Source: Candidatus Onstottus arcticum (lineage in GTDB: Bacteria > Acidobacteriota > Blastocatellia > UBA7656). From it: a stretch of DNA of 64,000 nt. Below are positions 1 to 64,000 of the stretch, in pieces. The stretch covers positions 142,435 through 206,434 of the forward strand of contig JBBPIE010000006.1 of assembly GCA_038040485.1 (NCBI GenBank), read 5' to 3'. Made by a program: the position numbers and the translations under genes. The notes beneath the pieces were generated by a model. That model saw only the letters and a program-made list of their open reading frames with translations. It searched no databases and had not been told where the DNA came from. The stretch's first letter is position 1, and each line of letters starts with the position of its first letter.

Positions 1-1260
1 AAGCCAGAACGTCGAGTGTTTCCACTCCGTCCAGAACACCGCGATCTGGGTGAGCTTGTTGCCAAGTCCCGTTGCCACGAACCAGCCGCCCATCATCACT
101 CCTCGGAACCGCGTGGGCGCTACTTTGGAAACAAGTGACAACCCCATCGGCGAAAGCATCAACTCGCCAAGCGTCAACACTCCATAAGCCCCCAACAACC
201 AGGCGGGCGACATCTTGAATGCGTAAATGTTGTCTCCAGTGACTGTAGCTTCGCCCATTCTTGCCGCGATGAAGAAAACAAGAAACGCGACCGAGGTCAT
301 CACCATTCCAAACACCATCTTGGTCGGCGTCGAGGGTTCGAGGCCTTTGCTGTCCAGCCACTTCCAAAACGTGATCAGCGGGACGGTCAGGATTATCACC
401 CACGCTGGATTGATCGCGTTCGAGATGATCCCCCTCACGTTCCAGTCCGTGTTTTCGTCCGCCCAATAAGTGATCGTGGTGCCGTTCTGATGAAAGACCA
501 TCCAGAAGACGACTACGACTGCGAACACGACTATCAGCGCCCCGATTCGCTTCCACTCGGAGACTGCGTCCATCACGCCTTGCTTGCCGGCGGCTCTTGA
601 TTCTGAGGCGGCGCTCGGCTTTGGCGCCCGATGCTTCTCGTCCTCGAGGTAGTGCTTGAACCGCCAGAGGATCGTCACCGAGATGACCATCCCAAATGCC
701 GCCACTGCGAACGCCGGGTGGAATCCGTACTTCCATTGAACAAATGTAGCGACAAGCGGTGCGAGAAACGCTCCGACGTTGATGCCCATGTAGAACAGGT
801 TGTAAGCGCGGTCCTTGAGGTGACTTCCGTCCGGGTAGAGGTTCCCGACCATCGTCGAGACATTCGGTTTGAAGAAGCCGTTGCCGATCACCAGACAGGT
901 CAACGCAGCATAAACAAATGCAAGCGAGCGCACCGACAGCAGCAGGTGGCCGGCCATGAAAAAGAAGCCGCCGAGCATCACTGCTTTTCGATAGCCGAGC
1001 TTCTTGTCTGCGATCCATCCTCCTATCAGCGGACTGCAGTAGACGAACATCATGTAGTTCGCGTAAAGCGTCGAGGCTTGCGCTGCGGTCCACGCGAAGC
1101 CTTCATTTGGATCGCGCAAATAAAGCGTGAACATCGACACCATCGTGTAGAAGCTGAACCGCTCCCACATCTCGGTGGCGAACAGGACGTACAGCCCTTT
1201 CGGGTGCTTGTCCAAATCGGCTCTGTTTTCGGTTTCCGGGGAGAGAGTCCTGATACCCAT
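1..1260 (-). CDS. POT/PTR2 family di-/tripeptide:proton symporter (DtpT-like); N-terminal 420 codons, 3' end runs off the window
   Basis: Minus-strand reading from ATG (complement of 1258-1260) gives MGIRTLSPETENRADLDKHPKGLYVLFATEMWERFSFYTMVSMFTLYL...GGWIADKKLGYRKAVMLGGFFFMAGH...GFFKPNVSTMVGNLY...FYMGINVGAFLAPLV. This carries the PTR2 signature motifs. It is absent from the ORF track only because no stop codon lies inside the window. Confidence 0.85.
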   Translation of the reverse strand, partial: MGIRTLSPETENRADLDKHPKGLYVLFATEMWERFSFYTMVSMFTLYLRDPNEGFAWTAAQASTLYANYMMFVYCSPLIGGWIADKKLGYRKAVMLGGFFFMAGHLLLSVRSLAFVYAALTCLVIGNGFFKPNVSTMVGNLYPDGSHLKDRAYNLFYMGINVGAFLAPLVATFVQWKYGFHPAFAVAAFGMVISVTILWRFKHYLEDEKHRAPKPSAASESRAAGKQGVMDAVSEWKRIGALIVVFAVVVVFWMVFHQNGTTITYWADENTDWNVRGIISNAINPAWVIILTVPLITFWKWLDSKGLEPSTPTKMVFGMVMTSVAFLVFFIAARMGEATVTGDNIYAFKMSPAWLLGAYGVLTLGELMLSPMGLSLVSKVAPTRFRGVMMGGWFVATGLGNKLTQIAVFWTEWKHSTFWL

Positions 1261-1633
1261 AGCCTGTCTTGTCGTCTCCTTTTGAGAACTGACCGCTGGG
1301 ATCGGAATGTTTGAGCCCGCTGATCGCGGGGGCTCGCCGCTCAAACTCAGAGTTGAAGCTTCGAGGCAGTGCGAGCCGCCCAGATTCTATACGAGCGTCA
1401 AAACGGCAGCAACCGGATTGGTACGAACTGCACGTGGGAGTCTACGAGCAGCGAGTTTGCGGCTTGAACGGCGGTGCTCGACTTTGCTGGGGCGAGCTTT
1501 GCTAGACCCCGCTTGGCAGCGCCGAGGGCACGGACTAGACTGACCGGGTCAGTTAGATCGGTTTGGCAGAGTCTATCGGGATTCAGAACTCTTTTTCCTG
1601 CAGACTCTGCGCTTCGATTCGGAGAAGGCCGTT

Positions 1634-2500
1634 ATGTTCGAGTGGAAAATCGGCGGCAGAAGCTTCTGCGTCCGCGACATCGAGAGCGACGCCGAGTTTC
1701 ACGCCATCGAAGAGATACAGAAAGAAGCCTGGGGCTTCAATGATCTCGACACGGTTCCTGCCGCCACGTTGATGGCTACCCAACACGCGGGCGGCGTCAC
1801 GCTCGGAGCTTTCGATGGCAGCACGATGATCGGGTTCGCATACGGCTTTGCGGCTTACGAAGAAGGGCAAGCGTCGATCCATTCCCATATGCTTGCGGTC
1901 CGGCCGGCGTACAGAAACTTCCAAGCCGGGTTCTATCTAAAGCTTGCCCAGCGCGAACGCGTGTTGGAAAAGAGGCTGGATGAAATCTCGTGGACCTACG
2001 ATCCGCTTCAAAGCCTGAACGCGCATTTGAACTTCGGAAAGCTCGGAGTCGTCTCGCAGCGCTACCTCGTAAACTTCTACGGCGAAGCCACTTCGAGCCC
2101 CTTGCATCAAGGCTTTGGCACGGACCGCCTTTGGGTGAGATGGCTTCTGAACTCCGAGCGAGTTAAGCGACTTGTCTCAGCCGATCCGCTCTCGCCTGCC
2201 GTTCGCGACCGTGGTCTTGATTTGCAGAGCACCGAGTTGATTGACGCGGCGCTGGTAAGACTGGAAGCTGGTCGTCCTCGGCGCGGGGATTTCGGCGTTC
2301 TGTCATCCGGTCGTTGCACGATCGAGATTCCTCACAACATCAACGCGCTCAAGGAGCGGGACCCGCAAGCGGGAGTTCTGTGGCGCGAGGCAACTCGAGA
2401 AGCGTTTCTTGCCGCGCTCGAAGCAGGCTTCGAGGTCGCGAACTTCCATCGCATCGATTCAACATCCAATCCCCGCTGGTTCTACCTGCTGACGCGCTAA
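1634..2500 (+). CDS. GNAT-superfamily acetyltransferase-like protein (predicted)
   Basis: 288-aa ORF with ATG start and SD GGAGAAGG upstream. Central block HMLAVRPAYRNFQAGFYLKLAQRE...ISWTYDPLQSLNAHLNFGKLG resembles the GNAT acetyl-CoA binding core. Family assignment is from memory only. Confidence 0.5.
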   Translation: MFEWKIGGRSFCVRDIESDAEFHAIEEIQKEAWGFNDLDTVPAATLMATQHAGGVTLGAFDGSTMIGFAYGFAAYEEGQASIHSHMLAVRPAYRNFQAGFYLKLAQRERVLEKRLDEISWTYDPLQSLNAHLNFGKLGVVSQRYLVNFYGEATSSPLHQGFGTDRLWVRWLLNSERVKRLVSADPLSPAVRDRGLDLQSTELIDAALVRLEAGRPRRGDFGVLSSGRCTIEIPHNINALKERDPQAGVLWREATREAFLAALEAGFEVANFHRIDSTSNPRWFYLLTR

Positions 2501-2546
2501 GCTGACCACAACCAACGCAAGACGCCGATTGATTCGATCGTCATCT

Positions 2547-2576
2547 TTGACTGACTTCTTTCCCCTCGGATAGAAT
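2547..2576 (+). promoter_or_regulatory. sigma70-like promoter (TTGACT - 17 nt - TAGAAT) upstream of the PQQ-repeat gene
   Basis: -35 TTGACT at 2547-2552, 17-nt spacer, -10 TAGAAT at 2571-2576, start codon at 2587. Confidence 0.4.
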
Positions 2577-2586
2577 TTCATTGCTG

Positions 2587-3822
2587 ATGACAAATCTCTT
2601 GGTTACGCGGTTGCTGTCGGTTCTTTTGTTTACCCCGCTCTTTGGTTTCGGACAGAAGCCGCTGCCGTCGACACAGCAAGTCCCAACCCAACCTACGGCT
2701 ACGAATCAATCCAAAAAAACCGGCGGCCAGCCAAGGGCGCGGGAATCATTAGCGGAAGCCGGAGCGACGTCAACGTCGAAGCTCGCTTTGCCATTCAAAC
2801 GAGCCTGGCAGCATCTCACGGGCGGCGCGACCCCGATCGCGCCCACGGTCGACGACGCGCGCATCTACCTGCCGCTCACCGGCGGCCGCGTGTCTTGCCT
2901 AGACCGGCAGACCGGCTCTTTGCTCTGGTCGAGCGAGCCGGGCGGACAGATCACCGCGCCCGCCGCAGCCGGCGACAACTCGATCTATATCGCGACTCGC
3001 AACGTCGGAGAAGACGGCACGGAAGCAGGCGGCTCGTTGCGCGCGGTGGACAAGGCTACTGGACTCACCGTGTGGGTGCGCGACTACCCGCGCGCGTTCT
3101 CGTCGACCCTCGAGCTTGCCGCAGGCCGGGTCTACGCCGGAAGCTCGGACGGCTCGTTCTATGCGCTCGAATCGAAGAACGGCGAGATCATTTGGAAGGT
3201 CGAATCCCAGGACGTCGTTCGAGGCCGCGCGCTTGTGACCGAGCAAGCCATCTATTTCGGAAGCGACGACGGAGTCTTGCGAGTCGTCGAGCACCAACGC
3301 GGCCAGCTCATCTGGAAGTATCAAACGGGTGGGAGAATCATCGGGCAGCCGGTCGCCGGCGAACGAGAACTGTATTTCGGATCGGGAGATGGGTACGTCT
3401 ATTCGCTGGAGCTCGCAACCGGCAAGCTTCGTTGGCGATCGCGCACAGGCGCCGCGGTGGAAGCGTCGCCTGTCATTGTCGGCGACCGCCTGCTTGTAGC
3501 GTCTTACGATAACTTTGTGTACGCGCTGTCGCGCGCAAGCGGCGACCGAATCTGGAAACGCCGTCTCGAAAACCGCATCACCGCCGCGCCCATAGTCGAA
3601 GGCGACGCAAACCTCGTAGCTCCCTTGCACGGTGATTATGTCGCGGTCTTCTTGAACGCCGATGGCCGTCGAGTAAACCTCTTTCAACTGGATCCCGACT
3701 TCGAGATCGTGGCTGAGCCGGTCTTTTCGCGCGACACTCTGGTGATTCCTACAAATCAGGGGTTGGTCGTTGCGACCGCCGCCAAACCGGCCGAGCCGCA
3801 AACCAGCGCGATCAAGAAATGA
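2587..3822 (+). CDS. PQQ-like beta-propeller repeat protein (BamB/YVTN-like), secreted
   Basis: ATG at 2587 gives the signal peptide MTNLLVTRLLSVLLFTPLFGFG. Repeated PQQ-type blades follow (GGRVSCLDRQTGSLLWS, GSFYALESKNGEIIWK, GVLRVVEHQRGQLIWKYQTGG, YVYSLELATGKLRWRS, FVYALSRASGDRIWKRRL). The track start at 2581 is a TTG. Confidence 0.8.
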   Translation: MTNLLVTRLLSVLLFTPLFGFGQKPLPSTQQVPTQPTATNQSKKTGGQPRARESLAEAGATSTSKLALPFKRAWQHLTGGATPIAPTVDDARIYLPLTGGRVSCLDRQTGSLLWSSEPGGQITAPAAAGDNSIYIATRNVGEDGTEAGGSLRAVDKATGLTVWVRDYPRAFSSTLELAAGRVYAGSSDGSFYALESKNGEIIWKVESQDVVRGRALVTEQAIYFGSDDGVLRVVEHQRGQLIWKYQTGGRIIGQPVAGERELYFGSGDGYVYSLELATGKLRWRSRTGAAVEASPVIVGDRLLVASYDNFVYALSRASGDRIWKRRLENRITAAPIVEGDANLVAPLHGDYVAVFLNADGRRVNLFQLDPDFEIVAEPVFSRDTLVIPTNQGLVVATAAKPAEPQTSAIKK

Positions 3823-4247
3823 TCGAGGTAAGAAATCGCCGCAGTGCCAACTTCAAATTATGCGGACGCTCAACGGTCTCGTCGGCACTGCGGCGAGGGG
3901 GGATCGAAACTAGGGAGCGGTAGGTTCGATTTGGGGCGGGGCGACAGACAACTACAAGCCAATCTCGTATTAGGTCATCGCCGTTTTGAGGGAGCTGTTG
4001 TTACTGATATCAACTCGCATACCACAGCCGGCTGCGCCTGCCTTGAACCTCAACTCTTTGTGAATGCTCGCAATAAGCGGCGTCGATGGGTTAGGTCGGC
4101 TGACTGATTCAGCCAGAATGAAAGAAGCCGTTCAACGGTGTAAGCGATATTGACCGAGCGCTATCAGTGAGATGAACGATCGCGCAAAGAAGCGCGTCAC
4201 CCGATGACAAGGGCTGTCATCGCCGGGTCCCATCACGCGTCACTCCC

Positions 4248-4320
4248 TGGGAGCGCAGGCATCCCGCCTGCTGCTTGGTGGCGTGTGAGAAGAGGCAGGC
4301 AGGGATGCCTGCGCTCCCAG
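4248..4320. repeat. MITE/REP-like palindromic element, family A (termini TGGGAGCGCAGGCATCCC...GGGATGCCTGCGCTCCCA), copy 1
   Basis: A 24-nt left arm (4248-4271) and the right arm (4295-4320) are reverse complements, flanking a 23-nt loop. The element lies 6 nt downstream of the aminotransferase stop (4326-4328) and could act as its terminator hairpin. Confidence 0.65.
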
Positions 4321-4325
4321 AGGAC

Positions 4326-5540
4326 TCAACTCGTTATTGCCCGGCACATTCGCTCGACGCCTTCAGAGATCGCTTCCGGCGACTCCTTCGAGTAAGCCAG
4401 CCTCATCGTGTTTGCTCCGCTGCCGTCAACAAAAAAGGGCTGACCCGGTACGTAAGCAACACCGCCGGCGATGGCGCGGGGAAGAACTTCAGTGGCATCG
4501 ATCCGGTTTGCGAGCTCCAACAGAATGAAGAACCCGCCGATGGGCTTTGTCCACCGCGAGCCCGCCGGCGCGAAGCGCTCCAGCGCTTCGAGCATCGCGC
4601 GGCAGCGGACTTCGTAGAAACGGCGAAGCTCGGGCAGCCGCCGCTCAATCAAGCCCGAGAGAATTGCTTCAGCGACGATCGTCTGATCCAGGACACTCGA
4701 GGAGAGATCGGCCCCTTCCTTGGCTAGCTCGATCTTCTTCGCTATCGGCTCTGGCGCGCGCAGATACGCGGTTCGAATGCCGGGCGCGAGCACTTTGGAG
4801 AAAGTACCCAAATAGACGACTCGCTCCGGCCGAAGCGCCGCAAGCGGAACCAGCCGCGCCCCTTCAGATTCGAAATACAGATCGAAGTAAGCGTCGTCCT
4901 CGATGATCAACAAATCGTGCTCGTCGGCTATCTCGACAAGCTGATGCCGCCGCTCGGTCGCAAGCGTCACCCCCGAAGGGTTCTGAAAATTCGGAATCGT
5001 GTAGATGCACTTGATGCGGCGGCCTTCTCTCGAGACCTGATCGAGCTTCTCGCGGAGGTCGCCGATGACGATGCCGCCGTCATCCTGCCGCACACCGATC
5101 ATCTCAGCTTGCGAGTTGTGCAATGCAATGATTCCGCCGATGTAACTCGGAAGTTCTACTAGCGCTATGTCACCCGGATCGATGATCACCCGCGAGATCA
5201 GGTCGAGACCCTGTTGAGAGCCGCTGGTCATAATGACTTCGGCGGACGAGACATGAGTCAACCCTCGTTCACGCAGAAGTCCGACGACCGCATCAACCAG
5301 GGCGGGCTGGCCCTTGGTCGGCCCATACTGAAGGGCGACGGGTCCTCGCTCGCGGATGACTCGCGAAGCGATCTCGGCAAGCTCCTCGATCGGAAACGTT
5401 TCGGCGCTGGGAGCGCCCGCCGCCAACGAGATCACTTCCTTGTTGCCCAGCAACGCAGTGAGCTTTCGGATCGCGTTCGGACGGATCCGGCGACCCAGCT
5501 CGGAAAGCATCTCGTCGTATTGGATTTCGGTTTTAAGCAT
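4326..5540 (-). CDS. PLP-dependent aminotransferase, class I/II fold (AAT-like / 2-aminoadipate transaminase-like)
   Basis: 404 aa with ATG start. Typical aminotransferase I/II blocks are present (LAAGAPS, NPSG, LIIEDDAYFDL, TFSKVLAPGIRTAYL with the Schiff-base Lys). Confidence 0.85.
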   Translation of the reverse strand: MLKTEIQYDEMLSELGRRIRPNAIRKLTALLGNKEVISLAAGAPSAETFPIEELAEIASRVIRERGPVALQYGPTKGQPALVDAVVGLLRERGLTHVSSAEVIMTSGSQQGLDLISRVIIDPGDIALVELPSYIGGIIALHNSQAEMIGVRQDDGGIVIGDLREKLDQVSREGRRIKCIYTIPNFQNPSGVTLATERRHQLVEIADEHDLLIIEDDAYFDLYFESEGARLVPLAALRPERVVYLGTFSKVLAPGIRTAYLRAPEPIAKKIELAKEGADLSSSVLDQTIVAEAILSGLIERRLPELRRFYEVRCRAMLEALERFAPAGSRWTKPIGGFFILLELANRIDATEVLPRAIAGGVAYVPGQPFFVDGSGANTMRLAYSKESPEAISEGVERMCRAITS

Positions 5541-5554
5541 TTGATCGGCGCCTG

Positions 5555-6163
5555 TCAGCTTTTGACGAGCAGCGTGATGTGCACAATTTTACTCGGCTCT
5601 GCCGGATCGTTGGACTTGATCGTTATCGTCTTTGACTTCGGACCCGCGACGTTTCCGGTTTCCACTTTCACCTTGATGACGCCGGCCTTACCAGGCCGGA
5701 GGACTTTCGGGAAGTCCACAGCCGTGCATCCTCAACTGGGTGCGACCGACTCGATGTTCAAGTCGCCCCTTCCAGTGTTTTTGACCACGAGGTTGCGAAC
5801 GAGCGACTTACCCTGTCTGACACTGCCGAAGTCGATGTTGCTCACCGGCAGGCTGAGCCTGGGCGCCGTTGCGCTCGAAACAGGCTGGATCGCAATCGCT
5901 GGTTTCGTCTTTGCACCCGATTTTGTTTGCGGTTGCGCTTCCTGTTTGAGCTCCGGCAGACCGGGCGGCGACTGCGGCAGGAGCGCAAGCGGGTTTGGCG
6001 CAGCCGGCGACGCGTTTGGAGCGGCCGAAGCCGTCGCGTTGGCGTTTGGGCTGCTCGGCGCGCTCGGAGGCGTGCTCGCCTCGTTAGCTCCGGAGGAGCA
6101 GCCGGTCATCAACGCTGTCAAGAAAATGGGAACAAGAAAGCGTGTCTTCATGCGGTCAGTCAT
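5555..6163 (-). CDS. DUF1573-domain lipoprotein with an in-frame TGA (complement of 5732-5734) at the conserved CxC cysteine: selenoprotein candidate or nonsense pseudogene
   Basis: Lipoprotein signal with lipobox (MTDRMKTRFLVPIFLTALMTGC), then a Pro/Ala/Ser-rich linker, then the DUF1573 domain VSNIDFGSVRQGKSLVRNLVVKNTGRGDLNIESVAPS-[TGA]-GCTAVDFPKVLRPGKAGVIKVKVETGNVAGPKSKTITIKSNDPAEPSKIVHITLLVKS. The same frame continues for 58 codons after the TGA to a TGA at 5555-5557 and matches the C-terminal half of the domain. The ORF track stops at 5732. Confidence 0.55.
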
Positions 6164-6234
6164 ATGCGGATAAATTTAGCACAACAGAGCGGCTCGTGGG
6201 CAACGCGAGGCTGAGGGAATCGCGTGCCACGAAT

Positions 6235-6675
6235 TCAAGCCGGACTGTGCCCGGCTTCAGAATCGAACGGCGCACCGCCAACCGGATCGCTTTTTCCCAG
6301 CGTGACCACAGTCGCGCCCCAGCCGCCGGCGTCCGCCGGTGCGTCCCCGTACTCGCTGACGTATGGCAAGCTTAAGAGAATCGAGCGAACGATCTCGCGC
6401 TGAACACCGACGCCTTTGCCGTGAATGATTCGCAGGCCTGTCACGCCGCGACTGTGAGCTTCGGTGATGTAGTCTTCGACCACGGCGCGAACCTGTCTGG
6501 GCGGGATTGAATGAAGGTCGAGAACGTCTGTGAACTCGAGCACGACGAGGTCGGGAAACGGGTTCTCGGGGTCCCACGGCTGGTCGTCCTCGACGCCTTC
6601 ACCGCGAGCAATCGGGGATTGGTCCTTCTTAGGAAGCAGCCGCCTGGCTGCCCTGAGCAGGAAGTCGAAGCTCAT
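6235..6675 (-). CDS. Smr (small MutS-related) domain protein
   Basis: 146 aa, ATG start. C-terminal Smr nuclease domain VLDLHSIPPRQVRAVVEDYITEAHSRGVTGLRIIHGKGVGVQREIVRSIL. Confidence 0.8.
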   Translation of the reverse strand: MSFDFLLRAARRLLPKKDQSPIARGEGVEDDQPWDPENPFPDLVVLEFTDVLDLHSIPPRQVRAVVEDYITEAHSRGVTGLRIIHGKGVGVQREIVRSILLSLPYVSEYGDAPADAGGWGATVVTLGKSDPVGGAPFDSEAGHSPA

Positions 6676-6921
6676 TCCGAGATGATATGCGCCGCCGAGC
6701 GAGCGCTCATCTGTTTTCCGTAGTTAGTTGGAGCAGCGAGTTGCTTAGTCATAGGCGGCGTTTCCTCAGTTTGGCGATGCTAGATAGCAGACTTTGTCTT
6801 GCATAGAGATGCTTGGAGCATATACTCTCCCTCCGGGCTGTCAACGGCAAGAGTTCCTATGCTGCCTTGAGTGAAGGTCGGCAACAGCGATACTATTCGA
6901 TTTCCTTGGGAAGCGTTGCGA

Positions 6922-7146
6922 ATGTCATACCGAACCATTAAAGAGCCGGAGCAGATCCGAAGCGTCAGCGTTTCCGACGTTATCGCCGCGGTCGAGGCGC
7001 TGGGCCCTTCCAAAACAGGTGCGATACGTCCCCGAGTCGCACGTGGTGGTGGTGGTTCGTGGTCCCATAGTTTCGGTCGGCGACATCGGCACTTCCGCGG
7101 GGCCGCCGCCAAGAAATCGTTTGCCCGAGCCGCCACGAAGAGATAA
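6922..7146 (+). CDS. hypothetical small basic Gly/Arg-rich protein (74 aa)
   Basis: ATG at 6922 (MSYRTIKEPEQIRSVSVSDVIAAVEALGPSK...RVARGGGGSWSHSFGRRHRHFRG). It ends 11 nt before the next gene. It sits in a lower-GC islet. No recognizable family. It may be non-coding. Confidence 0.2.
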   Translation: MSYRTIKEPEQIRSVSVSDVIAAVEALGPSKTGAIRPRVARGGGGSWSHSFGRRHRHFRGAAAKKSFARAATKR

Positions 7147-7157
7147 GCAACTCGCGC

Positions 7158-7763
7158 ATGGCCAAGCCTACCTACTCTGAACGCATATTCATTAACGTAC
7201 CCTTCGATCCTCGTTACCAAAGACTCTTCCGCGCACTCGTTTTCGTGATTCACGATTGTGGCTTCGTGGCACGCTGCGCCACTGAGGACGACAATAGTCT
7301 GCAGGTTCGCGTTGACAAGCTTTACGAGATAATTCGGACAAGCAAGTACAGCGTCCACGACATTTCGCGGCTGCACGCAAGGTACAACATGCCCCTAGAA
7401 CTGGGAATTGTCCTTGGAGCGAAACGGTTCGGCAATGCCCGACACAAGCAGAAACGTGCGCTGATTCTTGATACTGAGGCGTATCGCTACCAACGATTCT
7501 GTTCAGATATCGCGGGGCAAGATATCCGGGCGCACGAAAACGGGGTAGAAGGCTTGATCCGTAGCGTCAGGAATTGGCTTCGTGCGAGCCCGGATACCCA
7601 GGGAATCATCTTGCCGAGTGCTGACTTCATCTATCGTCGCTACCGTGCATTCTCCCGGCGTCTGCGAGGACTCTGCGCGGCTGTTAACCTAGATCCCGAA
7701 GACCTGCATTTCCTTGATCTCAGGGTCCTTGTCACTGGCTGGCTCTCGGTTAATCCGCGCTAG
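7158..7763 (+). CDS. hypothetical protein with TIR-like (DUF1863/ThsB-like) sequence pattern
   Basis: 201 aa, ATG start, GC roughly 52% against a background of about 62%. The pattern IFINVPFD (beta-A) ... TSKYSVHDIS ... YNMPLELGIVLG (possible catalytic Glu) ... KRALILD matches the order of the TIR/SLOG core blocks by eye. No HMM was run. Confidence 0.35.
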   Translation: MAKPTYSERIFINVPFDPRYQRLFRALVFVIHDCGFVARCATEDDNSLQVRVDKLYEIIRTSKYSVHDISRLHARYNMPLELGIVLGAKRFGNARHKQKRALILDTEAYRYQRFCSDIAGQDIRAHENGVEGLIRSVRNWLRASPDTQGIILPSADFIYRRYRAFSRRLRGLCAAVNLDPEDLHFLDLRVLVTGWLSVNPR

Positions 7764-8206
7764 CGTTGCTTTGGGAGCACGGCGGTTCGCGATACTCGGG
7801 CACGCTGTCAGGCCGGCATTTCCATAAAGCTGGCGGGCTCTGGTCGCGCTCAATGTCTTGTTATCAACCGCGATGAAGGGTTTGCTCCCTTACGCTGAAT
7901 TGTACATGGGCCGGGTTCGGCACCGTGATTGGGAACCGAAGCCCTGCGACCGGGGCCGCCACGTACTTCTAAAAGCTCGACAGCGACGAGATCCGGCGGT
8001 TCAGAGTCTTCAGGCGTCGCGCCTTTTAATGGTTGTGCCTCGAACGATGAAAACACGCCTGGCAGGGGCCTCAAGATCGAACAGCTCTCCCATGAAATGG
8101 CCCTAGCTTGCCTGTCCTTTTGAAACCATGAATAATTGAGGTCCGACTTGCTCTCGCGCGCCAGGACGCCTCGCACAGAGGCGCGCGGTTGTGCTTCTGT
8201 GCCAGT

Positions 8207-9013
8207 ATGATCTTACTTCGCCTCACGCTTCTTCATGCCCTGATCTTCGTGGTTGTCTGCGACCTTTTAGCTCAGACTCCGAGCCAGACAAAGCAGAATT
8301 ACCCGGCGGTGATTAAGGACTCAACCGAGCGCCGCGCTCGGGCGGAACGCGAGTGGCGGCGAATGCTCGATTCTTACGGCATTCCTCAGACACCTCCCGA
8401 TCTTTATCCGATTACTTACACGCCCCGTTCGCTGTTGGGAGTAACCGGCGGGATCAAACTGATATCGTTCAAGCCCGAGCCGGGGTCGGAGAATCTGGCG
8501 TTACGCGAAGCACTTCGGCGTTTCCTCGATCGTTGGCGCGAGATGCTGGGCGCCGAGCCGGCAGCGGTCTCGCTGCTCAGCAACGACGAATCGGGCGACA
8601 CCCAGCGCTTGACCTACAAGCAAGCCAACTACGCGTTTCCCATCGCGGGCAACGCGGGCGAGATGGTGGCGGTCTTGAGCCGCGATGGAAGGCTCCTCCA
8701 ACTCGATTCGCGTTTTATACCCGTCGTCGAGCTCCCCTCGCGGCCCTCGATCGATCGAGACACGGTAGCCAAGAAGGTAGTTGGCCGGACCTTTACCTAT
8801 TCGGACATCGCCGGCCGCGAGCAGCGAACTCAGATCGGCGGGCTCGCGGAAGTCACCGTCAAACGGCTGGTCATCCTTCCCATCGAGAAGGCCGATTCGA
8901 CCGAAGTGCATCTGGCCTGGGAGATCGTCGCGGGCAAACAGCTCTCGTGGACGATCTACATCGACGCGATCAGCGGGCAGGAGCTCAAGGTGGCTCAGAA
9001 CTTTCAAACATAG
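8207..9013 (+). CDS. hypothetical secreted protein
   Basis: ATG at 8207 gives the signal peptide MILLRLTLLHALIFVVVCDLLAQTP (track start 8189 is TTG). No recognizable domain. Confidence 0.6.
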   Translation: MILLRLTLLHALIFVVVCDLLAQTPSQTKQNYPAVIKDSTERRARAEREWRRMLDSYGIPQTPPDLYPITYTPRSLLGVTGGIKLISFKPEPGSENLALREALRRFLDRWREMLGAEPAAVSLLSNDESGDTQRLTYKQANYAFPIAGNAGEMVAVLSRDGRLLQLDSRFIPVVELPSRPSIDRDTVAKKVVGRTFTYSDIAGREQRTQIGGLAEVTVKRLVILPIEKADSTEVHLAWEIVAGKQLSWTIYIDAISGQELKVAQNFQT

Positions 9014-9062
9014 ATAAGAGGGGTTAGCGCTGGGGCCCAATCCCTAACCCCCAACTCCAATT

Positions 9063-11345
9063 ATGGAAACAGTGATAACGCGAGATACGGATGTTTTGAG
9101 GGAGTACGTTGCCGCGCTCGACGCCCGAGAGCGTGGGTTTTCGCCGTTCGGGAGGCTTGCTGCAACTGTAAAGCTTGCGGCGTTAAGGCGTGAGCTGGAC
9201 GCAGCGCAGATCGACGGCACCGATGAAGATCTCGCCGCGCTGCGCCGCGAGATCGATGAGCGAATCAATCGCAGCTTCGCGCGCCGTTTCCTGGCCAGGC
9301 CGTGGGGTGCGCGGCTGTGTGTGTTCCTGTCGATAGTGCTGGCTCAGCAGCTCGCTTTGGCGTTTGTGTGGCTGCTGGCAAAGCTGTTTGTTCGCTTCGC
9401 ACCGTTGCCCAAGCGGTGGAACCCGGTGCTTCCGCACGAGCAGCCGGCTTTCCTGTGGGCGTTCATCTTCTTCTTTTTCTTCGCAGCGCCGATGACCGCG
9501 CTGTTGATTCTGTTTGGCGGGCGATTCATTCGCGCCTGGCGCAAGACCCTCGCGGCGACGCTCCTTATCTTCGCGACTTCAGCGGCGTTCACCTTTCTGG
9601 TTGTGAGAGGAAAAGAACAAACCAACCCGGTTCGGCATAACACGTCGCTCGAGCAATTCGCGAAAGAGCGCGAGTTGAGCATCGCGAACTACCGCGAATG
9701 GATGGAAGCCAACTGGCTGATGAAGGATGCGAAGCTGAAGCGTGACTACGAAGGCTACTTGCGTAACGGGCCCGGCCGATGGATTACGTCGCGATTCGAC
9801 GCCGGCAACGACGCGGCGTGGGGTGACTCGCTTGAAGTGATGAAGACCTACCTCGACGCGGGCGAAGACGAGAACGGGTTTCGAGAATGGCTGAGGTACT
9901 ATCTCGATCGCAACCGGATCTACTCGGAAGACCGCATCGATCACGAAGTGGGAACGATCACCGGCAGCGCCAGCCAACGCTTTCTTGGGGTGTGGCAGCT
10001 TGAACCGCTATTGAACGAACGCGACCGGCGGCTCTACAGCGGTTACCTTGGTTCGATCAATCACGCGATGTGGAAGTGGGGAATCGCGTCGCTGACCTTG
10101 ATGTCGCTAGCGTTCTTGATTGCTTATCTTACTGAGCCGGTGCTCCGATTGCGGGAACGCGTTTCTGGAAATGCCCGCGGCCGCGCCAGCCGAAAGGCCG
10201 CACTGGATTCCGATCAGCCAGCGACAAGCGACGGGCGACTTCCCGAGCGCCCCGATTCGTTCCCGGAGCTAAGCGAGATAACTTCCATGCCGTTCTTCGA
10301 TGCGCCGTTCAAACTGCTGGCCGGCATCCACCGCTCTTTTGTTCGGCTGGTGGTTCTCACAAGCGTCTTCGTCTTCGCGTTGTGGGCGCTCGTCTACGCG
10401 TTCGATCTTTCCGGCGCGCGGCCGAACCCGCACTCACAAGTCGCACTGATGCGTTCGCACTTGTTGTTTGGCGGCTCGGCCAATGATGCCGTGGCGCGAG
10501 CGAGTGACTCACCGGGACGGGCCTTCGCCGACCACGGACAAAGAACCGGAGACGAGACTGGTTCATCAGCCGGTGGCGGCCGCGAAGCCTTGCGCGGCGC
10601 GCGGCCCGCAAGGATTGCCGAGCTGGAGCAAGCGCTCGACGAGGCGGACTATCAAACCGAAAAACGATTCAAGGAACAATACAAGCTCAACGCCGCCGCG
10701 CGCTCGGATGTGAGCCATCTCAAGAACCTCATTTCGCAGCTTCAGCAGACGACAACAGCCCTGCCCGAACAAATCAGCGAGGTCGGCTCGCGAGCCAACG
10801 CCGCCGAAGCGCGAGCGGGTCAGATCATCAACGAAGCCACCGCCGCCAAAATGACCGCCGAGGGAGTCGCGAAACAGATCACCGCCAAGCTCGGCGAAGT
10901 CGAGAGCCGAACCGCCCGGGCATCCGAACAGATCGGCAAAGTAGAAGACCAGGCTTCGGTGCTCGCGACTCGAACCGAAGCGCTCGAGAGAGAACTCGAC
11001 CGGCGCGCGCGCCAAATCGAAGCGCGAACGGAAGAGCTCGGCGAGCGCACGGCTGGGCTCAAAGAGCGCGAAGAGCGGTTTGATCGCCTGCAACGCGCGG
11101 CGCTCACGGCGATACTCTCAGAGCTGAAAGCAAGCGTCGATGATCTGGAAAGCCGAGTCGGGTCGGGCTTCTATCGCTTCTTCAACAAGAGCGAAGCGCG
11201 CCGCGACGCAGACTCGCTTCGCCAGCGCATCACCGCGCTCGCCGCCGAGCTTCGAGATATGAACACCGAGCAGGCGAAGAAGATGGGCGAACAGCTCGAC
11301 GCGTTGAGCAAGAAGGTCGATGACATCGTGTCGCGCATCAGGTAG
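9063..11345 (+). CDS. hypothetical membrane protein with a long C-terminal coiled-coil
   Basis: 760 aa, ATG start. Several hydrophobic segments (LCVFLSIVLAQQLALAFVWLLAKLFV, FLWAFIFFFFFAAPMTALLILFGG, VVLTSVFVFALWALVYAF). The C-terminal roughly 230 aa has heptad-like Ala/Glu/Arg/Leu coiled-coil repeats. Confidence 0.7.
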   Translation: METVITRDTDVLREYVAALDARERGFSPFGRLAATVKLAALRRELDAAQIDGTDEDLAALRREIDERINRSFARRFLARPWGARLCVFLSIVLAQQLALAFVWLLAKLFVRFAPLPKRWNPVLPHEQPAFLWAFIFFFFFAAPMTALLILFGGRFIRAWRKTLAATLLIFATSAAFTFLVVRGKEQTNPVRHNTSLEQFAKERELSIANYREWMEANWLMKDAKLKRDYEGYLRNGPGRWITSRFDAGNDAAWGDSLEVMKTYLDAGEDENGFREWLRYYLDRNRIYSEDRIDHEVGTITGSASQRFLGVWQLEPLLNERDRRLYSGYLGSINHAMWKWGIASLTLMSLAFLIAYLTEPVLRLRERVSGNARGRASRKAALDSDQPATSDGRLPERPDSFPELSEITSMPFFDAPFKLLAGIHRSFVRLVVLTSVFVFALWALVYAFDLSGARPNPHSQVALMRSHLLFGGSANDAVARASDSPGRAFADHGQRTGDETGSSAGGGREALRGARPARIAELEQALDEADYQTEKRFKEQYKLNAAARSDVSHLKNLISQLQQTTTALPEQISEVGSRANAAEARAGQIINEATAAKMTAEGVAKQITAKLGEVESRTARASEQIGKVEDQASVLATRTEALERELDRRARQIEARTEELGERTAGLKEREERFDRLQRAALTAILSELKASVDDLESRVGSGFYRFFNKSEARRDADSLRQRITALAAELRDMNTEQAKKMGEQLDALSKKVDDIVSRIR

Positions 11346-11366
11346 AGGCGAGGAGCAGGCAACGAC

Positions 11367-11546
11367 AGGGCGAAAGGGCGAGGGGGCGAAGGGCGAGGGG
11401 CGAAGGGCGAAGGGGTGAGGGGCGAAGGGCGAGGGGCGAAGGGCGAGGGGCGAAGGGGCGAAGGGCGAGGGGCGAAGGGCGAGGGGCGAAGGGGCGAGGG
11501 GCGAGGGGCGAAGGGGCGAGGGCGAAGGGGCGAGGGGCGAGGGGCG
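11367..11546 (+). repeat. G-rich tandem heptad repeat (GGGCGAR)n, about 25 units; canonical G-quadruplex motif on the + strand
   Basis: Directly visible: gggcgaa/gggcgag/ggggcgaa units without interruption from 11367 to 11546. It sits between the stop of the 9063-11345 gene and the next gene. ORFs read through it give Gly/Arg- or Pro-rich low-complexity artifacts. Confidence 0.9.
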
Positions 11547-11568
11547 AGTGCTTGGTGGACAGCAATTG

Positions 11569-13272
11569 ATGACGCGGACGGAAGGAGAGCCAGAAACGGA
11601 GACGCGGCGACCCGGCGACGAAGCGCGCTCAGCCGAGGTAGCCTATGAAGGCGCTGTTAACGACGCAGCCGCTGATCGCCCCCTCCCCCCTTCGCCCCCT
11701 CTCCCCGTCGCCCCCTCACCCCCTCGACCTGTCGCGCCAAGCCGCCGGCTCCGCGCTCCTCTTGAGATCACAGCCGCGTTCCTGCTGATCCTCCTCGTGA
11801 TGGGTTGGATCGAGTTCGCCGGCCCTGCAATTCTCGACAACGACGGCTACTATCACATTCGCTGGGCGAAGATGGTCCGCGAAAGCTTTCCTCACTTGCC
11901 GCCTTTCAAAGCGCTGCCGCTGACGACGCTCGATGAGCAACACTACGTAGATCACCACTACCTTTTTCATGTCCTGCTCATCCCCTTCACGTTCGGCGAT
12001 CTACGAGTCGGCGCGAAGCTCGCAGCCGTTGTCTTCTCGAGCCTCGGGATCCTGTCGGTGTTCGCGCTGCTTGTAAGCTACCGCGTGCGATATCGGTGGT
12101 TGTGGCTCGCGCCGATGATCGCAAGCTCTGAACCGTTCCTCTATCGAATGTCGATGACGCGGGCGCCTGCGTTGTCGCTTGCTCTGTTGGGCCTCGGCGC
12201 GTACCTGGTCCTCAAGCGCAAGCCGCTCCTGCTCGCGGTGCTCTCGTTTGTGTTTGTCTGGTCGTACAGCCTGTTCCCGCTGACTATGGCTTTCGCAGTC
12301 GCGCACGCGATTGCGATTTATCTTTCCCAGCGCCGCTTAGAGTTTCGTTCAATCCTCGCAACAGGGATCGGGATCGTCGCGGGCCTGATAATCAATCCTT
12401 ATTTCCCGAAGAACCTCACGTTGTTTCGCGAGCACCTGTTGATGAAGACCGGTGGGACTTACTCGGTAGACGTCGGAGTCGAGTGGTACCCGTACGATAC
12501 GTGGGTGATCATCGGCTCGAGCGCGCTCGCATTCGGGATCTTCTTTGCGGGGCTTCTGGCGTTCGACTATCGAAGCCGCACGCGCGACCCGAAGCCGCTG
12601 TTCTTACTGCTGGTATCGACGATGTTTCTGTTGATGGCTTTCAAGTCGCGGCGCTTTATCGAGTACTGGCCGCCGTTCGCTGTCGCGTTTGCCGCGTTCA
12701 CGATCAGCCCGAAGCTCCAGACGATGAGCTTCTCGTGGATGACTCGCACGCGAGACCGCGCAATCGCGGCACTAGCGGCGGCTACCATCACTGTAGTCGC
12801 GGTTGTGAATGTTTGCTCGGCCGTGCTCCTGGCTCGCGCCGACGTTCGCTCCGAAGCCGACCCGTTCGCTTACAAGGGCGCAAGCGAATGGCTCGCCGCG
12901 AACACGCCTCCGGGTTCGATGGTGTTCAACACGGACTGGGACGACTTTCCGATGCTGTTCTACTACAACCCGAACAACACATACATAGTCGGACTTGACC
13001 CCACGTATCTATACGATCGCGACCGGCAGTTGTGGAAGCTGTACGCGGACATCACGCTCGGCAACGAAGACAACCCCGCCCCGTTGATCAGGGATCGCTT
13101 CGGCGCGGAGTACGTGTTCACAGACAACGAGCACTCGGACTTCATGCAGAATGTAGAAGAAAGCGGCGACTTCGAGAAGGTGTATGAGGATAAGTTCACG
13201 ACGGTGTTGAGGGTCCGCAAGCCTGATGATCCAAGGGCTAATGTGTCGGAAGGACAGGGAACCGCGCGATAG
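11569..13272 (+). CDS. polytopic membrane protein, putative GT-C-fold glycosyltransferase (about 10 TM + periplasmic C-terminal domain)
   Basis: ATG at 11569 (track GTG at 11548). Many TM helices. Loop motif DNDGYYHIRW after TM1 resembles the periplasmic acidic loop of GT-C enzymes. The N-terminal codons (PLPPSPPLPVAPSPP) overlap a C-rich inverted copy of the upstream G-repeat (11677-11729). Confidence 0.55.
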   Translation: MTRTEGEPETETRRPGDEARSAEVAYEGAVNDAAADRPLPPSPPLPVAPSPPRPVAPSRRLRAPLEITAAFLLILLVMGWIEFAGPAILDNDGYYHIRWAKMVRESFPHLPPFKALPLTTLDEQHYVDHHYLFHVLLIPFTFGDLRVGAKLAAVVFSSLGILSVFALLVSYRVRYRWLWLAPMIASSEPFLYRMSMTRAPALSLALLGLGAYLVLKRKPLLLAVLSFVFVWSYSLFPLTMAFAVAHAIAIYLSQRRLEFRSILATGIGIVAGLIINPYFPKNLTLFREHLLMKTGGTYSVDVGVEWYPYDTWVIIGSSALAFGIFFAGLLAFDYRSRTRDPKPLFLLLVSTMFLLMAFKSRRFIEYWPPFAVAFAAFTISPKLQTMSFSWMTRTRDRAIAALAAATITVVAVVNVCSAVLLARADVRSEADPFAYKGASEWLAANTPPGSMVFNTDWDDFPMLFYYNPNNTYIVGLDPTYLYDRDRQLWKLYADITLGNEDNPAPLIRDRFGAEYVFTDNEHSDFMQNVEESGDFEKVYEDKFTTVLRVRKPDDPRANVSEGQGTAR

Positions 13273-13321
13273 GGCTTTGGTCCGTTGACGCTCTAAATTT
13301 CAACCACTATTGTCCTCAGGA

Positions 13322-13583
13322 ATGAAAGTACGTGATGTCCTCAAGTTGCTACCTGAAGCTGGATGGTATCCTGGTTGCAACTGAGGGTAGTTACGACAAG
13401 ATCAAGCATCCGACAAAAGTGGGGTGGGTGACCGTTCCTGGTAAACCCAAAGATGATCTGGCGATTGGCGCGTTGAACAGCGCTTTGCGACAAGCGAGAA
13501 TGAAGAAAAAAGGGGAGCGAGACTATGCGATATGCAATCGTGATCGAAAAAGCGGAGAACAACTACGGAGCTTATGTTCCTGA
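13322..13583 (+). pseudogene. hicA: hicA toxin (mRNA interferase HicA), disrupted by a +1 frameshift near 13370
   Basis: ATG at 13322 reads MKVRDVLKLLPEAGWY (HicA N-terminal helix consensus), then hits TGA at 13382. The +1 frame (track ORF 13332-13583) continues LVATEGSYDKIKHPTKVGWVTVPGKPKDDLAIGALNSALRQARM, which is the rest of HicA. Deleting one C at about 13370 restores a canonical HicA. Confidence 0.55.
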
Positions 13584-13737
13584 TTTGCCTGGATGCATAG
13601 CGACTGGAAAAACAATCGAAGCAACAGAAAAGGAAATCCGTGAAGCCATCGAGTTTCATTTGCGGGGACTTCGCGAAGATGGATTACCCATTCCAGAACC
13701 GTCAAGCCGTGTCGATTATGTGGAAGTCGCCGCTTAA
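13525..13737 (+). CDS. hicB: HicB family antitoxin (UPF0150, RNase H-like fold)
   Basis: 70 aa MRYAIVIEKAENNYGAYVPDLPGCIATGKTIEATEKEIREAIEFHLRGL matches the HicB N-domain consensus. It overlaps the hicA 3' end. Confidence 0.85.
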   Translation: MRYAIVIEKAENNYGAYVPDLPGCIATGKTIEATEKEIREAIEFHLRGLREDGLPIPEPSSRVDYVEVAA

Positions 13738-13822
13738 CCTTCTATTCAAATCGAAACCAATCACACCTATAAGACGAGCTGAGCAATTGTGCTCGGATTG
13801 CGATACGGAGTAAGCTCTCGCT

Positions 13823-14023
13823 ATGAGTACAGTACAAGCCATCCAGGATGCGGTGCGCGAACTCTCTGGAGACGACTTGGCAGCATTTCGCGAGTGGTTT
13901 GCTGAGTTCGATGCCGTTTTGTGGGACGGGCAGTTGGGAGCGGACATCGCTGCCGGCCGTCTGGACAAACTCGGTGACGAGGCCCTTCGGGATTTACAAG
14001 AAGGGCGTTGCAGCGACCTGTGA
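13823..14023 (+). CDS. type II antitoxin (partner of the RelE/ParE-like toxin)
   Basis: 66-aa acidic protein ending ...AAGRLDKLGDEALRDLQEGRCSDL, typical of small antitoxins. Its stop overlaps the toxin GTG start (GTGA). Confidence 0.6.
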   Translation: MSTVQAIQDAVRELSGDDLAAFREWFAEFDAVLWDGQLGADIAAGRLDKLGDEALRDLQEGRCSDL

Positions 14024-14280
14024 GACATCGAGCGAGTCCACGCTTCTGGGCTTGCTATCGCCAACTCTCCGAGGATGTGCGGCGTCTGGCGGACAAGTCT
14101 TTTGCTCTCCTGCGAGAGAACTCACAACATCCATCGCTACACTTCAAAAAGATCGGCCGGTTCTGGTCGGCTCGAGTGGGTTTACACTACCGGGCACTTG
14201 CCGTTGAACATGAGGCCGACCTGGTTTGGTTCTGGATCGGCTCGCATGCGGAGTACGACAAGCTCGTAGACCGGCAATAG
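14020..14280 (+). CDS. RelE/ParE superfamily toxin
   Basis: GTG at 14020 overlapping the antitoxin stop. Sequence FWACYRQLSEDVRRLADKSFALLRENSQHPSLHFKKIGRFWSARVGLHYRALAVEHEADLVWFWIGSHAEYDKL carries the RelE/ParE/YafQ-type C-terminal G(T/S)HxEY motif. Confidence 0.7.
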   Translation: MRHRASPRFWACYRQLSEDVRRLADKSFALLRENSQHPSLHFKKIGRFWSARVGLHYRALAVEHEADLVWFWIGSHAEYDKLVDRQ

Positions 14281-14404
14281 CACCTAATCCCGATTCGAGC
14301 CGAGCTTGCCTTGCAGTTGCTCTGGCGCGCCGGTTTGGCTTACTCATTTCGAACCAACGAATGCCGGGTCAATCAGAAAATCATCCAATACCTAAAACCA
14401 CTCG

Positions 14405-15253
14405 ATGAACTCACCAACATCAAAGTTCCTCACTGCTGAATGGCGGCACCTTGCGATGCTCAACTTCGAGGTCGATCCGAAGGTAATGCAGCCGCTCGTG
14501 CCCGTAGGGACCGAGTTGGATCAATGGCAGGGCCGGACTTTCATTAGCGTAGTTGGGTTCTTGTTCCTCAACACACGCGTCTTCGGCGTAGCGATCCCCT
14601 GGCATCGCGACTTCGAAGAGGTGAATCTGCGCTTCTATGTAAGAAGGAAGGCGAGCGACGGATGGCGGCGAGGAGTGGTCTTCGTAAAGGAAATCGTGCC
14701 TCGCATTGCGATCGCGCTGACGGCGAGAGTCGTTTACGGAGAGAACTACGTTGCCGTCCCGATGAGTCATCGGATCGAGGGGGATAACGGCTCCGGTGCC
14801 GAGCCGCGAGCCGAATCAGATCCAAGAGCCGTGTTTGAGCCGCGAGCTGAGCCAGATCCAAGAGCCTTGCCAAAGCCGAGAGCCGAGTCAGATCCGAGAA
14901 TCGTGTCTCAGCCGCGAGCCGTGTCGTACTCCTGGCAGTTTCGCGGCCGAGAGAACCGATTGGCGCTAACCGTTGGCGGCGACTCTGATCAAGCACCCGA
15001 GGGAAGTGAGGCGGAGTTCATAACCGAACACTACTGGGGCTACGCTGGACGGCGAGGCGGGCGCACGATGGAATACCGAGTCGAGCACCCTCGCTGGAGG
15101 ATTGCCCGCGCTACCTCAGCCGAACTCGATTGCGACGTAGCCGGACTCTACGGAAGCCAGTTCGTCGAGTCCTTGAAGACGCCTCCGGCCTCAGCGTTTC
15201 TCGCCGCCGGATCGGAAGTGACAGTGTTCCGTGGAAGCGTGCTGCCTTCATGA
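14405..15253 (+). CDS. DUF2071 (YqjF-like) family protein with an internal tandem-repeat insertion
   Basis: ATG start. N-terminus LTAEWRHLAMLNFEVDPKVMQPLVPVGTELDQWQGRTFISVVGFLF...LRFYVRR is the DUF2071 consensus. In-frame repeats AEPRAESDPRAVF/EPRAEPDPRALPK/PRAESDPRIVSQ lie in the middle. Confidence 0.75.
   Translation: MNSPTSKFLTAEWRHLAMLNFEVDPKVMQPLVPVGTELDQWQGRTFISVVGFLFLNTRVFGVAIPWHRDFEEVNLRFYVRRKASDGWRRGVVFVKEIVPRIAIALTARVVYGENYVAVPMSHRIEGDNGSGAEPRAESDPRAVFEPRAEPDPRALPKPRAESDPRIVSQPRAVSYSWQFRGRENRLALTVGGDSDQAPEGSEAEFITEHYWGYAGRRGGRTMEYRVEHPRWRIARATSAELDCDVAGLYGSQFVESLKTPPASAFLAAGSEVTVFRGSVLPS
14801..14923 (+). repeat. 36-39-nt in-frame tandem repeat (about 3.3 copies) inside the DUF2071 gene
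   Basis: gagccgcgagccgaatcagatccaagagccgtgttt / gagccgcgagctgagccagatccaagagccttgccaaag / ccgagagccgagtcagatccgagaatcgtgtctca / gccgcgagccgtg. Confidence 0.75.
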
Positions 15254-15286
15254 GCAAACCGATAATCATTCCATTCCGCGTATTCC

Positions 15287-15347
15287 GTTCGCATAAACCC
15301 TGGAAGGGTGAAGGCATCAAGCCACGGGTGAGTCCGCGAACCCGTGG
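15287..15347. repeat. hairpin repeat unit (GTTCGCATAAACCC ... CCACGGGT-N10-ACCCGTGG), copy 1
   Basis: Stem CCACGGGT/ACCCGTGG (15322-15347) with loop GAGTCCGCGA, preceded by GTTCGCATAAACCC at 15287. Confidence 0.6.
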
Positions 15348-15510
15348 ACATAGGCGGCAACGGGAATCGCTAACCCGCGAAGCGGGTGGCGGCCCTTGGT
15401 TAACGAGCACTGGTGGGTCTCACAACTGAACTCATCGGTTGGTGCCGGTTGGGATTGGAACCCTTCGCGATCCCGCGTACCCGAGGGCCTGACCGTCACC
15501 CTCTTCGAGG

Positions 15511-15562
15511 GTTCGCATACCCCGGTATCGACCGATCCACGGGTTCGCGGACTCACCCGTGG
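15511..15562. repeat. hairpin repeat unit, copy 2 (same stem, loop reverse-complemented)
   Basis: GTTCGCATACCCC at 15511, then CCACGGGTTCGCGGACTCACCCGTGG at 15537-15562, the exact reverse complement of copy 1's hairpin. Confidence 0.6.
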
Positions 15563-15665
15563 CTTTACTCCGGCATCCCGTTCCGGGATTGCCAATCACG
15601 ACATCCACTCGAAGTCTTCCAGGATTTGCCAGTTCGCGACATCGATTGTTTTTGATGGCCGAGAG

Positions 15666-17207
15666 TTAGAGCGTCTTCAAAAACGCGATCAACGCGCGTT
15701 TGTCTTCAGCCGAAAGCTCCAAACCGAACTCGTGGCCCTTCACTGCGCGAGTCTTAACACCCGGGCCCTTCCAGCCGCTCGGCACGTAATCATCCTTGAG
15801 CCGCTGCACATCAAACCACTCCTCAAGCGAAGCCACCGACCCCGAGTGCTCGACCAAGGCGCGATACCAAAGTCCCTTCAACGTGGGCACCTTGTAGTAG
15901 CCGGTTCCTTTCCGCGTCTTCAATGCCAATGACGAGTCAGTCCCGACTCGCATGCCTTTCATTACGTGAAGCCGCGCCGTTAGCGGATCATCTTTCGGCG
16001 GAGTGAACCCGTCAGCCGGAATCAGCATGTTGTTGGTGTACAGCGGAGGCGTGTGGCACGTAGCGCAGCCTTCGCTCTTGAAGACTTGCTCACCGCGTCG
16101 CGCAACGTCATCCATCTTGTGCGGGCTGGGAGGCGATTCGAGCGAGTAGACGAACTTTCCAAGCGCATACAACGCTTCGTCGGGAAACCGCGAAGTCAGC
16201 TTGCGCTGCTGGTCGTTGAAGAACTTGTACGGCCCGATCGAACCGTCGTCCGCGGTGTTCACAAGAATTGCGTATCGGGCGATGTCTTCGGGTCCACGGT
16301 TGGCGTGAGTGCCTGTGTGATCGATGTAGCGGCGATCTTTTATTCCGTTGAGGTCCGCGATCTTGGTGACGTAGTACGGGCTGCCGTTGAACCGCGCGAA
16401 CGTCCCGTTGATAGGGAAGCCGTCCACCGCGCCAATCTCCTGGCGGCTCATCGTCTTGAAGCCCGCGTGAATGTCGTCCTTGACCCAGGGCGTGCCGTAC
16501 GATGCGTACTCGGCCTCGTTGATCGTGATCTTGCGGGCTTCGAGGTCGCGTCCAAACCCCTCAATCAGAATACCGAGCCCGCCGCCGGTGAAGGTTCTGG
16601 TTGCTGCCCCGAGCAGCACGCTGTGGTCGTCCATCAGCCGAGTGTGACAGCCCGCGCAGTCCGCGAGGCCGACTTTCAGCTTGCCGTCTTTAGTGACGAC
16701 ATAACGCATTTGCAGGATCACTCCGTCCTTAGTCACTTCACCGTCGGCTTTCTTGATTGCGTCGCGGTCGCCGATGAACTTGAAGATGCCGGGATCGTCG
16801 GTTCGAGTGACGGGGAAGTCGAGTCCTTCGAAGACGCGGCGGCCCGCTTCGATCCAGTCGCGTTCGGTCTTGAGCGTCGCAGGTTCGATCATCGGCTGAG
16901 CGCCCTGCTTGATCATCCACTCGCGATAGCCTTTGGGCTCGAAGTCGGGATGGTAGACCGGGTATGTGCGCAGATTGTCGACCGGCGCGGCGTAGTACTC
17001 TTCTTCGCTGTAGAAGTTTGGCGTCGCGTTCAGCCCGGCCACCGGGGTAGCCCACGTAGCGAGTTGCTTCGTGTCCCAGATCTTCGGAACGACGATCTTC
17101 CCGGAAGTCGCGGCCGGTTTCGTCTGAGCGATCGAGCCCGGCATCATAAGAAACAGAGTGCCGGCAGCCCAAAGAAGCGCCAGTAGGAAACGATCGAGTC
17201 TTCGCAT
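15666..17207 (-). CDS. di-heme c-type cytochrome (cytochrome-c peroxidase/MauG/DUF1111-like oxidoreductase), secreted
   Basis: 513 aa, ATG start, signal peptide MRRLDRFLLALLWAAGTLFLMMPGSIAQT. Two CxxCH heme-binding motifs (CAGCH and CATCH) about 200 aa apart. Confidence 0.8.
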   Translation of the reverse strand: MRRLDRFLLALLWAAGTLFLMMPGSIAQTKPAATSGKIVVPKIWDTKQLATWATPVAGLNATPNFYSEEEYYAAPVDNLRTYPVYHPDFEPKGYREWMIKQGAQPMIEPATLKTERDWIEAGRRVFEGLDFPVTRTDDPGIFKFIGDRDAIKKADGEVTKDGVILQMRYVVTKDGKLKVGLADCAGCHTRLMDDHSVLLGAATRTFTGGGLGILIEGFGRDLEARKITINEAEYASYGTPWVKDDIHAGFKTMSRQEIGAVDGFPINGTFARFNGSPYYVTKIADLNGIKDRRYIDHTGTHANRGPEDIARYAILVNTADDGSIGPYKFFNDQQRKLTSRFPDEALYALGKFVYSLESPPSPHKMDDVARRGEQVFKSEGCATCHTPPLYTNNMLIPADGFTPPKDDPLTARLHVMKGMRVGTDSSLALKTRKGTGYYKVPTLKGLWYRALVEHSGSVASLEEWFDVQRLKDDYVPSGWKGPGVKTRAVKGHEFGLELSAEDKRALIAFLKTL

Positions 17208-17245
17208 CTTTCACCTCGCAATCAAGTCGGACATATCATTCGCCG

Positions 17246-17342
17246 GGAGCGCGGAAGTAGCATAGACTTTAGTCTGTGTCTGCGACCCACGAAAAGAGCT
17301 CCACGGACACAGACTAAAGTCTATGCTACTTCTGCGCTCCCA
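17246..17342. repeat. 97-nt near-perfect hairpin (36-bp arms, 25-nt loop) with family-A-like termini GGGAGCGCGG...CTGCGCTCCC
   Basis: Left arm gggagcgcggaagtagcatagactttagtctgtgtc (17246-17281) and right arm gacacagactaaagtctatgctacttctgcgctccc (17307-17342) are reverse complements with 1 mismatch. It lies between the cytochrome gene start (17207) and tRNA-Ser. Confidence 0.8.
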
Positions 17343-17432
17343 GGAGACTCTGAACTCAAACTAAACGCCATCGATTGGGCCTCAGCTTGATAGCCATCGG
17401 AAGCGTCCGGTATACTCCGACGAGTCTTTGAT

Positions 17433-17525
17433 GGAGAAGTCGCCTAGTGGCTGAGGGCGGCGGTTTGCTAAACCGCTATAGGCTGTAAAGGCCTATCGAG
17501 GGTTCGAATCCCTCCTTCTCCGCCA
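17433..17525 (+). tRNA. tRNA-Ser (anticodon GCU), CCA encoded
   Basis: Acceptor GGAGAAG/CTTCTCC, D-arm GCC..GGC, anticodon stem GCGGT/ACCGC with loop TTGCTAA, long variable arm, T-arm GAGGG TTCGAAT CCCTC, discriminator G, CCA. Confidence 0.9.
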
Positions 17526-17540
17526 TTTTCATCAAAGGGA

Positions 17541-17565
17541 GAAGCCGGCCACGCGCCGGCTTTTT
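17541..17565 (+). terminator. rho-independent terminator after tRNA-Ser
   Basis: GCCGGC-cacgc-GCCGGC stem-loop followed by TTTTT. Confidence 0.7.
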
Positions 17566-17701
17566 CCAATTCAGCGGAGAGATTAGTCCGCGCCTCGTTC
17601 TCTTGGCAACCCGAAGCGGACGCTCTTCCTCCCCGCGAGTAGTTGGGATTGAGGGAAGGACTAACCGCAGAGACGTCGAGACGCAGAGCCGGCGCCGAGG
17701 A

Positions 17702-18472
17702 TCAAAGCGCAAGTTCAACGACGACCGGCGCGTGGTCTGACGGACGCTCCCAGCTTCGAGGTGCTTTGTCGATTACGACTGAGGTAGCTTGCGCGGCCAA
17801 CGGGTTCGATACCCAAACGTGATCGATCCTCAGCCCGAGGTTTCGGCGAAAAGCTCCAGCGCGATAGTCCCACCACGAGAACTCTTTGTCGGAAGCGTTG
17901 TGAAGGCGAAACGCGTCGACAAAGCCCCACTGCTTGACGTGCTCGAGCGCGTTGCGCTCGCCCTCGCTGCACAAGATCTTCCCACGCCAGAGGTTTGGAT
18001 CGTGAATGTCGCGGTCTTCGGGAGCTACGTTGAAGTCGCCGCACAGCAGAACACGCCCGGCAGTGTCGCAATGCGAATCGAAGAACTCTCGCAGGCGGTG
18101 CATCCAGTCGAGCTTGAAGCTGTACTTTTCAGTGCCAACAGCTTGTCCGTTCGGGATGTAGACGTTGACGACTCGAACTCCGCCTACGGTCGCGGCCAGC
18201 AAGCGAGATTGAGCGCCGGGCTCGGCGTCAGTATAGCCGCGCTGTGTGTCTTCGCACTTCGCCCGCGAAACGATGGCGACTCCGTTATAGGTAGCCTGGC
18301 CGAACGACTCGGAGAGGTAGCCGATTTCGCCGAACGCTTCGACGGGAAACTTCTCGTCGATGCATTTGGTCTCTTGCATGCAGAGCACATCGGGTTTTGC
18401 GGCTTCCAGCCACTTCAACACGAGCGGCAATCTCGCGGCGATTGAATTGACGTTCCAGGTGGCTAGCTTCAC
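17702..18472 (-). CDS. xth: exodeoxyribonuclease III (AP endonuclease, Xth family)
   Basis: 256 aa MKLATWNVNSIAARLP...CMQETK...LCGDFNVAPEDRDIH...RIDHVWVS: full-length ExoIII/EEP signature motifs. GTG start. Confidence 0.9.
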   Translation of the reverse strand: MKLATWNVNSIAARLPLVLKWLEAAKPDVLCMQETKCIDEKFPVEAFGEIGYLSESFGQATYNGVAIVSRAKCEDTQRGYTDAEPGAQSRLLAATVGGVRVVNVYIPNGQAVGTEKYSFKLDWMHRLREFFDSHCDTAGRVLLCGDFNVAPEDRDIHDPNLWRGKILCSEGERNALEHVKQWGFVDAFRLHNASDKEFSWWDYRAGAFRRNLGLRIDHVWVSNPLAAQATSVVIDKAPRSWERPSDHAPVVVELAL

Positions 18473-18740
18473 TTGAGATCTCCGTCAAGTCGTGGAGCAA
18501 GCACAATCTGCAAAGGAGTTTCTGAACAAACCGCCTGCTCGGAGCTAAGAGAATATTCGACGGCTTCGGACGTGTCCACCGGCCCGCGACCCCGCGCGAA
18601 CCCCGCGCCTTTCCGGCTCCGCGGTTGGTCGGTGATGCGGTCGACTTCTAACCGCGGAGGCGCCGAGACGCGGAGGCTTGCGCAGAGACTACCGCGGCCC
18701 TTAATAATGAAGGCCGCCAACGGCGGCGGCCTTGAGTGAG

Positions 18741-18813
18741 TACCCGCGGCGGGATTCGAACCTGCGGCCTCTTGCTCCGGAGGCAAGCGCTCTATCCACT
18801 GAGCTACGCGGGC
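18741..18813 (-). tRNA. tRNA-Arg (anticodon CCG), CCA not encoded
   Basis: Reverse complement GCCCGCGTAGCTCAGTGGATAGAGCGCTTGCCTCCGGAGCAAGAGGCCGCAGGTTCGAATCCTGCCGCGGGTA. Cloverleaf with anticodon loop CUCCGGA. Confidence 0.85.
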
Positions 18814-19023
18814 AAGCTCGAAAAGGATAGCGGCTTGCCGGGACAGTGTCAAAGTTTGATGCCGGCAGGTGCGTGACAGATTCTCGCGTACGCAATTCGG
18901 GTGGGCATCAAGTGAAAGATCCTAATTGCTGATCCGCGCGGCAACTCCGGCCGCGCGAAAGCGTGACGCGCACCGCAACCCCTCCGGGGAGCTCTGCGAG
19001 TCTCTGTAGAGTGACCCTCGTGC

Positions 19024-20568
19024 GTGATCGGTTTGAATTCTCATGAGAGTAAGTGGTTTAGTGTTGCGGTGCTTTCGCTCCCTGTGACTGCCGCGAGCCG
19101 ACGCCTCGAGCCCGGCAGCTTGTTTGTCTGGATGGCCGCCGCGGCTTTGGCCGGCGCCGCGTGCTACCGCTACTTCCAACAGCCGACGTTTTGGCTGGAC
19201 GAAGCTTTCATTGCGGTCTCGCTGCGCACGCCGTCGCTTCACGTCATCTTTGGCCGGCTCGAGTACGGCCAGCTCTTTCCCCGGCTCTACCTCGGCGCGA
19301 TCGCGATAGTCCGAGAAGCGCTCGGGTATCAAATCTGGTCGTTGAGGCTGCTCCCGTTTTTGAGCTTCGTCGCCGCGACTCTGCTCTGGGCGCGGCTACT
19401 TGTCCTGAGAGCACGATGGCACGCGGCACTGGGGTTTCTAGCCGGCGCGCTGTTGATCGGAGCGACGTCCTGGCTCGAACAAGCGATTCAACTCAAGCAG
19501 TACACGTTTGACGTCGTGCTGGCTCTCGCGCCGTTTCTTATCGACGACTCGCTTTTCGATGAAGCTTTGATTGTTGGCAAACGCCGCGCGAGGCTTATAG
19601 CATTCGCGCTGCCGTGTGCGCTGTCGTACACGTATCCGTTTGCGATGGGCGCTCGCGTTGCGGGCTGGTACTTGCAGCGAGCCCGAGGGGCCGGATGGCG
19701 TCTCAACAAGACCTCCGTGCTTGTGCTGGCAGGCGCGATTGTTGCGGCGCTGGCGGGAGTTTGGTTCGCGGATCATCGTTTCAATATCTATGATCGCGAA
19801 TCCTATTCGGCTTACTGGAGCGACTGCATCCTCGGCGAGTGCCTGAAGGAACACGCGTCCGAGGCGCCGCGACTGCTCGCGAAGTTCCTGTGGGGCTGGC
19901 AGGGACGTCAGCCGTTTGTGCTCGCGTTGCTCGCGCCGCTGCAAGCGCTCGGAGTTTATTCGGTGATAAGGAGACTGAAGCGCCGAGAGCCCGAGGAAGG
20001 CACCGGCGGATGGGGTTCGCGGTCTCTCGGCTCATTGATCTTGCTCATCGGGGTGATCCTCGCGAGCCTGCTCGTCAAGTACCCTATCTGCTCGGGACGA
20101 GTCGTCCTGTTCACTCAAATTCACACGCAACTAATGGCAATCGAAGGAGCGCTGCTGCTTCTCGCTTCGCTCAGACAGCGACGAGCCGCAATGGTGCTCG
20201 CCTGGCTTTGTGTCGCCGTTGTCGCGTTTCATTCAGTTCGAGCTTATGCGCGTTTGGCTTCGAGTGAACCCGCGGAGAATCTGCGACCGGTGCTTTCGAT
20301 GATCAAACCCGAAGAAGCGGACGCGGTGCTTGTGCATTCGTGTTCCACGGCCCAGGTGCGCAGTTTGCCCGAGCCGTTGCCGTTAAGGCGAGTCGTATTT
20401 GCAAACGTGCGTACCCGGCCGCAGCAGGGTGAGAAGACGTGGGTGTTGTGGACTCACCTTGGAAACGCCGATTGTGTGAAGGAGCTTGAGCAACTTCGGG
20501 GCTGGTCGCGTAGCTGGCAAATCGTCCACGAAGGCCCAGGCCGCGGATTGGCGCTTGCGGAGTTTTAG
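19024..20568 (+). CDS. polytopic membrane protein, putative GT-C-fold glycosyltransferase (ArnT/PMT-like)
   Basis: 514 aa. GTG at 19024 or ATG at 19132. More than 10 TM segments. First loop FWLDEAFIAVSL...LEYGQLFPRLYLG resembles the ArnT/GT39 DE loop. Directly upstream of a clear GT39 gene. Confidence 0.55.
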   Translation: MIGLNSHESKWFSVAVLSLPVTAASRRLEPGSLFVWMAAAALAGAACYRYFQQPTFWLDEAFIAVSLRTPSLHVIFGRLEYGQLFPRLYLGAIAIVREALGYQIWSLRLLPFLSFVAATLLWARLLVLRARWHAALGFLAGALLIGATSWLEQAIQLKQYTFDVVLALAPFLIDDSLFDEALIVGKRRARLIAFALPCALSYTYPFAMGARVAGWYLQRARGAGWRLNKTSVLVLAGAIVAALAGVWFADHRFNIYDRESYSAYWSDCILGECLKEHASEAPRLLAKFLWGWQGRQPFVLALLAPLQALGVYSVIRRLKRREPEEGTGGWGSRSLGSLILLIGVILASLLVKYPICSGRVVLFTQIHTQLMAIEGALLLLASLRQRRAAMVLAWLCVAVVAFHSVRAYARLASSEPAENLRPVLSMIKPEEADAVLVHSCSTAQVRSLPEPLPLRRVVFANVRTRPQQGEKTWVLWTHLGNADCVKELEQLRGWSRSWQIVHEGPGRGLALAEF

Positions 20569-20581
20569 CATTCAAGTTCCT

Positions 20582-20620
20582 GGTCCTTGGTCATTAGTCC
20601 TTGGTACTTAGTCCTTAGCC
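20582..20620 (+). repeat. three 13-nt direct repeats (GTCCTTGG core) immediately upstream of the GT39 start codon
   Basis: ggtccttggtcat / tagtccttggtac / ttagtccttagcc, then ATG at 20621. Confidence 0.5.
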
Positions 20621-22480
20621 ATGAGCGACAAACAGATCGAGCGTGCGAAGCTAATCGGTTTTTTTGCGGGCGTTGCCGCTCTCAGCTTAATCCTGCGGAT
20701 CTCCTACTCAGGCCATCTCTTTCAAGATGATGGGTTGTGGTTCACGGCTGCCGAGCAAATTCTGCGCGGCAAGGCGCTCTACTCTGAAATCTATTTCGAC
20801 AAGCCGCCGGCCCTCCCGCTCGTTTATGCGGCGCTGTTCAAGCTCTTTGGCGCCCACATCATAATCATCCGGCTGTTTACCGTATGCTACTCAGTCGCGA
20901 TCTCAGCCGTGCTCTATTTCTTCGGGTCGTGGCTGTACGACCGCCGCACGGGCATGTTGGCGGCCGGGATGTTCGCGTTTTTCAGCACAATTTCTGTGAA
21001 CAACCACGTGCAAGGACTCAACACTGATTTCCTGATGCTGCTGCCTTACACGCTTGGCGCGTATTTGCTTATTCGCGCATGCTTCGAGCAGCGCGGCTTG
21101 TTGGCGCTGGCTGGAGGCGCGCTGGCCGGTATCGCCATCCAGACCAATCCCAAAGGCTTCTTCGACCTGATGTTCTTCGTTTTGATTTTGCTCATGGGTT
21201 GGGCGTGGGGACGTCTCAACAAAGACTCTCAGTTCGTTGATTTCAAATTGAGTTTTGCGTCTGCGACGCGATTGCTCGCGCTGTCGGCCGCCGGCGTTGT
21301 TGCGGGCGCGATTCCGTTCGTCGCTTATGTTGCGATCACCCATTCGCTTTCTGACTACTGGTTGTCGGTCTGGGTCTGGGGCACCCGCTACGCAAGCTAT
21401 TCGGCGACGCCGCCTGCCCTGGGTCGAGGGACATGGCTCTCAGCGACCTACCTGGTGCGCAATAACACATTGTTGTTTGGGCTCGCGTTTGTCATAGCAG
21501 TCACGGTCCGGCAAGGGATTCATTATCGAAAGGCTCAGCGAGGGCAAGCGAGTAGTGAGGAAGACCCTGAGAGCGCGGGCATCCTGCCCGCCGACCTCGG
21601 GAGCGAGCGCTTGTTGGGGCAAGAGATGCGGGCAGGATGCCCGCGCTCCCAGGATTTCAGATCAGATGTGACGATTCTTTTATGGCTTGCTGTGTCGTAT
21701 GCAGGAGTGATGGCAGGCGGCCGATTCTACTCCAACTACTTCTTTCAAATCCTGCCGAGTCTTTGCCTGATCGGCGCTCGGGGACTGATCGGCATCACCT
21801 CCGCTTTGAAGGCGAAACCGCCAGGGTTGCGGCGCGCCACAACCATCTTGATAGCGATTTGTTTTGTTATCACGGCCGTTCGTTTTCACACGCGCACTGC
21901 TGTTCTAGCGGCCGGCTGGATGCGCGGAACGAGCGGTGGAACAAACGGCGGTTGGTATCACAACGAACTCAATCGCGAGGAGCAATTGGTCGCTGCGTTG
22001 GTGAGAGACCTGCCTGATGGCGCGGATCGGATCGAGCGCGCGGGCGTGGAGGCGTTGCGGGCCGGCCGGCCGCCGGGCACGGTCGAGGGACCTGCGGACT
22101 ATCTTTTTGTTTGGGGATCGCGAGACGAAATCTATTACTGGTCAGGCCTGCTTCCAGCGTCGCGGTACTTAAGCGCGCAGCCGCTCACCGGCGTGCCTGC
22201 GGATACCCAGCACGTGGATGACAAGAGCCGTTCTATTCTCAGCGAAGAGGGGATGGCGGCCGCGCGAGCTCAATTGGTCCGCGACCTCGATCGGGCTCGC
22301 CCGAAATACATCGTCGACGAAATTGGTTTTTTCAATGCCGCTCTATCGATCCAGTCATACCCTGAACTCAAAGCGTTCATGAGAAACTACAGAGCCATCG
22401 GTGCGGCGGGCCGCTTTCTGATTTATCGCTGGAAGGAAGAAGATGATTCAAGCGGGGCGCAAGGCGCACCAGGTAATTAA
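20621..22480 (+). CDS. glycosyltransferase family 39 / ArnT-like (PMT_2) GT-C membrane glycosyltransferase; carries an in-frame family-A repeat insertion
   Basis: ATG start. N-terminal motif YSEIYFDKPPALPLVYAALFKLFG is the GT39/GT83 (Y/F)xxKPP loop. Multiple TM helices. Large C-terminal soluble region. Confidence 0.8.
   Translation: MSDKQIERAKLIGFFAGVAALSLILRISYSGHLFQDDGLWFTAAEQILRGKALYSEIYFDKPPALPLVYAALFKLFGAHIIIIRLFTVCYSVAISAVLYFFGSWLYDRRTGMLAAGMFAFFSTISVNNHVQGLNTDFLMLLPYTLGAYLLIRACFEQRGLLALAGGALAGIAIQTNPKGFFDLMFFVLILLMGWAWGRLNKDSQFVDFKLSFASATRLLALSAAGVVAGAIPFVAYVAITHSLSDYWLSVWVWGTRYASYSATPPALGRGTWLSATYLVRNNTLLFGLAFVIAVTVRQGIHYRKAQRGQASSEEDPESAGILPADLGSERLLGQEMRAGCPRSQDFRSDVTILLWLAVSYAGVMAGGRFYSNYFFQILPSLCLIGARGLIGITSALKAKPPGLRRATTILIAICFVITAVRFHTRTAVLAAGWMRGTSGGTNGGWYHNELNREEQLVAALVRDLPDGADRIERAGVEALRAGRPPGTVEGPADYLFVWGSRDEIYYWSGLLPASRYLSAQPLTGVPADTQHVDDKSRSILSEEGMAAARAQLVRDLDRARPKYIVDEIGFFNAALSIQSYPELKAFMRNYRAIGAAGRFLIYRWKEEDDSSGAQGAPGN
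21568..21653. repeat. family-A MITE/REP-like element, copy 3, inserted in-frame inside the GT39 CDS
   Basis: Left arm tgagagcgcgggcatcctgcccgc (21568-21591) and right arm gcgggcaggatgcccgcgctcccagga (21628-21653) are reverse complements. Translated in frame as ...ESAGILPADLGSERLLGQEMRAGCPRSQ... Confidence 0.65.
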
Positions 22481-23865
22481 TGCCCGGCCCGCGTCCGGTA
22501 CTCAGTGGTTCCACTATGACGGCTCAACATCGAAACCGGACCCTTGCAGTTGCGGTTTGGTGCGCAGCATTGATCCTCTCTGGGGTTGGCCAAGCGCAAG
22601 CCGTGTTGGAACGCATTCAAGCCGCAAAGTCTGACATCAACCTCTCGCCGCGGCGGGCTCCGCTTCTGGGCGCCGATATGTCGTTCGCTTCCGACCCGTC
22701 GCAGCTAATCGAAGGATGGCTTGACCAGGAGAAGGGCGACGCGATGGCAGCCGCGTTCAACAGCGCCGGTTTGAAGAGCCTGCGTTTTCTGTTTGGCGGT
22801 CTCTACTCACCACTTGGTCCGGAAGCGTCGGCGAGAGTGAAAGCCGAGAACAAAGGAACGAATCCGTATCAGTGGTTTCCGCTCGACAGCTACGTCGAGT
22901 TTATAGCCCGGCACAACTTCACGACCATCGTCGGCGTCAACGTCGAAGAAGGCCCCGTCGTCGCGCGCGACGCGATTCAAAAGTTCATCGACCGCGGGTT
23001 GAAAGACCGGATCGTCGCAGTCGAGCTATCAAACGAACCGTGGCTGAATCACCGCCCGTGGCTGCCCGAAGACTTTGCCGCGCGCTCCGCCGACGTGATC
23101 GATGGATTGACGCCGCTTGGTGTTCGATTCGCATTGCCGCTTACGGTGGGCGGTGACAACAACACGCCGACGAAGCTGACCGACAACGAGTGGGTCACAC
23201 GAATGCTTCGCGCGCTCTCGGCGCGAATCGACCTCAAGAATCGCAATGACATCTACGGTGTTGTGCATCTGTACTCAAAAGGAATGCGAGGCAAGAGCGT
23301 CGAGTTCTTCAACAAAGTCGTCCAGCCGTTTGCTCCGCGCATGCGCTACGTGGTCACCGAGTTCAACATTCGGCTGAGCCTCGAAGGCAACCCGCACCTT
23401 ACGAACAAGTACGCGATGGAATTTGCTCTCAAGCTCGCCGACGTGATGAGCCGCCCGGAGATCGAAGCGATGTACACGCACTCGGTCCCCCATCACTCGG
23501 TTCTCTATTGGGCGAACGGCCGGAAGTACGCGACGGTTGTGGGAGGCCGCGATGACAAGCTCACCGGAGAGGCGATGTCACGCGGCTGGCATCTGACGCC
23601 GACTGGAAAAGTGTACGATCTGTACTCGCGTCTTGCGTGGAACGGAGACGTAATCTTGTATCGTGGCGGCGATAAGCTGAGCTATTGGGCTGTCAGGCAA
23701 GGGAACGGCCGCGTGGTTATGACTCTGATTAACGACAGCAATACGGCTGCTAAGAAAAAAGTGAACATCGAAGGCCGCGAGATGAGCTTGAGCGCGCCGC
23801 CGCGTTCAATCGTCTGTTTTGAGAAAGACGGAAAAGAAATCGAACGGCTTGTGCTTCGCTACTGA
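22480..23865 (+). CDS. secreted glycoside hydrolase, clan GH-A TIM-barrel (GH5/GH30/GH39-like)
   Basis: Start ATG overlaps the upstream stop (TAATG). Signal peptide MTAQHRNRTLAVAVWCAALILSGVGQAQA. VELSNEPW (acid/base Glu in NEP) and VVTEFN (nucleophile Glu) are spaced as in clan GH-A. Confidence 0.6.
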   Translation: MPGPRPVLSGSTMTAQHRNRTLAVAVWCAALILSGVGQAQAVLERIQAAKSDINLSPRRAPLLGADMSFASDPSQLIEGWLDQEKGDAMAAAFNSAGLKSLRFLFGGLYSPLGPEASARVKAENKGTNPYQWFPLDSYVEFIARHNFTTIVGVNVEEGPVVARDAIQKFIDRGLKDRIVAVELSNEPWLNHRPWLPEDFAARSADVIDGLTPLGVRFALPLTVGGDNNTPTKLTDNEWVTRMLRALSARIDLKNRNDIYGVVHLYSKGMRGKSVEFFNKVVQPFAPRMRYVVTEFNIRLSLEGNPHLTNKYAMEFALKLADVMSRPEIEAMYTHSVPHHSVLYWANGRKYATVVGGRDDKLTGEAMSRGWHLTPTGKVYDLYSRLAWNGDVILYRGGDKLSYWAVRQGNGRVVMTLINDSNTAAKKKVNIEGREMSLSAPPRSIVCFEKDGKEIERLVLRY

Positions 23866-23876
23866 GGATCAGGGGG

Positions 23877-23903
23877 CAGCAGGCAGGGATGCCTGCGCTC
23901 CCA
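23877..23903. repeat. solo family-A terminal arm (GCAGCAGGCAGGGATGCCTGCGCTCCCA) 12 nt after the GH stop
   Basis: Identical to the right arm of copy 1 (4295-4320). No partner arm nearby. Confidence 0.5.
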
Positions 23904-24252
23904 CGGCATTCATTTCGCCATTGTCGAAGGAATCGGAGGGGTGCCGGATGAATCCGCGATGCTGTCCGGTGGCGGCGCGGACTTGCCACCGGCTAAATTC
24001 CGTCGCCACTCTGTGGCGGAATGGTCAGCAACTCACTAACACCACAAAACCGAAGACTCGCGGTGGAACGAATCCATAAGGCTCAGCGCGTCTCCCCTTG
24101 TCACCTTCGGCGAACGTCTGCAAAAATGCATCGAGGCCGCTGGAACGCTTTGCCCGCGCGTTGCGTTCAAGCGTTTGGCCCGTCAGCCTCAAACAGGCAA
24201 GCTCAACTGGTCGAGCCCCGAACACTCCCGATAGCACCGAAGTCAAAGCCGG

Positions 24253-27200
24253 ATGCAGAAGCAGAAAGCAGCCAAGAACGCGGAGGGAAGAAACGCTGCG
24301 CGGGTCATCCTGCTCTGTTTCTTCCTGTCCGGCGCAAGCGGACTGATCTATCAGGTGGTGTGGGTGCGCGAGCTGGTGCTCGTGTTTGGCGCCACGACGT
24401 TCGCGGTGAGCACGGTGCTGACAGCCTTCATGGGCGGGCTCGCGCTTGGAAGCTATTTGTTAGGCCGCCGCGCCGAAGGGCTAACCCGTCCGCTGCGGCT
24501 CTACGGCTTGCTCGAGATCGGAATTGGACTGTACGGACTTGCTGTCCCGTTGATCTTCGCCACGCTCACCTCGGTTTATCATTCCTTCTGGCAATGGCTT
24601 CATCTGTCATTCCTCGCTCTGAGCATAGTCAGATTCCTGTTTGCTTCTGCGGTGTTGATACTGCCGACCGCGTTGATGGGCGCAACACTGCCGGTGCTGT
24701 CCAGCTACTATGCGCGCGACTCGAGGCGGATTGGGTTGCGAGTTGGGCTGCTGTACGCGGTGAACACGTTTGGGGCGGTGGTCGGAGCGGCGGCTACAGG
24801 GTTTGTGTTGATTCCCTCACTCGGAATGCGAGCCACTACCGGAGTTGCCGCCGCGATCAACATTCTTCTGGGAGTGGTTGCAATAAGGCTGGCACGCGTG
24901 GACCGATCGGTGCCGGCGGCCAGACCAGAGCTGCAAGACGACGACAGCAGCCGAAGCGCCGGTGAGCCTCGCGGTGAAAAGCCGAGTGTGCGCGCCCGCG
25001 CGCGGTCTACTGCTTCGTTGATCAGGTCCGCCGCAGGCCAGGTGTTGAGGGTTCACAAGGCCGCCGCACTTGTTGCGTTCGCCGTCAGCGGTTTTGTCGC
25101 GTTGTCTTACGAAGTGATTTGGAGCCGCGTGCTGGCGCTGATCATCGGGTCTTCGGTCTACGCGTTCAGCATCATGCTGACGACGTTTCTGATAGGGCTC
25201 GCCGTCGGGGCAAGCATCGCTTCGCGGTTTGTCGACCGAATTCGAAAACCGATGCTGACCTTTGCCGGGATCGAGCTTGGAGTCGGCGTGACCTGTCTGG
25301 CCGGCGCTTACTTGTTCAACGATCTACCTTACGTCTTTGTCCAGCTCTATCGCTGGGTGGACAGCACGAGCTGGAGCGTGTTGCTGTTCGCGCGATTCTT
25401 GATCTCTTCGCTGGTGATGATCGTGCCGACACTGCTTCTCGGGAGCCTGTTCCCGCTTGTCGTGCGAATCGTATCGAGCGATGAGACTGCGCAAACAGGC
25501 GGAAGAAGCGCGGGTGAGGCATACGCGGCCAACACTATTGGAGCGATCGCCGGCTCGTTTGCCAGCGGGTTCGTGTTGATACCGTGGCTCGGTTTGCTGG
25601 GGAGCCTTAGGCTGTGTGCGGCGCTCAACTTTGTAGTCTCGGCGGGGCTGTTCATATCGATGAGGACGAGCGCCGCACCGAATAAGCCGGGCGTCTCGCT
25701 CTCTCCGCGTCGCGCGCTCGCTTCCTGGACCGGTGTCGGGGTTTCAGCGGCGCTGATCATCGCGGCCTCGGTATTCGAGCCGCCGTGGGACTCGGAGGTG
25801 ATGTCCAGCGCGGTCTATCGATACGCGCCGTCGCTCGCCAACAAAAGCCGCAAGGAGCTGTTCGACTTCCTGAAACGCGGCCAGGGTGAGACCGTCTTCT
25901 ACAAGGAAGGAATCACCGCAACCGTCGCCGTTCAGCGGCAAGGCGGCGGCCGCGTGCTCAAGGTAAACGGCAAACCCGAAGCTTCGACCGCCGGCGATAT
26001 GCCGACACAAATCCTGATCGGCTCGCTGCCGCTGCTTGTCCGCGAGCGAACCGACGACGTGCTGTTGATCGGGCTCGGAAGCGGAGTGACGCTCGGATCG
26101 ATCGAGCAGTTTCCGGTCAGGCAGATCACCTGCGTCGAACTCGAGCCCGCGATTTTGGAAGCGACTCGATTCTTTGAAGACGTCAATAACCGCCCGCTCG
26201 AAGATCCGCGCTTGCGAATGGTTTCAAACGACGGCCGGAATTTCATCTACACCACAAACGAAAAGTTCGACGTGATCGTCTCGGAGCCGTCGAACCCGTG
26301 GATAAGCGGCGTTGCGAACCTGTTCACGCTCGAGTACTTCAAGCGGGGCGCCGAGCGGTTGAAAGACGACGGGTTGTTCAGCCAGTGGCTGCAGATGTAC
26401 GAGATGTCACCCGAAGATGTGCGGACGCTGATCGCGACTTTCCGCGCCGCCTTTCCCCAGGTGTATGTCTTTCGGGGCTCGGAAGGCGACTTGATGCTGC
26501 TCGGCAGCAAGAGCGCGCGGCGCCTCGATCTCGCGGCGCTCGAATCACATTTCATCCAGCCAAGAGTCGCCGCCGACTTGAAGCGCATCAACACAACCCT
26601 CGCAACCGATCTTCTGTCGCGGTTCTATCTGGGGCCCGATGAAGTGACCGCGCTCGTCCGGGGCGCGCTGCTCAACACCGACGACAACGCGCTGATCGAG
26701 TTCAACGCGCCGCGCCGCGTCGGGACTGCCGAGGAAACAGTTCAGCTCAACGTCAAGCAGTTGCTCGCGCACGCGGCGTCGCCGCTGCCGTATCTTGATG
26801 CAGACTTGGCCGGCGCTCACGGCGAGAGCGATTTGCTGGTAAAAGCGGCGCTCGGAGCGGTGAAGCGGGACGATCATTTGCGGGCGGAACAGTTCGCAGG
26901 CTATTCGCTTGAAAGGGAGGAGAGCGCCGAAGCTAACGGGATTCTCGGCGAGTTGCGCAACGCTCGTGGCGATGAATCCTCCGCCATCCAGTCATGGCAG
27001 GCGGCGCTCCAGCTCAACCCCGATCACTTCTATTCGCTGATCAATCTCGGCAAGCTCTACCTGACGAAACAGGACACGCCTCGCGCTGCTGGTTACCTGG
27101 ACCACGCGCTCCGAATCGATCCGGCAAGCGCGCGGGCTCACCACCTGCGCGGGCTCGCCTATCAAGCTTCGGGGGACAGCACGCGAGCCGCGCTCGAATA

Positions 27201-27564
27201 TCGCAAAGCGCTGCCGGACGCTCAGTACACCCGCAGCGTTCAGACTTTTTATTTGAACTTCGGGACCGCGTTGATTCAGATCGGGCTGTACGACGAAGCT
27301 TCGCAGATGTTGGAAGAGTACGCGCGGCTGGCGCCGAATGATTTCGACGGGCACTACCAACTGGGGATGGCGCTTGAGATAGAGGCTGAGCGATCGCTTG
27401 ACGATGCGAAGAGCCGGCGCGCGGTCGAGCAGTTGAAGCTGGCGCTGGGGCTGAACTCGAGCCACGCGATGGCGCACTATTATTTGAGCAAGGCTTATCG
27501 AAGGCTCGAAGAGTTCGAGCTTGCTGAGGCTGAGTTCGAGTTATACGAGCGGCTCTCCCCGTAA
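24253..27564 (+). CDS. fused membrane protein: N-terminal multi-TM domain + spermidine synthase-like (PABS) domain + C-terminal TPR repeats
   Basis: 1103 aa. About 12 TM helices. PABS core (VLLIGLGSGVTLGS...ITCVELEPAILEATRFF...MVSNDGRNFI...FDVIVSEPSNPW). C-terminal TPR repeats. Confidence 0.8.
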   Translation: MQKQKAAKNAEGRNAARVILLCFFLSGASGLIYQVVWVRELVLVFGATTFAVSTVLTAFMGGLALGSYLLGRRAEGLTRPLRLYGLLEIGIGLYGLAVPLIFATLTSVYHSFWQWLHLSFLALSIVRFLFASAVLILPTALMGATLPVLSSYYARDSRRIGLRVGLLYAVNTFGAVVGAAATGFVLIPSLGMRATTGVAAAINILLGVVAIRLARVDRSVPAARPELQDDDSSRSAGEPRGEKPSVRARARSTASLIRSAAGQVLRVHKAAALVAFAVSGFVALSYEVIWSRVLALIIGSSVYAFSIMLTTFLIGLAVGASIASRFVDRIRKPMLTFAGIELGVGVTCLAGAYLFNDLPYVFVQLYRWVDSTSWSVLLFARFLISSLVMIVPTLLLGSLFPLVVRIVSSDETAQTGGRSAGEAYAANTIGAIAGSFASGFVLIPWLGLLGSLRLCAALNFVVSAGLFISMRTSAAPNKPGVSLSPRRALASWTGVGVSAALIIAASVFEPPWDSEVMSSAVYRYAPSLANKSRKELFDFLKRGQGETVFYKEGITATVAVQRQGGGRVLKVNGKPEASTAGDMPTQILIGSLPLLVRERTDDVLLIGLGSGVTLGSIEQFPVRQITCVELEPAILEATRFFEDVNNRPLEDPRLRMVSNDGRNFIYTTNEKFDVIVSEPSNPWISGVANLFTLEYFKRGAERLKDDGLFSQWLQMYEMSPEDVRTLIATFRAAFPQVYVFRGSEGDLMLLGSKSARRLDLAALESHFIQPRVAADLKRINTTLATDLLSRFYLGPDEVTALVRGALLNTDDNALIEFNAPRRVGTAEETVQLNVKQLLAHAASPLPYLDADLAGAHGESDLLVKAALGAVKRDDHLRAEQFAGYSLEREESAEANGILGELRNARGDESSAIQSWQAALQLNPDHFYSLINLGKLYLTKQDTPRAAGYLDHALRIDPASARAHHLRGLAYQASGDSTRAALEYRKALPDAQYTRSVQTFYLNFGTALIQIGLYDEASQMLEEYARLAPNDFDGHYQLGMALEIEAERSLDDAKSRRAVEQLKLALGLNSSHAMAHYYLSKAYRRLEEFELAEAEFELYERLSP

Positions 27565-27638
27565 GGTGTGGCACACGCTTCAGTCTGTCGGCGCTTGAGC
27601 GTCATCACCTCACGAGACTTGTTTAGACTGCGGCACAC

Positions 27639-28652
27639 CTAACCGCCCAGCGTTATCATCTCGATCTTACGGTGCTGCTTAGGCTGATACCCGCCGGGCG
27701 AATTCATCGCCTCCAGCCGTTCATCCGAGTACCTGTCCGTTCTTTCGCGCCAAACATTCGAGATCACTTCGATCAACTCGTCGTCGGTCGCGCCGCCCCG
27801 CATCAAGCCTTTCAAGTCGTGGCCGTGATCTGAAAACAAACACGTCACGAGCTTGCCGTCGGCGGTGAGTCTTGCTCGCGTGCAGCTCGAGCAGAACGGC
27901 TCGGTGACCGAAGCGATCACGCCGATGTCTCCGCCTCCGTCCGCGAATTCGTAATCCACCGAAGGCGCGCTGCCATGATCGCGGCCGACTTCTCTCAACG
28001 GGAATCGCGCGTCGATACGATCAATGATCTCCTTCTTCGAGACCATCTTCGCTGATATCCAGTTGTTCGAGTTGCCGACGTCCATGTACTCGATAAACCG
28101 CATTGCGAATCCGTTCTCTCGCGAGAACTCGACAAGCGGAATGATGTCGTCGTCGTTCAAGCCTCGCTCGATCACCGCGTTTATCTTTATCGGCCGAAGC
28201 CCCGCGCGCTTTGCGGCAAACAAACCGGCAAGCACCCGGTCAAGATCGCCTCGCTTGGTCATCTGCTTGAACTTGGGGGCGTCGAGCGTGTCGAGGCTGA
28301 CGTTGATGCGGCGAAGCCCGGCCGCTGCAAGCGACGGAGCTTGTTCCTCGAGCAATGCCCCGTTTGTTGTCAGACACATATCCTCGATGCCGGCGATCGG
28401 CGCAAGCTTGCCGATCAGTACATCGAGGTCCTTGCGCAGCAACGGCTCACCTCCGGTCAATCTGATCTTGTTGACGCCCAGCCCGGCAAACAAACTCGCC
28501 AGACGGGTGATTTCTTCGAACGTTAAGATCTCGCGCTTGTCGATCCACACGTACTCGTCGAAAGGCATGCAGTAAGTGCATCGAAAATTGCACCTGTCGG
28601 TCACAGAGATCCTCAGATCACGCACCGGACGGTTGTAGCGGTCTTGCAACAT
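27639..28652 (-). CDS. moaA: GTP 3',8-cyclase MoaA (molybdenum cofactor biosynthesis, radical SAM)
   Basis: CNFRCTYCMP radical-SAM cluster motif, GGEPLLR, C-terminal CxxC...C auxiliary cluster. Likely start is the second ATG (28650-28652, MLQDRYNRPV...) preceded by GGGAGC. The track ORF extends 4 codons further, to 28664. Confidence 0.9.
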   Translation of the reverse strand: MLQDRYNRPVRDLRISVTDRCNFRCTYCMPFDEYVWIDKREILTFEEITRLASLFAGLGVNKIRLTGGEPLLRKDLDVLIGKLAPIAGIEDMCLTTNGALLEEQAPSLAAAGLRRINVSLDTLDAPKFKQMTKRGDLDRVLAGLFAAKRAGLRPIKINAVIERGLNDDDIIPLVEFSRENGFAMRFIEYMDVGNSNNWISAKMVSKKEIIDRIDARFPLREVGRDHGSAPSVDYEFADGGGDIGVIASVTEPFCSSCTRARLTADGKLVTCLFSDHGHDLKGLMRGGATDDELIEVISNVWRERTDRYSDERLEAMNSPGGYQPKQHRKIEMITLGG

Positions 28653-28679
28653 CAAAGCTCCCATCAGCTAAGCATAGCG

Positions 28680-28708
28680 ATTCTACAGCAGAGGATGGTG
28701 TCTGGCAA
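28680..28708 (-). promoter_or_regulatory. sigma70-like promoter for moaA (TTGCCA - 17 nt - TAGAAT on the minus strand)
   Basis: -35 is the complement of 28703-28708. -10 is the complement of 28680-28685. Same architecture as the promoter at 2547-2576. Confidence 0.45.
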
Positions 28709-28714
28709 AAACTC

Positions 28715-28870
28715 CTAGTGTCCTAAAGTTGTGTTGCTCGTTCTGTCGGCGAATCGAGCAACCGCCAAGACGCCAAGAGCGCCAAGATTCTCAACGGATT
28801 CTTGGTTTAACCTTGGCGTTCTTTGCGTCTTGGCGGTTTTCCAATCGAGCAACACACTAATAGGACACTA
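28715..28870. repeat. about 155-nt nested inverted-repeat element upstream of the moaA promoter
   Basis: Outer arms ctagtgtcctaaagttgtgttgctcg / cgagcaacacactaataggacactac. Inner imperfect arms ccgccaagacgccaagagcgccaag / cttggcgttctttgcgtcttggcgg. AATCGAGCAAC occurs as a direct repeat. Confidence 0.6.
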
Positions 28871-28887
28871 CCCAAAAACTCGGTGCT

Positions 28888-28946
28888 CGTGTCGGTAGCT
28901 CGACCGTCAGGGAGAGCTCTCCCTCACGGTCGAGCTAGCTGACACG
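28888..28946. repeat. family-B 56-59-nt palindrome (TGTC(G/A)GTAGCTCGACCGTCAGGGAGAGCTCTCCCT(C/A)ACGGTCGAGCTA..GACA), copy 1
   Basis: Near-perfect self-complementary sequence between the mobB-like stop (28959) and the nested IR. Confidence 0.7.
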
Positions 28947-28958
28947 GGTTGACCCACC

Positions 28959-29633
28959 TCATCGCGCCGGGGAGGTTAGCGGCGGCGCGCTTGCCCGGTC
29001 GTAGGGCAGGATGCGTGCGTGATGAATCCGCATTACCTCTCTGGCAACAAGCGCAAGATCCCGCTCGAAGTAGATCGGTTTGCCGGTGAGGTTACCCCCG
29101 CGCTTCGACAGACGTTCTCTAAGCTCTTCGGCAATCAAGACGTCGGGCTCGCTCCTGTTCACATAGATCGCGTTCATCTTCGGCATCACTCGAACTGCGG
29201 ATGATTTGATGTCGCGAACGGGCGGGCTCGCGACCATGATCGAGTAGTCGGCATCGATGTGTTTCAGGAAGCTGCCGCCTTCGATTATCACTCCTTCGCG
29301 TTCGACTCGTGAGAGGGCGATCTTGATCCCCTCCTCGACTTGTTCATCCGTTGCGACGACCCAATGAACCATCGCCGCTCCCGCCTCCCAAAACCGGGCG
29401 GTGTCTTTACCCGGCTCGCAGGTTTCGGCTTGGCCGCTCAGCACGAGCGGACGCGCGCCCAGCAGCGGGCTCACACAGCAAGCATCCGGGTTCTTGCCGC
29501 ACGAGCGATAATGTCCGCGCGTCACCTTGATCGCTTCCCAGCCTGGGAGCATGCCCAGCAGTTTGCACACGACCGTTGTTTTACCCACATCGGACGAGAA
29601 GCCTGAGACGGAAACTATGGTTGGCCTTATCAA
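28959..29633 (-). CDS. P-loop NTPase, possibly MobB-like molybdopterin-guanine dinucleotide biosynthesis adapter
   Basis: Walker A SVSGFSSDVGKTTVV. Adjacent to and co-oriented with moaA. TTG start. Family call is tentative. Confidence 0.45.
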   Translation of the reverse strand: MIRPTIVSVSGFSSDVGKTTVVCKLLGMLPGWEAIKVTRGHYRSCGKNPDACCVSPLLGARPLVLSGQAETCEPGKDTARFWEAGAAMVHWVVATDEQVEEGIKIALSRVEREGVIIEGGSFLKHIDADYSIMVASPPVRDIKSSAVRVMPKMNAIYVNRSEPDVLIAEELRERLSKRGGNLTGKPIYFERDLALVAREVMRIHHARILPYDRASAPPLTSPAR

Positions 29634-30056
29634 AAGATCCTCAGCCGCGCTTGAACCGGCGAAGCGACGGTCAGGCTAGAGTAGCCCGTCGCGCCGGTCG
29701 ATCACAAGGTAAACAGAATTGCTGTTTTCGAGCCGCGTCCGACCGGCGATCGCGAGCCCACACACGGGCGTGTTTTGTCGCGTTCTATTGTTCAGCCGGG
29801 AGAAATGGTGCCCGCCGAGTGAAGCAAGGTTTCCGCTTCCGCAATTGACCCACAAAACGGGAGTTTGCTAATGTCCTGTCTCAATTTCGATTCCGCTTGA
29901 TTTCGATTTGCCGGGCTGGAGTTGTCGGAGGCGGGAACTATCCGGGCTTGCGGTATCAAGTCAACGCGGATTGTCCCGACTCCTAACGCTGCGATTAGTG
30001 ATGTGGAAGTTTAATCGCCAGCGGCCCTCCCGTCCGTCCGATGAGGAGCCCGACGT

Positions 30057-31340
30057 TTGAAAGTAACACTGGCTCAGCGCCTCCGCCGCTTCCCACTCTG
30101 GCGCCCTCTCGCCCAGCGTGACTTCCGGCTGCTGTTCGTGGGACAAAGCGTCTCGCTGTTTGGCGACCAGTTCTATCTGGTGGCGCTGACCTGGCTGACC
30201 TTACAACTGACCGGGTCGGGGCTGGCGCTCGGAACCGTGTTGATGGTTGGGGGCGGCGCGCGGGGAGTTTTTCAACTGGTCGGCGGCGCGCTCAGCGATC
30301 GGATGTCGCAACGAACGATCCTTCTCATCTCGAATATCGTGCGTGCGCTTGTGAGCGCGCTGCTCACCGCTGTTGTGTTTCTTGGGATCACGCGACTCTG
30401 GCATTTGATTGTGCTTTCGCTGCTGTTCGGAATTGTCGACGCATTTTTTCAGCCGGCCTTCCTGGCGTTCGTCCCGAGGCTCATCGACAGGAACCAACTC
30501 ACCGCGGGCAGTGCGCTAATGCGCGGGTCTAGCCGGCTGATGGGAATGGTCGGACCTGCGGCAGCGGGGTTGGTCCTCTACAGGGTCGGCATGGCATCCG
30601 CTTTTGCGCTCGACACGGCGACCTTCGTATTCGCGGCGTCCACCGTCTGGTTGATGAGAAAACCCAGGTTGCCTGCTTCGTCAGATCGAGAGTTGAAGGA
30701 GGAAGAAACCTCTACTCTGAAAGGATTGCTCGGATCAATCAGAGAGGGGCTCAAGTATGCGTGGAGCGATCCGCTCCTTCGAACGCTGCTGATCTTCATT
30801 ACCGCGGTTGAATTCTCATTCGTCGGCGCGTCAGGCGTCGGACTGGCGGTGCTGGCAAAGGACAGGTTCGGCGGCGGAGACGCGGCCTCGGAGGGCGGCG
30901 CTGCATTCGCGACGATCCTCGCAGCCATGGGAGCGGGGGCCTGGATTGGGATGATTGTGGCTGGCTCAATCGAGGCACCGAAGAGAAAAGGCCGGCTTGT
31001 CGTTGGGCTCTCATTCATGATGGGCGCCGGGCTCGCAGTGGTTGGAGTTGCGCCGAACGTCGTCACCGCTTCGATCGTGTTCGGCTTTGTTGGCCTGGGC
31101 GGCGGGATGGCCAACATCATCATACTGGCATGGATGCAGGCGCGCACGGATCCGCAGATGCTGGGCCGGGTAATGGCGCTGGCGATGTTCATGGTCTCGG
31201 TGATAGAACCGCTTTCGCTTGCGCTTGCGGGGCTGATCGCCGACTACAACGTAACTCTGATGTTTGCCGCAGCCGGCGGAGTCTTGCTGGCCACCAGTGC
31301 CCTTTCACTCGCAAGCAGAACTCTGCTAACCAGCGACTGA
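30057..31340 (+). CDS. MFS transporter (12 TM; EntS/DHA3-like)
   Basis: 427 aa. TTG start with SD GAGGAG upstream. N-terminus FRLLFVGQSVSLFGDQFYLVALTWL and two 6-TM halves typical of MFS. Confidence 0.85.
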   Translation: MKVTLAQRLRRFPLWRPLAQRDFRLLFVGQSVSLFGDQFYLVALTWLTLQLTGSGLALGTVLMVGGGARGVFQLVGGALSDRMSQRTILLISNIVRALVSALLTAVVFLGITRLWHLIVLSLLFGIVDAFFQPAFLAFVPRLIDRNQLTAGSALMRGSSRLMGMVGPAAAGLVLYRVGMASAFALDTATFVFAASTVWLMRKPRLPASSDRELKEEETSTLKGLLGSIREGLKYAWSDPLLRTLLIFITAVEFSFVGASGVGLAVLAKDRFGGGDAASEGGAAFATILAAMGAGAWIGMIVAGSIEAPKRKGRLVVGLSFMMGAGLAVVGVAPNVVTASIVFGFVGLGGGMANIIILAWMQARTDPQMLGRVMALAMFMVSVIEPLSLALAGLIADYNVTLMFAAAGGVLLATSALSLASRTLLTSD

Positions 31341-31518
31341 TGATTCAAGACCGAGACTAAATCGAGACTCTCAGATAGAGGCGGGCGGCGAAGCAAACGT
31401 CGGCGGGCCTGTCCTCTGCGTCGGGTCGAGGTCGTCGTGAGTTGGAAACGCTCCGACGGCCTTCGCCATCCCTTGCCATTCATCATTGCACCCCATGACC
31501 TGCTACCGGCAAGCGGAG

Positions 31519-31554
31519 TGTGTAGCTGCTTCACAAGTGTGAAGCAGCTACACA
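31519..31554. promoter_or_regulatory. perfect 36-bp palindrome TGTGTAGCTGCTTCACA-AG-TGTGAAGCAGCTACACA (operator-like)
   Basis: Exact 17-nt inverted arms. A third direct copy of the 17-mer lies at 31606-31622 and a degenerate copy at about 31569-31587. Confidence 0.8.
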
Positions 31555-31605
31555 TAGCCCGTAACCTGTTACACACCCGTAGCTTGAGCGCAGAACCGAG
31601 AGTCG

Positions 31606-31622
31606 TGTGTAGCTGCTTCACA
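31606..31622. repeat. third copy of the TGTGTAGCTGCTTCACA half-site
   Basis: Exact match to the left arm of the 36-bp palindrome, 52 nt downstream. Confidence 0.8.
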
Positions 31623-32109
31623 CTTTCGCCATTCTAAGTCTCGCGCGGCCGAACCACGTAAGTCACTGAATTCACAAACCTGCTGGTCGGGCCACGGCTT
31701 GATCCCGCAGCGGCACGCGCATTGCCCTACAGATCGGCGTAACGAGCGGAAAAAGCTGAGGCCAATCGTGGAGGCCAAAGCCAAACCACAAGAACGACAA
31801 AGGAGACTGCCATGTTGTGTGACGCAAGAGTACTGATGGACGACTAATTAGCTTAGCCTGAACAACCTTGCGAAGGCCCAGCGATTCATTGAGGGCCTAG
31901 CCACAGACCACCTTCGTCTATGCGTTAAGGACGGAGGGCGCGGAAAGCCAAAAAGGGAGATCCGTATGGCTCGCGTAGAAACCTCTTCAAGTATGGGCGT
32001 GATCTTTGACGAAATCGGAATCGAAGAAGTGATCGCCCCTCGTCTCTGAACTGCTAAACCGCCGGGCAACCGCGGTAAGTTCAACCGAAGCGCGCACTAG
32101 GTTGCGAGC

Positions 32110-32244
32110 TTAAACGGGCCGACCGTCCGAGGCCTCTTCGAGGGTCTCGCGGTTGGCCGTATTTCCGAAGCCCATTCTTTCCAACAGACTCACAAACCGC
32201 GGATCGTCACGCAGACGATCCACCAACGGATCGACCTTGAGCAT
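32110..32244 (-). pseudogene. possible remnant: C-terminal 44 codons of a TPR-type protein (…DPRFVSLLERMGF…)
   Basis: Minus-strand frame reads MLKVDPLVDRLRDDPRFVSLLERMGFGNTANRETLEEASDGRPV*. This resembles C-terminal tails of TPR-containing kinases/cyclases. A stop lies immediately upstream in frame. No full gene. Confidence 0.25.
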
Positions 32245-32431
32245 CGCGACCGCTTACCTTGACCAGACACAATATCTGAACCACTTCTACCTGATCAGCC
32301 TGCTACTTCGACGACGCGGCCGGCATCGTCTTTTGTCGAGCGCGTGGCGCCGAATGCTCGCGGACTCACTACTTGCGACTCGTGCGACGGCGATCAATGC
32401 ACCGCCCATACTCCAACGCACTCCTCTTTAA

Positions 32432-33640
32432 TCACTTCTTCTTACTTGCTGTCAGATATGCCTTGGATTGCTGGCCTACGATCTCAATCAGGTTGCCAAT
32501 CGCCAGGTGAACATCGATCAGGTGCAGTCCCCAATCCGCTTGAACCTGTCCGTTCACCACAATATCTCCCACGATGTCGTCGGCCCGAGGGTCGGCAGGG
32601 TCGGCATGAACAGTGATCGCGAGATAGGAGCCTTTTTCGTTCGAGATGCATTCGGCGGTAAGCAGACCGGGAACGCTCACAAAAGGCGTGCTGACCGGCT
32701 GCGCAGGGGTGACCCATGGAAGGGGCTCGGCGGAAGAGCCGAGCGATCGTCCCGCGGATGCCAGATACGCATGCAACTTCCCGCTACCGCCGCCCAGCGC
32801 CGCCGGGTTTGTGCAACCGGATTCCATGTTCTCGCCGGATACACGTCCGAACCGGGTGTTGGATGGCGGCGGCACATTAGACCGGAACGAAGCGTAGGTG
32901 ATTACGCATCCGGTTTGGGACGCGGAGCGGCATAGCGGCATTTGCTTAAAAGCGCCGCCAACGTCCTTTCCTCGCGGCACCGGAAGACTGGTCCCCAACA
33001 ACAACGCGGAGACAATGCGCGACTGCACGGCTTTGCCATCGATCTCGTTACGGATCAGTTGAGTAAGCACTAACGAGCCTTGTGAGTGGCCGATCAGAAC
33101 TACGCCGCGGCCCTGATTGTCATGTTCTAGGTAGTAGTTCCAAGCATCGACGACATCGTTGTAGCCGAGCGCCAGATTGGCGGTCATAGGCTTGCCCGCG
33201 ATCAACGCCCGAAGCGCGGTCAGCGTGACCTGCCGGTAGAGCGGCGCGTAGGTACGGCACTCCGAGCCGAAGCGCGCGAACTGCGCGGGGATCACCGCGA
33301 GTTCTTCCGGGCCGGCGCTCATGTCGCTGTTGGGCGTTGCGTCGTTAGAGACGGTGGGGTAGACATAGAAGCAGTCGATTGCCGCCTTGGGATTTGCCTT
33401 CCAGATTTCGCGCGTCAGCTTGCCGTTGGCTCCGACAACGGTTGTAGTCAGATCAACGGCGCAGGCATCTTGCCGGCCGGGTCTGCAGAGCCAGCTCTTG
33501 CCGTCGCCGTAATCGTTCTTCCCCGAAGCGGCGGCAGGCTCCGGTTTGTCCGTCGTCTGCGCCGCCGCCGTTCCGGCGCCTGCAAGGCACGTTATCAATC
33601 CCGCCATCAGCGCTAAAGCAAAAACAGATCGTCGTAGCAT
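32432..33640 (-). CDS. secreted alpha/beta hydrolase, DUF3089-like (GHSQGS lipase-type nucleophile)
   Basis: ATG (complement of 33638-33640) gives the signal peptide MLRRSVFALALMAGLITCLAGAGTAAAQ. GxSxG motif VVLIGHSQGSLVL. The track ORF extends 84 codons further upstream without support. Confidence 0.7.
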   Translation of the reverse strand: MLRRSVFALALMAGLITCLAGAGTAAAQTTDKPEPAAASGKNDYGDGKSWLCRPGRQDACAVDLTTTVVGANGKLTREIWKANPKAAIDCFYVYPTVSNDATPNSDMSAGPEELAVIPAQFARFGSECRTYAPLYRQVTLTALRALIAGKPMTANLALGYNDVVDAWNYYLEHDNQGRGVVLIGHSQGSLVLTQLIRNEIDGKAVQSRIVSALLLGTSLPVPRGKDVGGAFKQMPLCRSASQTGCVITYASFRSNVPPPSNTRFGRVSGENMESGCTNPAALGGGSGKLHAYLASAGRSLGSSAEPLPWVTPAQPVSTPFVSVPGLLTAECISNEKGSYLAITVHADPADPRADDIVGDIVVNGQVQADWGLHLIDVHLAIGNLIEIVGQQSKAYLTASKKK

Positions 33641-33908
33641 GAGTTCTCCTGTCGGGTTTTTTGAGCGGCAAATATACAACATCGGAGCCGAGTGCACGAG
33701 CGGTCTGGTTTCTTCAATGCAAGAACAGGTTGCTGTTGACAACAGTCGAGGCGGTATAGGATAACCGCGCTGTCGGTTCCGAGATTGCCGTCGAGCAGCC
33801 GTGACGAGGCGAGGACCCCCTTTGGCCCAAGAAATTGTCCCGACCCTCACCGTCCGTTGCTCAACTAGTCTTTGAGCCTCGTGGGCAATCAATTCTTCAA
33901 GAGGAAGT

Positions 33909-36356
33909 ATGGAAAGCCTGAGACAGGATTTAGCTTACGGCCTTCGAGCGCTGGTCAAGAGCCCGGGATTCACAATCGTGGCGGTACTGACGCTTGGGCT
34001 TGGGACGGGCGCCAACACCGCAATCTTCAGCGTATTGAACGGAGTTCTGCTGAGACCGCTCCCGTTTCGGGAGCCCGAACGGCTGGTGATGGTGTGGAAC
34101 AATAACACCAAAGCAAATCAGCCACAGGCAGCACTATCGGTGCCGGATCTTCTCGACTACCGCGAGAACAACGTGTTCGAGCAGATCGCCAGTCTTGCAT
34201 ACGACGACTTCAATCTGACGGGCGGCGACCAACCCGAGCGCCTTCAAGGAACGATGGTATCAGCCAACTTCTTTTCAGTGCTTGGCGTGACCGCTCAAGT
34301 CGGTCGAGTGTTTCTACCCGACGAAGGTCAATCCGGCGCGGACCGCGTAGTGGTCATCAGCAGCGGCTTGTGGAAGCGGCGTTTCGGCGGGGATCCCGCG
34401 GTTGTCAGCCAGACGATTCCGCTCAACGGTGCCAGCTTCACGGTGGTGGGAGTTGCGCCAGCGGAGTTTCAATCGCCGGAGAAGGGCGATGAGCTTTGGG
34501 TTCCGATGTCGTTTGATGCCGCTGACCGGCTGCGGATTCCTTCGATCAGCGCGCCGGAAGATTTCAAGAGGCGCTCCTTTCGTTTTCTCAAGAGCTTTGC
34601 GCGGCTGAGGCCAGGCGCCGCACTCGATCAAGCTCAAGCCGAGATGGCGACGATCGCGGGCCGCCTCGAACAACAGTACCCGGACTCAAACACCGGTCTG
34701 GGAATCAGCCTTGTTCCCTTGCACCGCCAGATCGTGGGCGACGTCAAGCCTGCGTTGCTTCTGCTCCTAGCGGCGGTCGGGCTCGTGCTATTGATCGCGT
34801 GCGCCAACGTGGCCAACCTTCTGCTTGCGCGGGCCGCCTCCCGTCAAAAGGAAATCGCGATTCGGGTTGCGCTTGGCGCGGGCCGCGCGAGGTTGATTCG
34901 CCAGTTACTGACCGAAAGTGTGATGCTCGCGCTCGCTGGCGGCGGTCTTGGACTAGGGGTGGCGTGGGTGGGCCTGAGGGCGCTGATCGGAATCAATCCG
35001 CCGAACGTCCCACGATTGGAGACCATCGGAATCGATGCGCGGGTGCTTGGCTTTACGCTGCTGGTGTCGTTGTTGACCGGGTTGGTGTTCGGGCTTGTGC
35101 CGGCGCTCCAGGCTTCGCGGCCGGATTTGAATGAGGCTTTGAAAGAAGGCGGACGTGGCTCAACTGGCGGGATTGGCCGGCGGCGTGTCCGCAGCATTCT
35201 GGTCGTCACCGAAGTTGCGCTGACCCAGATGCTGTTGATCGGGGCTGGCTTGATGCTCAAGAGCTTCTACTCGTTGCAACAAGTAAATCCCGGCTTCACT
35301 CCCGACAGCGTCTTGACGATGCAGGTGACGCTGCCTCCCGTGAAGTACGCGGAACCCAGCCAGATCGCGGCTTTCTACGAACAAGCTCTGAAGCGCATCG
35401 AAACGCTTCCCGGCGTGCAGTCGGTGGGCGCCGCGACCTCTCTTCCTCTCACCGCCAACAGCCTTGCGCGCCGGTTTACGATTGACGGACGCGCGCCGGG
35501 TTCGCCAAATGAACGGCTGGTGGCAGGTTACGGCGCGGTCAGTCCGGACTACTTTCTCGCGATGGGCATTCGATTGATAAACGGGCGAGCGTTTACCAAT
35601 CAGGATCGTGACAAGTCGCCGCAGGTCATCGTCATCAACGAGACGATGCGCCGGCGATTCTGGCCGAATGAAGATCCGATTGGCAGACGCATCAGCATCA
35701 CTGCGGAACGCGGAGTCTCACGTGAAATCGTCGGAGTCGTCGCGGACGTCAAGAACTCGAGCCTCGACTCCGAGTCCGGACTCCAGATGTACGAGCCATA
35801 CTTGCAGGTGCCGTGGAACTTCATGGCGATAGCCGTGCGCACTGGGGCTAGTCCGCTTAGCCTGGCACAGCCTGTGAGAGACGAGATTCTCGGTGTCGAC
35901 AAGGCCCAACCTGTCTACGACGTAAAAACGATGGCTCAGATCGTTGACGACTCGGTGTCCCAGCCGCGGCTCTACATGCTGTTGCTCGCGGTGTTCGCCG
36001 GGGTCGCGCTGTCCCTCGCGGCTGTCGGAATCTACGGTGTGATGAACTATTCTGTGAACCAGCGAAAGCACGAGATCGGGATTCGGATGGCGATTGGCGC
36101 TCAGCCCTTGGACATAATGAAGCTGATCCTGGGGCAAGGGATGCTTCTGGCAATCATCGGCGTTGCAGTGGGAGCCGCCGCCGCGTTTTTCCTCGGCAGG
36201 TTTATCGAGATGCTCTTGTTTGGCGTAAGCGGGAGAGACTTAACTACGTTCATCGGGATTCCAATTGTACTCCTTCTGGTTTCGCTGCTGGCCAGCTATG
36301 TTCCTGCGCGCCGGGCTACCCGTGTAGATCCGATGATCGCGCTTCGAGCCGAATAA
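33909..36356 (+). CDS. ADOP-family duplicated orphan permease (FtsX/MacB-like ABC transporter permease, two FtsX domains)
   Basis: 815 aa, ATG with SD GAGGAAG. N-terminus MESLRQDLAYGLRALVKSPGFTIVAVLTLGLGTGANTAIFSVLNGVLLRPLPF is the ADOP/MacB-permease signature. Two 4-TM FtsX modules. Confidence 0.9.
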   Translation: MESLRQDLAYGLRALVKSPGFTIVAVLTLGLGTGANTAIFSVLNGVLLRPLPFREPERLVMVWNNNTKANQPQAALSVPDLLDYRENNVFEQIASLAYDDFNLTGGDQPERLQGTMVSANFFSVLGVTAQVGRVFLPDEGQSGADRVVVISSGLWKRRFGGDPAVVSQTIPLNGASFTVVGVAPAEFQSPEKGDELWVPMSFDAADRLRIPSISAPEDFKRRSFRFLKSFARLRPGAALDQAQAEMATIAGRLEQQYPDSNTGLGISLVPLHRQIVGDVKPALLLLLAAVGLVLLIACANVANLLLARAASRQKEIAIRVALGAGRARLIRQLLTESVMLALAGGGLGLGVAWVGLRALIGINPPNVPRLETIGIDARVLGFTLLVSLLTGLVFGLVPALQASRPDLNEALKEGGRGSTGGIGRRRVRSILVVTEVALTQMLLIGAGLMLKSFYSLQQVNPGFTPDSVLTMQVTLPPVKYAEPSQIAAFYEQALKRIETLPGVQSVGAATSLPLTANSLARRFTIDGRAPGSPNERLVAGYGAVSPDYFLAMGIRLINGRAFTNQDRDKSPQVIVINETMRRRFWPNEDPIGRRISITAERGVSREIVGVVADVKNSSLDSESGLQMYEPYLQVPWNFMAIAVRTGASPLSLAQPVRDEILGVDKAQPVYDVKTMAQIVDDSVSQPRLYMLLLAVFAGVALSLAAVGIYGVMNYSVNQRKHEIGIRMAIGAQPLDIMKLILGQGMLLAIIGVAVGAAAAFFLGRFIEMLLFGVSGRDLTTFIGIPIVLLLVSLLASYVPARRATRVDPMIALRAE

Positions 36357-36365
36357 CAGGCAACT

Positions 36366-36953
36366 ATGCCAACACGAAGTGAAGCCTGGGAACTGCTCTG
36401 CGAGTACACCAAGGGTGATTCGCTCCGCAAGCACGCGCGCGCAGTCGAAGCGGTGATGCGAGCTTACGCGCGGCGGCTCGGCGAAGACGAACGAAAGTGG
36501 GGCGTCACCGGGATGCTGCACGACTTCGATTATGAGATGTATCCGAACCCGCCGGACCATCCGGTCAAAGGCTCTGAGGTCCTTCTCGAGCGCGGCTACG
36601 ACGAAGAGATACGGCGAGCGATTCTGGGACACGCCAACTACACGGGTGTGCCGCGCGATACTGTGCTAGCGCGTGGGCTTTATGCGTGCGACGAGCTGGC
36701 AGGCTTCGTGGTGGCCTGCGCGCTGGTAAGGCCCAACGGCATCTGGGATCTCGAATCCCGGTCGGTCAGGAAGAAGCTCAAGGACAAAGCGTTCGCTCGA
36801 ACCGTGAATCGTGAGGAAGTGTACGAAGGCGCGGAGGAGCTCGGCGTCGAGCTAGGGGAGCACATAGACTTTATTATCGCCGCGCTACGCGAGGTAGCCG
36901 GAGAAGTTGGTCTCGAACGCAGGATCGATGCACCCCATCAACAAAGTTTGTGA
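36366..36953 (+). CDS. HD-domain (HDIG-like) metal-dependent phosphohydrolase
   Basis: 195 aa. H...HD motif (MLHDFDYEMY) and downstream His residues. Typical YfbR/HD-superfamily size. Confidence 0.75.
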   Translation: MPTRSEAWELLCEYTKGDSLRKHARAVEAVMRAYARRLGEDERKWGVTGMLHDFDYEMYPNPPDHPVKGSEVLLERGYDEEIRRAILGHANYTGVPRDTVLARGLYACDELAGFVVACALVRPNGIWDLESRSVRKKLKDKAFARTVNREEVYEGAEELGVELGEHIDFIIAALREVAGEVGLERRIDAPHQQSL

Positions 36954-36980
36954 GTCACAAACACGAAGGAACGCCGCTAA

Positions 36981-38744
36981 ATGAAAGGCCTGCTGGTAAG
37001 TTTGGTTTGCGCTGTGCTGGCAGCGGCAGGTCCGACTGTCGCTCACCCGACCGGCCGCGCGCTCACCCAAGAGCGATCCAGCAAGGCGCCAACTCCGATC
37101 AAGAAAGTGCTCGAACTTGCCCGGGCCGCGCGAGCGAGGTTCGACTTCGCCGGTTCGCTTCGGTTGCTTGACGAGGCCTCGCGAGAGGATCGGGACTCCG
37201 CTGTCGTGCGTGTAGAACGCGGTTTGATTTTCCTCGACGCCGAAGATGTGTCGCGCGCGGGTGAACTTTTGGAAGCAGCTCTTCGCGAGGAACCTTCCAA
37301 CACCGAGGTGATGATCGGGCTCGCCGGAGTCGAGCTGCTCGAGGGGAACTACAAAAGCGCTGAGAAGCTGCTACGGCTGGTCCTCGCCGGCACGCCACAG
37401 AGCGGCTCGGCGCACTCTCTGCTTTCGCGATTGTTTCTCGAGAATGACAATCCGAACGAAGCGGCAGCCGAAGCACAGCGAGCGATCGCGCTTGAGCCGA
37501 GCAATGTTGAAGCACTGACGACTCTGGCGTTTGTGCGAGCCAGGCAGATGAGACCCGCGGAGGTGCGCGCGTTGGCGCGGCGCGTGGTTTCGCTCGACGA
37601 GTTCAACGCGGTGGCTCGACGGCTGCTCTCGCAATACCTGGATGGAAAGGCCGGCTACGACCAGCAGGTTTCCCAGGCCGCCCGCAAGCGTTACGAGTTA
37701 GGCCGCGCCCTCAAACAACAGGGACAGTTTAGTGAGGCGCTCACTGAGTTCGAAGCGGCGCTCGCGGCCGAGCCTCGTTACTACCGGGCGCTGCTTTCGA
37801 TTGGGGACATCTGGCTCAAGAGGGGTGACTACGAGCGGGCGGCTGGGACTGCGCGGCTGGCCGAGTCGGTTGACCCTGACGGCGCGCTTGTGCAGCTTCA
37901 ATTGAGCTACGCTTATCGTGGAATGAAGGAGCGGGCGCGGATCGAAATCGGCGCACCCAACTTTGCAGCGAATCTTGATCGGCGGCCTGCGCCGACTGCG
38001 TTTGCGCTGACGAGCGAGATATTTCCGGAATATGCGTTGCTGTCCCGGCGCGGGCAGACCGTGATCGATTCCGTTGTCGCGCCGCTCGCTCAGTATCTGC
38101 CGAGGCTCGCGCGAGCCGGTGCGCGCCATTACCTGCTCGCTTATGATCAGCGTCCGGGCGAAGTGCGCGATTTGCGCGGTTCGGCTGAAGAGAAGACTCT
38201 CGATGGCCGTTACTACGACAGCATTCGCGGGGTTGGCGGGCGAGTCTCGGTGTCCGGCTTCGAGTATCTCGAGATTGCGGCGGCGGGTGGGGCAAACACC
38301 CTCGCTCACGAGTTCGCCCACCAGGTTCACCTGACTGCGATGAGCAAAGCCGAAATGAAGACTATTCACAACCTCTACGAGCGGGCTCGCAGGGAAGGGA
38401 GGGCGCTCGACTATTACGCGGCAGCAAACGAGATGGAGTATTTCGCTCAGGGTTACGAAGCGTTCGTCTCGCACTACAAGCGCCCGTCTTCTGGGATCAC
38501 GGCACGGCACACGAATCGAGAGCTGTTTAAACGCGACCCGGAGCTGTACGAGTTTCTGGTAAAGACGTGCGGAATGCATCAGGTTTCGTCGTTAAGAAAG
38601 GGCGTTTTTCTTGCTGGGAGTAGTTGCTTGACAAGAAACTTGGTGCGTGCGACTATCCAGCCTTGGAGCGTTCCGGTCCGTGATGGTCAGCAACTCCGAC
38701 TGCTCCACTGGCATCCCAGAGTTGCACCAACTCAGTACAACTAA
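36981..38744 (+). CDS. secreted TPR-repeat protein with a C-terminal HExxH zinc-metallopeptidase-like motif
   Basis: Signal peptide MKGLLVSLVCAVLAAAGPTVA. Several TPR units. HEFAHQVH (HExxH) in the C-terminal domain. Confidence 0.7.
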   Translation: MKGLLVSLVCAVLAAAGPTVAHPTGRALTQERSSKAPTPIKKVLELARAARARFDFAGSLRLLDEASREDRDSAVVRVERGLIFLDAEDVSRAGELLEAALREEPSNTEVMIGLAGVELLEGNYKSAEKLLRLVLAGTPQSGSAHSLLSRLFLENDNPNEAAAEAQRAIALEPSNVEALTTLAFVRARQMRPAEVRALARRVVSLDEFNAVARRLLSQYLDGKAGYDQQVSQAARKRYELGRALKQQGQFSEALTEFEAALAAEPRYYRALLSIGDIWLKRGDYERAAGTARLAESVDPDGALVQLQLSYAYRGMKERARIEIGAPNFAANLDRRPAPTAFALTSEIFPEYALLSRRGQTVIDSVVAPLAQYLPRLARAGARHYLLAYDQRPGEVRDLRGSAEEKTLDGRYYDSIRGVGGRVSVSGFEYLEIAAAGGANTLAHEFAHQVHLTAMSKAEMKTIHNLYERARREGRALDYYAAANEMEYFAQGYEAFVSHYKRPSSGITARHTNRELFKRDPELYEFLVKTCGMHQVSSLRKGVFLAGSSCLTRNLVRATIQPWSVPVRDGQQLRLLHWHPRVAPTQYN

Positions 38745-38805
38745 AGGTTGAAAGAGTTTCTCAAAGAGGACGCTCGCACTTACAGCTCAGGAGGAGTATC
38801 TGCTC

Positions 38806-39870
38806 ATGAAAAGATTGTTGGTATTGATCGCGGCTCTCTTGTTTACGCCGGCGACGGTGACGTCTTTTGCTGTTGCGAAAACGGCCGAGGATCAGGCCGC
38901 CGCTGCGCAGGATCCGAAAGCGGAAGAGGCTGCGGCATATGCAAAATGGTACGAAGCGAATGCCGCAAAGGACAATCCGAAGGCAATGGAACTGGCAAAG
39001 GCTTATGTAGAGAAGTATCCGGGCGGACAGAACGTCGAGTACCTCAAGACAAAATGGATCCCCGCGACCAGGACCACTCTGTTCAATCAAGCGATCGCGC
39101 AGAAAAACATGGCCGACATTATCCGCATTGGCAGAGACGCGCTCGCCGACAATCCCGACAATCTGGACTACCTGAGCGCGTTGTGGTTTCAGATACGTAC
39201 CAATGAGTTGTTTGCTTCACCGCCCAACTTCGCACACGCCGCCGAGGCAGCCGAGTTTACCGAACGGGCGATGAAGCTGGTCGAGGGCGGCAAGACGCCG
39301 ACACCCAACCCGAACAATCCTTTTGACAAGAACAAGACACTCGCGTTCTTCCATCAGACGCTGGCGGTTATCGAGGACCATAACAAGAACCTCGACAAGG
39401 CGCTCGAGCATTACCAACACACTGCTAGTCTCGATCCCATGAACCCGCTGTATTTCTTCCAGATTGGCCGGCTAAACCAGGAGAAGTACCTCGCCGCCGC
39501 AAAGAAGTATCAGGAGATGCCCGAGGCTGATCGCGATGCTAGCCCTCCAAAGCCGGAGGCGAAAGCCGCGCTTGACGAGGTGAACAAGTATGCGGATGGC
39601 GTGATCAACGCGTGGGTGCGCTATCTCGGGCTGACTGCGGACAAGCCGACAACGGGTGACACCCGCTCGAAGGTCGAAGGAGTGGTCACCGAACTATATA
39701 AGTTCCGTAACAACAACTCGACCGACGGCCTTGCAAAACTAATAGAGCAGAATAAAACAAGCGCGGCTCCGGTCAGTATGCCTCCTCCGGCCGACCCGCC
39801 AAAAGCGACAGCAGAGCAGAAGCCTGCTGAGAGCGCCGTGACTGTGAAGCCCGCAGTCAAGAAACCTTGA
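38806..39870 (+). CDS. hypothetical secreted protein (Ala/Lys/Asp-rich)
   Basis: ATG with SD CAGGAGGAG. Signal peptide MKRLLVLIAALLFTPATVTSFA. Confidence 0.6.
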   Translation: MKRLLVLIAALLFTPATVTSFAVAKTAEDQAAAAQDPKAEEAAAYAKWYEANAAKDNPKAMELAKAYVEKYPGGQNVEYLKTKWIPATRTTLFNQAIAQKNMADIIRIGRDALADNPDNLDYLSALWFQIRTNELFASPPNFAHAAEAAEFTERAMKLVEGGKTPTPNPNNPFDKNKTLAFFHQTLAVIEDHNKNLDKALEHYQHTASLDPMNPLYFFQIGRLNQEKYLAAAKKYQEMPEADRDASPPKPEAKAALDEVNKYADGVINAWVRYLGLTADKPTTGDTRSKVEGVVTELYKFRNNNSTDGLAKLIEQNKTSAAPVSMPPPADPPKATAEQKPAESAVTVKPAVKKP

Positions 39871-39895
39871 GCTTCGGTAACAGTCAATCTCAAGA

Positions 39896-39924
39896 AGCCA
39901 GTCCACGAGCGGCTGGCTTTTTGA
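39896..39924 (+). terminator. rho-independent terminator
   Basis: AGCCAG-tccacgagcgg-CTGGCT followed by TTTTTGATTT. Confidence 0.6.
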
Positions 39925-40017
39925 TTTCAATATCTCCCCGTTTGTAACGCCTGACGGCTGCAATCGCTTGTGTGTTATATTGAGAGCGTCCGCGAGGTTC
40001 AATCTGTTACAGGCTGT

Positions 40018-41016
40018 ATGATCCTACTGGAACGCGAAAGACTTCTCTCCGAACTCGAGCAAAAGATCGGTTACTCTTTCCGGTCGCGAGCGCTGCTTGA
40101 TCGCGCGCTGACCCATCGTTCATTCGCAAACGAGCGCACAGACGAACATTGCCAGCACAATGAGGCGATGGAATTTCTCGGCGACTCGGTTCTGGGGTTT
40201 GTAGTCAGCGCGTGGCTGCTCGAGCGCTTTCCTGATCTGTCCGAAGGCAAACTGTCCAAGATGAAAGCCTTCATGGTCAGCGAGTCGAGCCTTGTCGAGC
40301 TTGCCGAGGAGATCGACCTCGGGCGCTACATCCTACTGAATCGAGGCGAAGAAAAGACCGGGGGCCGGCGCAAGCACGCGCTTCTGGCAGACGCCTATGA
40401 AGCGTTGATCGGTGTGCTTTACGTCGACGGCGGGACAGGCGTCGCCGAACGCTTCCTGCGCCGCGAGCTTGGCGAGAAGCTCACCAGCATCGATCCGGCT
40501 TCGATGATCGGCGCGGACTACAAATCGGCGTTGCAGGAAAGACTTCAGGCGGCCGGCGGCACCGTTCCGGAGTACGCGGTTGTCGAAGTGACCGGCCCGG
40601 ACCATCGCAGGACTTTTCGAGTCGAGCTTCGAGTTGCGGGCCAGACTCTGGCGGCGGGCGAAGGGCACACGATCAAAATCGCACAACAGGAGGCCGCCCG
40701 CGCCGGGCTTGAAAGCGATGCGCTCCCCGGTGTTGTCGAGGCTCTCAAGCAAAATCAAAAACGTGACGTTGAAGCCGATGGCCAACGCGCAGCCAATGGA
40801 ACCAACTCAGGGTCGCGGGAAGACGCGCTGACGCTCGAAGGCGAGACCCAATTGCCGACAGCCTCGGCGGGAACGCAATCTCAAGGCGACACAGGAACCC
40901 ACTCCCAGGCGCGGGTTGCCGCGTCGGCTTCGGCGGTCGATGCTTCAATAGAAGCCGGTGACGACGGGCGTCTCTCTGCCGACGCGGATAGCGAGATTGT
41001 TGTCACCGAGTTTTGA
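40018..41016 (+). CDS. rnc: ribonuclease III
   Basis: ATG at 40018 (MILLERERLLSELEQKIGYSFRSRALLDRALTHRSF). RNase III signature ERLEFLGDSVLG and a dsRBD. Low-complexity C-terminal extension. Track start 39970 is GTG. Confidence 0.9.
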   Translation: MILLERERLLSELEQKIGYSFRSRALLDRALTHRSFANERTDEHCQHNEAMEFLGDSVLGFVVSAWLLERFPDLSEGKLSKMKAFMVSESSLVELAEEIDLGRYILLNRGEEKTGGRRKHALLADAYEALIGVLYVDGGTGVAERFLRRELGEKLTSIDPASMIGADYKSALQERLQAAGGTVPEYAVVEVTGPDHRRTFRVELRVAGQTLAAGEGHTIKIAQQEAARAGLESDALPGVVEALKQNQKRDVEADGQRAANGTNSGSREDALTLEGETQLPTASAGTQSQGDTGTHSQARVAASASAVDASIEAGDDGRLSADADSEIVVTEF

Positions 41017-41028
41017 TCACCGAGTTTG

Positions 41029-42018
41029 ATGGGAGCTGACGGTTTTATGAGTGATGAACTGGATCTGCGAACGGAAGAAGAGACAGCCCGGCGAGCGGAG
41101 ACCGGCGAGCGTGAAACGCTGAGTGCGTTGCCGCCGCCCGAGGTGAGAACCGTAGACTCGAGTTATGTGCCGCTGGGTCATCGAGCTTCAAAGAAGGGCG
41201 TGCTGCGAGAGTATTTCGAGTCGGCGGTCGTGACTTTGATAATGGCGCTGTTCGGGATGACCTTCATCGTGCAAGCGGTCAAGGTGCCGACCGGTTCGAT
41301 GAAGAATACGATTTGGATTCAGGACCATCTCCTGGTCAACAAGTTTATCTTCGGGCCTCACGAGCAGCTCGATCTGCCGATTCTTCCTTCGCGCAGCATC
41401 AAACGCGGAGACATAGTGGTCTTCAAATACCCGGAGGACCCGCAAACGAACTTTGTGAAACGCGTAATCGCGCTGCCGGGCGAAACCGTTGAGTACCGCG
41501 CGAACCACGTCTACATCAATGGCGAGGAACTCCCCGAACATCGCGTCTACGTTGAGCCCGACGACAATAGTGCGCGCGAGCTTCAGACGGTTGAAGACGA
41601 ACCCACCCCTCCGGGAGCTAAATGGACGGTTTACTACTACGAGAGCGACCGAGAGCTGGTTTCGGCGAGGTTCAACGACGAGGCTGGAGAATACGCGGTC
41701 AGACAGCCGTTCAAACTACCGCTAAAAGGCGATCCGATACCCGACCGGATCAAAAGCGATCCCAGACTCCGCCGAATCTACGACGCGGATCAGGACGAGT
41801 TGTACGACAGCGACCAGTACTTCTGCATGGGAGACAACCGCGACAACAGCCAGGACAGCCGCTACTGGGGAACCGTGCCTCGGGCCAGCATCGTTGGCCG
41901 TGCGATGTTCGTCTACTGGTCAATCGAGCGAACCGATAAGGGCGATGGAAACTCGAATCCAGTAGTTGATTTCACCACGAAGTCGCGCTGGTCGCGAACG
42001 GGCAAGTTCATAAAGTAG
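41029..42018 (+). CDS. lepB: signal peptidase I
   Basis: PTGSMKNTI (Ser nucleophile), RGDIVVFKYP, KRVIALPGE (Lys general base), YFCMGDNRDNSQDSRYWG: canonical SPase I boxes B-E. Confidence 0.9.
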   Translation: MGADGFMSDELDLRTEEETARRAETGERETLSALPPPEVRTVDSSYVPLGHRASKKGVLREYFESAVVTLIMALFGMTFIVQAVKVPTGSMKNTIWIQDHLLVNKFIFGPHEQLDLPILPSRSIKRGDIVVFKYPEDPQTNFVKRVIALPGETVEYRANHVYINGEELPEHRVYVEPDDNSARELQTVEDEPTPPGAKWTVYYYESDRELVSARFNDEAGEYAVRQPFKLPLKGDPIPDRIKSDPRLRRIYDADQDELYDSDQYFCMGDNRDNSQDSRYWGTVPRASIVGRAMFVYWSIERTDKGDGNSNPVVDFTTKSRWSRTGKFIK

Positions 42019-42129
42019 ATTTTGGGTTTTGAGTTGGACCGAGAAGCAAACCACGTTTCCACGACTTCATCCGCGCACGAAGACCCCTGCCGATCAGAGG
42101 CGCTCGCGATCGATCAGCATTTGAACGCG

Positions 42130-42450
42130 ATGCGATCGAGAATCGGCGACCTCGGACATGAAATCGACTCAAGCAAGGCTGCGGTCGCTCGATCGATGGG
42201 CGGCGCAGTGTTCCTGCTGATGCTTGCAGCGGGCGCTGCCTACGACCTGCTCACGGGCAACACGGCGCTGTCGGTTGCCCTTGGCGTAGCGCGCGAGACG
42301 CTTACTGGAATAGCTCTCGGTTGCGGACTTGCGGGACTTGCGCTGCTGGCACACGCGGTTGTGCAATCTAGACGCAGCGATCAATCTCGCGACACTGAAC
42401 TCGCCGGGCTCGAACAGGAATATGCCGATCTGCTCGAACGCAAGGATTGA
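42130..42450 (+). CDS. hypothetical small membrane protein
   Basis: First ATG at 42130 of the track ORF 42022-42450. Two hydrophobic helices (GGAVFLLMLAAGAAYDLL, GIALGCGLAGLALLAHAVV). No family recognized. Confidence 0.3.
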   Translation: MRSRIGDLGHEIDSSKAAVARSMGGAVFLLMLAAGAAYDLLTGNTALSVALGVARETLTGIALGCGLAGLALLAHAVVQSRRSDQSRDTELAGLEQEYADLLERKD

Positions 42451-42503
42451 GACTCGCAACCGGATTCGTGCTCGCCCGTCGATCTGCTCCGGTTTCGTGG
42501 CGC

Positions 42504-42767
42504 TTACGGAGTGAGCTTGTCCTTGAGTATCTTGTCGGCTGCTTCCTTGCCGGCCGCTCTGTGGGTGCTGACGATGTCTCGGCAAGCATCGGCCGTTGCG
42601 TCGTAGACCACGGCGTTGATCTGGTAAGGACTAAAGCCTCGCTCCATGAACTCGGCAAACAGCGGAGTCAGCGCCTCTTCCGCCTTCTGTCTCAGTTCCA
42701 ATCCCTGTTGAGTGTAACGATACGGTGATACGCGCTCTATGAGCACGTTCTCGTCAGGACTATTCAT
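42504..42767 (-). CDS. hypothetical protein (87 aa)
   Basis: ATG (complement of 42765-42767) preceded by AGGAAG. MNSPDENVLIERVSPYRYTQQGLELRQKAEEALTPLFAEFMERGFSPYQINAVVYD... The 114 codons upstream in the track ORF are unsupported. Confidence 0.4.
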   Translation of the reverse strand: MNSPDENVLIERVSPYRYTQQGLELRQKAEEALTPLFAEFMERGFSPYQINAVVYDATADACRDIVSTHRAAGKEAADKILKDKLTP

Positions 42768-43010
42768 TGGCGGCTTCCTTTCCCTGTTGTGTTTCGTTAG
42801 AGTCTCGCCTGCTCGGCGGGATATCGCAAGAATGGGCGCGGATTTGACCAGGCTGGCCAAAGCGTGGGCGATGACGCGAGTGGCAGGAAGTCCGACGCTC
42901 ATCCGCGAAGGCGGTGTTGAACCCGGGCCAGCGCAGGACGTAGAATCTCGAACACTTCTCAAATTGAGCCTCGCTGAAGTCGCGGCGGGGAAGTGGCGGG
43001 CGGAAAGCAT

Positions 43011-44960
43011 ATGCTGCGTCTCTTGATTCTCTCTATTTTGATTTTCGGATTTGCGTACGCTGCCGGTAACCATGTCGCGGCGGCCAACTGGAAGCCTGTC
43101 ACTCCCCAAGAACTAAGGATGACGGCAGCGGCGCTTGGTGACCCTGACGCGGACGCGGCCGAGTTGTTTCGCGAGGGCGAGTTGAACGACACCTATCTGG
43201 ACGGCACCAGCCTGAAGGTCTACATCCGGATCAAGATCTTCAACGACCGCGGGCGCCGGTTCGCCGAAGTGGAGCTTCCATACCGAGTCGAGTTGGGCCG
43301 GGTAAGTGACGTCCACGCTCGAACGATTCGCCCCGACGGATCGGCGATCGAAGTCGAACCCCGGGATATCTTCGACAAGATCATTCTCAAGACCAATCAC
43401 GGCGTCTGGCGCGCAAAAGTTTTTACGATGCCTGCGGTCGAGGCCGGCGCTATCATTGAATATCGTTATCGTCGGACCTACCCGATGGGCTTTCGCTACT
43501 TCGCGCTCGACCTTCAGTCGAATCTGTTCATCAAGGAGCTTCACTACAGCATAACGCCGCCGACAGCCTCGAAGCTCGACGTTCGCTGGGTGACATTCAA
43601 CGCTCCGGACCCGCAGCGGTTCGCGCCGGTCTGGGACGGATCGTTCGACATACGGGCGGACAACATTCCGCCGTTTCGGCGCGAGATGCTGATGCCTCCC
43701 GAGCTGGGCGTGAAGATGTGGGGCTGGCTTTATTACTCGCGCGACATAGACCCCTCGCCGGAGCGGTACTGGCGCGAATACGCACAGATGCGGCATAACC
43801 GGATACTCTCCTACACGAAGCCGACGCGCGCTATCCGCCGCGTCGTCGAGACAATAACGCTCGCGCGCGACGGACCTCGCGAAAAGACCGCGCGCATTTA
43901 CGACTATGTAAAGGGCGAGATTCACAACCTGGGATTCAATGCCGATCGGGACACGGAGGCGCCGGCAGCCGATGCTGATCTCAAGAAAAACAACTCCGTA
44001 GAGGACACGATACGCCGGCGGTACGGAACGCCGAGCGACATAAACCTGCTTTTCATCTCGATGCTTCGCGCAGCTGGACTCGATGCGAGACTCGCTGAGG
44101 TGACCACTCGCGACGAAAACATCTTTCACCGGTCTTTTCCGGATGCGTTTCAGCTTAACAGCGAGTTGACCGCGGTGCCTGGCCGCGACGGCTCGGTTCA
44201 GTTCTACGACCCTGGCACGCCGTATTGCCCGGCCGGGATGCTGTCTTGGGAGAAGGAAGGGACTACCGCGCTCGTGTATGGAGCGGCGGACTGGCGCTTC
44301 GTCGAAACCCCGATGAGCGAAGCTTCGCTGAATGCCCAAGAGCGCGTGGTAAGAGCAACGGTCGCGGAGGACGGCGGTGTTCAGGCTCGCGTCGACCTGA
44401 AGATCACAGGCCAGCTTGCGATCCAGCTTCGAGGTCAGCCACCCGGTGAACGAATCAAGAACCTAATCCGCGAGTTGCGCGTCCTGCTTCAGGCAGCTCA
44501 GGTAGAGGAGTCTTCGGTAGTGGTCTCGAATCCGAAGAACTTCGCCGCGCCGGTGGCCGCCTCGTTCGAGTTCACAGTCCCGCAGCTTGCCGAGCGAACG
44601 GGAACCCGGCTGCTCGTGCGGCCAGCCTTGCTGAGTCATCGCGACGACAGTATCACCGCTGCGCCTACTCGCTCGAACAGCATTTGTTTTCCCTATCCCT
44701 GGTCCGAGATTGACCGAGCTGTAATTTCAGCGCCGGGTGGATACAAGATCGAGCAAGTGCCTGGCGCCGTCGAGCTCGACATCGGCGCAGCCCGATATCA
44801 TTCGAGCTTCGAGCGTCAGGGCGAATGTGTAGTGTACCAACGCCAGCTGGTCGTAAATGCGATAAGTATGTCGGTCGATCAGTACCCGGCCGTCAAAGCG
44901 TTTTTTGACCGGGTGCTCCAGGCGGATCGCGCGGCCGTATCGTTCAAGCAGCTACCCTGA
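43011..44960 (+). CDS. secreted DUF3857/transglutaminase-like domain protein
   Basis: ATG at 43011 gives the signal peptide MLRLLILSILIFGFAYAAG. Domain order matches DUF3857 + transglutaminase-like + DUF3858 proteins. Call is from memory. Confidence 0.55.
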   Translation: MLRLLILSILIFGFAYAAGNHVAAANWKPVTPQELRMTAAALGDPDADAAELFREGELNDTYLDGTSLKVYIRIKIFNDRGRRFAEVELPYRVELGRVSDVHARTIRPDGSAIEVEPRDIFDKIILKTNHGVWRAKVFTMPAVEAGAIIEYRYRRTYPMGFRYFALDLQSNLFIKELHYSITPPTASKLDVRWVTFNAPDPQRFAPVWDGSFDIRADNIPPFRREMLMPPELGVKMWGWLYYSRDIDPSPERYWREYAQMRHNRILSYTKPTRAIRRVVETITLARDGPREKTARIYDYVKGEIHNLGFNADRDTEAPAADADLKKNNSVEDTIRRRYGTPSDINLLFISMLRAAGLDARLAEVTTRDENIFHRSFPDAFQLNSELTAVPGRDGSVQFYDPGTPYCPAGMLSWEKEGTTALVYGAADWRFVETPMSEASLNAQERVVRATVAEDGGVQARVDLKITGQLAIQLRGQPPGERIKNLIRELRVLLQAAQVEESSVVVSNPKNFAAPVAASFEFTVPQLAERTGTRLLVRPALLSHRDDSITAAPTRSNSICFPYPWSEIDRAVISAPGGYKIEQVPGAVELDIGAARYHSSFERQGECVVYQRQLVVNAISMSVDQYPAVKAFFDRVLQADRAAVSFKQLP

Positions 44961-45404
44961 CTGGTTGAGCCGGGGATCGGCTGCGGCTTCCGAGGGTGTG
45001 GTCCATTGAGCGGCGCCGCACAAGCTTCCCCATCGCATCTCAGCAAACGCACACCCTACTTGAAAACAAACCGGCGCAAGCTCCGAAGCCCCCTGGCCAT
45101 AGTCAATCCAACAATCATTGAGGCAGACCGCCAAAGGCGCTCCGGTTGCTTCCACTGCGCGCTGGTTAGTCATGCTCGCATCTCCCCTATCTTCCTTAGA
45201 CGCAAACACCCTCGCGTTCGATTCACTTCAACCAAACTTTCTTCGCCCGGTCCGGAATAGTGAACGCCTCCGCTGCCCCCGGAATGGGACCCGGCGTTGG
45301 TCTCCGTTAGGAGGCCGGCGCTAAGATACAACCTTGAGCAACACTCGGCGGTTCTTCTACAATGTTCCCTTGCGTTCGCTCGCCTGAGCGAATCAAGCCT
45401 CATC

Positions 45405-46493
45405 ATGCTCAGACGAGTGATTCATTCATGGGAACGCAAGCTCGCTCGCCGCGACAACAACCGAGTCGTCAGACCGTTCGAGTGGGGCATTGAATTTCTC
45501 GATCGAAACGTGTCGGCGCCGAACGGCGATAGCGTCCGTTCAAACGGCAACGGCGAGAACGCTCGAGAAGCGATCTTTGATTTCAACAAGACTGCAATCG
45601 AAACGAGTCGATGCTTCTTTGAGTCCCAACCGTCCCCGGAGTTTTCGCTCGAACGCGAGTGGCTCAGTTTTCAGAGCCGGGTCCGCACTCCCTTCACCGA
45701 AAACAACACTGTTCATGCCCGGTACTTTCCAGTACCAAAGCGGGCTGGCGTTCAGAACGGCTCGCGCTCCGACGAAGTCGGCCGTGCGAACGGGCGCGCC
45801 GTGGTCGTGCTTCCTCACTGGAACGCAAAGGCCGGCGAACACGTCGCTGTTTGCGAGTTGCTGAATCGCGCGGGGTTAGCCGCAGTGCGCTTGAGCTTGC
45901 CGTATCACGATCGGCGAATGCTCCCGGGGTTCGAGCGTGCGGATTACATGGTGAGCGCCAATGTCGGGCGCACGCTTCAGGCGAATCGCCAGGCGGTGCT
46001 TGACACTCGATCGGTCGTCGACTGGCTCATCGGTCAGGGCTACGAGCGGATAGGCATCCTGGGAACAAGTCTCGGCTCTTGCATCGCTTTCTTGACGTTC
46101 ATTCACGACGAGAGGTTGCGGGTCGGCGTATACAATCACGTGTCGAGCTACTTCGGCGACGTGGTTTGGGACGGGTTGACCACGACTCACGTCAGACAAA
46201 GCCTGGAGTCGCACCTGACTCGTGAAGAAGTCCGGCAGGCCTGGCTAGCCATCAGCCCAAACTCCTACATCGACCTGTTGAGCGGCGATAAGCGGCGAGG
46301 GCTGCTCATCTCGGCCAGCTATGATTTGTCGTTCACGCCCGCGCTCTCCCGGCTTCTGTTCGCCGAATGCGACCGGCGGGAGGTCAAGCTTGATCGAAAG
46401 ATAGTCCGTTGCGGACACTACTCGCTGGGCCGCGCCCCGTACAAATACTACGCGGGTTACCTGATTGTGAACTATTTCCGCAAGCACCTCTGA
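45405..46493 (+). CDS. alpha/beta hydrolase fold protein
   Basis: ATG at 45405 downstream of a TTGAGC-18-TACAAT promoter-like pair (45338-45367). GxSxG nucleophile elbow GILGTSLGSCIAF. Confidence 0.7.
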   Translation: MLRRVIHSWERKLARRDNNRVVRPFEWGIEFLDRNVSAPNGDSVRSNGNGENAREAIFDFNKTAIETSRCFFESQPSPEFSLEREWLSFQSRVRTPFTENNTVHARYFPVPKRAGVQNGSRSDEVGRANGRAVVVLPHWNAKAGEHVAVCELLNRAGLAAVRLSLPYHDRRMLPGFERADYMVSANVGRTLQANRQAVLDTRSVVDWLIGQGYERIGILGTSLGSCIAFLTFIHDERLRVGVYNHVSSYFGDVVWDGLTTTHVRQSLESHLTREEVRQAWLAISPNSYIDLLSGDKRRGLLISASYDLSFTPALSRLLFAECDRREVKLDRKIVRCGHYSLGRAPYKYYAGYLIVNYFRKHL

Positions 46494-46664
46494 ATCTCGG
46501 CGAGCGGCGCTCGCCCCTGGAATCCGAAGCTCCAGCGATCGACCCCTGAGCGGCGCAGTCTCATGTTTGGTGGGTGTCCGAGTTACCGGGGACTACATTT
46601 CATGAGGCATACTCTTTTCCCTCGTGCTATGATTCAGGTGATTGAGTTGTCAGCAGGATTAGAT

Positions 46665-46949
46665 ATGCCAATCTACCGGTACGTATGCGAGAAGTGCGGC
46701 TCACAGACCGAGGTGATGCAAAAGCTCAGCGACGCACCGCTGAAGCGATGCAAGAAGTGCCGGGGAAAACTCGAGAAAGCGGTTTCGCGAACAAGCTTCC
46801 AGTTGAAAGGCTCTGGCTGGTATGTGACCGATTACCCGAACAAACCCGCCGCCGCGAAGAGCAAGACCGAAGGAAGCAGCGACACCAAATCCGAGAGCAC
46901 TCCCGCGCCGGCGAAAAAGGATACAGCGGCCATCGGTTCAGGCGATTGA
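46665..46949 (+). CDS. FmdB-family zinc-ribbon regulatory protein
   Basis: MPIYRYVCEKCGSQTEVMQKLSDAPLKRCKKCRGKLEKAVS: CxxC...CxxC zinc ribbon with the FmdB N-terminal consensus. Ser/Thr/Lys-rich tail. Confidence 0.8.
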   Translation: MPIYRYVCEKCGSQTEVMQKLSDAPLKRCKKCRGKLEKAVSRTSFQLKGSGWYVTDYPNKPAAAKSKTEGSSDTKSESTPAPAKKDTAAIGSGD

Positions 46950-46977
46950 CATTAGTATCTGTCGACTTCTTTAAGGA

Positions 46978-47010
46978 GAGGCCGGTTGCACACGCCGGCC
47001 TTTTGTATTT
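46978..47010 (+). terminator. rho-independent terminator
   Basis: AGGCCGG-ttgcacacg-CCGGCCT followed by TTTTGTATTT. Confidence 0.7.
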
Positions 47011-47216
47011 GGAGGTGAGGCGGGCCGAGGAGCGATGAGGATGGTGTTTTCGGTCTGGCCGCAAGTTTTCTACGTCGGGACGTTCCTTAAATCGTGAAGA
47101 TCGATCGCCACAAGCGTGATGTAGATGGAAAGAAAGAGCCAACTTCGCCTTGCAGCGCGGCATCTTAAGGGCTGAAAACTAATTGAGACTTGACGGCGTA
47201 ATAGTAATGAAAGGAG

Positions 47217-47483
47217 ATGAAGATGGCTAGCTTCCGGGATCCGGCCAGGACGTTCGAACCGATCGAAGTCATTGAGCGGCTCCTAGAGATCATAGACTAC
47301 TTCGGGCACGAACCGGTCTTGTATCTGTCGTCGAGCGACGATCTGGCTACCTACCTGGATTCGTTCGGGTTCGACGTCTACAGCCTCACTGCAAATACTA
47401 ACGAGGCGTTCGATACAACGACGCGCAGTGTTTCAATCTTGCCCAACGGCAGCCGCTCCCACAACAGTCTCACCGCGCACTGA
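47217..47483 (+). CDS. hypothetical small acidic protein (88 aa)
   Basis: SD AAAGGAG 5 nt upstream of the ATG. A promoter-like TTGAGA-16-TAATGA lies upstream. A strong terminator follows. Confidence 0.5.
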   Translation: MKMASFRDPARTFEPIEVIERLLEIIDYFGHEPVLYLSSSDDLATYLDSFGFDVYSLTANTNEAFDTTTRSVSILPNGSRSHNSLTAH

Positions 47484-47505
47484 TATTTACCGATCAACGA
47501 ACAAA

Positions 47506-47539
47506 GGCAAGGGGAGCGAAGCCGCTCCCCTTGCCTTTT
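47506..47539. terminator. bidirectional rho-independent terminator between convergent genes
   Basis: GGCAAGGGGAGCG-aagc-CGCTCCCCTTGCC, T-run on the + strand (TTTTGC) and A-run before it. Confidence 0.75.
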
Positions 47540-47561
47540 GCAATCAAACCGAAATGTTCGA

Positions 47562-48809
47562 TCAGTTTCGCTTCTGGCTCTTTCGGAGGTCCGCTGACGC
47601 CGACTGTGATTCGAGCAGATCGCTGCGAAGAAGCTCCGCCAGCCTGACATCGCCGCTGGTTACAACCTTGCGACTCGATACTGCGGCCCGGCCGAACACC
47701 GGAAGCGGTGCGAGATGCCCCGCCTTGCGAGCCCGAAGCGCAGTCCGATAGCGTGACTCGCGCGGGTTTATCTCGTGAGCAGCTCGGAAGTGTTCCCGAG
47801 CAAGCACCACTTTTTCCTGTCCTAAATAGATCAGCCCGAGGTGATAAAGTGCGGCGTCGAACCTGGGATCGATTTCGACGCATCGACGCAAGTGCCGGAC
47901 AGCAATCTCGATTCGCCCGGCTTCAAGATAAGCGCGGCCGACCAGGTAATACATCTCGGCGGTTGGCTTCAGCCTAAGCGCCCGCCTCAGGTGCGTCAGC
48001 GCTTCACGAACGCGACCTTCACTGACCAGTATCCGCCCCAGTCCATAATGCCCGGTGAACGAGTTCTTCTTAATCTTAAGGGCGCGGCCCAAGTGCCCCT
48101 TGGCTGAAGCCAGGTCTCCAGCGTCGCCGCAGATAACTCCGAGCATCAAGAGGGCGAGGTAGTTGTCCGTTTCTCGAACGACCACCCGCTCGAGGTAAGC
48201 CCGAGACAGCACTGGTTTGTTCACCCGAAAGAAATGCTCACCTATGAAGAACGCCAACGCCGGATTCATCGGGTCCAGGACAAGCGCTTTTTCAAAGTAG
48301 CGAATGCCGCGCTTCGAGTTGCCCTCTATGAACAAATCCGCGCCAGTGTCCAGGAGACGAGCGAACAAGTCGAAGTTCTCACCCGCGAAGCCACTCAGCA
48401 TCCGCTCGACCTGCTTCTCGAACTGCTCGTGCTCGCTTGTCTCTTCGTAGTGTTCGGCAATGCGGTCGCGCCAGAGCGTTTCGAGCTTGCCGCCTTCGAC
48501 CGCTCCCCTCTCGGACAAATGCTCGACCAGCGCGTCAAGCATCGCATGATCATAGAGTCCGCTCGTCGCCTGACGATGAACCAGCTCGAGCATCAACTCG
48601 AGTCTCTCGTGCGCGCGATCAAGCTGTGTCTCGAGGGCGCTGATCCGCTCGAGCAGGTGCTCTTCAATGGTAGGGCGGGTGAGGCTTTCGACTCCCCCGT
48701 TGGCTGCCGCCGCCGCCGTGCTGGTGATCAGCATCAGCCGCATTCCACACGCCGAGCACGTCTCGCGGTTGTAAGGATTCGGATGAGTGCACTGCTGACA
48801 AAGGATCAT
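47562..48809 (-). CDS. zinc-ribbon + TPR-repeat protein
   Basis: N-terminal CxxC...CxxC (MILCQQCTHPNPYNRETCSACG), coiled-coil region, C-terminal TPR repeats. Confidence 0.7.
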   Translation of the reverse strand: MILCQQCTHPNPYNRETCSACGMRLMLITSTAAAAANGGVESLTRPTIEEHLLERISALETQLDRAHERLELMLELVHRQATSGLYDHAMLDALVEHLSERGAVEGGKLETLWRDRIAEHYEETSEHEQFEKQVERMLSGFAGENFDLFARLLDTGADLFIEGNSKRGIRYFEKALVLDPMNPALAFFIGEHFFRVNKPVLSRAYLERVVVRETDNYLALLMLGVICGDAGDLASAKGHLGRALKIKKNSFTGHYGLGRILVSEGRVREALTHLRRALRLKPTAEMYYLVGRAYLEAGRIEIAVRHLRRCVEIDPRFDAALYHLGLIYLGQEKVVLAREHFRAAHEINPRESRYRTALRARKAGHLAPLPVFGRAAVSSRKVVTSGDVRLAELLRSDLLESQSASADLRKSQKRN

Positions 48810-48914
48810 TGCTATCCAAGCCGCCTGGAAACTAGTTCGTTTGGGCCTCTACCCTCAAACTGGCCCCGGCAGCCGCTTTCATTCCGGCGAGACGGACCAA
48901 ACTTGCCGAGCCAC

Positions 48915-49802
48915 TTAGTACTGATAGAATCCTCTCCCGCTCTTACGGCCCAGCCAGCCCGCATCAACATATTTCTTGAGCATCTGACAAGGCCGGTACT
49001 TTGAATCATTGAAGCCATCATATAGCACATTCATTATCGAGAGGCAAACATCGAGCCCGATAAAATCCGCCAACTGTAGAGGGCCCATCGGATGATTCAT
49101 GCCGAGCCTCATTACTTCGTCGATCGCTTCGGGCGTCCCGACTCCTTCGTACAGAGCAAAGACGGCTTCGTTGATCATCGGCATCAGCACTCGGTTCGAC
49201 ACAAACCCCGGGGAATCGTTGACTTCGACCGGGACTTTCCCCATCAATTCGGCAAGTCGCCGGGTCGCATCATAAGTGTCATCCGATGTTGCAGCACCGC
49301 GAATTATCTCGATTAGCTTCATCACCGGCACTGGATTCATGAAGTGCATGCCAATGAAGTGGTCGGGCCGGGAAGTCACCGAGGCGAGCTTCGTGATTGA
49401 AATCGAACTGGTGTTGCTTGCAAGTACCACCTCGGGCCGCGTGACCCTGTCGAGTTGCCGGAAGATATCGGACTTTACCGAGAAGTCTTCGTTAACCGCC
49501 TCGATTGCGAAGTCGGATTCGCCAAGATCGTCTATCGAGGTCGTCGGGTTTATCCGCGCGACGATCTCGAGCTTTTCCGCGGCGGTCAGGCGGCCCTTGT
49601 CGAAATCGCGCTGCAAGCTCTTCTCGATGATTGCCATGCCGCGCTCCAAGACCTCGCCGCTGACGTCGCGCATCACGACGTTCAGCCCCGCGCGCGCCGC
49701 GACCTGCGCGATACCGCTTCCCATCGTTCCCGCGCCCACAACCCCGATCGTCGTGATCAAATTCGTGCCCTCATTTCTTAGTGGCCGGATTATATCCGAC
49801 AC
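48915..49802 (-). CDS. hbd: 3-hydroxybutyryl-CoA / 3-hydroxyacyl-CoA dehydrogenase
   Basis: IGVVGAGTMGSGIAQV Rossmann motif plus the full 3HCDH N- and C-domains. True start probably TTG at 49760 rather than GTG at 49802. Confidence 0.85.
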   Translation of the reverse strand: MSDIIRPLRNEGTNLITTIGVVGAGTMGSGIAQVAARAGLNVVMRDVSGEVLERGMAIIEKSLQRDFDKGRLTAAEKLEIVARINPTTSIDDLGESDFAIEAVNEDFSVKSDIFRQLDRVTRPEVVLASNTSSISITKLASVTSRPDHFIGMHFMNPVPVMKLIEIIRGAATSDDTYDATRRLAELMGKVPVEVNDSPGFVSNRVLMPMINEAVFALYEGVGTPEAIDEVMRLGMNHPMGPLQLADFIGLDVCLSIMNVLYDGFNDSKYRPCQMLKKYVDAGWLGRKSGRGFYQY

Positions 49803-49865
49803 TCGGCAAAGTGAGCAGAGTTTTTCCGAGACTCGCCGCTTGCTCTCCCAAACACGCGCAGCAGT

Positions 49866-51806
49866 CTACTTTTCGCGGCTGTCGCCACACAGCACGGAGA
49901 GACGCTGTTGCACGTTTGTTCGATCCGGGGCGTTCGGAAGAGCCAGCTCAAGGTACCTGGAGTACTCCGCGCAAGCTCGGCTGATATCTCCAAGATGCTC
50001 GTAAACAGCTCCCAGCGACGCGCGAATTGGCGCGTATCTGGGAGGGGCTTGTCCCGCAGCTTGTTCGAGAGCGTCCCTTGCTGCTTCGTAGCGTCCTCTC
50101 GCGATGTAGAACATACCCAGGTTGTATGTCCCAACGGCCCGCGGCCATAGCTCGACAGACCGAAGCAAGTTCTTCTCGGCTCGAGCCATGTCCTTGCGTT
50201 CCGAATACAGAAGCCCGAGGTTTACATGAACGGTGGCCAGACCGTTTCGGGTCGCCGGAGATAGTTCAATTGCGGCCCTGGCCTGCTCCAGGTAGTCGAT
50301 TGCCTGATCTAGTTTGCCGTTGTGCTTCGAGAAGTAACTCAGGTTCATATAGCCGCCGGCAAACTGCGGGTCGAGTTCGATCGCCTTGCGGGCGGACGCT
50401 TCGGCGTCTCGAGTGCTCCCCGCGACGAAGTAGTTCTGGGAAATCGCTGAATATGCCCGGCCAGAGAAGGGCTCAACGGCAATGCAATTGCGAAGCACCG
50501 AGATCGTGTTCTTCCATACCCGATTCTGCGCAAAGCAGACGCCGCCCCAGATCGTGACTAACAAGCCGAGCACAGCGGCGGCCACCTTCTCCTCCCCAGG
50601 CGAAAAGCAGGTTCGCGTTGTCAGCCATTGAATCCCCAGACCGGCAGCCAGACAGAAACCGACTGACGGCAAATACAGATAACGCTCTTGAACCATGTAC
50701 TCGGGGTCAAACTGACGAAGCGCCGCAAGCGATGGCGCGAGCCAAACGATAAACCACACAGCGGAAAACAGAAGCAGTTTCGATCTGGTGAGTGCGATGC
50801 AAATGGCCAGCGCGACTAGCATCGCTATCGGGGCCAGAAACCGCGCGCTCGCCACACCTTCAACAAAGTAAGTGAGATGCTGGTAGCTGTATCCCCAGGG
50901 CAACACCATCAGCTTTAGATACTTTGCCACCGCCATCGGAATGGTCATCAGCGCCGGCCAAAGAGGATAGCGCGGGCCGGTCCCGAACAACGCCGAGCCA
51001 ATTGCCCCGTAGCGCATCAGGAAATACAAGACCGTCGGCAGCGAAAACCCCAGGCCAAGGATGACGGCTTGCCGGAGCCTTCGCTTGAGGTTTGTCTGCT
51101 CGCTGAAATGAATCAACTCGCAGTACGTTACTATCAAGGGGAAAGCCAGCGCCGTTTCCTTGCATAGCAGCGCAAGGAAATAAGCAACCAGGGTCAAAGC
51201 GAGAAAGTTTTTTCGGCCGGTCTTCCGGTAGCGCAGATAGAAATAGAAGCCCGGCAGAACCATCAGCGCCATTAGCGGGTCGGTTACCCCGGAGATCCAC
51301 GCAACTGATTCGGCATGTGCGGGATGAACCGCAAACAAGCAGGCGCTTGCAACGCTGACCCAGCGCTGCTCGGTCAATTCGAGGAGGACCTTGAACACCA
51401 GCGCCGTCACGCCGGCATGAATGAACACGTTCGCCAGATGCCATCCCCAGGCCTTCGTCCCAAAGATCGAATAGTTGATCGACAGCAGGACGTTGAACAG
51501 CGGCCGATAGTAGGAGTCAACCGAGAAGACGATGTCGCTGGTTGCAAACGACCAAACCGAGTTGGTGAAGGCGAACGGGATGTTTCGCAGTTCCTTGATG
51601 AGCTGGTTGTTTAGAATCTGCTGCGAGTCGTCGAGGGCGAAATCGTCCCAGAGCGAGTTAAGGGATCCCAATACTGCCAGCAGCGCCGGGACAAGCGGAT
51701 TGGCAAACCACCCGGCGGCGTGCAGCGCCGCCGGTCCGCCAGGTTTTCGGGCTTCGCCTTCCGCTTCCGCCGGGGAAGAAGTCCTTGGTTTCTTTCTCTT
51801 GGGCAT
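49866..51806 (-). CDS. TMTC-like TPR-repeat membrane protein (DUF1736; putative GT-C O-mannosyltransferase-like)
   Basis: N-terminal multi-TM domain with the DDxxxIxxN ... YYRP ... GWHLxNVxxHA signature (LWDDFALDDSQQILNNQ, SYYRPLFNVLL, GWHLANVFIHAG). C-terminal TPR repeats. Confidence 0.75.
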   Translation of the reverse strand: MPKRKKPRTSSPAEAEGEARKPGGPAALHAAGWFANPLVPALLAVLGSLNSLWDDFALDDSQQILNNQLIKELRNIPFAFTNSVWSFATSDIVFSVDSYYRPLFNVLLSINYSIFGTKAWGWHLANVFIHAGVTALVFKVLLELTEQRWVSVASACLFAVHPAHAESVAWISGVTDPLMALMVLPGFYFYLRYRKTGRKNFLALTLVAYFLALLCKETALAFPLIVTYCELIHFSEQTNLKRRLRQAVILGLGFSLPTVLYFLMRYGAIGSALFGTGPRYPLWPALMTIPMAVAKYLKLMVLPWGYSYQHLTYFVEGVASARFLAPIAMLVALAICIALTRSKLLLFSAVWFIVWLAPSLAALRQFDPEYMVQERYLYLPSVGFCLAAGLGIQWLTTRTCFSPGEEKVAAAVLGLLVTIWGGVCFAQNRVWKNTISVLRNCIAVEPFSGRAYSAISQNYFVAGSTRDAEASARKAIELDPQFAGGYMNLSYFSKHNGKLDQAIDYLEQARAAIELSPATRNGLATVHVNLGLLYSERKDMARAEKNLLRSVELWPRAVGTYNLGMFYIARGRYEAARDALEQAAGQAPPRYAPIRASLGAVYEHLGDISRACAEYSRYLELALPNAPDRTNVQQRLSVLCGDSREK

Positions 51807-52048
51807 TCAGGAAAGCAAACTGGAGTGCACTCGATTCGGCCGCGGCCGCGTATTATTGAAAGTGAGGCTGCGCATTACCGATGGGATTCTAAGCATGCAC
51901 GCTACGGCGACGCAAGTATTGCCCGCTCAATAGACGGTCGCTTGTGCAGTTACCCTCTTGATCAGCCGGCTAGGCTTAGCCGGATGGCGGTTGAGGGATA
52001 TAATGAAACCGGCTCGATGCCGGGGTAGTCTTGAAAGGAGTCGTTGTC

Positions 52049-53044
52049 ATGAAGAAGTTTGCTATCGTAGTTATGCTCGCAATGGTGCTGGTCACCGCTG
52101 GATCGAAGGTGACCACAGCGCATTCGGACGCGCAATCAAGCGGTCTGCTTCAGTTGCTTCCAGACGGTAACATCCTCGCCGTAATCGACGTTCAACGAAT
52201 GACCTCCAGCAGCTTGTGGGCGACGCTCAGCACGCAGCCAAAAGTTAAGCCGACTCTCGACAAGATGCAGTCCGATATCTCTGAGATCGGCGTTCGTTTC
52301 TCTGACATACAGACTATCGTTCTTGTCTTCTCCGGCAAAGACTTTAACGCCCCGACCGTAGCCGTGAGCGGCGGCTTCGATCAGGCCGCGGTGCTGTCGA
52401 AGCTAAGGTCAAACAGGAAAGTCAAACTCACTTTTGAGAAGTACAAGAACTACGACGTGTACAGGTCCGATGCCGTGCCGCTCCCCGCCAAAGACGACGG
52501 TGTCAAGCCGAGCGCGGGAGTACCGGCGGTCCAGACAAATGAAACGTCGTTCTGCTTCTACGATTCCAGCACGGTGGTTGTGGGCTCCGCCGCAAGCGTG
52601 CGAGCTTCAGTTGACACCAAGACCGGCGCGCGGACGAGCGTTGCTCAGAACGCCCGGCTGACCGAAGCGATCGCGCAGAACTCTTCGGCTGCCATCCGTT
52701 TCGCAATGATCATGACGCCGTCGATGGCAACAGGACTGTCTTCAAGCCAACTGCCGATTCCGGACTTTTCATCGGTGAATCTGATCTTTGGCGCGCTCGA
52801 TGTTGCGTCGGGCCTGGACCTGAATGCGACGCTGCGTAACGACACCGCCGACCACGCCAGGTCTGTAGCCGAGCGTTTAAACAGCCTGCTCACGATGGCC
52901 AGGGGATTCCTGGGCTCGGCTAGCGACGGAAAGTTCTCCTCGGTGAACGATGCGCTCAAGTCGGTGAGCATCGTCGGCAACGACATCGACGTCACGATAA
53001 CCGCCAGCCTGCCTCAGGAGTTCTTTACCCAGCTCTTTAAATAG
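52049..53044 (+). CDS. hypothetical secreted protein
   Basis: ATG at 52049 with SD AAAGGAG. Signal peptide MKKFAIVVMLAMVLVTAGSKVTTAHS. Confidence 0.6.
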   Translation: MKKFAIVVMLAMVLVTAGSKVTTAHSDAQSSGLLQLLPDGNILAVIDVQRMTSSSLWATLSTQPKVKPTLDKMQSDISEIGVRFSDIQTIVLVFSGKDFNAPTVAVSGGFDQAAVLSKLRSNRKVKLTFEKYKNYDVYRSDAVPLPAKDDGVKPSAGVPAVQTNETSFCFYDSSTVVVGSAASVRASVDTKTGARTSVAQNARLTEAIAQNSSAAIRFAMIMTPSMATGLSSSQLPIPDFSSVNLIFGALDVASGLDLNATLRNDTADHARSVAERLNSLLTMARGFLGSASDGKFSSVNDALKSVSIVGNDIDVTITASLPQEFFTQLFK

Positions 53045-53079
53045 TGTCTGGGCCGATAGTCTGCCAGCTTGAAGGAAAC

Positions 53080-53122
53080 GAGGGCCACGGAATTCGAATC
53101 GTTCCGTGGCCCTCGCTCTTTG
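53080..53122 (+). terminator. rho-independent terminator
   Basis: GAGGGCCACGGAA-ttcgaatcg-TTCCGTGGCCCTC followed by GCTCTTTGTCG. Confidence 0.7.
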
Positions 53123-53174
53123 TCGAGCTGACAACCTTCGGGTGTAGTCTGGGTATTGGTTCAGTTTGAGATTT

Positions 53175-53230
53175 GTGTCAGTAGCTCGACCGTCAGGGAG
53201 AGCTCTCCCTAACGGTCGAGCTACTGACAC
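53175..53230. repeat. family-B 56-nt palindrome, copy 2
   Basis: tgtgtcagtagctcgaccgtcagggagagctctccctaacggtcgagctactgacaca is near-identical to 28888-28946. Confidence 0.75.
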
Positions 53231-53295
53231 AAGTTTCAAAGTGAACCACCACCGTAGTCTGAGTGTCCTTGGTCTTTGGTGAAGACCATGCAGAG

Positions 53296-54153
53296 CTAGG
53301 AGCCCGGCAGCTTCAGAAGCCTTGCTGCATTGTCATGCAAGATCTTTCGCGTCACCTCGGGCGAGAATCCTCCTACCGTTTCAAAGTCCGAAAGCCACCG
53401 CGAAGGCGTGATGAACGGGTAATCGCTTCCAAACAGAATCCGGTCCTGCAGTCTACTTCGCGCTTCGTCCATTATCGTCTTCGGGATGTATTTCGGAGAC
53501 CACCCCGACAAGTCCATAAACACATTTGACTTGTGCCCAATGATCGCAAGCATCTCTTCGTGCCACGGCCATGCCGGATGCGCCCCTATTATTGTCAGCC
53601 GCGGAAAATCAGCCGCCACGTGATCCAGATAAATAGGCCGCGTGTAGTCCAACTTGACGCCCATTCCGCCCGGCGTGCCCGCACCCAAGCCATTCGTCCC
53701 GGTGTGAAACAGGGCGGGCACTCCGAGCTCCGAGATCCTCTCGTAGAGCGGATAGAACTGCTTGTCGTTTGGATAAAACGCTTGAATCCCGGGGTGAAAC
53801 TTTGCGCCAATCAGGCCAAGCTCTTTGATCGCGCGTTCCATCTCATCGACAGCGCGCTTTCCTTTCCACGGATCAACCGAAGCAAACCCCACAAAGCGCT
53901 CGGGATACTTCGCTACGACGGCGGCAACTTCATCATTGGTAAGCGGTGGCAGGCCGGTCGCTGTCTCCGCGTCCCACGCCAGCAGCACGCCAATGATATC
54001 CAAGTCGTCATAGACTTGCGCGACTTCGTCCATCTCGCGCACTGGAACCCGGCTCCGAAAAAAAGCTTCAGCGGGTTCGCGAAATGGCTTGATAGCACCG
54101 TCGAGGAAACTCGCGGTCGGTAGATGTACATGCATGTCGATCGCGTATGACAT
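53296..54153 (-). CDS. amidohydrolase-2 family metal-dependent hydrolase (ACMSD-like TIM barrel)
   Basis: ATG (complement of 54151-54153) MSYAIDMHVHLPT...FHTG...HPAWPW...FGSDYP: His/Asp metal ligands of PF04909-type amidohydrolases. The RBS AGGAAAT comes from the flanking family-A repeat. Confidence 0.8.
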   Translation of the reverse strand: MSYAIDMHVHLPTASFLDGAIKPFREPAEAFFRSRVPVREMDEVAQVYDDLDIIGVLLAWDAETATGLPPLTNDEVAAVVAKYPERFVGFASVDPWKGKRAVDEMERAIKELGLIGAKFHPGIQAFYPNDKQFYPLYERISELGVPALFHTGTNGLGAGTPGGMGVKLDYTRPIYLDHVAADFPRLTIIGAHPAWPWHEEMLAIIGHKSNVFMDLSGWSPKYIPKTIMDEARSRLQDRILFGSDYPFITPSRWLSDFETVGGFSPEVTRKILHDNAARLLKLPGS

Positions 54154-54157
54154 ATTT

Positions 54158-54376
54158 CCTGGGAGCGCAGGCGTCTCGCCAGCAGGTCTCACTACATCAA
54201 TCACTGGGCGAGATTCAGTTTCTCGCCGCAGTCTCACAACTATCAATCACGGCAGGCGAGACGCAGCTTGCCGTCCGCGGTCTCACAACTATCAATCACT
54301 GCAGGCGAGACGCAGCTTGCCGCCCGCCGGTCTCACAACTATCAATCACGGCAGGCGAGACGCCTGCGCTCCCAGG
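54158..54376. repeat. family-A MITE-like element, copy 5 (219 nt): termini CCTGGGAGCGCAGGCGTCTCGCC / GGCGAGACGCCTGCGCTCCCAGG flanking about 3.5 tandem 50-nt internal repeats
   Basis: It fills the whole gap between the M28 peptidase stop (54379) and the amidohydrolase start (54153). Internal units tctcacaactatcaatcac(g/t)gcaggcgagacgcagcttgccg(t/c)ccgc(g/c)g. Confidence 0.7.
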
Positions 54377-54378
54377 CT

Positions 54379-56055
54379 CTATTTCCCGTTATGCACGACC
54401 TCGCCTGGGAGCGGCTTGCGCGGGAGCTTCTCGGCTCGCATTGCGGTGTTGTAGACGAACGCTGCCATGATCACGGCCGCCTGCTTCATATCGCCTTCCT
54501 GAATCCGGTCGAACACATCCATGTTCGAGTGATGGGTTCGGCTCTCGTACTCAATTTCGTCCTGAATGAATTGAAAGCCCGGCAAGCCAACTCCATCGAA
54601 GGATTGGTGATCAGTCCCGCCCGTGTTCGAAACCGTAAGCGTTGTAGCGCCCATATCCTTGAACGGTGCAAGCCACGCCCGAAAGATCGGCCGCACTAAC
54701 TCATTTCCTTGCATGTAGACACCGCGAATCTTGCCCGTTCCGTTGTCCAGATTGAAGTAGCCGGCGAACCTCTCGTGCTCCGACTTCAGTGCGAGCTGCA
54801 CCGGCGGGCGAGGCGTATTGGGTTGGTCGGGAGGCTGTGGGTCTCCGAATCGCGGCTCGAGACCAAGCCGTTTGCCAAAGTGCTCGGCCACATAAGCCCG
54901 CGAGCCCAGCAAGCCTTGCTCTTCTCCGCTCCACAAACCTATGCGTATCGTTCGCCGCGGCTTCAGGCCGAGCGCTTGAAGGATCCGAACTGCTTCCATG
55001 CAGACGGCCGACCCGGCGCCGTTATCAGTCGCGCCCGTCCCCGCGTGCCACGAGTCGAAGTGTGCGCCCAACATCACCACCTCGTCCTTCAAGTCGCTGC
55101 CTGGAATCTCGGCGACTACGTTGTGACTCATCAAATCCTGGTCGTGATACCTGGCTGAGATATTTATCTCGATTTCGACAGCCGCTTTCGCGGCGATCAT
55201 CCTGATGATCCGGTTGTACTGCTCGACCCCGACGACAACCTGTGGAATGACGAACGGCGCATCCTTGTCGCGAACGTTCTTTCGCTTGTCGACGGGAGTG
55301 CCCTCCGGGTAGGAGAGAGTGGCGCCTTGCACGAAAACGGTTCCGCCGTCGCCACGGCTCGGCTCGAGCACAAGTGCCGCGCCTTCTGCGTAGATCATCT
55401 CCCACTTCTTGTTTTGAAGCGTTCGCTCCGCCAGTTGCTCGGGAGTGAAATTGCGAAACCTGCCTCGGTCTCCGGCGACGGGTGGCTCGGCGTTGGCAAG
55501 CTTCAACAAGCCTTCATCGGTTTCTCTCGTAGCCAGCGGTTCGAAGTGAGCCTTCACTTCCCGCGTTGGCGAGAGCAAAACGATCGCGCCTTTCAGCTTG
55601 CCTTTGTACTGGTCGAGATCCGCCGCCGTCTTGGCGTCGAACAGGATCGGCTTGCCTCGCAGCGCGCCGTTTGTGCTTGCTGACCACGCTTTCGGATAGG
55701 CGATCAGCGGAACGTAATAAGGCTTGATCAGCCCGGCTGAAAAGTTTTCAAGCGACCAGCCACGTCCGAACTGCCACGCCTCGAGACGCCCGTTCTGAAG
55801 TCCCCACTCTGTGAGCTTCTGTTTTGCCCACTGCTGCGCCGCGCGAATGTTCGGCGAGTTGGTGAGCCTCGCGCCTTCAACATCGGTCAAGTAGCTCAGG
55901 ATTTCCATCACCTGAGATCGCTTGAGCCCTTCTTCTTTGATCTTGTTGATTGCATCAAGGTCCACCTTTTCCTGCGGAGCCTGCCCGCGCACAGCGACGC
56001 CCGAGCCGCCCAGCGAAGCAATCACAAACAGAACAGTCAGATAACGCTTAAACAT
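54379..56055 (-). CDS. M28-family peptidase (aminopeptidase with PA domain), secreted
   Basis: ATG at 56055 with SD GAGGGAGG. Signal peptide [24 protein letters not shown]. Zinc-ligand blocks [17 protein letters not shown] and EEQGLLGS. Confidence 0.85.
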
Positions 56056-56281
56056 TTCGCCTCCCTCGTGAAATGGATTCTTATTCTTGAGTGACACCTA
56101 TCCGGGCGGCCCTCCGTGGCCGCCCCTCCACACAAACGTTTAAGTCAGTTCGCGTTTGAAGGGGCGGCCACGGAGCAACCCTGCCCGTTTTGCGGGCCAA
56201 TGCCCTTTGAGAAACCCTACCCGTAAGCTGTTGATTCCATTAAACAGCTTCCGGGTGGTTTCTAAGGAGGGCCGACCCTAA

Positions 56282-58735
56282 CTATCTTTCTTGTTTTGCG
56301 CCTCGCGGCTCGAGCACCAGCCGCTCGGCGGCATTCTTCTCAACCTTTTCCCGGCTGAACAGCATAGGGAAATACTTCCCTTCGACCCAGAGCGGCAAAA
56401 GGTCGGCGTAGTGCGGACTCGTCGGCTGACCCGACTGACCAGGCACGTTGATTGCGACCGAGTTGTCCCAATCGCTCAGATCGAGTATCTCGCGAAACGA
56501 CGCGCCGGCTCGCTGTATGAACTTGGGGCCGCTCGTAGCGTTGACTGTGTTCCCGTCGCCGCCGCGTGCAACACTCTTCAGGTCGAACACTGATCGCGTT
56601 GCGTCGTCCGTCGAGAGCGGATGCTTGAACTCCGCGACATGAAGATCGCTCCAGCGCCATTTCTTCATGTCGGGTCCGAATCGGGCGCGCAGCTCCCTCA
56701 CCGCGTCAGCGAAACTCATCGCGACCAGCAGACGCGCTTTGCCCTGTGCGTTCGCTCCGAACAACTTCGCGTCGGGATTCTTCAGCGCCCGGATCATCGT
56801 TGTGAACAGCACGCCGCTACCAACCTTCCCCCGCGCTTCGGCAGGAAGAATCCGATCCGCGAAAGTCACCCCGAGTTTCTGAATCCACATTTCGTAAATC
56901 GCGGCGCCTGCGGAGTCCTTCGCTAACACGCGGTCCCATCTGAGAAGGAGCCTGCCTGCTTGCTGGATGTGTATCGGAAACCCGGCAAGCCGGCCCTTCA
57001 AAAGCGGCACAAGTTCGCGAGCCGGAAGCGATGCTTCGTCGTGCTGCAATCGTTTGAAGTCTTCAACCGTGAACTTCGCACTCTTGCCCAGCACCTCCTC
57101 GATCCGATTGAAGCGATACGGCGCGGCCCATTCAAAGTTGATCTCGTGCTTGTATCCCTCCGGGATGACTTTGTGATTGGCTGTAGCGATGAAATTCTTC
57201 GCCGGGTTGTATGCGCGCGGCAACTCCGAAAGCGGAAGGAACCCGTCCCACTCGTAGCGGCCGGAATCGCCCGGCACCGGCAGCAAACCCGACCATCCGC
57301 GCCTAACCGGAGCCGCGCCTGCCGCTTGCCAGCCGATGTTCCCGTCCACGTCCGCGTAAACCAGATTCTCCGAAGGCACCTTCCAGCGTTCGAGCGCCTT
57401 CAAGAACTCGGGCCAGTTCTTCGCGCGATTCAGCGAGAGCGATGCCAGGTAACCCGCCGACCCGGGCTCGCTTCCAATCCACTTCAGCGCGTACGCGCGA
57501 TCGAGATCCGGATCCTCGTAGATAACCGGCCCGTGCCTTGTGAACTTCAGCTCCACGTCGATTGGTTCAGCCCTGCCTTTTACTTTGATCTTCTCATGCT
57601 CGACCCTCATACGAAGCCACTTGTCCTTGAAGCGGTACACAGTCGGGAAGTTCGGGCGGATTTGTTCGACGTAGAGGTCTTGCTGGTCGATGCCGACGAT
57701 CGTGAACCCGAATCCGATTCGCTCATTGTGCCCCGCCGCGACTCCCGGCAGAGTCGGTTCGCCCGCGCCGATTACATTCCAACCCGGTCCTACCAGATGA
57801 ACCATATACCTGAGCGAGGGCAACAGGATTGGCCGATGCGGATCGTTAGCGAGAATCGGTTTGCCGGTCGCCGAAAGCGCGCCGCTTACGACCCAGTTGT
57901 TGCTGCCTTCGGTTCGCGAACGCGCTTCGATCTGGGCGAGGGTTTCGCCATCGCCCGCCAGACTCGAGGTTGCGGACGCGCCTCCCGAAAAGCTCACCGG
58001 CGTGCTGGCGGCTTTCGCTCCCGCGAGTATCTTTTCGTCGATGCCGGTCAGGTCCAGACCCGCGGGCACTTCAACTTTCTTAAAGGGATCAGTCTCGATC
58101 CATAGATCGACCTTCTCGGGACCGAACCGTTTTACGAGTTGCGCCCGAAGGACTTCCGCCGACGCATTGCGGGTCATCACATATCCCGCCATTCTCGTCA
58201 GACAAACTTCGGGCGTCCACGGCTCCGGCTTGATGCCCGTCAACTCGAACTCGATGGGTAAACGGTCGCGGCTCGTCTCGATAAACGCGTTCACGCCTCT
58301 GACGAACGACTCGATGATCTGCTTGGCGTCGGGCGCGTAGCTCTGCCACTCGGCTTCCATGTTTCCACGGTAGCGCATGAGCCGCGCGAACTTGTCGCGC
58401 TCGACGGCCGATTCTCCCAGCACCTCCGCGAGCTTGCCCTCTCCGGTTCGACGCCAGATCTCCATTTGCCACAGCCGGTCTTGCGCGGCGACAAAACCCT
58501 GGGCAAAGAACAAATCCTCCTGGGTCTCCGCGTAGATGTGCGGGACACCCCAGCGGTCACGGATGACTTCAACCGGCTTCTGTAAGCCGTCCAACTCGAT
58601 CCGCCCCGACGTCTGAGCCAGCGCGGCTCGCGCGCGCGAACGGAGATCGGCAACCGACCGGTCCAACGAATTGCCGCTGATTCCGATCTGGATCGCGAGG
58701 CCAACGGCCAGGATGGTGAGGGCGAGCTTCTTCAT
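56282..58735 (-). CDS. penicillin acylase / N-acyl-homoserine-lactone acylase family (Ntn hydrolase)
   Basis: ATG at 58735 gives the signal peptide [21 protein letters not shown]. Autoproteolytic/nucleophile motif GSNNWVVSG and a downstream DPH block. Confidence 0.9.
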
Positions 58736-58923
58736 CGGGCTCTCGGCGGTTCCGCTTCCGCATAGCAAGGCGGCACGTCCGCTTCTACCGCGGCTCCTGA
58801 TTCAAACGTCGATGAGGTATTTGCAGGTCTAGCCTGCGTCTCCACTGTGCGGTGTCTTTCGGGAACGATATGCTATGCCGCGCAGGTGAATGCGTCAACC
58901 TGAGGCATACGGCCTCGCGCGCA

Positions 58924-59211
58924 CCGCGTAGCGGCCTCCTATCGATAGTTCGCGCGCTGGACCAATGTCGTGGACCGCGTAGCGGTGTCCTATCGATAGC
59001 ACGGTCATCAAGCGTCAACGCCTGGCCGCATAGCGGCTACCTGACCTTCGCGCTGACCGACCGGCATGCGTATGGATCCAGGTACCCGCTACGCGGCCCG
59101 CTCGCCCCGCGCACGTTCGGTCTATCGATAGGTAGCCGCTACGCGGCCCGCTCGCCCCGCGCACGTTCTGACTATCGACAGGTAGCCGCTACGCGGCCGC
59201 TTATCTCGACA
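58924..59211. repeat. composite repeat array: inverted/direct copies of CGCGTAGCGG-N5-CTATCGATAG plus 2.6 tandem 50-nt units, between the divergent acylase and radC genes
   Basis: 58924-58948 and 58975-58999 in one orientation. 59081-59130, 59131-59180 and 59181-59211 in the other. Contains the perfect 10-bp palindrome CTATCGATAG three times. Confidence 0.75.
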
Positions 59212-59227
59212 CCTCGCGCTTCCGACG

Positions 59228-59255
59228 TTGCACACCGACTGACTCGGTATATAAT
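59228..59255 (+). promoter_or_regulatory. sigma70-like promoter for radC (TTGCAC - 16 nt - TATAAT)
   Basis: -35 at 59228-59233. -10 TATAAT at 59250-59255. SD GAAGGAAGG before the ATG at 59334. Confidence 0.45.
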
Positions 59256-59333
59256 CGCCAACCGAGCGATGGCAATCGTGGGCGCATCGACCTGAGGCAA
59301 GGTCTGTGCGAGCTTCAAAAGAAGGAAGGTCGC

Positions 59334-60017
59334 ATGAGCGACAACCCAGATCACCACGAACATCGCAAACGGCTAAGAGAACGCTTTCAGCGAGGCGGCG
59401 CCGAAGGGCTTCACAACTACGAACTGCTCGAACTGCTGTTGACCTACGCAATCCCGCGAGTCGACGTCAAACCTCCAGCCAAAGCGTTACTGAAACGGTT
59501 CAAGACTCTCGGCGGTGTGCTCGACGCGAGCCAGGCTGAGCTTGAATCGGTTCGCGGACTCGGCGGGTCGTCGGCAGTTTTGATTCGACTGGTTAAGGAG
59601 CTTCTGGGCGCGTACCTCGAAGAGCAGATCCAGCACCGCGACGTTCTCTCGTCACCAGAAGCTGTGAGGGACTTCGCGCGGATGAAGCTGGCGGGGCTCC
59701 CGCACGAAGCCTTCATGGTTATCTTTCTTGATGTGAAGAACCACGTCATCGACCACGAAGTCCTGCACGAAGGAACCGTCGATCGCGCAGTTGTCTACCC
59801 GCGCCGCATCATCGAATCTGCGCTTGCTCATCACGCGGCTGGATTGATCCTGAGTCACAACCATCCAAGCGGCGACCCCGCGCCTTCACAGGAAGACAAA
59901 AGGCTAACTCGCAGCGTAGTCGAAGCTGCTCGAACCGTGGAGATCAGAGTGCTGGATCACTTGATAGTCGGAAAGGCCGGCCACTTCAGCTTTCATGAGA
60001 ATCAGTTGTTGAGTTAG
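59334..60017 (+). CDS. radC: RadC-like JAB/MPN domain protein (UPF0758)
   Basis: N-terminal HhH region (GYRERFQ-like, ELLELLLTY...PAKALLKRFKTLGGVL) and the JAMM motif HNHPSGDPAPSQED. Confidence 0.85.
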   Translation: MSDNPDHHEHRKRLRERFQRGGAEGLHNYELLELLLTYAIPRVDVKPPAKALLKRFKTLGGVLDASQAELESVRGLGGSSAVLIRLVKELLGAYLEEQIQHRDVLSSPEAVRDFARMKLAGLPHEAFMVIFLDVKNHVIDHEVLHEGTVDRAVVYPRRIIESALAHHAAGLILSHNHPSGDPAPSQEDKRLTRSVVEAARTVEIRVLDHLIVGKAGHFSFHENQLLS

Positions 60018-60075
60018 CAAGCAGAGAGGTGCAAAGCTGCCGATCAAAAGGGGAACCATGATCAGTCTGCCACGG

Positions 60076-60933
60076 CTATTCCTCGATCAAGCCGTGAGCC
60101 TTCATATAATCCCTCAGGTGCGTGGCGAAATCCTCTGCCTCATCTTCTTCGACCAATTGCTTATCGATTTTGATCTTGTGAAGAATATCCTTTGCTTTGG
60201 CGTAGGCTCGTTGATGGCTTTCTATGAGCGGACGACCTAAGAGTATGTAGAGCTTGGACAACTCGGGATGGCCTTCCACTGCAGCCGCAGTTCCGAGCAT
60301 ATTCATCGCTCTTCGTTGAATGGTCTCGGCCTTGACGTAGTCTAGTGAGACCGCTTGTAGCACTCGCCAATTGTCGTTCTTGAACGCGTGATCAAACTTC
60401 AAAGTTACCTCGTCGGTTTGAAGCGTCCAGGGACGAAGCCTCTTATGTACAAGCGTCTGTACTAACGGCCTGCTGTAAACAGCCCAAACTTCTTCGTCCG
60501 TGCGCTTCTCAGTCTCATGGGCCGCGTATTGCGATGCCACCATTCGATCGAAGATTTCACTAAGCGCTTGATCTGGATCATCCGTGATGCCCGCCAGGAC
60601 CGGGCCCGAGATAAAGCTGAGCCCCTCATCCGGCCATATCTGAGCGATGAATCCAGCGACTGTTTCGGGTGGCCGGCCCGGCGGCAACAGCGTAGGCACC
60701 AAGTCTTCCGAAAGCTTGTCGAGCGCCGATTCAAATTGTCGCAAGGACCGTTTGTAGTGTTCACCTTTAAAGTCGACAAAAGTGTTAGACAACCTCTCGA
60801 AGCGATGCTCGAATCGAGCAGCCAGATATCGCACGGATGGCGCCCAGAGAACGACACCTACATTGAGCGTCTCTCCCGTCGCCGGATCGTGAAGGTATTT
60901 GACGACACTATACGTATAGGATATGCCGTTCAT
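60076..60933 (-). CDS. DUF3037 domain protein
   Basis: N-terminus MNGISYTYSVVKYLHDPATGETLNVGVVLWAP matches the DUF3037 consensus (YSVLRYVPDxxRGEFVNIGVIL). The ATG overlaps the upstream stop (ATGA). Strong SD AAGGAGC. GC about 52%. Confidence 0.8.
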   Translation of the reverse strand: MNGISYTYSVVKYLHDPATGETLNVGVVLWAPSVRYLAARFEHRFERLSNTFVDFKGEHYKRSLRQFESALDKLSEDLVPTLLPPGRPPETVAGFIAQIWPDEGLSFISGPVLAGITDDPDQALSEIFDRMVASQYAAHETEKRTDEEVWAVYSRPLVQTLVHKRLRPWTLQTDEVTLKFDHAFKNDNWRVLQAVSLDYVKAETIQRRAMNMLGTAAAVEGHPELSKLYILLGRPLIESHQRAYAKAKDILHKIKIDKQLVEEDEAEDFATHLRDYMKAHGLIEE

Positions 60934-61760
60934 AGCAAGCTCCTTTGAAGCTCCAACTCGAATTGAGGGAGATTCATTATAACCTCAGTGATGTGCTCGC
61001 GCACTCTGGCGGCCTCGGATTGCCAAGCTCCCGGAAGAGCCGATGCTAACTGTTCAAGGCGCTCCGCGGTTAGAGCGCGCAGCCGGACAATGAGCGGCGT
61101 CCAACTTGGGGCCTTTGCTTTCAGTATCGAGTAAAACAGATGATTTGCTCCGATTCCGTGGCGTGATACCTCCCAAGGTGGAGCAAGTCCTCCAATGATC
61201 GGGAGCAAGAAACTAAAAGACCTCTCGAAGTCGAAGGCGATCAGAGATCCTGCAAGCGATGCGCAATTGGGCCTGTCCCACCGTCGATCTGGATTCTGCA
61301 CCAAGAGATCAAAGCCATAGATCAGCGTCGCCTGCTCAACTTCCTCTTGCGTCAAGAAAGCACCGGGCACGGCAGGCGTAAGTCCGCCATGCAGATATTC
61401 GCACCCGGATCCCAGACTAGGCGTCAAAGAAATACCGTATTCCGCAACAAGCGGGCTGACCGCCTGAACAAACTCGGGGCTTAAGTTGACGAGCGCCGGT
61501 GTCGGAGTAGCGACGCCGAGTTCTCTTGCCAGGAGATTCCCGAACACTTCACAAAACAAACTGGTCTCTGTGACTTCGGGGTGACCGACTGATTTGACGA
61601 CCATCAGACGATGATCCGGCGGACTTTCCGAGGTCTCCTCTTCTGAAGACGCGGACGAGTAATAGGCGCAGTCAACGACCAGCGGCCGAGTGCGGCCGAC
61701 GTCTAGCACCTTCTCAAAGCGTTGCGCTTCCCAAGTCTCAATCACTGGTGAACCTCGCAA
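60930..61760 (-). CDS. HipA-like kinase-fold protein (short, divergent catalytic loop)
   Basis: ETSLFCEVFGNLLARELGVATPTPALVNL aligns to HipA NEYYCLLLAKELGLNVPDAEIIKA. YGFDLLVQNPDRRWDRPNCA...LIAFDFERSF aligns to the HipA catalytic loop and activation-segment region (FQWLIGATDGHAKN...LTPFYDIISAF). Start TTG at 61760 or GTG at 61745, 10 nt after the hsdS stop. Confidence 0.6.
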   Translation of the reverse strand: MRGSPVIETWEAQRFEKVLDVGRTRPLVVDCAYYSSASSEEETSESPPDHRLMVVKSVGHPEVTETSLFCEVFGNLLARELGVATPTPALVNLSPEFVQAVSPLVAEYGISLTPSLGSGCEYLHGGLTPAVPGAFLTQEEVEQATLIYGFDLLVQNPDRRWDRPNCASLAGSLIAFDFERSFSFLLPIIGGLAPPWEVSRHGIGANHLFYSILKAKAPSWTPLIVRLRALTAERLEQLASALPGAWQSEAARVREHITEVIMNLPQFELELQRSLL

Positions 61761-61770
61761 ACATCAACTC

Positions 61771-63243
61771 TCACTTGCGTCGGCCCGCCCCTTTGCTGAG
61801 TCTCCGTTCTTGAAAGCGATTCGCTCTAGCGGTGGGCGGAGCCGCTGCTTCATTGCTGCGGCCTGTGCGGATGCTTTCTAGGAGAACAGATGCAGGTTCG
61901 TAGTCGCGGCCTTCGCGGCGGGCGAGTTCGGCTTCGGTCGGAACGAGTTCGCCTCGGAAGGCTTTGGCGAGGATGGATTGTGTCAGCTTATCAACGTGCG
62001 CCTGAGCCTTTCGATAACCCCCTTCAATCTGGTCGGCGAGTTTGAAGAGAGCTTCGACGCGACGGACGATTTCACTTTGTTCAGTTAGCGGTGGGAGTGA
62101 GATTCGCAGTCCTCGCACTTCTTCGCTGTTGATGTTATGCACTCCACTTGTCGAGCGTGCCGGGATTTCGATCTGGAGTCGCACATCGTAGCTGGATAGG
62201 GCAAGATTCAAATACTCCGGCAAGACCCGTGATCTGTTTGGACGAAGCCGAATCAGATAGCCCGCGTAAGCAAACCCTTTCTCCGGTTTCCTGATGAGTG
62301 CAGACTTGCCAACCAGAGATACGCTACCGTTTGACCTGATTAACAATACATCGCCTGGAACCAACCTGAGCTGCTCAAATTCCCTTTCCGGCAGCAAGGC
62401 GTACTTGACATCCGAATGGTCGATGACGCCGTCGGCGATATTGGGAATGCGCAAAACGGAAACGCCCTCTTTCTCGTAGCCACACTTCTGGGCTGTTCCA
62501 TATTTCAAAGTGTCAATAACCAAACCAACGCCAACCGACATCCAAGACTCGGGAAACTCATTCGTGGTCGATTGTCTTGCCTCGTCGAGTTGGATGAAGG
62601 CAGGTTCAGTATGCGGATTTTGCTCTCGCCAGTCAGCAGTAAGTTGGCCCGAGCAGGCCGTGGCGAGGACCGATTGACGAAAGCGTTTGAGTATCACTGG
62701 GATTCTCGCAAGTCGCTTCTGGCAGGCTTCCACTCTTGCCAATAGCTGTCTCAGCTTCGCGACGATTCGACGCTGCTCCGCGACCGACGCAAGAGGAATC
62801 TCAAGGTTGGCGAGCTTAGTGGCATTCACATTGGGGACTGCTATGCCGACAGACGACTCGGAGATGAAGGACCAATACGAATCAGACTTTAGATAGAATT
62901 CCAGATACTGGGGCAGAACGACATCCTTCAACGCCTTAAAGCGGATTAGGTAGGAGGCAAAGACGGCGTCGACCGGTGCTCGTCGAACTCGGTGACTAAT
63001 GCCGACCGAGCCTGCCCTTGAAACTAGAATGTCGTTGGGTGCTATGCGATACTTTTCTAAGTTAGCTGGTGGGGTTTGACAAAACGGGACACTGTCCCAA
63101 TCCTCAAGCCCATTTGAGATATCACTGGTCCTTAGTAGCCTGATCTTGCCAGACTTTGTCGCGCTAGATGTCCATCCGTACTGAGGCTTGGTGCACATTT
63201 CGCCTAGGGTAGCCAGAGTCCAGCCTTCCGGCAAAGTGTTCAT
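61771..63243 (-). CDS. hsdS: type I restriction-modification system specificity subunit HsdS (two target-recognition domains)
   Basis: Conserved HsdS central and C-terminal coiled regions (SVAEQRRIVAKLRQLLARVEAC, LPPLTEQSEIVRRVEALFKLADQIE) flanking two variable TRDs. The ATG overlaps the hsdM stop (ATGA). Confidence 0.9.
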   Translation of the reverse strand: MNTLPEGWTLATLGEMCTKPQYGWTSSATKSGKIRLLRTSDISNGLEDWDSVPFCQTPPANLEKYRIAPNDILVSRAGSVGISHRVRRAPVDAVFASYLIRFKALKDVVLPQYLEFYLKSDSYWSFISESSVGIAVPNVNATKLANLEIPLASVAEQRRIVAKLRQLLARVEACQKRLARIPVILKRFRQSVLATACSGQLTADWREQNPHTEPAFIQLDEARQSTTNEFPESWMSVGVGLVIDTLKYGTAQKCGYEKEGVSVLRIPNIADGVIDHSDVKYALLPEREFEQLRLVPGDVLLIRSNGSVSLVGKSALIRKPEKGFAYAGYLIRLRPNRSRVLPEYLNLALSSYDVRLQIEIPARSTSGVHNINSEEVRGLRISLPPLTEQSEIVRRVEALFKLADQIEGGYRKAQAHVDKLTQSILAKAFRGELVPTEAELARREGRDYEPASVLLESIRTGRSNEAAAPPTARANRFQERRLSKGAGRRK

Positions 63244-64000
63244 ACGGTCACGCCCTCTTCCTTGTCGATCAAGGCGATGATCTCCTTCAAGTCATCGACG
63301 ACTGCTTCAAGCTCAGTGATAGCCTCAGCGGCGAGGTCTTGAGGCTCGGGCAACTCATCGGCGTCCTCGAGCGATTCATCTTTGAGCCACGTGATGTCGA
63401 GCTTGTAGTCGCGCTCTTTGATCTTGCCGATGTGAAACTTGCGGAAGCGGCCTTCGGCACCGGTGTCGCGGCGTTTGCTCTTGCCGTTCGGGTCGTCGCC
63501 GTAACGCTTCTCGAACTCCGCGAAGTGGTCCGCTGTGAGCGGGCGTTCTTTCTTGGTTATGCCTGGCACGTTGGACCGCGCATCGAAGATCCAGACGTGT
63601 TCCGTAGGATAGCCCTTTTGAAAAAAGATCACGTTGGCTTTTACGCCTTGGCTGTACGGCGAGAACGTCCCGCGAGGCAGGCGGAGGACCGTGTGCAGAT
63701 TGCAGTCCTGCATCACGATCTCGAACACTTCACCGGCTTTGTTCTCGAACAGACAGTTGTCGGGCAGCACTACTGCGGCGCGGCCACCGGGTTTCAAGAT
63801 CGTCAGGATGTGCTGGACGAAGTTGAGCTGTTTGTTCGAAGTCTCGATGGTGAAGTCTTCGCGGTCGGGCGCCTGGTTCGCTCCTTTGGTTCCGAACGGC
63901 GGATTGGTCAAGACGACATCGAAGCGGCGGCTGTCCGGAACTTCGTAGATCGAATCGCCAAGCGCAATCTCGGGTTCAAGGCCGTGCAAGTAGAGATTCA
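63240..64000 (-). CDS. hsdM: type I restriction-modification system methyltransferase subunit HsdM; C-terminal about 250 aa, 5' end beyond the window
   Basis: N6-adenine MTase motif IV (VLTNPPFG) and the HsdM C-terminal region. The reading frame stays open to position 64000. Confidence 0.9.
   Translation of the reverse strand, partial: NLYLHGLEPEIALGDSIYEVPDSRRFDVVLTNPPFGTKGANQAPDREDFTIETSNKQLNFVQHILTILKPGGRAAVVLPDNCLFENKAGEVFEIVMQDCNLHTVLRLPRGTFSPYSQGVKANVIFFQKGYPTEHVWIFDARSNVPGITKKERPLTADHFAEFEKRYGDDPNGKSKRRDTGAEGRFRKFHIGKIKERDYKLDITWLKDESLEDADELPEPQDLAAEAITELEAVVDDLKEIIALIDKEEGVTV

Follow-up and report, generated by a model that had tools for sequence, protein, structure and literature searches.

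The described systems closest to the locus considered here are the REP, BIME and REPIN sequences of E. coli and Pseudomonas, together with RAYT (TnpA_REP). As at this locus, these repeats are described as imperfect palindromes, short and rich in GC, whose 5' flank is conserved (Bertels & Rainey 2011, PMC3116915; Ton-Hoang et al. 2012). REPIN-RAYT systems published so far are described as lineage-specific and vertically inherited (PMC5581495). A second group comprises the Rickettsia palindromic elements (RPEs), which are palindromic selfish DNA found in frame in unrelated functional genes (Ogata et al. 2000, as cited in PMC10969869). Here, RPEs serve as a functional analogy, likened to our element by description and not by sequence. 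In addition, intragenic examples are described for ERIC, other enterobacterial small mobile sequences and Coxiella QMITE1, which are usually intergenic and occasionally form in-frame ORF fusions (Delihas 2007; PMC5896051; PMC10969869). Small palindromic repeats inside ORFs are termed "not unusual" in one review (PMC10969869).

The window, by which is meant the whole 64-kb stretch of DNA analysed, contains a palindrome of 88 nt at positions 21566-21653, identified by inverted-repeat search and folding. The original prediction had placed an 86-nt palindrome at 21568-21653; the palindrome itself stands, and it extends 2 nt further to the left. The structure is a REPIN-like doublet, with no strand assigned, made of two inverted REP modules. 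Its arms (21566-21591 and 21628-21653) are 26 nt each, are complementary at 25 of 26 positions (96%) and are separated by a 36-nt spacer; the sole mismatch is an A in place of the consensus G at 21570. Both arms are REP-type modules of 25 nt, each comprising a GGGAGC flank and a 7-bp stem with a 3-nt loop. The left module (21567-21591, plus strand) reads CTGAGAGC-GCGGGCA-TCC-TGCCCGC and is translated as (E)SAGILPA. The right module (21628-21652) matches the consensus CTGGGAGCGCGGGCATCCTGCCCGC exactly on the minus strand, and its plus strand is translated as (M)RAGCPRS(Q).

The RNA spanning 21560-21660 folds with -68.1 kcal/mol, compared to -39.6 +/- 3.4 in 200 shuffled sequences, none of which equalled it (z -8.4). 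The GC content of the element is 73% versus 58% for its host gene, five of its six frames are free of stops, and the number of chance matches to the 21-nt arm core expected in the window is 0. No known RNA family was matched in an Rfam scan of 20000-23000 at E <= 1. The spacer (21592-21627, unstranded), which contains a small internal hairpin, is unique to this copy: a blastn search of the window and the 117 fetched loci returned its own locus only, and no source copy of the doublet.

The palindrome is enclosed, without a stop, by the plus-strand ORF 20621-22480 (619 aa), as was first proposed. The repeat-derived peptide, ESAGILPADLGSERLLGQEMRAGCPRSQ, spans residues 317-344, which bears out both the contribution of about 28 residues and the peptide originally quoted. 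The inserted block is most simply 21569-21652, which is 84 nt or 28 codons (ESAGILPA...RAGCPRSQ). The ORF stayed open because the block is a multiple of three and the module is stop-free in the frame used. In a codon alignment with P0002, the closest ortholog (75% identity), the native sequence can be followed as far as CCT (21566-21568) and reappears at GAT (21653-21655). Here, P0002 codons align to ...GAA-RAC-CCT and resume at GAY-TWC...AGA-TCA-GAT, with unrelated sequence in between. We infer the exact boundaries and the pre-insertion state from this 75%-identical ortholog, in a linker that evolves fast. The net length gain relative to P0002 is 12 codons and not 28, which would reflect either a shorter ancestral linker or the replacement of some codons.

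Neither the segment nor any other REP-derived peptide occurs in the 119 aligned orthologs. Had the segment been ancestral, as the original prediction reasoned, orthologs should share it with conserved residues; none of the 119 does, and the alignment upholds the proposed insertion. The linker between residue 291 and D349 is 57 aa long here and 24-50 aa (median 34) in the 119 orthologs, making it the longest of 120; when 28-29 aa are subtracted, it falls within the ortholog range. The segment is thus a repeat-derived in-frame insertion and not ancestral coding sequence. That it could be either ancestral palindromic coding sequence or an assembly artefact is barely credible. The open reading frame is the one observation in favour, whereas the segment is missing from all orthologs, matches a multi-copy repeat letter for letter and is an outlier in composition. 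An artefact is ruled out by two independent Logan assemblies, SRR28961256 and SRR28961290, which contain the identical gene with the element. Overall, the allele with the element was seen in three assemblies and an alternative allele in none. A search of JGI metagenome contigs for an empty site, using the 24-nt left flank, gave 0 matches. The 90%-identity protein cluster, where a very close relative without the element was sought, has no second member, and the next relative shares 75% identity.

The repeat belongs to a family with four to five loci in the 64-kb window, and all except 21566-21653 are intergenic, mostly at the 3' ends of genes. An unstranded doublet at 4247-4320 has the arms GCAGGCA...TGCCTGC, which are compensatory relative to those of 21566-21653, and stops 6 nt short of the minus-strand ORF 4326-5540, at the 3' end of the latter. 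A solo REP module, GGGAGC-GCAGGCA-TCCC-TGCCTGC, is found on the minus strand at 23874-23900, 9 nt past the stop of the last operon gene (22480-23865). The intergenic composite copy at 54159-54375 (unstranded) has inverted variants, GCAGGCG-TCT-CGCCTGC, around approximately three tandem units of ~59 nt, and lies directly against the minus-strand ORF 54379-56097, at the 3' end of that ORF. The repeat family proposed earlier is therefore upheld by these three related copies. The unstranded 97-nt intergenic palindrome at 17245-17341 has only the GGGAGCGC...GCGCTCCC termini in common with the family and its membership is uncertain.

Outside the window, at least 117 stretches of GTDB genomes contain the 21-nt arm core, roughly half of them as inverted pairs with spacers of 11-132 nt. 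These have the same inverted-doublet architecture as the copy with the 36-nt spacer. Across 72 distinct partner arms, pairing in the small arm stem is kept by compensatory variants in 456 of 504 cells, with G-C/A-T changes at three stem positions. Each arm thus has the properties of a REP unit, a GC-rich and imperfect palindrome of about 20-40 nt that can fold into a stem-loop. In addition, two of the fetched loci, L019 (Pyrinomonadaceae) and L020, and only these two, contain a transposase gene flanked by the module. In L019, an ORF of 202 aa lies between perfect inverted repeats of 45 nt, each beginning with the module, and the ORF in L020 has the same inverted-module flanking. Both ORFs pass the NCBIfam model NF047646, "REP-associated tyrosine transposase" (88.3 and 93.9 bits, respectively; cut-off 80), both also match Pfam Y1_Tnp, and they are 46% identical to each other.

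The original prediction called the element a MITE, that is, in the classical sense, an element with terminal inverted repeats that derives by deletion from a DDE-transposase IS, which would set it apart from REP/RAYT-type elements. In overall shape, short and with inverted termini, the element would agree with this, as would the variable interiors of the copies at 17245-17341 and 54159-54375, and neither a motif scan nor tblastn with the L019 and L020 proteins found a RAYT in the 64-kb window. However, the flanks ...GAGGAAGAC(CCT) and (G)ATTTCAGATC contain no direct repeat, and a target-site duplication is also absent at 4247-4320 and 17245-17341. The supposed terminal repeat is itself a small, conserved hairpin, which also occurs solo and in tandem. 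Further, the module flanks RAYT genes in two genomes, and neither an IS-like ORF nor an IS whose ends match was seen in association with it. A MITE is thus very unlikely. Since the arms are REP modules and RAYT genes are module-flanked in two genomes, "REPIN-like doublet" (REPIN/BIME-like) fits the sequence better.

The gene that received the REP doublet (20621-22480, plus strand) encodes a membrane glycosyltransferase of 619 aa predicted to have the GT-C fold. The ORF matches Pfam PMT_2 (PF13231) with 38 bits (cut-off 26.1), and Foldseek with the host model retrieved AglB, STT3, PglB, ArnT and PMT with E-values of 1e-8 to 1e-4, consistent with that fold. Following TM1, residues D36, Y58, D60, K61 and P62 are invariant, and D37 and P63 nearly so. 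The Pfam score, the fold and a multi-TM N-terminal domain with an acidic motif in its first external loop are those of a GT-C / PMT_2 enzyme, to which sequence and model together assign the host; the "GT39" label comes from the NCBI annotation, "glycosyltransferase family 39 protein".

In the AlphaFold2 model of the host (pLDDT 87.8, pTM 0.90), residues 313-340 are coil with a pLDDT of 52-56, situated between helices H282-312 and H341-365. These two TM helices bracket the linker (aa 301-349, encoded by 21521-21667, plus strand), which is hypervariable in length and sequence across orthologs and constitutes a tolerant site; its dN/dS is ~0.76 versus 0.16 elsewhere in the gene. The 28-29 extra residues are predicted to form a disordered extension of this loop. 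The loop begins with an R/K-rich sequence, RQGIHYRKAQRGQ, which by the positive-inside rule suggests a cytoplasmic location and, together with helix counting, makes such a location probable. The earlier placement of the segment in a tolerant loop agrees with the low-pLDDT coil and the hypervariable linker. The position given for it, after the last N-terminal TM block, does not, as three further TM helices follow in the model before the C-terminal soluble domain.

A rival reading is a young pseudogene, in which the glycosyltransferase has been or is being inactivated, either by a misfolded or blocked loop or by the -68 kcal/mol hairpin impeding translation. The hairpin in the mRNA has a very high stability, no linker among the 120 orthologs is now longer, and with arms still complementary at 25 of 26 positions the event may be too recent for decay to be visible. 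An intact ORF would, for the same reason, be no proof of activity. Against inactivation, the frame is open and all 45 invariant columns of the 120-sequence alignment, and the near-invariant ones too, are kept on both sides of the element. The dN/dS relative to P0002 is 0.16 over codons 350-619, the same as over codons 1-300. In addition, the site is naturally a hypervariable, disordered loop, the same module is tolerated in essential genes elsewhere (for example thiC, mutL and asnB), and all three assemblies carry this allele. The inactivation raised in the original prediction is thus disfavoured and we regard it as unlikely; the host gene looks intact and functional despite the insertion.

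REP hairpins stabilise upstream mRNA in E. coli and Salmonella. The element lies in the second of three genes that appear to form an operon (19024-20568, 20621-22480 and 22480-23865), another module directly follows the last stop codon of that operon, and the module recurs in frame in many genes. These points would suit a co-opted element, with the peptide acting as a new interaction or regulatory loop, or the hairpin as an operon-mRNA decay barrier or a translational pause that tunes the genes on either side. Yet, only one lineage has the insertion, which none of the 119 orthologs shares, and the encoded residues are predicted to be disordered and simply translate the REP consensus. A terminator and promoter scan of 20400-24100 gave no terminator-like call at the element and no T-tract after it, and the copy at 21566-21653 is in no way distinct from the intergenic copies. 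Exaptation, the other outcome first suggested, finds no sign of selection on the inserted residues, and co-option in either form is improbable.

The explanation that we favour, and hold to be very probable, is that the element is a non-autonomous REP doublet carried as a tolerated, in-frame passenger in the hypervariable loop of a GT-C glycosyltransferase, and most likely mobilised by a RAYT. A block of ~84 nt (28 codons) would have landed in the gene, possibly replacing a few codons. The landing site would be the only stretch whose length and sequence are hypervariable throughout the orthologs, probably a cytoplasmic loop between two TM helices. With the ORF still open, the protein would gain a disordered loop extension of 28-29 residues. 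The insertion appears recent, and would be a neutral or mildly deleterious passenger that survives by the place and manner of its landing and not by an added function. The mobiliser would most likely be a REP-associated tyrosine (Y1/HUH) transposase that takes single-stranded hairpin DNA as its substrate, a mechanism like that of IS200/IS605, which leaves no target-site duplication. For the source genome this mechanism is most likely by analogy with the module-flanked RAYT genes of other genomes.

The module is also widespread. The 25-nt sequence is identical in Acidobacteriota, Verrucomicrobiota, Chloroflexota, Planctomycetota, Abditibacteriota and some Proteobacteria, a spread judged from inverted pairs only, with solo single-arm matches in distant phyla set aside. 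By our own estimate, chance would produce ~2 solo matches in 596 Gb if composition were uniform, and possibly tens where genomes are GC-rich. Verified genes that contain the module in frame encode ThiC, an AddA/UvrD-like helicase, the MutL linker, an AddB-like protein and AsnB, and it is also in frame in a LigB-AMMECR1 linker and an A2M TED domain. These copies are always in linkers or variable spots; that of ThiC is within a 16-residue insertion relative to the solved Caulobacter enzyme. Other apparent intragenic copies (for example L054, L065 and L010) were dropped, either because the true start codon is downstream of the module or because the long ORF is a GC-rich artefact.

Tentatively, then, GGGAGC-GCGGGCA-TCC-TGCCCGC may be an unusually conserved, cross-phylum REP that is repeatedly translated in frame in the linkers of housekeeping proteins (ThiC, MutL, AsnB, AddA/B and the GT-C enzyme). 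If systematic, this would be an RPE-like phenomenon in free-living soil bacteria, in which a single REP family that spreads horizontally would serve generally to supply short, disordered peptides to linkers (SAGILPA / ERGHPAR / GQDARAP / RAGCPRS). This is a possibility that we put forward with some doubt. A blastn search of plasmid and phage collections with the element gave no match and identified no vector for horizontal spread, and a literature search for the exact module strings found no paper.

For annotation, the entry can stand as a GT-C glycosyltransferase that is intact, with a loop extended by 28 repeat-derived residues, and not as a pseudogene, and the odd loop residues are not to be taken as a functional motif. 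The locus is a clean case, beyond obligate intracellular bacteria, of selfish palindromic DNA persisting in coding sequence, which it does because it landed in frame in a disordered loop of variable length. Its wider value lies in a module common to several phyla letter for letter that recurs in frame in conserved housekeeping genes. Such a module bears on the spread of REP/RAYT systems, on the calling of spurious "hypothetical proteins" in soil MAGs of high GC content and on the growth of linkers.

Compared with REPINs as they are described, the family shares the inverted doublets whose spacer allows a long hairpin to form, accompanied by solos and clusters. Within the window, it also shares the mostly extragenic position at 3' gene ends and the lack of a target-site duplication. 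As in described REP/RAYT systems, inverted modules flank a single Y1/HUH transposase gene, here in L019 and L020 and in none within the window. The differences are that the copy at 21566-21653 is intragenic and translated, that the flank is GGGAGC in place of GTAG, and that spacers span 11-132 nt. In contrast to the published systems, which are described as lineage-specific, the module is identical across several phyla. ERIC and QMITE1 belong to other sequence families and hosts, and their presumed machinery is that of IS-derived MITEs with TIRs and TSDs. RPEs are ~100-150 bp long, have their own conserved peptide and no known transposase, and reside in obligate intracellular Rickettsia, whereas the element here measures 84-88 nt, is part of a REP/RAYT-type family and occurs in a free-living soil member of the Acidobacteriota. 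The likeness to RPEs is that the added peptide occupies tolerant surface or loop positions and the gene is not destroyed (PMC10969869). The locus involves no new mechanism and is a tolerated palindrome passenger of the kind known from Rickettsia and other bacteria.

The palindrome at 21566–21653 consists of 88 nt, with two 26-nt arms that are complementary at 25 of 26 positions and enclose a 36-nt spacer, as defined by an inverted-repeat search of the window. The original prediction had placed it at 21568–21653, which is correct at the right end and 2 nt short at the left, an immaterial difference. The RNA fold of the palindrome has an energy of -68.1 kcal/mol versus -39.6 ± 3.4 for shuffled sequences (z = -8.4), and no chance occurrence of the arm core is expected in the window. 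As had been proposed, the palindrome lies within ORF 20621–22480 (+ strand, 619 aa) and introduces no stop, the ORF being open throughout; the peptide quoted for the element matches its translation. Two independent Logan assemblies contain an identical gene, element included, so that the element is not an assembly artefact.

The product of this ORF matches Pfam PMT_2 and is named "glycosyltransferase family 39 protein" by NCBI, from an Acidobacteriota MAG. An AlphaFold2 model, made with 120 orthologs in the alignment, is confident (pLDDT 87.8, pTM 0.90), and Foldseek finds likeness to AglB, STT3, PglB, ArnT and PMT, that is, a GT-C fold. The gene apparently forms one operon with 19024–20568 and 22480–23865. 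The upstream neighbor encodes a protein of 514 aa that looks multi-TM and matches nothing in Pfam. The start of the downstream neighbor overlaps the glycosyltransferase stop; the only match of its 461-aa product, to the C-terminal beta-sandwich of GH30, scores 19.5 bits and falls below the cut-off of 22.

When orthologs were aligned, in sets of 21 and 120, the element fell at the single stretch that is hypervariable in length and sequence. Here, the linker from residue 291 to the invariant D349 is 57 aa long, versus 24–50 aa (median 34) in the 119 other orthologs, and removal of 28–29 residues returns it to the normal range. A conserved homologous segment, which would have meant ancestral coding sequence, was sought in these orthologs, and the repeat-derived peptide was found in none of the 119. 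The GC content of the element is 73% and that of the host gene 58%. Judged from these comparisons, the segment is a repeat-derived, in-frame insertion, as originally predicted. That it is ancestral sequence or an artefact is scarcely credible, being contradicted by the orthologs and by the independent assemblies.

The closest relative, P0002, is a soil metagenome protein with 75% identity. The codon alignment matches up to GAA-RAC-CCT and resumes at GAY-TWC...AGA-TCA-GAT, with unrelated sequence between. On the simplest reading, the inserted block would be 84 nt, 21569–21652, or exactly 28 codons, which would leave the palindrome's outermost CCT and G as native or ambiguous sequence. The net length gap to P0002 amounts to only 12 codons, which points to a shorter linker in the ancestor or to the replacement of a few codons. 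Neither an empty-site allele nor a relative closer than P0002 was found in the databases searched.

The residues encoded by the element (316/317–344) fall in a coil of the model (313–340, pLDDT 52–56) between helices 282–312 and 341–365, which bears out the loop location that had been proposed. The loop does follow N-terminal TM helices, but not the last TM block, since helix 341–365 and then two more long hydrophobic helices come after it (378–396 and 401–435, with a short helix, 371–376, between), followed by a C-terminal soluble domain. When helices are counted with the N-terminus placed inside and the first external loop carrying the DD motif, the element loop is probably cytoplasmic and the C-terminal domain periplasmic, as in solved GT-C enzymes. 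Loops rich in K/R in the host protein are 106–111, 200–211, 297–312 and 397–405.

All invariant and near-invariant family residues are kept on both sides of the element in the 120-sequence alignment, and dN/dS against P0002 is 0.16 for codons 1–300, 0.16 for codons 350–619 and about 0.76 for the linker. Inactivation of the enzyme by the insertion, as had been suggested, is improbable given the open frame, the retained family residues and the tolerant site, although a very recent event might show no decay yet. The other suggestion, exaptation, with adaptive co-option of the peptide or the mRNA hairpin, is rated slightly lower still; there is no positive evidence for it, and no T-tract or terminator-like call at the element.

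Each arm is a 25-nt module, (C)TGGGAGC-GCGGGCA-TCC-TGCCCGC, comprising a conserved flank, a 7-bp stem and a 3-nt loop. The other copies in the window are intergenic without exception and mostly adjoin 3' gene ends: a doublet at 4247–4320 with a compensatory A/T in the stem, a solo module at 23874–23900, 9 nt past the last stop of the operon, and a composite element at 54159–54375, in which two inverted variants (stem GCAGGCG/CGCCTGC, loop TCT) surround about three tandem repeats of about 59 nt, each holding a partial module (ggcaggcgagacgc). A near-perfect, 97-nt intergenic palindrome at 17245–17341 (arms 36 nt, 97% complementary) shares only the module termini, GGGAGCGC...GCGCTCCC; its interior is unrelated and AT-richer, and it may be a second family with the same ends. 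A separate palindromic family includes 53152–53253, a 102-nt perfect-centre palindrome whose core, TAGCTCGACCGTCAGGGAGAG / CTCTCCCT.ACGGTCGAGCTA, is common to 28896–28937, around which nested inverted repeats lie at 28716–28870. Inverted copies of TGTGTAGCTGCTTCACA cluster at 31519–31625 (arms 17–20 nt, 100% complementary).

A scan with the 21-nt arm core, GAGCGCRGGCATCCYGCCYGC, using one genome per GTDB species, matched at least 117 stretches. Among the matches listed, about half are inverted pairs with spacers of 11–132 nt, and the rest include solos and one 33-nt tandem array. This array (L111:1521–1652, a Verrucomicrobia MAG) has four head-to-tail units, each a module plus a 12-nt spacer, and its period is divisible by three. 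The small stem keeps its pairing via compensatory changes across 72 distinct partner arms. At two loci among the matches listed, L019:1660–2390 (Pyrinomonadaceae) and L020:7075–7814, inverted modules flank an ORF of about 200 aa with HUH and YxxxNP motifs; each of the two ORFs passes the NCBIfam equivalog model NF047646 (REP-associated tyrosine transposase, RAYT) as well as Pfam Y1_Tnp, and their mutual identity is only 46%. The L019 flanking repeats are perfect over 45 nt and contain, besides the module, another small hairpin, ATGAGCGCG-AAG-CGCGAAC. No RAYT gene occurs within the 64-kb window, and no target-site duplication was seen at the window copies examined.

Because the module is a paired stem that flanks RAYT genes elsewhere and the window copies lack a target-site duplication, the element is best described as a REP doublet resembling a REPIN or BIME, from a family associated with RAYTs, rather than a classical IS-derived MITE. 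The same tests contradict the MITE label of the original prediction, and a classical MITE is accordingly very unlikely.

The intragenic, in-frame module is not a one-off. Among the matches listed, it lies in frame within Pfam-verified genes at seven loci: ThiC (L018:98–2173, -), an AddA/UvrD-like helicase-nuclease (L033:3490–7677, +), MutL (L053:2–1897, -), an AddB-like protein with two tandem copies (L062:3–2618, -), asparagine synthase (L068:1992–3926, +), a LigB-AMMECR1 fusion (L101:91–1635, -) and an A2M TED-domain protein (L007:1126–2268, +). It usually occupies interdomain linkers, encoding GSAGILPA, ERGHPAR or GQDA(R/C)AP. The site is between Pfam domains or just beyond one in L033, L053 and L101, at a domain edge in L007, and, in ThiC, inside an insertion of 16 residues that the solved Caulobacter enzyme lacks. 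Several further apparent cases were rejected, the module being upstream of the start or the ORF spurious and GC-rich.

Only one of the six reading frames through the element contains a stop; any insertion with a length divisible by three would have left the ORF open. Very probably, a REP doublet with a length divisible by three landed in a tolerant loop and persists as a passenger. In this account, RAYT action on single-stranded hairpin DNA would presumably have mobilised the doublet, which then inserted into the disordered, probably cytoplasmic loop and was kept.

In-frame small palindromic repeats in genes are documented, the classic case in the relevant passages of a 2024 review being the Rickettsia palindromic elements (PMC10969869). 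Intragenic ERIC and Coxiella QMITE1 are further cases, and the review calls such fusions "not unusual" (PMC10969869). REP/REPIN-RAYT systems are also well described and are reported, in passages of PMC5581495, as lineage-specific and vertically inherited. In contrast, the present module, of which no description was found in the literature, forms convincing, letter-perfect inverted pairs in several phyla among the matches listed (L004–L120; examples are L006, L020, L023, L027, L042, L045, L050, L059, L065, L104 and L112). Besides Acidobacteriota, the genome labels are Verrucomicrobiota, Chloroflexota, Planctomycetaceae, Abditibacterium, Methylovulum, Obscuribacterales and Alphaproteobacteria, the last including one isolate, Rhodospirillaceae SYSU D60007. 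MAG mis-binning may lie behind part of this identity, and no carrier was found in plasmid and phage collections; the identity is unexpected for REP/RAYT systems. The insertion in the glycosyltransferase adds one more instance to a known phenomenon, and the cross-phylum identity of the module is the more interesting lead.

Follow-up and report, generated by a model that had tools for sequence, protein, structure and literature searches.

Two palindromes of Candidatus Onstottus arcticum as copies of a probable IS1-family MITE

Why nearly the same long palindrome should stand at two intergenic sites of one genome is the question raised by a 64,000-nt stretch of DNA from Candidatus Onstottus arcticum, which was analysed as a whole and is called the window below. 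The palindrome had been described as a fully self-complementary unit of 56 nt, present in two copies about 95% identical, and had been read either as a REP/MITE-like lineage or, possibly, as the target of a dimeric DNA-binding protein, repeated at two loci. These readings lead to different expectations as regards the ends of the unit, its occurrence in relatives and the elements with which it shares sequence, and it is on these three points that the present analysis bears.

The two palindromes and the complete unit at copy 2

Both palindromes were found, each centred on GAG/CTC (the slash marking the dyad) and given without strand. Copy 1 is degenerate and occupies 57 nt at positions 28889-28945 (dyad 28916/28917; core profile E 1.4e-19), and copy 2, which reads GTGTCAGTAGCTCGACCGTCAGGGAGAG and then, across the dyad, CTCTCCCTAACGGTCGAGCTACTGACAC, occupies 56 nt at 53175-53230 (dyad 53202/53203; nhmmer E 2.7e-22). 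The measured identity, 96% over 49 gapless nt, agrees well with the value given earlier. Full self-complementarity, by contrast, was an overstatement: both palindromes are near-perfect, but copy 2 has one core mismatch (C opposite A, at the ninth position from the dyad), and copy 1 carries two mismatches in its arms as well as one inserted nucleotide. A 25-nt half-site matched four times in the window, once per arm per copy, and a 36-nt central pattern matched twice, with a chance expectation of 0.00 for both in dinucleotide-preserving shuffles; no third core copy was detected in the 64-kb window by means of an HMM profile of the core. Folded as RNA, copy 1 reached -49 to -55 kcal/mol and the extended form of copy 2, described below, -76 to -82.3 kcal/mol, with z-scores of -7 to -15 for the two copies (-15 at -82.3 kcal/mol).

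It should be noted that position 9 of the stem, counted from the dyad (28908/28925 and 53194/53211 in the window), is unpaired in 15 of 20 copies, any other pair being unpaired in at most 5. This mismatch is of two main types, C/A and C/C, so that descent from two master copies, rather than selection, may account for it.

The original prediction had placed the two copies just past gene ends, and this placement was indeed confirmed. Copy 1 lies 13 nt beyond the stop of a mobB-like ORF (28959-29633, minus strand), which gave weak MobB profile matches and whose homologs are named "molybdopterin-guanine dinucleotide biosynthesis protein" by JGI. On its other side, 224 nt downstream of it on the minus strand, begins moaA (27639-28664, minus strand; Radical_SAM and Mob_synth_C domains), with a promoter-like site of its own, TTGCCA-17-TAGAAT (28708-28680), which is kept in relatives. 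No terminator-like site was called at copy 1, where no T-run directly follows the stem. Copy 2 lies 130 nt past ORF 52031-53044, for which no Pfam or NCBIfam match was found, and beyond a terminator-like hairpin (53079-53115) that is followed by a T-run; the spacer is convergent, its other side being the 3' end of a minus-strand amidohydrolase gene (Amidohydro_2). The product of ORF 52031-53044 shows 100% identity to AABO41_08085, an NCBI protein of an Acidobacteriota metagenome-assembled genome, and the nearest homologs with a name belong to Blastocatellia.

At copy 2, the predicted 56-nt unit proved to be a real core palindrome but an under-call of the element, since the actual palindrome is 102 nt long (53152-53253, no strand assigned) and includes distinct ends framed by a duplication. 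Its 51-nt arms are 88% complementary, its extent is in line with the RNA fold and with the empty site of three relatives (L162-L164, see below), and it is laid out as a terminal repeat, a 4-nt spacer, the 56-nt core, a 4-nt spacer and a second terminal repeat. The left terminal inverted repeat, GGTATTGGTTCAGTTTGAG (19 nt, 53152-53170, plus strand), agrees with the consensus GGTAGTGGGTCAGTTTGAA at 16 of 18 aligned positions, and the right one, GGTGGTGGTTCACTTTGAA (53235-53253, minus strand), at 16 of 19, with p of about 0.001 in each case, for the left repeat against window background. Each end of the element is abutted by GTAGTCTG, a direct repeat matching at 8 of 8 positions (53144-53151 and 53254-53261, plus strand), which has the form of a target-site duplication. 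The sole ORF that overlaps the 102-nt unit (52877-53239, minus strand, 120 aa) is antisense to the end of the upstream gene and to the terminator hairpin; it is taken to be spurious and the unit to be devoid of coding capacity.

Less is preserved at copy 1. A possible terminal-repeat remnant, TGAGGTGGGTCA (28950-28961, minus strand), is weak (p of about 0.03), and this remnant (GTGGGTCA) stands 5 nt off the core, which is the usual spacing. On the opposite side, neither a repeat remnant nor a clear duplication was seen; a candidate duplication matched at 4 of 8 positions only and was discarded as not significant. The putative remnant at 28950-28961 contains TGA, the stop codon of the mobB-like ORF, and most mobB-like ORFs of close relatives stop 4-7 residues sooner; the insertion may be the source of the present stop codon.

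Empty sites in relatives and dispersed copies in metagenomes

According to the original prediction, two copies only, conserved in position across relatives, would point to locus-specific regulation. Strain comparison gave a different picture, with both sites empty in syntenic relatives. The site of copy 1 is empty in L039 (87% aa identity), where the stop codon is followed by 12 nt and the conserved moaA promoter. In L038 (83%), it holds a different palindrome, resembling the one at 56112-56175 of the window; in L034-L036 (77%), the element is absent and yet other repeats are present, and in L031/L032 (88%), the site is occupied by an IS110-family gene. The exact empty site and the duplication of copy 1 are undefinable because the gene 3' end and the spacer have diverged too far. 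The site of copy 2 is empty in L162-L164, which have the same gene order (79-81% aa identity) and keep the terminator hairpin. The spacer measures 251 nt in the window and 130-141 nt in these three syntenic relatives, an excess of 110-121 nt, to be compared with the 110 nt expected from a 102-nt unit and its 8-bp duplication; divergence of the spacers makes a single GTAGTCTG unreadable at the empty site.

The mobB-to-moaA spacer (28665-28958 in the window, 2922-3157 in L038, 4528-5059 in L034 and 1924-2992 in L031) is an insertion hotspot, in which an IS110-family gene, a tandem array of 14-nt units (TGCGTCGTGTTTAG) or small palindromes of different kinds are found, depending on the lineage. 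In these Blastocatellia, this spacer serves as a landing site for several small, mutually unrelated repeats. In the window, a separate inverted-repeat element of 159 nt (28714-28872; inner palindrome 28760-28838) lies between copy 1 and the conserved moaA promoter, directly upstream of the latter, and is framed by a perfect 8-bp direct repeat, CAAAAACT (28706-28713 and 28873-28880). The first seven bases of its minus-strand end, GGTAGTGTCC, are GGTAGTG, as in the IS1-family repeat treated below. This element is absent from relatives, and no further copies were found in the window and the metagenome loci.

More palindromic or inverted-repeat families occur in the window, at 58916-59198, 15296-15597, 4246-4339 and 54149-54385, 23879-24023, and 56112-56175. 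Some of them contain GTAGC; four recur in the core-bearing contigs L018, L023, L020 and L025, and one in L038. Units of 7-8 nt (GGGGCGA / GGGCGAA) also form a long, G-rich tandem array at 11333-11576, with C-rich complementary stretches at 11680-11706.

Outside the window, a half-site scan of 185,579 species-representative genomes returned four single, non-palindromic chance matches, and no reference genome with the family. The same kind of scan in JGI metagenomes returned 26 contigs, most of them from four samples. Clear palindrome copies, retrieved through exact identity over 20 nt of one core arm, were present in 19 of these (one contig each, with flanks all different), and degenerate copies in two more, L012 being divergent and L024 having a partial tandem arrangement. 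Several core-bearing contigs share other repeat families of the window, which indicates that they come from related organisms; none of them is orthologous to the window. The copies are intergenic and stand in tandem, convergent and divergent spacers, beside unrelated genes, 11 of 23 lying at most 35 nt from a stop codon.

The terminal repeat was recovered among these metagenome copies as a 19-nt consensus, GGTAGTGGKTCAGNTTGAR, adjoining the core, with a repeat-to-core spacer of 1-5 nt in most copies and of 14-18 nt in L009 and L030. Of 22 copies aligned to GGTAGTGGGTCAGTTTGAA, 9 reached p ≤0.01 at proper spacing: copy 2 of the window, L009 and L023 on both sides, and six more on one side. Several further copies retain partial repeat remnants, often internally deleted, and recognisable repeats are present in about half of the copies overall. 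In L005, L015, L020, L024 and L027, there was no duplication and no repeat match better than p of about 0.3, save one located 58 nt from the core (L024). Duplications of 8 bp were found at the predicted register in L023 (CGCTAGCG, 8/8), L009 (7/8) and L026 (7/8). Conservation falls steeply beyond GTGTCAG...CTGACAC. An orthologous pair of contigs, L016 and L022, with 81% nucleotide identity along 2.3 kb, has the element at the same place, from which it follows that copies can persist for a long time; their cores are 92% identical, and their arms differ by indels.

Probable IS1-family elements with the same ends

The terminal-repeat motif alone was found in at least 120 contigs of IMG/VR. Among the IMG/VR matches listed, the consensus is GGTAGTGGGTCAGTTTGAA, inverted motif pairs stand 0.29-4.8 kb apart, and perfect 8-bp duplications in the same register were present in L043, L050, L066, L067, L096, L099, L126, L074, L057 and L151. 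In the larger of these listed elements, a transposase gene lies directly beside one repeat, with at least 29 homologous ORFs. The core was absent from the transposase-bearing elements among the matches listed; viral-contig scans for the core, and for half a core beside the repeat, returned zero matches and no core-bearing parent element.

The transposase is probably a distant member of the IS1 family. Its best NCBIfam match was transpos_IS1 (E 3.7e-15, 56 bits, below the curated cut-off of 100), and its best Pfam match DDE_Tnp_IS1 (E 1.4e-4, 22.7 bits, below the cut-off of 24.1). JGI and NCBI label its close homologs "IS1 family transposase", and many of these carry a precomputed PF03400 hit. 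Comparison with E. coli InsB gave 40% identity, with only 40 aa aligned, and the ends of E. coli IS1A start with GGTAATG and GGTGATG, in family resemblance to GGTAGTG. No IS1-family transposase gene was found in the window or in about 0.24 Mb of related metagenome loci. The literature on the repeat string yielded a sole match, an unrelated paper containing the 12-mer.

Two of the elements with perfect 8-bp duplications have cargo of their own. That of L096 (1262-6058) consists of the specificity subunit of a type I restriction-modification system and an N6-methylase, and that of L099 (2534-5182) of a HigB-like toxin and its HTH/M78 partner. A further arrangement was observed in L024 (2737-2836), where the IS1-like terminal repeat recurs, as GGTGGTGGATCAGTTTGAG, on either side of an inner palindrome of another sequence, GTTCAGAGTACAAGC...GCTTGTACTCTGAAC; as these ends enclose another palindrome, interchangeable centres are hinted at, that is, modular MITEs with shared ends.

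Origin and significance of the palindrome

The IS1-type ends, the 8-bp duplications, the dispersal of the copies and the empty sites in relatives together make it probable that the palindrome forms the interior of a MITE, non-autonomous and belonging to an IS1-family clade. Matching terminal repeats, an 8-bp duplication, a non-coding unit of 102 nt, dispersed copies and presence/absence polymorphism at orthologous sites are all present, and the same rules of end and duplication hold on transposase-bearing elements. From a mechanistic point of view, an IS1-family DDE transposase, made elsewhere in the cell, would bind both terminal repeats and insert the unit at a staggered 8-bp cut, the repair of which would leave the 8-bp direct repeat; we infer mobilisation in trans in this host. 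Copy 2 (53152-53253) would thus be an intact insertion between two convergent genes, and copy 1 (28889-28945) an older insertion just behind the mobB-like gene, with one arm gone and little left of the other. Copy 1 and the other arm-less copies presumably descend from arm-bearing ones, in line with the pair L016/L022, whose arms have diverged by indels around well-kept cores. Long perfect palindromes are prone to deletion in bacteria, so that the arms would erode first. Perfect two-fold symmetry suggests, moreover, that one end of an element folded back to give rise to the MITE, an origin that would be supported if an IS1-family element ending in GGTAGTGG(G/T)TCAG ran on into GTGTCAGTAGCTCGACCGT.

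Conservation is far stronger in the core than in the arms, which is unexpected for the neutral decay of one unit. Ascertainment accounts for part of this excess, since a copy was retrieved only if 20 nt of a core arm matched exactly; selection, gene conversion between cores or a spread of the core on its own may possibly contribute to it. It is unlikely, yet deserves consideration, that the 56-nt core is a unit of its own, maintained by selection, gene conversion or a second spreading mechanism and captured by IS1-family ends. The elements would then be modular, with shared ends and exchangeable centres, and decay of MITEs would not suffice to explain the arm-less copies.

Among known systems, the proposed MITE comes closest to DDE-derived MITEs of the IS1 family, of which E. 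coli IS1 is the type member. Like these, it is small, non-coding, multi-copy and intergenic, it has ends that start with GGT(A/G)(A/G)TG as in IS1A, a fixed 8-bp duplication and insertion polymorphism, and it shares its ends with autonomous elements that encode a probable IS1-family transposase. Duplications of IS1 are 8-9 bp long according to ISfinder descriptions. Unlike these MITEs, the whole unit here is a near-perfect palindrome of 102 nt with a highly conserved 56-nt centre. The transposase clade, for its part, stands far from classical IS1: the protein is encoded by a single ORF and remains under the curated profile cut-offs, and many members carry cargo genes. Correia/NEMIS and ERIC MITEs are about 100-150 nt long, form long hairpins, insert between genes and may be co-transcribed with their neighbours, Correia elements having a TA duplication. 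The present family shares their length class, long hairpin and intergenic position, but differs from them in its unrelated sequence, its duplication and its hosts. In Acidobacteria, such as Koribacter versatilis, repeat families have been derived from the long terminal inverted repeats that flank TIRYT (tyrosine-transposase) genes (PMC3733652). These occur in the same phylum and are likewise moderately abundant, partly self-complementary and single or paired; they are, however, tied to Y1 transposase genes, whereas ends and duplication here fit a DDE transposase of the IS1 family, and no Y1 gene was seen.

The other half of the REP/MITE-like label leads to the REP/REPIN systems, in which a GTAG hairpin would be moved as single-stranded DNA by a RAYT, the IS1-like arms being incidental; we hold this to be very improbable here. 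GTAG...CTAC does stand at the foot of the inner stem, the copies are extragenic and often 9-35 nt past a stop codon, some are arm-less and without duplication, the stem is mismatched at position 9 in most copies, and an orthologous copy has persisted between lineages at 81% nucleotide identity. However, most copies keep some terminal-repeat remnant, and the intact ones carry both DDE-type terminal repeats and 8-bp duplications. To our knowledge, Y1 transposition (IS200/IS605, RAYT) yields neither of these. RAYT genes are single-copy, and neither the motif (regex) nor a homolog of E. coli RayT (phmmer) was found in six-frame ORFs of the window and of part of the metagenome loci. As regards structure, imperfect hairpins are typical of REPs (PMC3733652), and GTAG REPs and REPINs are, like the present copies, extragenic GTAG palindromes, mostly downstream of genes, with an imperfect stem and long persistence (PMC3733652, PMC3116915). 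They are nevertheless defined by a short stem-loop, one end of which bears an unpaired tag (PMC3733652), whereas GTAG is here paired with CTAC inside the stem, symmetrically on both strands, the stem has 26 bp instead of the 5-13 bp of known GTAG families, and terminal repeats with 8-bp duplications are present in intact copies. The MITE part of the label therefore stands, given 19 further copies, the empty sites and the repeats and duplication of copy 2, and the REP part is not supported, given the duplications, the paired GTAG and the lack of a RAYT match in the window and in part of the metagenome loci.

A core kept by selection, either as the binding site of a dimeric protein or as an RNA hairpin acting as 3'-end stabiliser or attenuator, appears quite improbable as well. 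Such a function would account for a conservation far above that of the arms, including 92% identity between orthologous copies with indel-diverged arms, for a very stable RNA fold (-49 to -82 kcal/mol, z -7 to -15) and for the proximity of 11 of 23 copies to stop codons (≤35 nt). Against it, both window sites are empty in syntenic relatives, the family occupies tandem, convergent and divergent spacers beside unrelated genes, copy 2 lies beyond an existing terminator, covariation is no higher than in shuffles (91.5% of cells paired versus 91.3%), and the conservation of the core is in part due to the search pattern. A dimeric-protein binding site repeated at two loci is accordingly not supported as the reason for the presence of the palindromes, the sites being empty in relatives and the contexts unrelated, although some protein may bind the core. 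The stem is not a canonical intrinsic terminator, as no T-run follows it. The terminator reading was rejected, with no terminator-like site at copy 1 and copy 2 past a separate terminator. At the gathering score, Rfam identified only two tRNAs in the window, and a permissive Rfam search around copy 2 returned only microRNA-hairpin look-alikes, far below threshold. Any effect of the hairpins on neighbouring transcripts is speculative, including that of the copy 1 stem, which stands between the mobB-like gene and moaA.

That the palindromes reflect chance similarity, or a fold-back chimera of assembly, is hardly conceivable: shuffles gave an expectation of zero matches, the palindrome recurs in 19 further contigs from several samples, and gene order on both sides is normal, as in relatives. 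What might suggest an artefact is that the assembly of L165 breaks 1 nt past the dyad; both chance and artefact were nonetheless ruled out by the shuffles and the 19 further contigs. This break, at L165 11155 (window 53203), belongs to an independent short-read assembly of a sequencing run and indicates that copy 2 is difficult for de Bruijn assemblers. Contig breaks at the dyad in short-read assemblies are explained by the palindrome.

With the MITE reading, knowledge of the mechanism of MITEs is unchanged. For annotation, both palindromes are to be treated as copies of a mobile element rather than as sites that regulate the molybdenum-cofactor genes or ORF 52031-53044. The terminal repeat GGTAGTGGGTCAGTTTGAA and the 8-bp rule are now defined for a large and poorly described IS1-family clade, whose members in environmental contigs carry restriction-modification and toxin-antitoxin cargo, and the repeat provides a probe to delimit such transposons, as well as their miniature derivatives, in metagenomes. 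The palindromes themselves represent a new MITE family of a lineage sampled only poorly so far, an ordinary kind of genomic parasite, scattered in uncultured soil Blastocatellia (Acidobacteriota).

Follow-up and report, generated by a model that had tools for sequence, protein, structure and literature searches.

The window analysed here, a stretch of 64,000 nucleotides (64 kb) from a contig of Candidatus Onstottus arcticum, contains a 1091-bp gap on which an MFS transporter gene and a DUF3089 gene converge, as the initial annotation had recorded. That annotation also called the gap gene-poor; its account of the flanks is right, but the gap itself holds, beside an array of repeated 17-mers, a predicted sigma-54-type promoter and a conserved 27-codon ORF. 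The features of the region are listed below, with centres given relative to the predicted transcription start.

30057-31340 (+): MFS transporter gene
31519-31535 (+): site 1 (s1), predicted bEBP-type near-palindromic 17-bp site, centre about -210
31538-31554 (inverted): site 2 (s2), the inverted 17-mer, 19 bp from s1 start-to-start, centre about -191
31606-31622 (+): site 3 (s3), third exact copy, 68 bp from s2, centre about -123
31659-31671 (+): IHF-like motif TAAGTCACTGAAT, with 2 mismatches in the window, centre about -72
31712-31725 (+): predicted sigma-54 (RpoN) promoter core GGCACGcgcaTTGC, with the -24 GG at 31712-31713 and the -12 GC at 31724-31725
31813-31845 (+): tiny upstream ORF MLCDARVLMDD in the 5' leader, with Shine-Dalgarno sequence AAGGAGA
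31966-32049 (+): conserved small ORF of 27 aa, MARVETSSSMGVIFDEIGIEEVIAPRL, with Shine-Dalgarno sequence AAGGGAGA
32117-32158 (+): strong, G+C-rich hairpin past the small ORF, with a weak T-run
32432-33892 (-): DUF3089 gene
33909-36356: ADOP-family MacB-like permease gene, beyond the DUF3089 gene and indicative of Acidobacteria

The public contig carries one further gene call in the gap, a 44-aa ORF at 32110-32244 (-) (MLKVDPLVDRLRDDPRFVSLLERMGFGN...) that overlaps the putative terminator hairpin. It has no match in a Pfam search and looks like the C-terminal remnant of a larger protein. With Rfam run at its gathering threshold on the window, the sole Rfam and ARAGORN matches are tRNA-Ser(GCT) at 17433-17525 (+) and tRNA-Arg(CCG) at 18740-18813 (-).

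Direct reading of the sequence and pattern searches of the 64-kb window bore out the central observation of the initial annotation, a perfect palindrome at 31519-31554 with a third copy downstream. Sites 1 and 3 are exact copies of TGTGTAGCTGCTTCACA on the + strand and site 2 is the reverse complement; the palindrome reads TGTGTAGCTGCTTCACA-AG-TGTGAAGCAGCTACACA, a perfect 17+17 inverted repeat with a 2-nt spacer. Beyond these three sites, the window holds no other copy of the 17-mer with three or fewer mismatches. The chance expectation for matches at this threshold is 0.06, and the observed count was reached in 0 of 100 shuffles. The 17-mer is itself near-palindromic, at 14 of its 17 positions (TGTG.AGC.GCT.CACA), and site 2 with its flank is complementary to site 3 over 20 nt. 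The 68 bp between sites 2 and 3 correspond to about 6.5 helical turns, so that without a bend in the spacer site 3 would face the other side of the helix. We found no compositional anomaly at the locus.

The exact 17-mer was found at 28 loci when prokaryotic genomes, one for each species, were scanned. Fifteen share a common architecture, 14 of them in Blastocatellia MAGs and one on a contig binned as Clostridia, and each of these genomes has a single such locus. The remaining 13 are lone matches in unrelated taxa, and we read these as chance, since they are in line with a chance expectation that we estimate at about 70 matches for a 17-mer in 1.2e12 strand-bases. To the 15 loci we added one reached through the regulator protein described below (L030) and six metagenome contigs, giving 22 related loci, nearly all from Blastocatellia. 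The comparison with relatives that the initial annotation had proposed gave a uniform picture: the three-site array is retained in 22 of 22, with exactly three sites arranged as a pair and then a single site (for the 15 scan loci, as found by a fuzzy search). Sites 1 and 2 are 19 bp apart, start to start, in every locus; sites 2 and 3 are separated by 67-70 bp in 20 loci and by 78-80 bp in the remaining two. Across the 22 loci, the mean frequency of the most common base is 0.96 in site 1, 0.90 in site 2 and 0.89 in site 3, 0.89 in the promoter core and 0.84 in the IHF-like motif. The corresponding values are 0.45-0.56 in spacers and flanks, with 0.45 upstream of site 1 and 0.47-0.49 on the flanks of the IHF-like motif.

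The orientation of the sites is less constant than their spacing. Among 17 loci, sites 1, 2 and 3 run + - + in eight, + + - in five, + - - in two and + + + in one, with one ambiguous. Site 2 is thus flipped in 6 of 17 loci, and the perfect palindrome seen in the window is not conserved. The 17-mer is polar. In 50 of the 51 sites from these loci, its positions 5 and 13 have one and the same base (T,T or A,A), and the palindromic T/A pair never occurs. Site 1 is of the T type in 16 of 17 loci (L010 is ambiguous), and sites 2 and 3 flip between species. A simple symmetric-dimer model leaves this polarity unexplained.

When the loci are aligned with the pair first and the single site second, an almost invariant GGCACG-N4-TTGC appears about 96 bp past the centre of site 3 (94-98 bp, and 87 bp in one locus). 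Sigma-54 promoters have the core TGGCAC-N5-TTGCW, with GG at -24 and GC at -12, and are of a type that cannot fire without an enhancer-bound ATPase. A core of this kind lies at the same relative position, with at most one mismatch, in 21 of the 21 related loci that reach that far. Support for the predicted promoter is entirely comparative; the window by itself has no statistical excess of the motif, with five matches at one mismatch or fewer against 7.1 expected. A second exact GGCACG-N4-TTGC, at 56442-56455 (+), lies within a long ORF on the opposite strand and is probably there by chance. From the core, transcription is predicted to start near 31737. Also conserved between species are the approximately 15 nt past the predicted start (31736-31751, GGCGTAACGAGCGGAA).

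Between site 3 and the promoter, about 50 bp past site 3, the related loci share a conserved cTAAgTnnTTGAtT. The IHF consensus is WATCAAnnnnTTR, and the conserved motif is its reverse complement. Several relatives carry a perfect version (e.g. TAAGTCGTTGATT), and from this agreement with the consensus we infer that the motif is a candidate IHF site. In several species a second, weaker IHF-like motif falls between sites 2 and 3. This bears on another claim of the initial annotation, which had seen a degenerate copy of the 17-mer between the sites, at about 31567-31584. We find no fourth site at this position in any related locus; the stretch aligns instead with an IHF-like YAAnnnnTTGAT motif of other species and is degenerate in the window.

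Downstream of the predicted promoter, a block 450-615 nt past the site pair is 87-90% identical between species, and it contains the small ORF. The peptides follow the consensus GVIFDE[ILF].[IV]EEV[IV]AP, with two further residues that vary. Over 15 codons in 12 sequences, the minimum numbers of changes at the first, second and third codon positions are 7, 5 and 21, a coding signature for the ORF. The peptide is acidic, lacks a signal sequence and has no family match in Pfam or NCBIfam. We presume that it is the product of the putative sigma-54 transcription unit. In L030 a clean intrinsic terminator lies directly behind the small ORF, and the unit is therefore monocistronic there. In the window, the hairpin at 32117-32158 may be the terminator of the unit, although a terminator scan of the gap made no call, this hairpin included. 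The tiny upstream ORF could be a leader peptide or could have arisen by chance; L028, the closest relative, carries a comparable ORF of 9 codons (MCEGRILIN), also preceded by a Shine-Dalgarno sequence, within an apparently duplicated unit of about 100 nt.

The small ORF varies among relatives. In L004 and L025 there are two tandem, longer versions of 31-34 aa with C-terminal extensions (...EEVIAPGIIFTGKNP and ...EEIVAPGILLTD; L004 2092-2354). Behind the tandem ORFs, L004 encodes an 879-aa fusion of a daptide-type HExxH intramembrane metalloprotease to an HlyD adaptor (2731-5370), and a homologous ORF occupies this position in L025. HD-GYP/GAF/GGDEF proteins are encoded further on in L004 and in the L025 equivalent. 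In L005 the small ORF (about +441 to +521 from the pair) carries an in-frame TGA (GVIFDEIELE*VIAPRL), which may reflect a pseudogene or a sequencing error. The MFS and ADOP permease genes are conserved neighbours of the array, in varying order.

No regulator gene adjoins the array, according to the initial annotation. This is true of the window: six-frame searches for GAFTGA and Walker A motifs, together with tblastn, found no bEBP gene in the 64 kb, a Pfam scan of the ten largest nearby ORFs found neither a bEBP nor a two-component regulator, and neither an RpoN-box motif nor rpoN was found in the window. In most related loci, however, a gene for a sigma-54 activator (bEBP) lies beside the array or two genes upstream of it. 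As the window has no bEBP gene, the link between regulator and sites rests on these other genomes. An activator acting here would have to be encoded outside the 64-kb window and work in trans.

A bEBP is present in 10 of the related genome loci, and in 9 of the 10 it is an orthologous protein encoded on the same strand as the array. Its gene ends 32-90 nt upstream of site 1 in five loci (L004, L008, L017, L019 and L025) and 292 nt upstream in L013, and in three more (L003, L012 and L024) it stands two genes upstream, in the order bEBP-MFS-ADOP-sites. It likewise ends just upstream of the sites in L030 and in four metagenome contigs. A same-strand bEBP is linked to the sites in at least 13 related loci. 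Two distant members of the bEBP family (L031 and L032) have no sites beside the gene. The linkage is frequent, not universal, and the window is the mirror case, with sites and no gene.

The bEBP is a protein of about 1026 aa in which Pfam recognizes TPR or MalT-like TPR repeats, a Sigma54_activat domain (E = 8e-68), AAA_lid_14 and a C-terminal Fis-type HTH_8. The bEBPs of sister genomes carry the GAFTGA motif, and their presence would indirectly imply sigma-54. In an AlphaFold2 model of the N-terminal 723 residues (mean pLDDT 84), residues 1-510 form 12-13 TPR pairs, and a disordered linker leads from these to a small alpha/beta, GAF-like domain (545-680). The best matches of this model in a fold search are generic peptide-binding TPR superhelices (LGN/Pins and OGT), so that the ligand is not identifiable from the fold search. 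The family numbers 208 sequence clusters or more, practically all of them from Blastocatellia or Acidobacteriota, and carries only generic annotation such as 'sigma 54-interacting transcriptional regulator'. Its HTH segment GNIARAAKELGLSRKGLYLKMDRL is nearly invariant, mirroring the invariant DNA motif.

Two further arrangements accompany the family. In L008, L013 and L019, a second conserved sigma-54-type promoter diverges from the bEBP gene about 285 nt upstream of its start (TGGCATtcgtgTTGCA in L008 and L019), and GGCAT-type variants occur in L030 (near 9700) and L031 (near 9720). This divergent promoter leads to small membrane-protein genes, followed in L030 and L031 by methyltransferase, FAD-oxidoreductase and glycosyltransferase genes. 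We found no full 17-mer site there. In L005 (2418-2663, +), with an equivalent in L022, a stand-alone 81-aa HTH_8 protein is encoded right behind the small ORF. It shares 68-76% identity with the bEBP's C-terminal DNA-binding domain and could compete with the bEBP for the sites.

Collectively, the sites, their geometry, the promoter motif and the ORF are conserved, and the regulator gene neighbours them in relatives. The site centres, at about -123, -191 and -210, are placed as in enhancers, where dyad-symmetric sites lie about 80-200 bp upstream of the promoter. Judging from this comparative evidence, it is very probable that the three 17-mers form an upstream activator sequence, or enhancer, of a sigma-54-dependent promoter that switches on the gene for the 27-residue peptide. 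The cognate activator would be the bEBP of about 1026 aa, with its TPR superhelix, GAF-like domain, sigma-54 AAA+ module and HTH_8. From the layout we infer that the bEBP binds the sites and that IHF, the predicted start and the peptide have parts in the following sequence. Three bEBP dimers would bind s1, s2 and s3, and their six subunits would form an active hexameric AAA+ ring. A bend at the IHF-like motif would loop this ring onto RNA polymerase-sigma-54, waiting as a closed complex at GGCACG-N4-TTGC (31712-31725), with a second bend possible between sites 2 and 3, which lie 6.5 turns apart. ATP hydrolysis would then open the promoter, and a transcript from near 31737 with a leader of about 230 nt would serve as a short mRNA for the acidic peptide.

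The initial annotation had proposed a high-affinity operator for a dimeric repressor. Part of this stands, in that the array is under selection and appears to be made for a dimeric DNA-binding regulator. A cooperative dimeric repressor that occupies the three sites and shuts a nearby promoter would also suit their palindromic, high-information character, and a pair with a distal site permits looping; the 81-aa HTH_8 protein of L005 and L022 might compete for the sites in such a scheme. However, a repressor operator would overlap or flank a sigma-70 promoter and be linked to a repressor gene. A promoter scan found no sigma-70-like promoters in 31200-32600, the only conserved promoter element is of the sigma-54 type and lies 90-190 bp downstream, and the conserved neighbour is an activator with GAFTGA, with no repressor gene conserved nearby. 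We regard the repressor mechanism as highly unlikely and reject it, because a conserved sigma-54 promoter follows about 123-210 bp downstream of the sites and an IHF-like motif separates the two, which is the layout of an activating bEBP enhancer.

Equally slight is the probability that the sites belong to some other transcription factor, such as a CRP/FNR-like or nucleoid protein, unrelated to the neighbouring bEBP. The TGTG...CACA ends do resemble CRP-type half-sites, and the window itself has no bEBP, but the half-site spacing of CRP sites is one bp shorter than that of TGTG-N9-CACA. The fixed distance to the sigma-54 promoter and the linked bEBP with its invariant HTH, in at least 13 loci, also argue against an unrelated factor.

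Base pairing offers another way to read the array, as an RNA element in which an s1:s2 hairpin and s2:s3 pairing form a terminator/antiterminator switch, or as the stable 3' end of the upstream gene. In the window, s1:s2 would make a 17-bp stem with the 20-nt s2:s3 pairing as its alternative, and a + strand gene always ends just upstream of the array. Across relatives, though, in 7 of 17 loci only 13-14 of the 17 positions of s1 and s2 can form Watson-Crick pairs. The loss is uncompensated and arises because s2 is there a direct instead of an inverted copy. Conservation tracks half-site positions, as protein contacts would, rather than base pairs. Neither the compensatory change of a structured RNA nor the T-run of an intrinsic terminator is seen, and there is no terminator call. 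Rfam found no family near threshold in the gap, and its permissive mode there gave sub-threshold, hairpin-driven matches. We consider an RNA element extremely improbable. Iterons (raised in the initial annotation), a replication origin, a phage or plasmid origin, or a mobile-element remnant would suit identical 17-mers repeated within a non-coding gap. They can be dismissed with near certainty, as more than 20 species have the array at one syntenic chromosomal locus and only once in each genome, with no rep, par, integrase or transposase genes nearby, no anomaly of composition, no copies elsewhere in the window and neither the many copies nor the rep linkage of iterons and dispersed repeats (REP, MITE).

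If the array is a sigma-54 enhancer, the element is of a well-known kind, and the module around it is what appears to be undescribed: a bEBP with a TPR sensor and what seems to be one dedicated promoter, together with a conserved acidic mini-peptide and linked MFS/ADOP or protease-HlyD genes. We found no prior description of TPR-bEBPs or of the regulator-peptide module in the searchable literature. An unexplained palindrome becomes a complete, testable unit consisting of a probable enhancer, a candidate bending site, a predicted sigma-54 promoter and a small-peptide gene, and the bEBP family, with its 208 or more sequence clusters, gains a candidate DNA motif. Blastocatellia are abundant in soil and almost none of their regulation is known from experiment; an invariant 17-bp site and an activator with a single target would make an easy start for reporters and in vitro transcription.

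That a TPR sensor is paired with a peptide gene of its own leads to a further possibility that can be tested, namely that peptides are sensed by way of sigma-54. As a tentative extension, and one we think doubtful, the acidic peptide of 26-34 aa, or a processed form of it, would be the ligand of the activator's 12-13-repeat TPR superhelix and act in autoinduction. Receptor and pro-peptide promoter would then close a positive (or negative) feedback loop with a sigma-54 AAA+ output, unlike the HTH-only output of RRNPP systems, and the MFS and ADOP permeases, or the HExxH protease-HlyD fusion, would serve processing and export. If true, this would be a peptide-signalling circuit of a kind not known in Acidobacteria.

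Systems of the RRNPP type (PlcR-PapR, Rgg-SHP and AimR-AimP) are similar in that a TPR factor stands beside a peptide gene whose promoter carries the factor's sites, and the HExxH intramembrane protease fused to an HlyD-type exporter adds to the likeness in some relatives. The present module differs in its sigma-54 AAA+ output with a C-terminal HTH, where RRNPP factors have an N-terminal HTH, and in a peptide without a signal sequence. The fold search returned the TPR superhelices of LGN and OGT, not RRNPP receptors, and the similarity is a resemblance only.

On the side of the enhancer, NtrC sites at glnAp2 are 17-bp dyads and the NifA UAS is TGT-N10-ACA. The array shares with these systems dyads of 16-17 bp about 100-200 bp upstream of a -24/-12 promoter, a C-terminal Fis-type HTH in the activator and, as we propose here, DNA looping. 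The activator here differs in lacking a REC domain and in not being a response regulator. NCBIfam matches of the bEBP to NtrC, NorR and NifA cover the AAA+ and HTH part only, with scores under the cut-offs of those families.

The closest documented parallel is norVW of E. coli, where NorR needs three GT-N7-AC enhancer sites and IHF, all three sites being required for the active oligomer (PMC2831303). The motif differs, GT-N7-AC for NorR and TGTGTAGCtGCTTCACA here, as does the spacing, which here sets a pair and a site 68 bp away. The sensor of NorR is an NO-sensing GAF domain, compared with a TPR superhelix and a GAF-like domain in the bEBP, and its targets are NO reductase genes, compared with a 27-aa peptide. 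What the two have in common is the layout, with three inverted-repeat sites upstream of a sigma-54 promoter (predicted here) and, between sites and promoter, an IHF site (here a candidate, IHF-like motif).

Follow-up and report, generated by a model that had tools for sequence, protein, structure and literature searches.

The window (the whole stretch of DNA analysed, 64,000 nucleotides long) contains a divergent gene pair, consisting of a penicillin amidase family gene (the acylase) and a gene for a RadC-like JAB domain protein (radC), each accompanied by a promoter-like site. Between these sites lies an array of six repeat sites, three per strand, with a period of 50–51 nt and a mirror centre at ~59061 (Table 1). 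The left-arm sites are at 58924, 58975, and 59026 on the minus strand, 51 nt apart, and the right-arm sites are at 59080, 59130, and 59180 on the plus strand, 50 nt apart. Read on the proper strand, the motif is (A)CCGC-GTA-GCGG(T)-NNA-CCTATCGATAG, that is, a hairpin, a linker, and an xTAG box. In the outer left site, the hairpin is the outermost part and the box faces the array centre, and the innermost copy in each arm is a half-site without the CTATCGATAG box. The near-identical spacers that flank the middle right site bear the mark of a recent tandem duplication that copied the 50-nt unit in full, and the central position of the array is the place of a Y1 transposase gene in its autonomous relatives.

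Table 1. Sites of the array and neighbouring features in the acylase–radC region (coordinates of the window)
Feature	Position	Strand	Description
Penicillin amidase family gene	56282..58735	(-)	left neighbour, outside the element
Acylase promoter-like site	58870..58898	(-)	TTGACG-17-TAGCAT; just beyond the left end of the element
Outer left full site L3	58923..58948	(-)	hairpin (A)CCGC-GTA-GCGG(C), linker CTC, box CTATCGATAG
Middle left full site L2	58974..58999	(-)	hairpin ACCGC-GTA-GCGGT (5 bp), linker GTC, box CTATCGATAG
Inner left half-site L1	59024..59042	(-)	GGCCGC-ATA-GCGGC-TACCT, without TAG box
Centre between inner half-sites L1 and R1	59043..59079	.	37 nt
Inner right half-site R1	59080..59098	(+)	AGGTACCCGCTACGCGGCC, without box
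Two near-identical spacers flanking R2	59097..59171	(+)	CCCGCTCGCCCCGCGCACGTTC..; 92% match
Middle right full site R2	59122..59148	(+)	CTATCGATAGGTAGCCGCTACGCGGCC
Outer right full site R3	59172..59198	(+)	CTATCGACAGGTAGCCGCTACGCGGCC; box with one mismatch
radC promoter-like site	59228..59255	(+)	TTGCAC-16-TATAAT; ~30 nt beyond the right end of the element
RadC-like JAB domain gene	59334..60017	(+)	right neighbour, outside the element

Much of what the sequence-only reading had described at this locus was recovered. The copies of CCGCGTAGCGG..CCTATCGATAG that it placed at 58924 and 58975 are both present, as are their reverse complements at 59122 and 59172 and a partial copy at 59080, and the 50-nt tandem unit on the radC side was returned by TRF as 2.4 copies over 59079–59198, with a 92% match. 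Exactly three CTATCGATAG palindromes were found, as claimed, together with one copy carrying a single mismatch. The large palindromic layout, proposed to be centred near 59060, proved to be a mirror symmetry about 59061 that is stronger than described: a third left-arm copy at 59026–59042 (GGCCGCATAGCGGCTACCT) was absent from that description, and because it exists, the array is a symmetric 3+3. The gap of 17 nt to the -35 box of radC had been counted from that reading's own end coordinate, 59211, and needs correction, since the repeat proper ends at 59198, ~30 nt before TTGCAC (59228–59233).

Within the window, the motif was strongly concentrated at the array. When one mismatch was allowed, CTATCGATAG had six matches, as against 1.03 expected, and none of 100 shuffles reached six; the two matches outside the array (9327 and 25815) are isolated. 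The 17-mer AGGTAGCCGCTACGCGG, with up to three mismatches, also had six matches, all at the array, as against 0.33 expected. Folded as single-stranded DNA, the 289-nt element reached -86.3 kcal/mol (z = -5.5). A scan of the window with Rfam identified two tRNAs only and no CRISPR repeat family, so the array corresponds to no known RNA family. The Logan short-read assembly of SRR28961256 splits within the right arm, with one contig ending at 59115 and the next starting at 59139 (L001 and L002). The nature of the array explains such short-read assembly breaks at this locus, and because arrays of this kind fragment assemblies, their copy numbers in metagenome-assembled genomes (MAGs) are probably underestimates.

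The repeat is dispersed. One genome per bacterial species was scanned with CTATCGAYAGGNNNCCGCTAYGCGG, for which less than one match was expected by chance, and the motif was found in at least 98 stretches of the reference genomes, nearly all of them in Blastocatellia/Acidobacteriota MAGs. At least 43 motif-bearing stretches were found in SMAG_U13211, at least 28 in SMAG_U13382, and at least 3–7 in each of five others. The window likewise derives from a related Acidobacteriota MAG and has 82% nucleotide identity to locus L016 over 835 bp. Among the matches listed, 108 of 110 clusters had the same architecture, with minus-strand sites followed by plus-strand sites ('-...- +...+'). The 2+2 form was the commonest (36 clusters), and a typical element of this form is ~167 nt long; the 3+3 form occurred three times, and arms contained up to 12 units. 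The period was 49–52 nt in 200 of the 235 adjacent pairs among the matches listed.

In the unit of the family, a GTA loop caps a G+C stem of 4–5 bp, and a 3-nt linker leads to the box CCTATCGATAG. Across 291 copies, only a module of 25–27 nt, CTATCGATAGG-[T/A]N[A/G]-CCGCTACGCGG-YY, was conserved, and the spacers of ~25 nt showed no conservation between loci. Adjacent spacers within one arm had a mean identity of 83% (median 88%), compared with 55% between loci. The arms therefore lengthen through tandem duplication of complete units. According to a crude ORF model, the clusters lay outside ORFs in 77 of 80 cases among the matches listed; the genes on either side were tandem in 47 of the 80, divergent in 18, and convergent in 12. 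No target-site duplication was detected in 76 elements, in which the best direct repeat at the junctions was 2.41 nt, as against 2.29 nt in shuffled pairings (maximum 2.59).

Two features of particular genomes were also noted. In many 2+2 elements of SMAG_U13211 and SMAG_U13382, one border is a conserved block of ~47 nt, GGAGTTTGGACATTCCACTTGGCAACCTTCAACAACGCAACAGAGGA, and the opposite border is the hairpin CACCTCACTGAAGTGAGGTG (loci L005, L007, L015, L051, L052, L059, L075, and others). These borders, which are absent from the 64-kb window, suggest a larger composite repeat in the two genomes. The Blastocatellia repeat also occurred in MAGs labelled 'uncultured Clostridia' (CAZJQQ and CAZOOE; L010, L055, L068, and L088); these bins are probably mislabelled or contaminated, and one of their loci (L055) is syntenic with a Blastocatellia locus (L008).

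The occupancy of the acylase–radC spacer varied among relatives. The divergent pair was kept in eight related loci, with acylases 73–84% identical, and a ninth locus (L189) stops before radC. The spacers of L181, L185/L186, L187, and L188 were empty, 225–243 bp long, and lacked the element, and in these loci the TTGACG...TAGCAT and TTGCAC...TATAAT boxes were kept, with the -35 boxes ~24 nt apart. The same element was found in L182, at the same place and with the same right junction as in the array, with fewer copies (on the left two good sites and a degenerate one, on the right a single site). Unrelated palindromic inserts occupied the orthologous spacer in L183 (1854–2324), L184 (1646–2126), and L189 (1–480), the last of which includes a long inverted repeat of ~300 nt. 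Overall, seven of the eight orthologous spacers lacked the array or contained another insert, with both promoters kept; the two promoter-like sites are thus retained whether the element is present or not. The repeat family occurred elsewhere in genomes in which this site was empty (the JBBPIH bin) or filled by another insert (SMAG_U13382). The array thus represents a variable insertion, not a conserved control region, and the gap between the back-to-back promoters is a hot spot into which small elements insert. No clean junction could be defined between the empty L181 and the filled array locus, and no target sequence is definable because the flanks beside the insert have diverged.

On the other side of radC, the genes differ in every relative (window positions 60076–63243, compared with L181, L182, L185, and L187). 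In the window, radC is followed by DUF3037, HipA_2-like, and type I restriction–modification HsdS genes; PRiA4_ORF3 is found in L185 and L182, with an N6_N4 methylase in addition in L185, an ATP-grasp gene in L181, and 23S_rRNA_IVP in L187 and L188. The arrangement resembles a variable island of the defence type that is anchored beside radC.

A gene was found between the arms of some members of the family. In L008, from SMAG_U13382, an intact ORF of 155 amino acids lies between the arms and matches Pfam Y1_Tnp (E = 1.7e-25). The protein has the HuH motif DHVH, the catalytic-tyrosine motif YIQNQEQHH, and ~35 amino acids after the Y motif. On one side of the gene lie two sites plus a half-site overlapping the stop codon, and on the opposite side there are nine sites. 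At 4371–4390 of this locus, the stop codon TAG lies within the inner half-site (GCG TAG GTAACCGCTACGCGG), so that the end of the Y1 gene and the repeat overlap. In L055, from another MAG, which shares synteny with L008, a truncated Y1 copy lies between five and four sites, and the repeat copy number therefore differs between the two syntenic loci.

A search of the JGI metagenomes with the L008 protein yielded 80 loci. The closest homologues (L101, L102, and L171; 71–77% identity) carried the same motif on their flanks in the same orientation, bringing the loci with arms around a Y1 gene to five. The neighbour genes of L008 occurred in none of the 80 JGI loci within the available flanking DNA. 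Synteny was judged on L102 only, which has 3-kb flanks, L101 and L171 being short contigs; because these 3-kb flanks lack the neighbours of L008, L102 represents a separate genomic context. On these sequence grounds, the association of gene and repeat is probably more than a single inherited locus, L008 and L055 alone being syntenic. Only one Y1 gene was present among the at least 28 motif-bearing stretches of SMAG_U13382, and the Y1 gene appears to be single-copy, with the gene-less clusters as the multicopy form. No Y1 gene was found in the 64-kb window with tblastn. When compared with the NCBIfam models, the Y1 protein passed the cut-off for NF033573 (IS200/IS605; 71.5 bits, cut-off 55) and failed that for NF047646 (REP-associated transposase; 44.2 bits, cut-off 80), and it matched ISDra2 TnpA (PDB 2xm3) with E = 7.5e-6. 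The Y signature Y---Q--HH was present in 78 of the 80 relatives.

Homologues with 54–67% identity lacked the array motif and carried an analogous inverted module instead, in which a 5-bp stem closed by a GTA loop is separated from a [G/A]TAG box by a linker of ~9 nt. In an inner site, 10–33 nt from the gene, an A precedes the hairpin of 5-bp stem and GTA loop, and G(A/G)CAT comes directly after its complementary strand. At an outer site, ~50 nt further out, the same hairpin is followed by GACATCTTTGTAG, GAAATGTTTATAG, GACCTGTCTATAG, or similar boxes; the outer sites lie ~78 nt upstream and ~70 nt downstream of the Y1 gene and are always inverted between the two flanks. A strict hairpin in the expected orientation was present in 42 of 74 upstream flanks and 41 of 78 downstream flanks, and in the opposite orientation in none upstream and eight downstream, against a background of 0.004 per 120 nt. 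One locus of this kind (L131) has five head-to-tail sister sites upstream of the Y1 gene (2574–2700), with a 25-nt period and no spacer, and five sites downstream (3271–3500), with a 51-nt period. The spacer is thus dispensable in at least one lineage.

The stems of the sister modules varied, and the changes were fully compensated (GCGCC, GCTCC, GCCCC, GCACC, ACGCC, ACTCC, and GTCCC, with CCGC in the family of the array). Across 62 sites, 97% of cells were paired, compared with 35–49% in slid controls, and two-sided stem changes occurred in 59 cells, compared with 14.8 in shuffles, none of 500 shuffles reaching 59. The site filter fixed the two loop-closing pairs and left the three outer pairs free, and all four Watson–Crick types occurred at the middle stem pair. 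This covarying hairpin implies selection on a single-stranded structure. The boxes of the sister families are not palindromic (ATCTTTGTAG, ATGTTTATAG, etc.), and the palindromic character of CTATCGATAG, from which the sequence-only reading had derived a regulator site, is therefore incidental; CTATCGATAG is simply the version of the [G/A]TAG box found in the family of the array. A comparison of the 4 nt 5' of the hairpin with the first base of the TAG box, made with the IS608 guide–target arrangement as the model, identified only stem pairs and subfamily correlations and no guide–target covariation.

Several known systems resemble the family. Like the REP/REPIN/BIME repeats and their RAYTs ('REPtrons') in E. 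coli, Pseudomonas, and Stenotrophomonas, it consists of short extragenic hairpin repeats in many dispersed copies, arranged as inverted doublets and larger clusters without target-site duplication, and is linked to a low-copy Y1/HUH gene flanked by inverted repeats, each transposase clade having its own repeat variant. REP clusters are also 'reiterated in tandem along with flanking DNA' (PMC3733652). The dispersed extragenic copies, the inverted clusters, and the flanked low-copy Y1 gene with clade-specific repeats all agree with the definition of REPs, and the unit of 25–27 nt falls within the 20–40 nt of a REP stem–loop, its 5-bp stem and 3-nt loop lying at the short extreme for REPs. REPs have a GT[AG]G tetranucleotide 0–2 nt 5' of the hairpin foot (PMC6006769, PMC3733652), whereas in the present family a [G/A]TAG box lies 9–10 nt 3' of the hairpin, and GTA(G) forms the loop. 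Because the 5' GT[AG]G foot beside a long stem is absent, the family and its Y1 protein are not a canonical REP/RAYT pair. The family further differs from REPs in its very short stem (4–5 bp) with a fixed GTA loop, and from BIMEs, which alternate in orientation, in that its arms are runs of direct repeats with a strict period of ~50 nt. Nor is its transposase a class 2 RAYT; the Y motif is Y---Q--HH instead of Y---NP, and the protein fails NF047646. The acidobacterial 'TIRYT' transposases (Di Nocera et al.) were considered as a counterpart and set aside as a different, longer class.

The protein is closer to subclass 1.2 of the TnpA_Y1 transposases (Quentin et al. 2018, PMC6006769). It has the short length, the conserved C-terminal extension, the low copy number, and the proximity to IS200 transposases that characterize this subclass, and YIQNQEQHH fits Y---Q--HH; the HuH motif agrees as well, the assignment being one by motif signature. 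Members of subclass 1.2 have been described as low-copy genes without the typical IS200 end structures and with no reported repeat partner (PMC6006769). In contrast to this description, the clade identified here has a stereotyped, inverted module of hairpin plus box on its flanks and is linked to a dispersed repeat family in Blastocatellia. In the literature covered, which lay outside subscription journals, no paper was found that describes the array repeat or connects subclass 1.2 with repeats. The IS200/IS605 elements themselves (IS608 and ISDra2) provide the best sequence match through their Y1/HUH enzymes, and they share the lack of target duplication and the subterminal hairpins with a conserved short box ~10 nt away. 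However, an IS200/IS605 element has asymmetric ends whose hairpins both lie on one strand, and the IS itself is multicopy, whereas the ends of the present family are mirror-symmetric. Pneumococcal BOX elements are, like the array family, dispersed and small, with an internal module (~45–50 nt) that varies in copy number between loci. They are built from three distinct modules, without mirrored arms of one module, and are not known to have a Y1 partner.

Taking these lines of evidence together, we interpret the element at 58923–59198, with a probability of roughly 0.8, as a non-autonomous member of a dispersed, Y1-partnered family of REP/REPIN-like (BIME-type) repeats in Blastocatellia. The directly observed evidence for this is the dispersed, extragenic, and mirrored arrangement of the family, its link with Y1, the covarying hairpin, the variable occupancy, and the tandem growth of the arms. 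On this interpretation, the array is parasitic or commensal mobile DNA rather than a control region for the acylase and radC. The sequence-only reading had favoured such a region, in which a dimeric regulator would bind cooperatively to the CTATCGATAG palindromes of a locus-specific iteron or operator array and control both promoters. The position between two promoter-like sites and the perfect 10-bp palindrome at a regular period are compatible with that proposal, and plasmid iterons and centromere-like arrays such as R1 parC likewise have short repeats at regular spacing, grouped into two blocks that surround a promoter region. However, those arrays are specific to their locus and co-occur with the gene for their binding protein, whereas the present motif recurs at dozens of unrelated intergenic loci per genome (the at least 98 stretches in Blastocatellia genomes being the kind of dispersal that the sequence-only reading had itself named as decisive against a regulator). 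The array is also missing or replaced at seven of the eight orthologous spacers, where both promoters are kept, the innermost sites lack the palindrome, and the sister families have non-palindromic boxes while the adjoining hairpin covaries. A regulator is thus very improbable at this locus, and the iteron interpretation is unsupported. The same reading had offered an internally duplicated MITE as its alternative, and this comes near the truth: here, too, a non-autonomous, dispersed element lengthens its arms through tandem duplication. Its type, however, is that of REP and Y1 transposase and not of a MITE with TIRs and target-site duplication, since no such duplication was found and the partner gene encodes an IS200-like HUH transposase.

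A classical MITE, that is, a deletion derivative of a DDE-transposase IS with TIRs, a target-site duplication, and internal tandem duplication, would account for a small, non-coding element with inverted arms, many dispersed copies, and a variable number of internal units. It is nevertheless highly unlikely, given that target-site duplication is no higher than in the shuffled control, that the sole gene found between arms encodes a Y1/HUH enzyme and no DDE enzyme, and that the conserved part is a covarying hairpin rather than terminal sequence. A more functional interpretation would treat the repeat as a structure exapted by the host, for example as a binding site for a nucleoid protein or gyrase, or as RNase-protective or terminator hairpins, with Y1 as a maintenance enzyme or merely a frequent neighbour and the array insulating the two promoters. 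Enterobacterial REP/BIME repeats have host roles of this kind (given as background in PMC3733652 and PMC3479197), strong conservation of the motif contrasts with drifting spacers, the period is held strictly at 49–52 nt, and a terminator or stabiliser role is plausible for the 47 of 80 clusters that lie between tandem genes. Against this, occupancy varies among close relatives, as does copy number between L008 and L055, which argues against a required local function, and no host factor was identified; we regard the exaptation as unlikely. A degenerate CRISPR-like array, with 25-nt repeats and ~25-nt spacers that are regular and similar in length, was rejected and carries a negligible probability, because the spacers are alike (adjacent ones being near-copies with a median identity of 88%, and two near-identical at the acylase–radC locus) and the arrangement is mirrored and dispersed over dozens of loci per genome; the Rfam scan of the window points the same way.

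In the REP/REPIN-like family preferred here, the modules form direct repeats at ~50 nt in two mirror arms, with the hairpins outermost and the boxes inward, and the autonomous version carries the gene for the 155-amino-acid IS200-like Y1 (HUH) enzyme between its arms, where the array has 37 nt instead. A mechanism can be proposed for this family. By analogy with IS200/IS605 TnpA and with RAYTs and REPs (PMC6006769, PMC3479197), the Y1 enzyme would recognise the hairpin-plus-box module on single-stranded DNA, and it may mobilise or maintain the gene-less clusters in trans, as has been proposed for RAYTs and REPs. At the acylase–radC locus, the element would then occupy the gap of ~24 nt between the back-to-back promoters, setting them ~330 nt apart, and would probably have no dedicated regulatory role. 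The odds appear about even that the array family reveals the DNA partner of the 'orphan' Y1/HUH subclass 1.2, namely a module in which a GTA loop closes a 5-bp stem and a [G/A]TAG box follows, placed in mirrored inner and outer sites spaced by 50 nt around the gene, which in Blastocatellia has been amplified into dozens of gene-less clusters. If so, a REP/RAYT-like partnership would have arisen on the IS200 side, independently of the classical RAYTs.

For the locus itself, the outcome is deflationary: the array does not warrant annotation as regulatory sequence for either radC or the acylase, and what lies there is an ordinary selfish or commensal repeat. The main relevance of the finding is to research on mobile DNA, with little otherwise, and the repeat family would be usable for genome typing in Blastocatellia or as a warning flag in assemblies. 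It offers a candidate and testable DNA substrate, consisting of the GTA-loop hairpin together with the TAG box, present as an inner and an outer site at a distance of 50 nt, for the widespread and uncharacterised small HUH transposases of soil bacteria. Together with its IS200-like partner, the family appears to be a variation on the REP/RAYT theme that has not been described before, and the result also suggests that Y1 transposases may have undergone REP-like domestication on more than one occasion.
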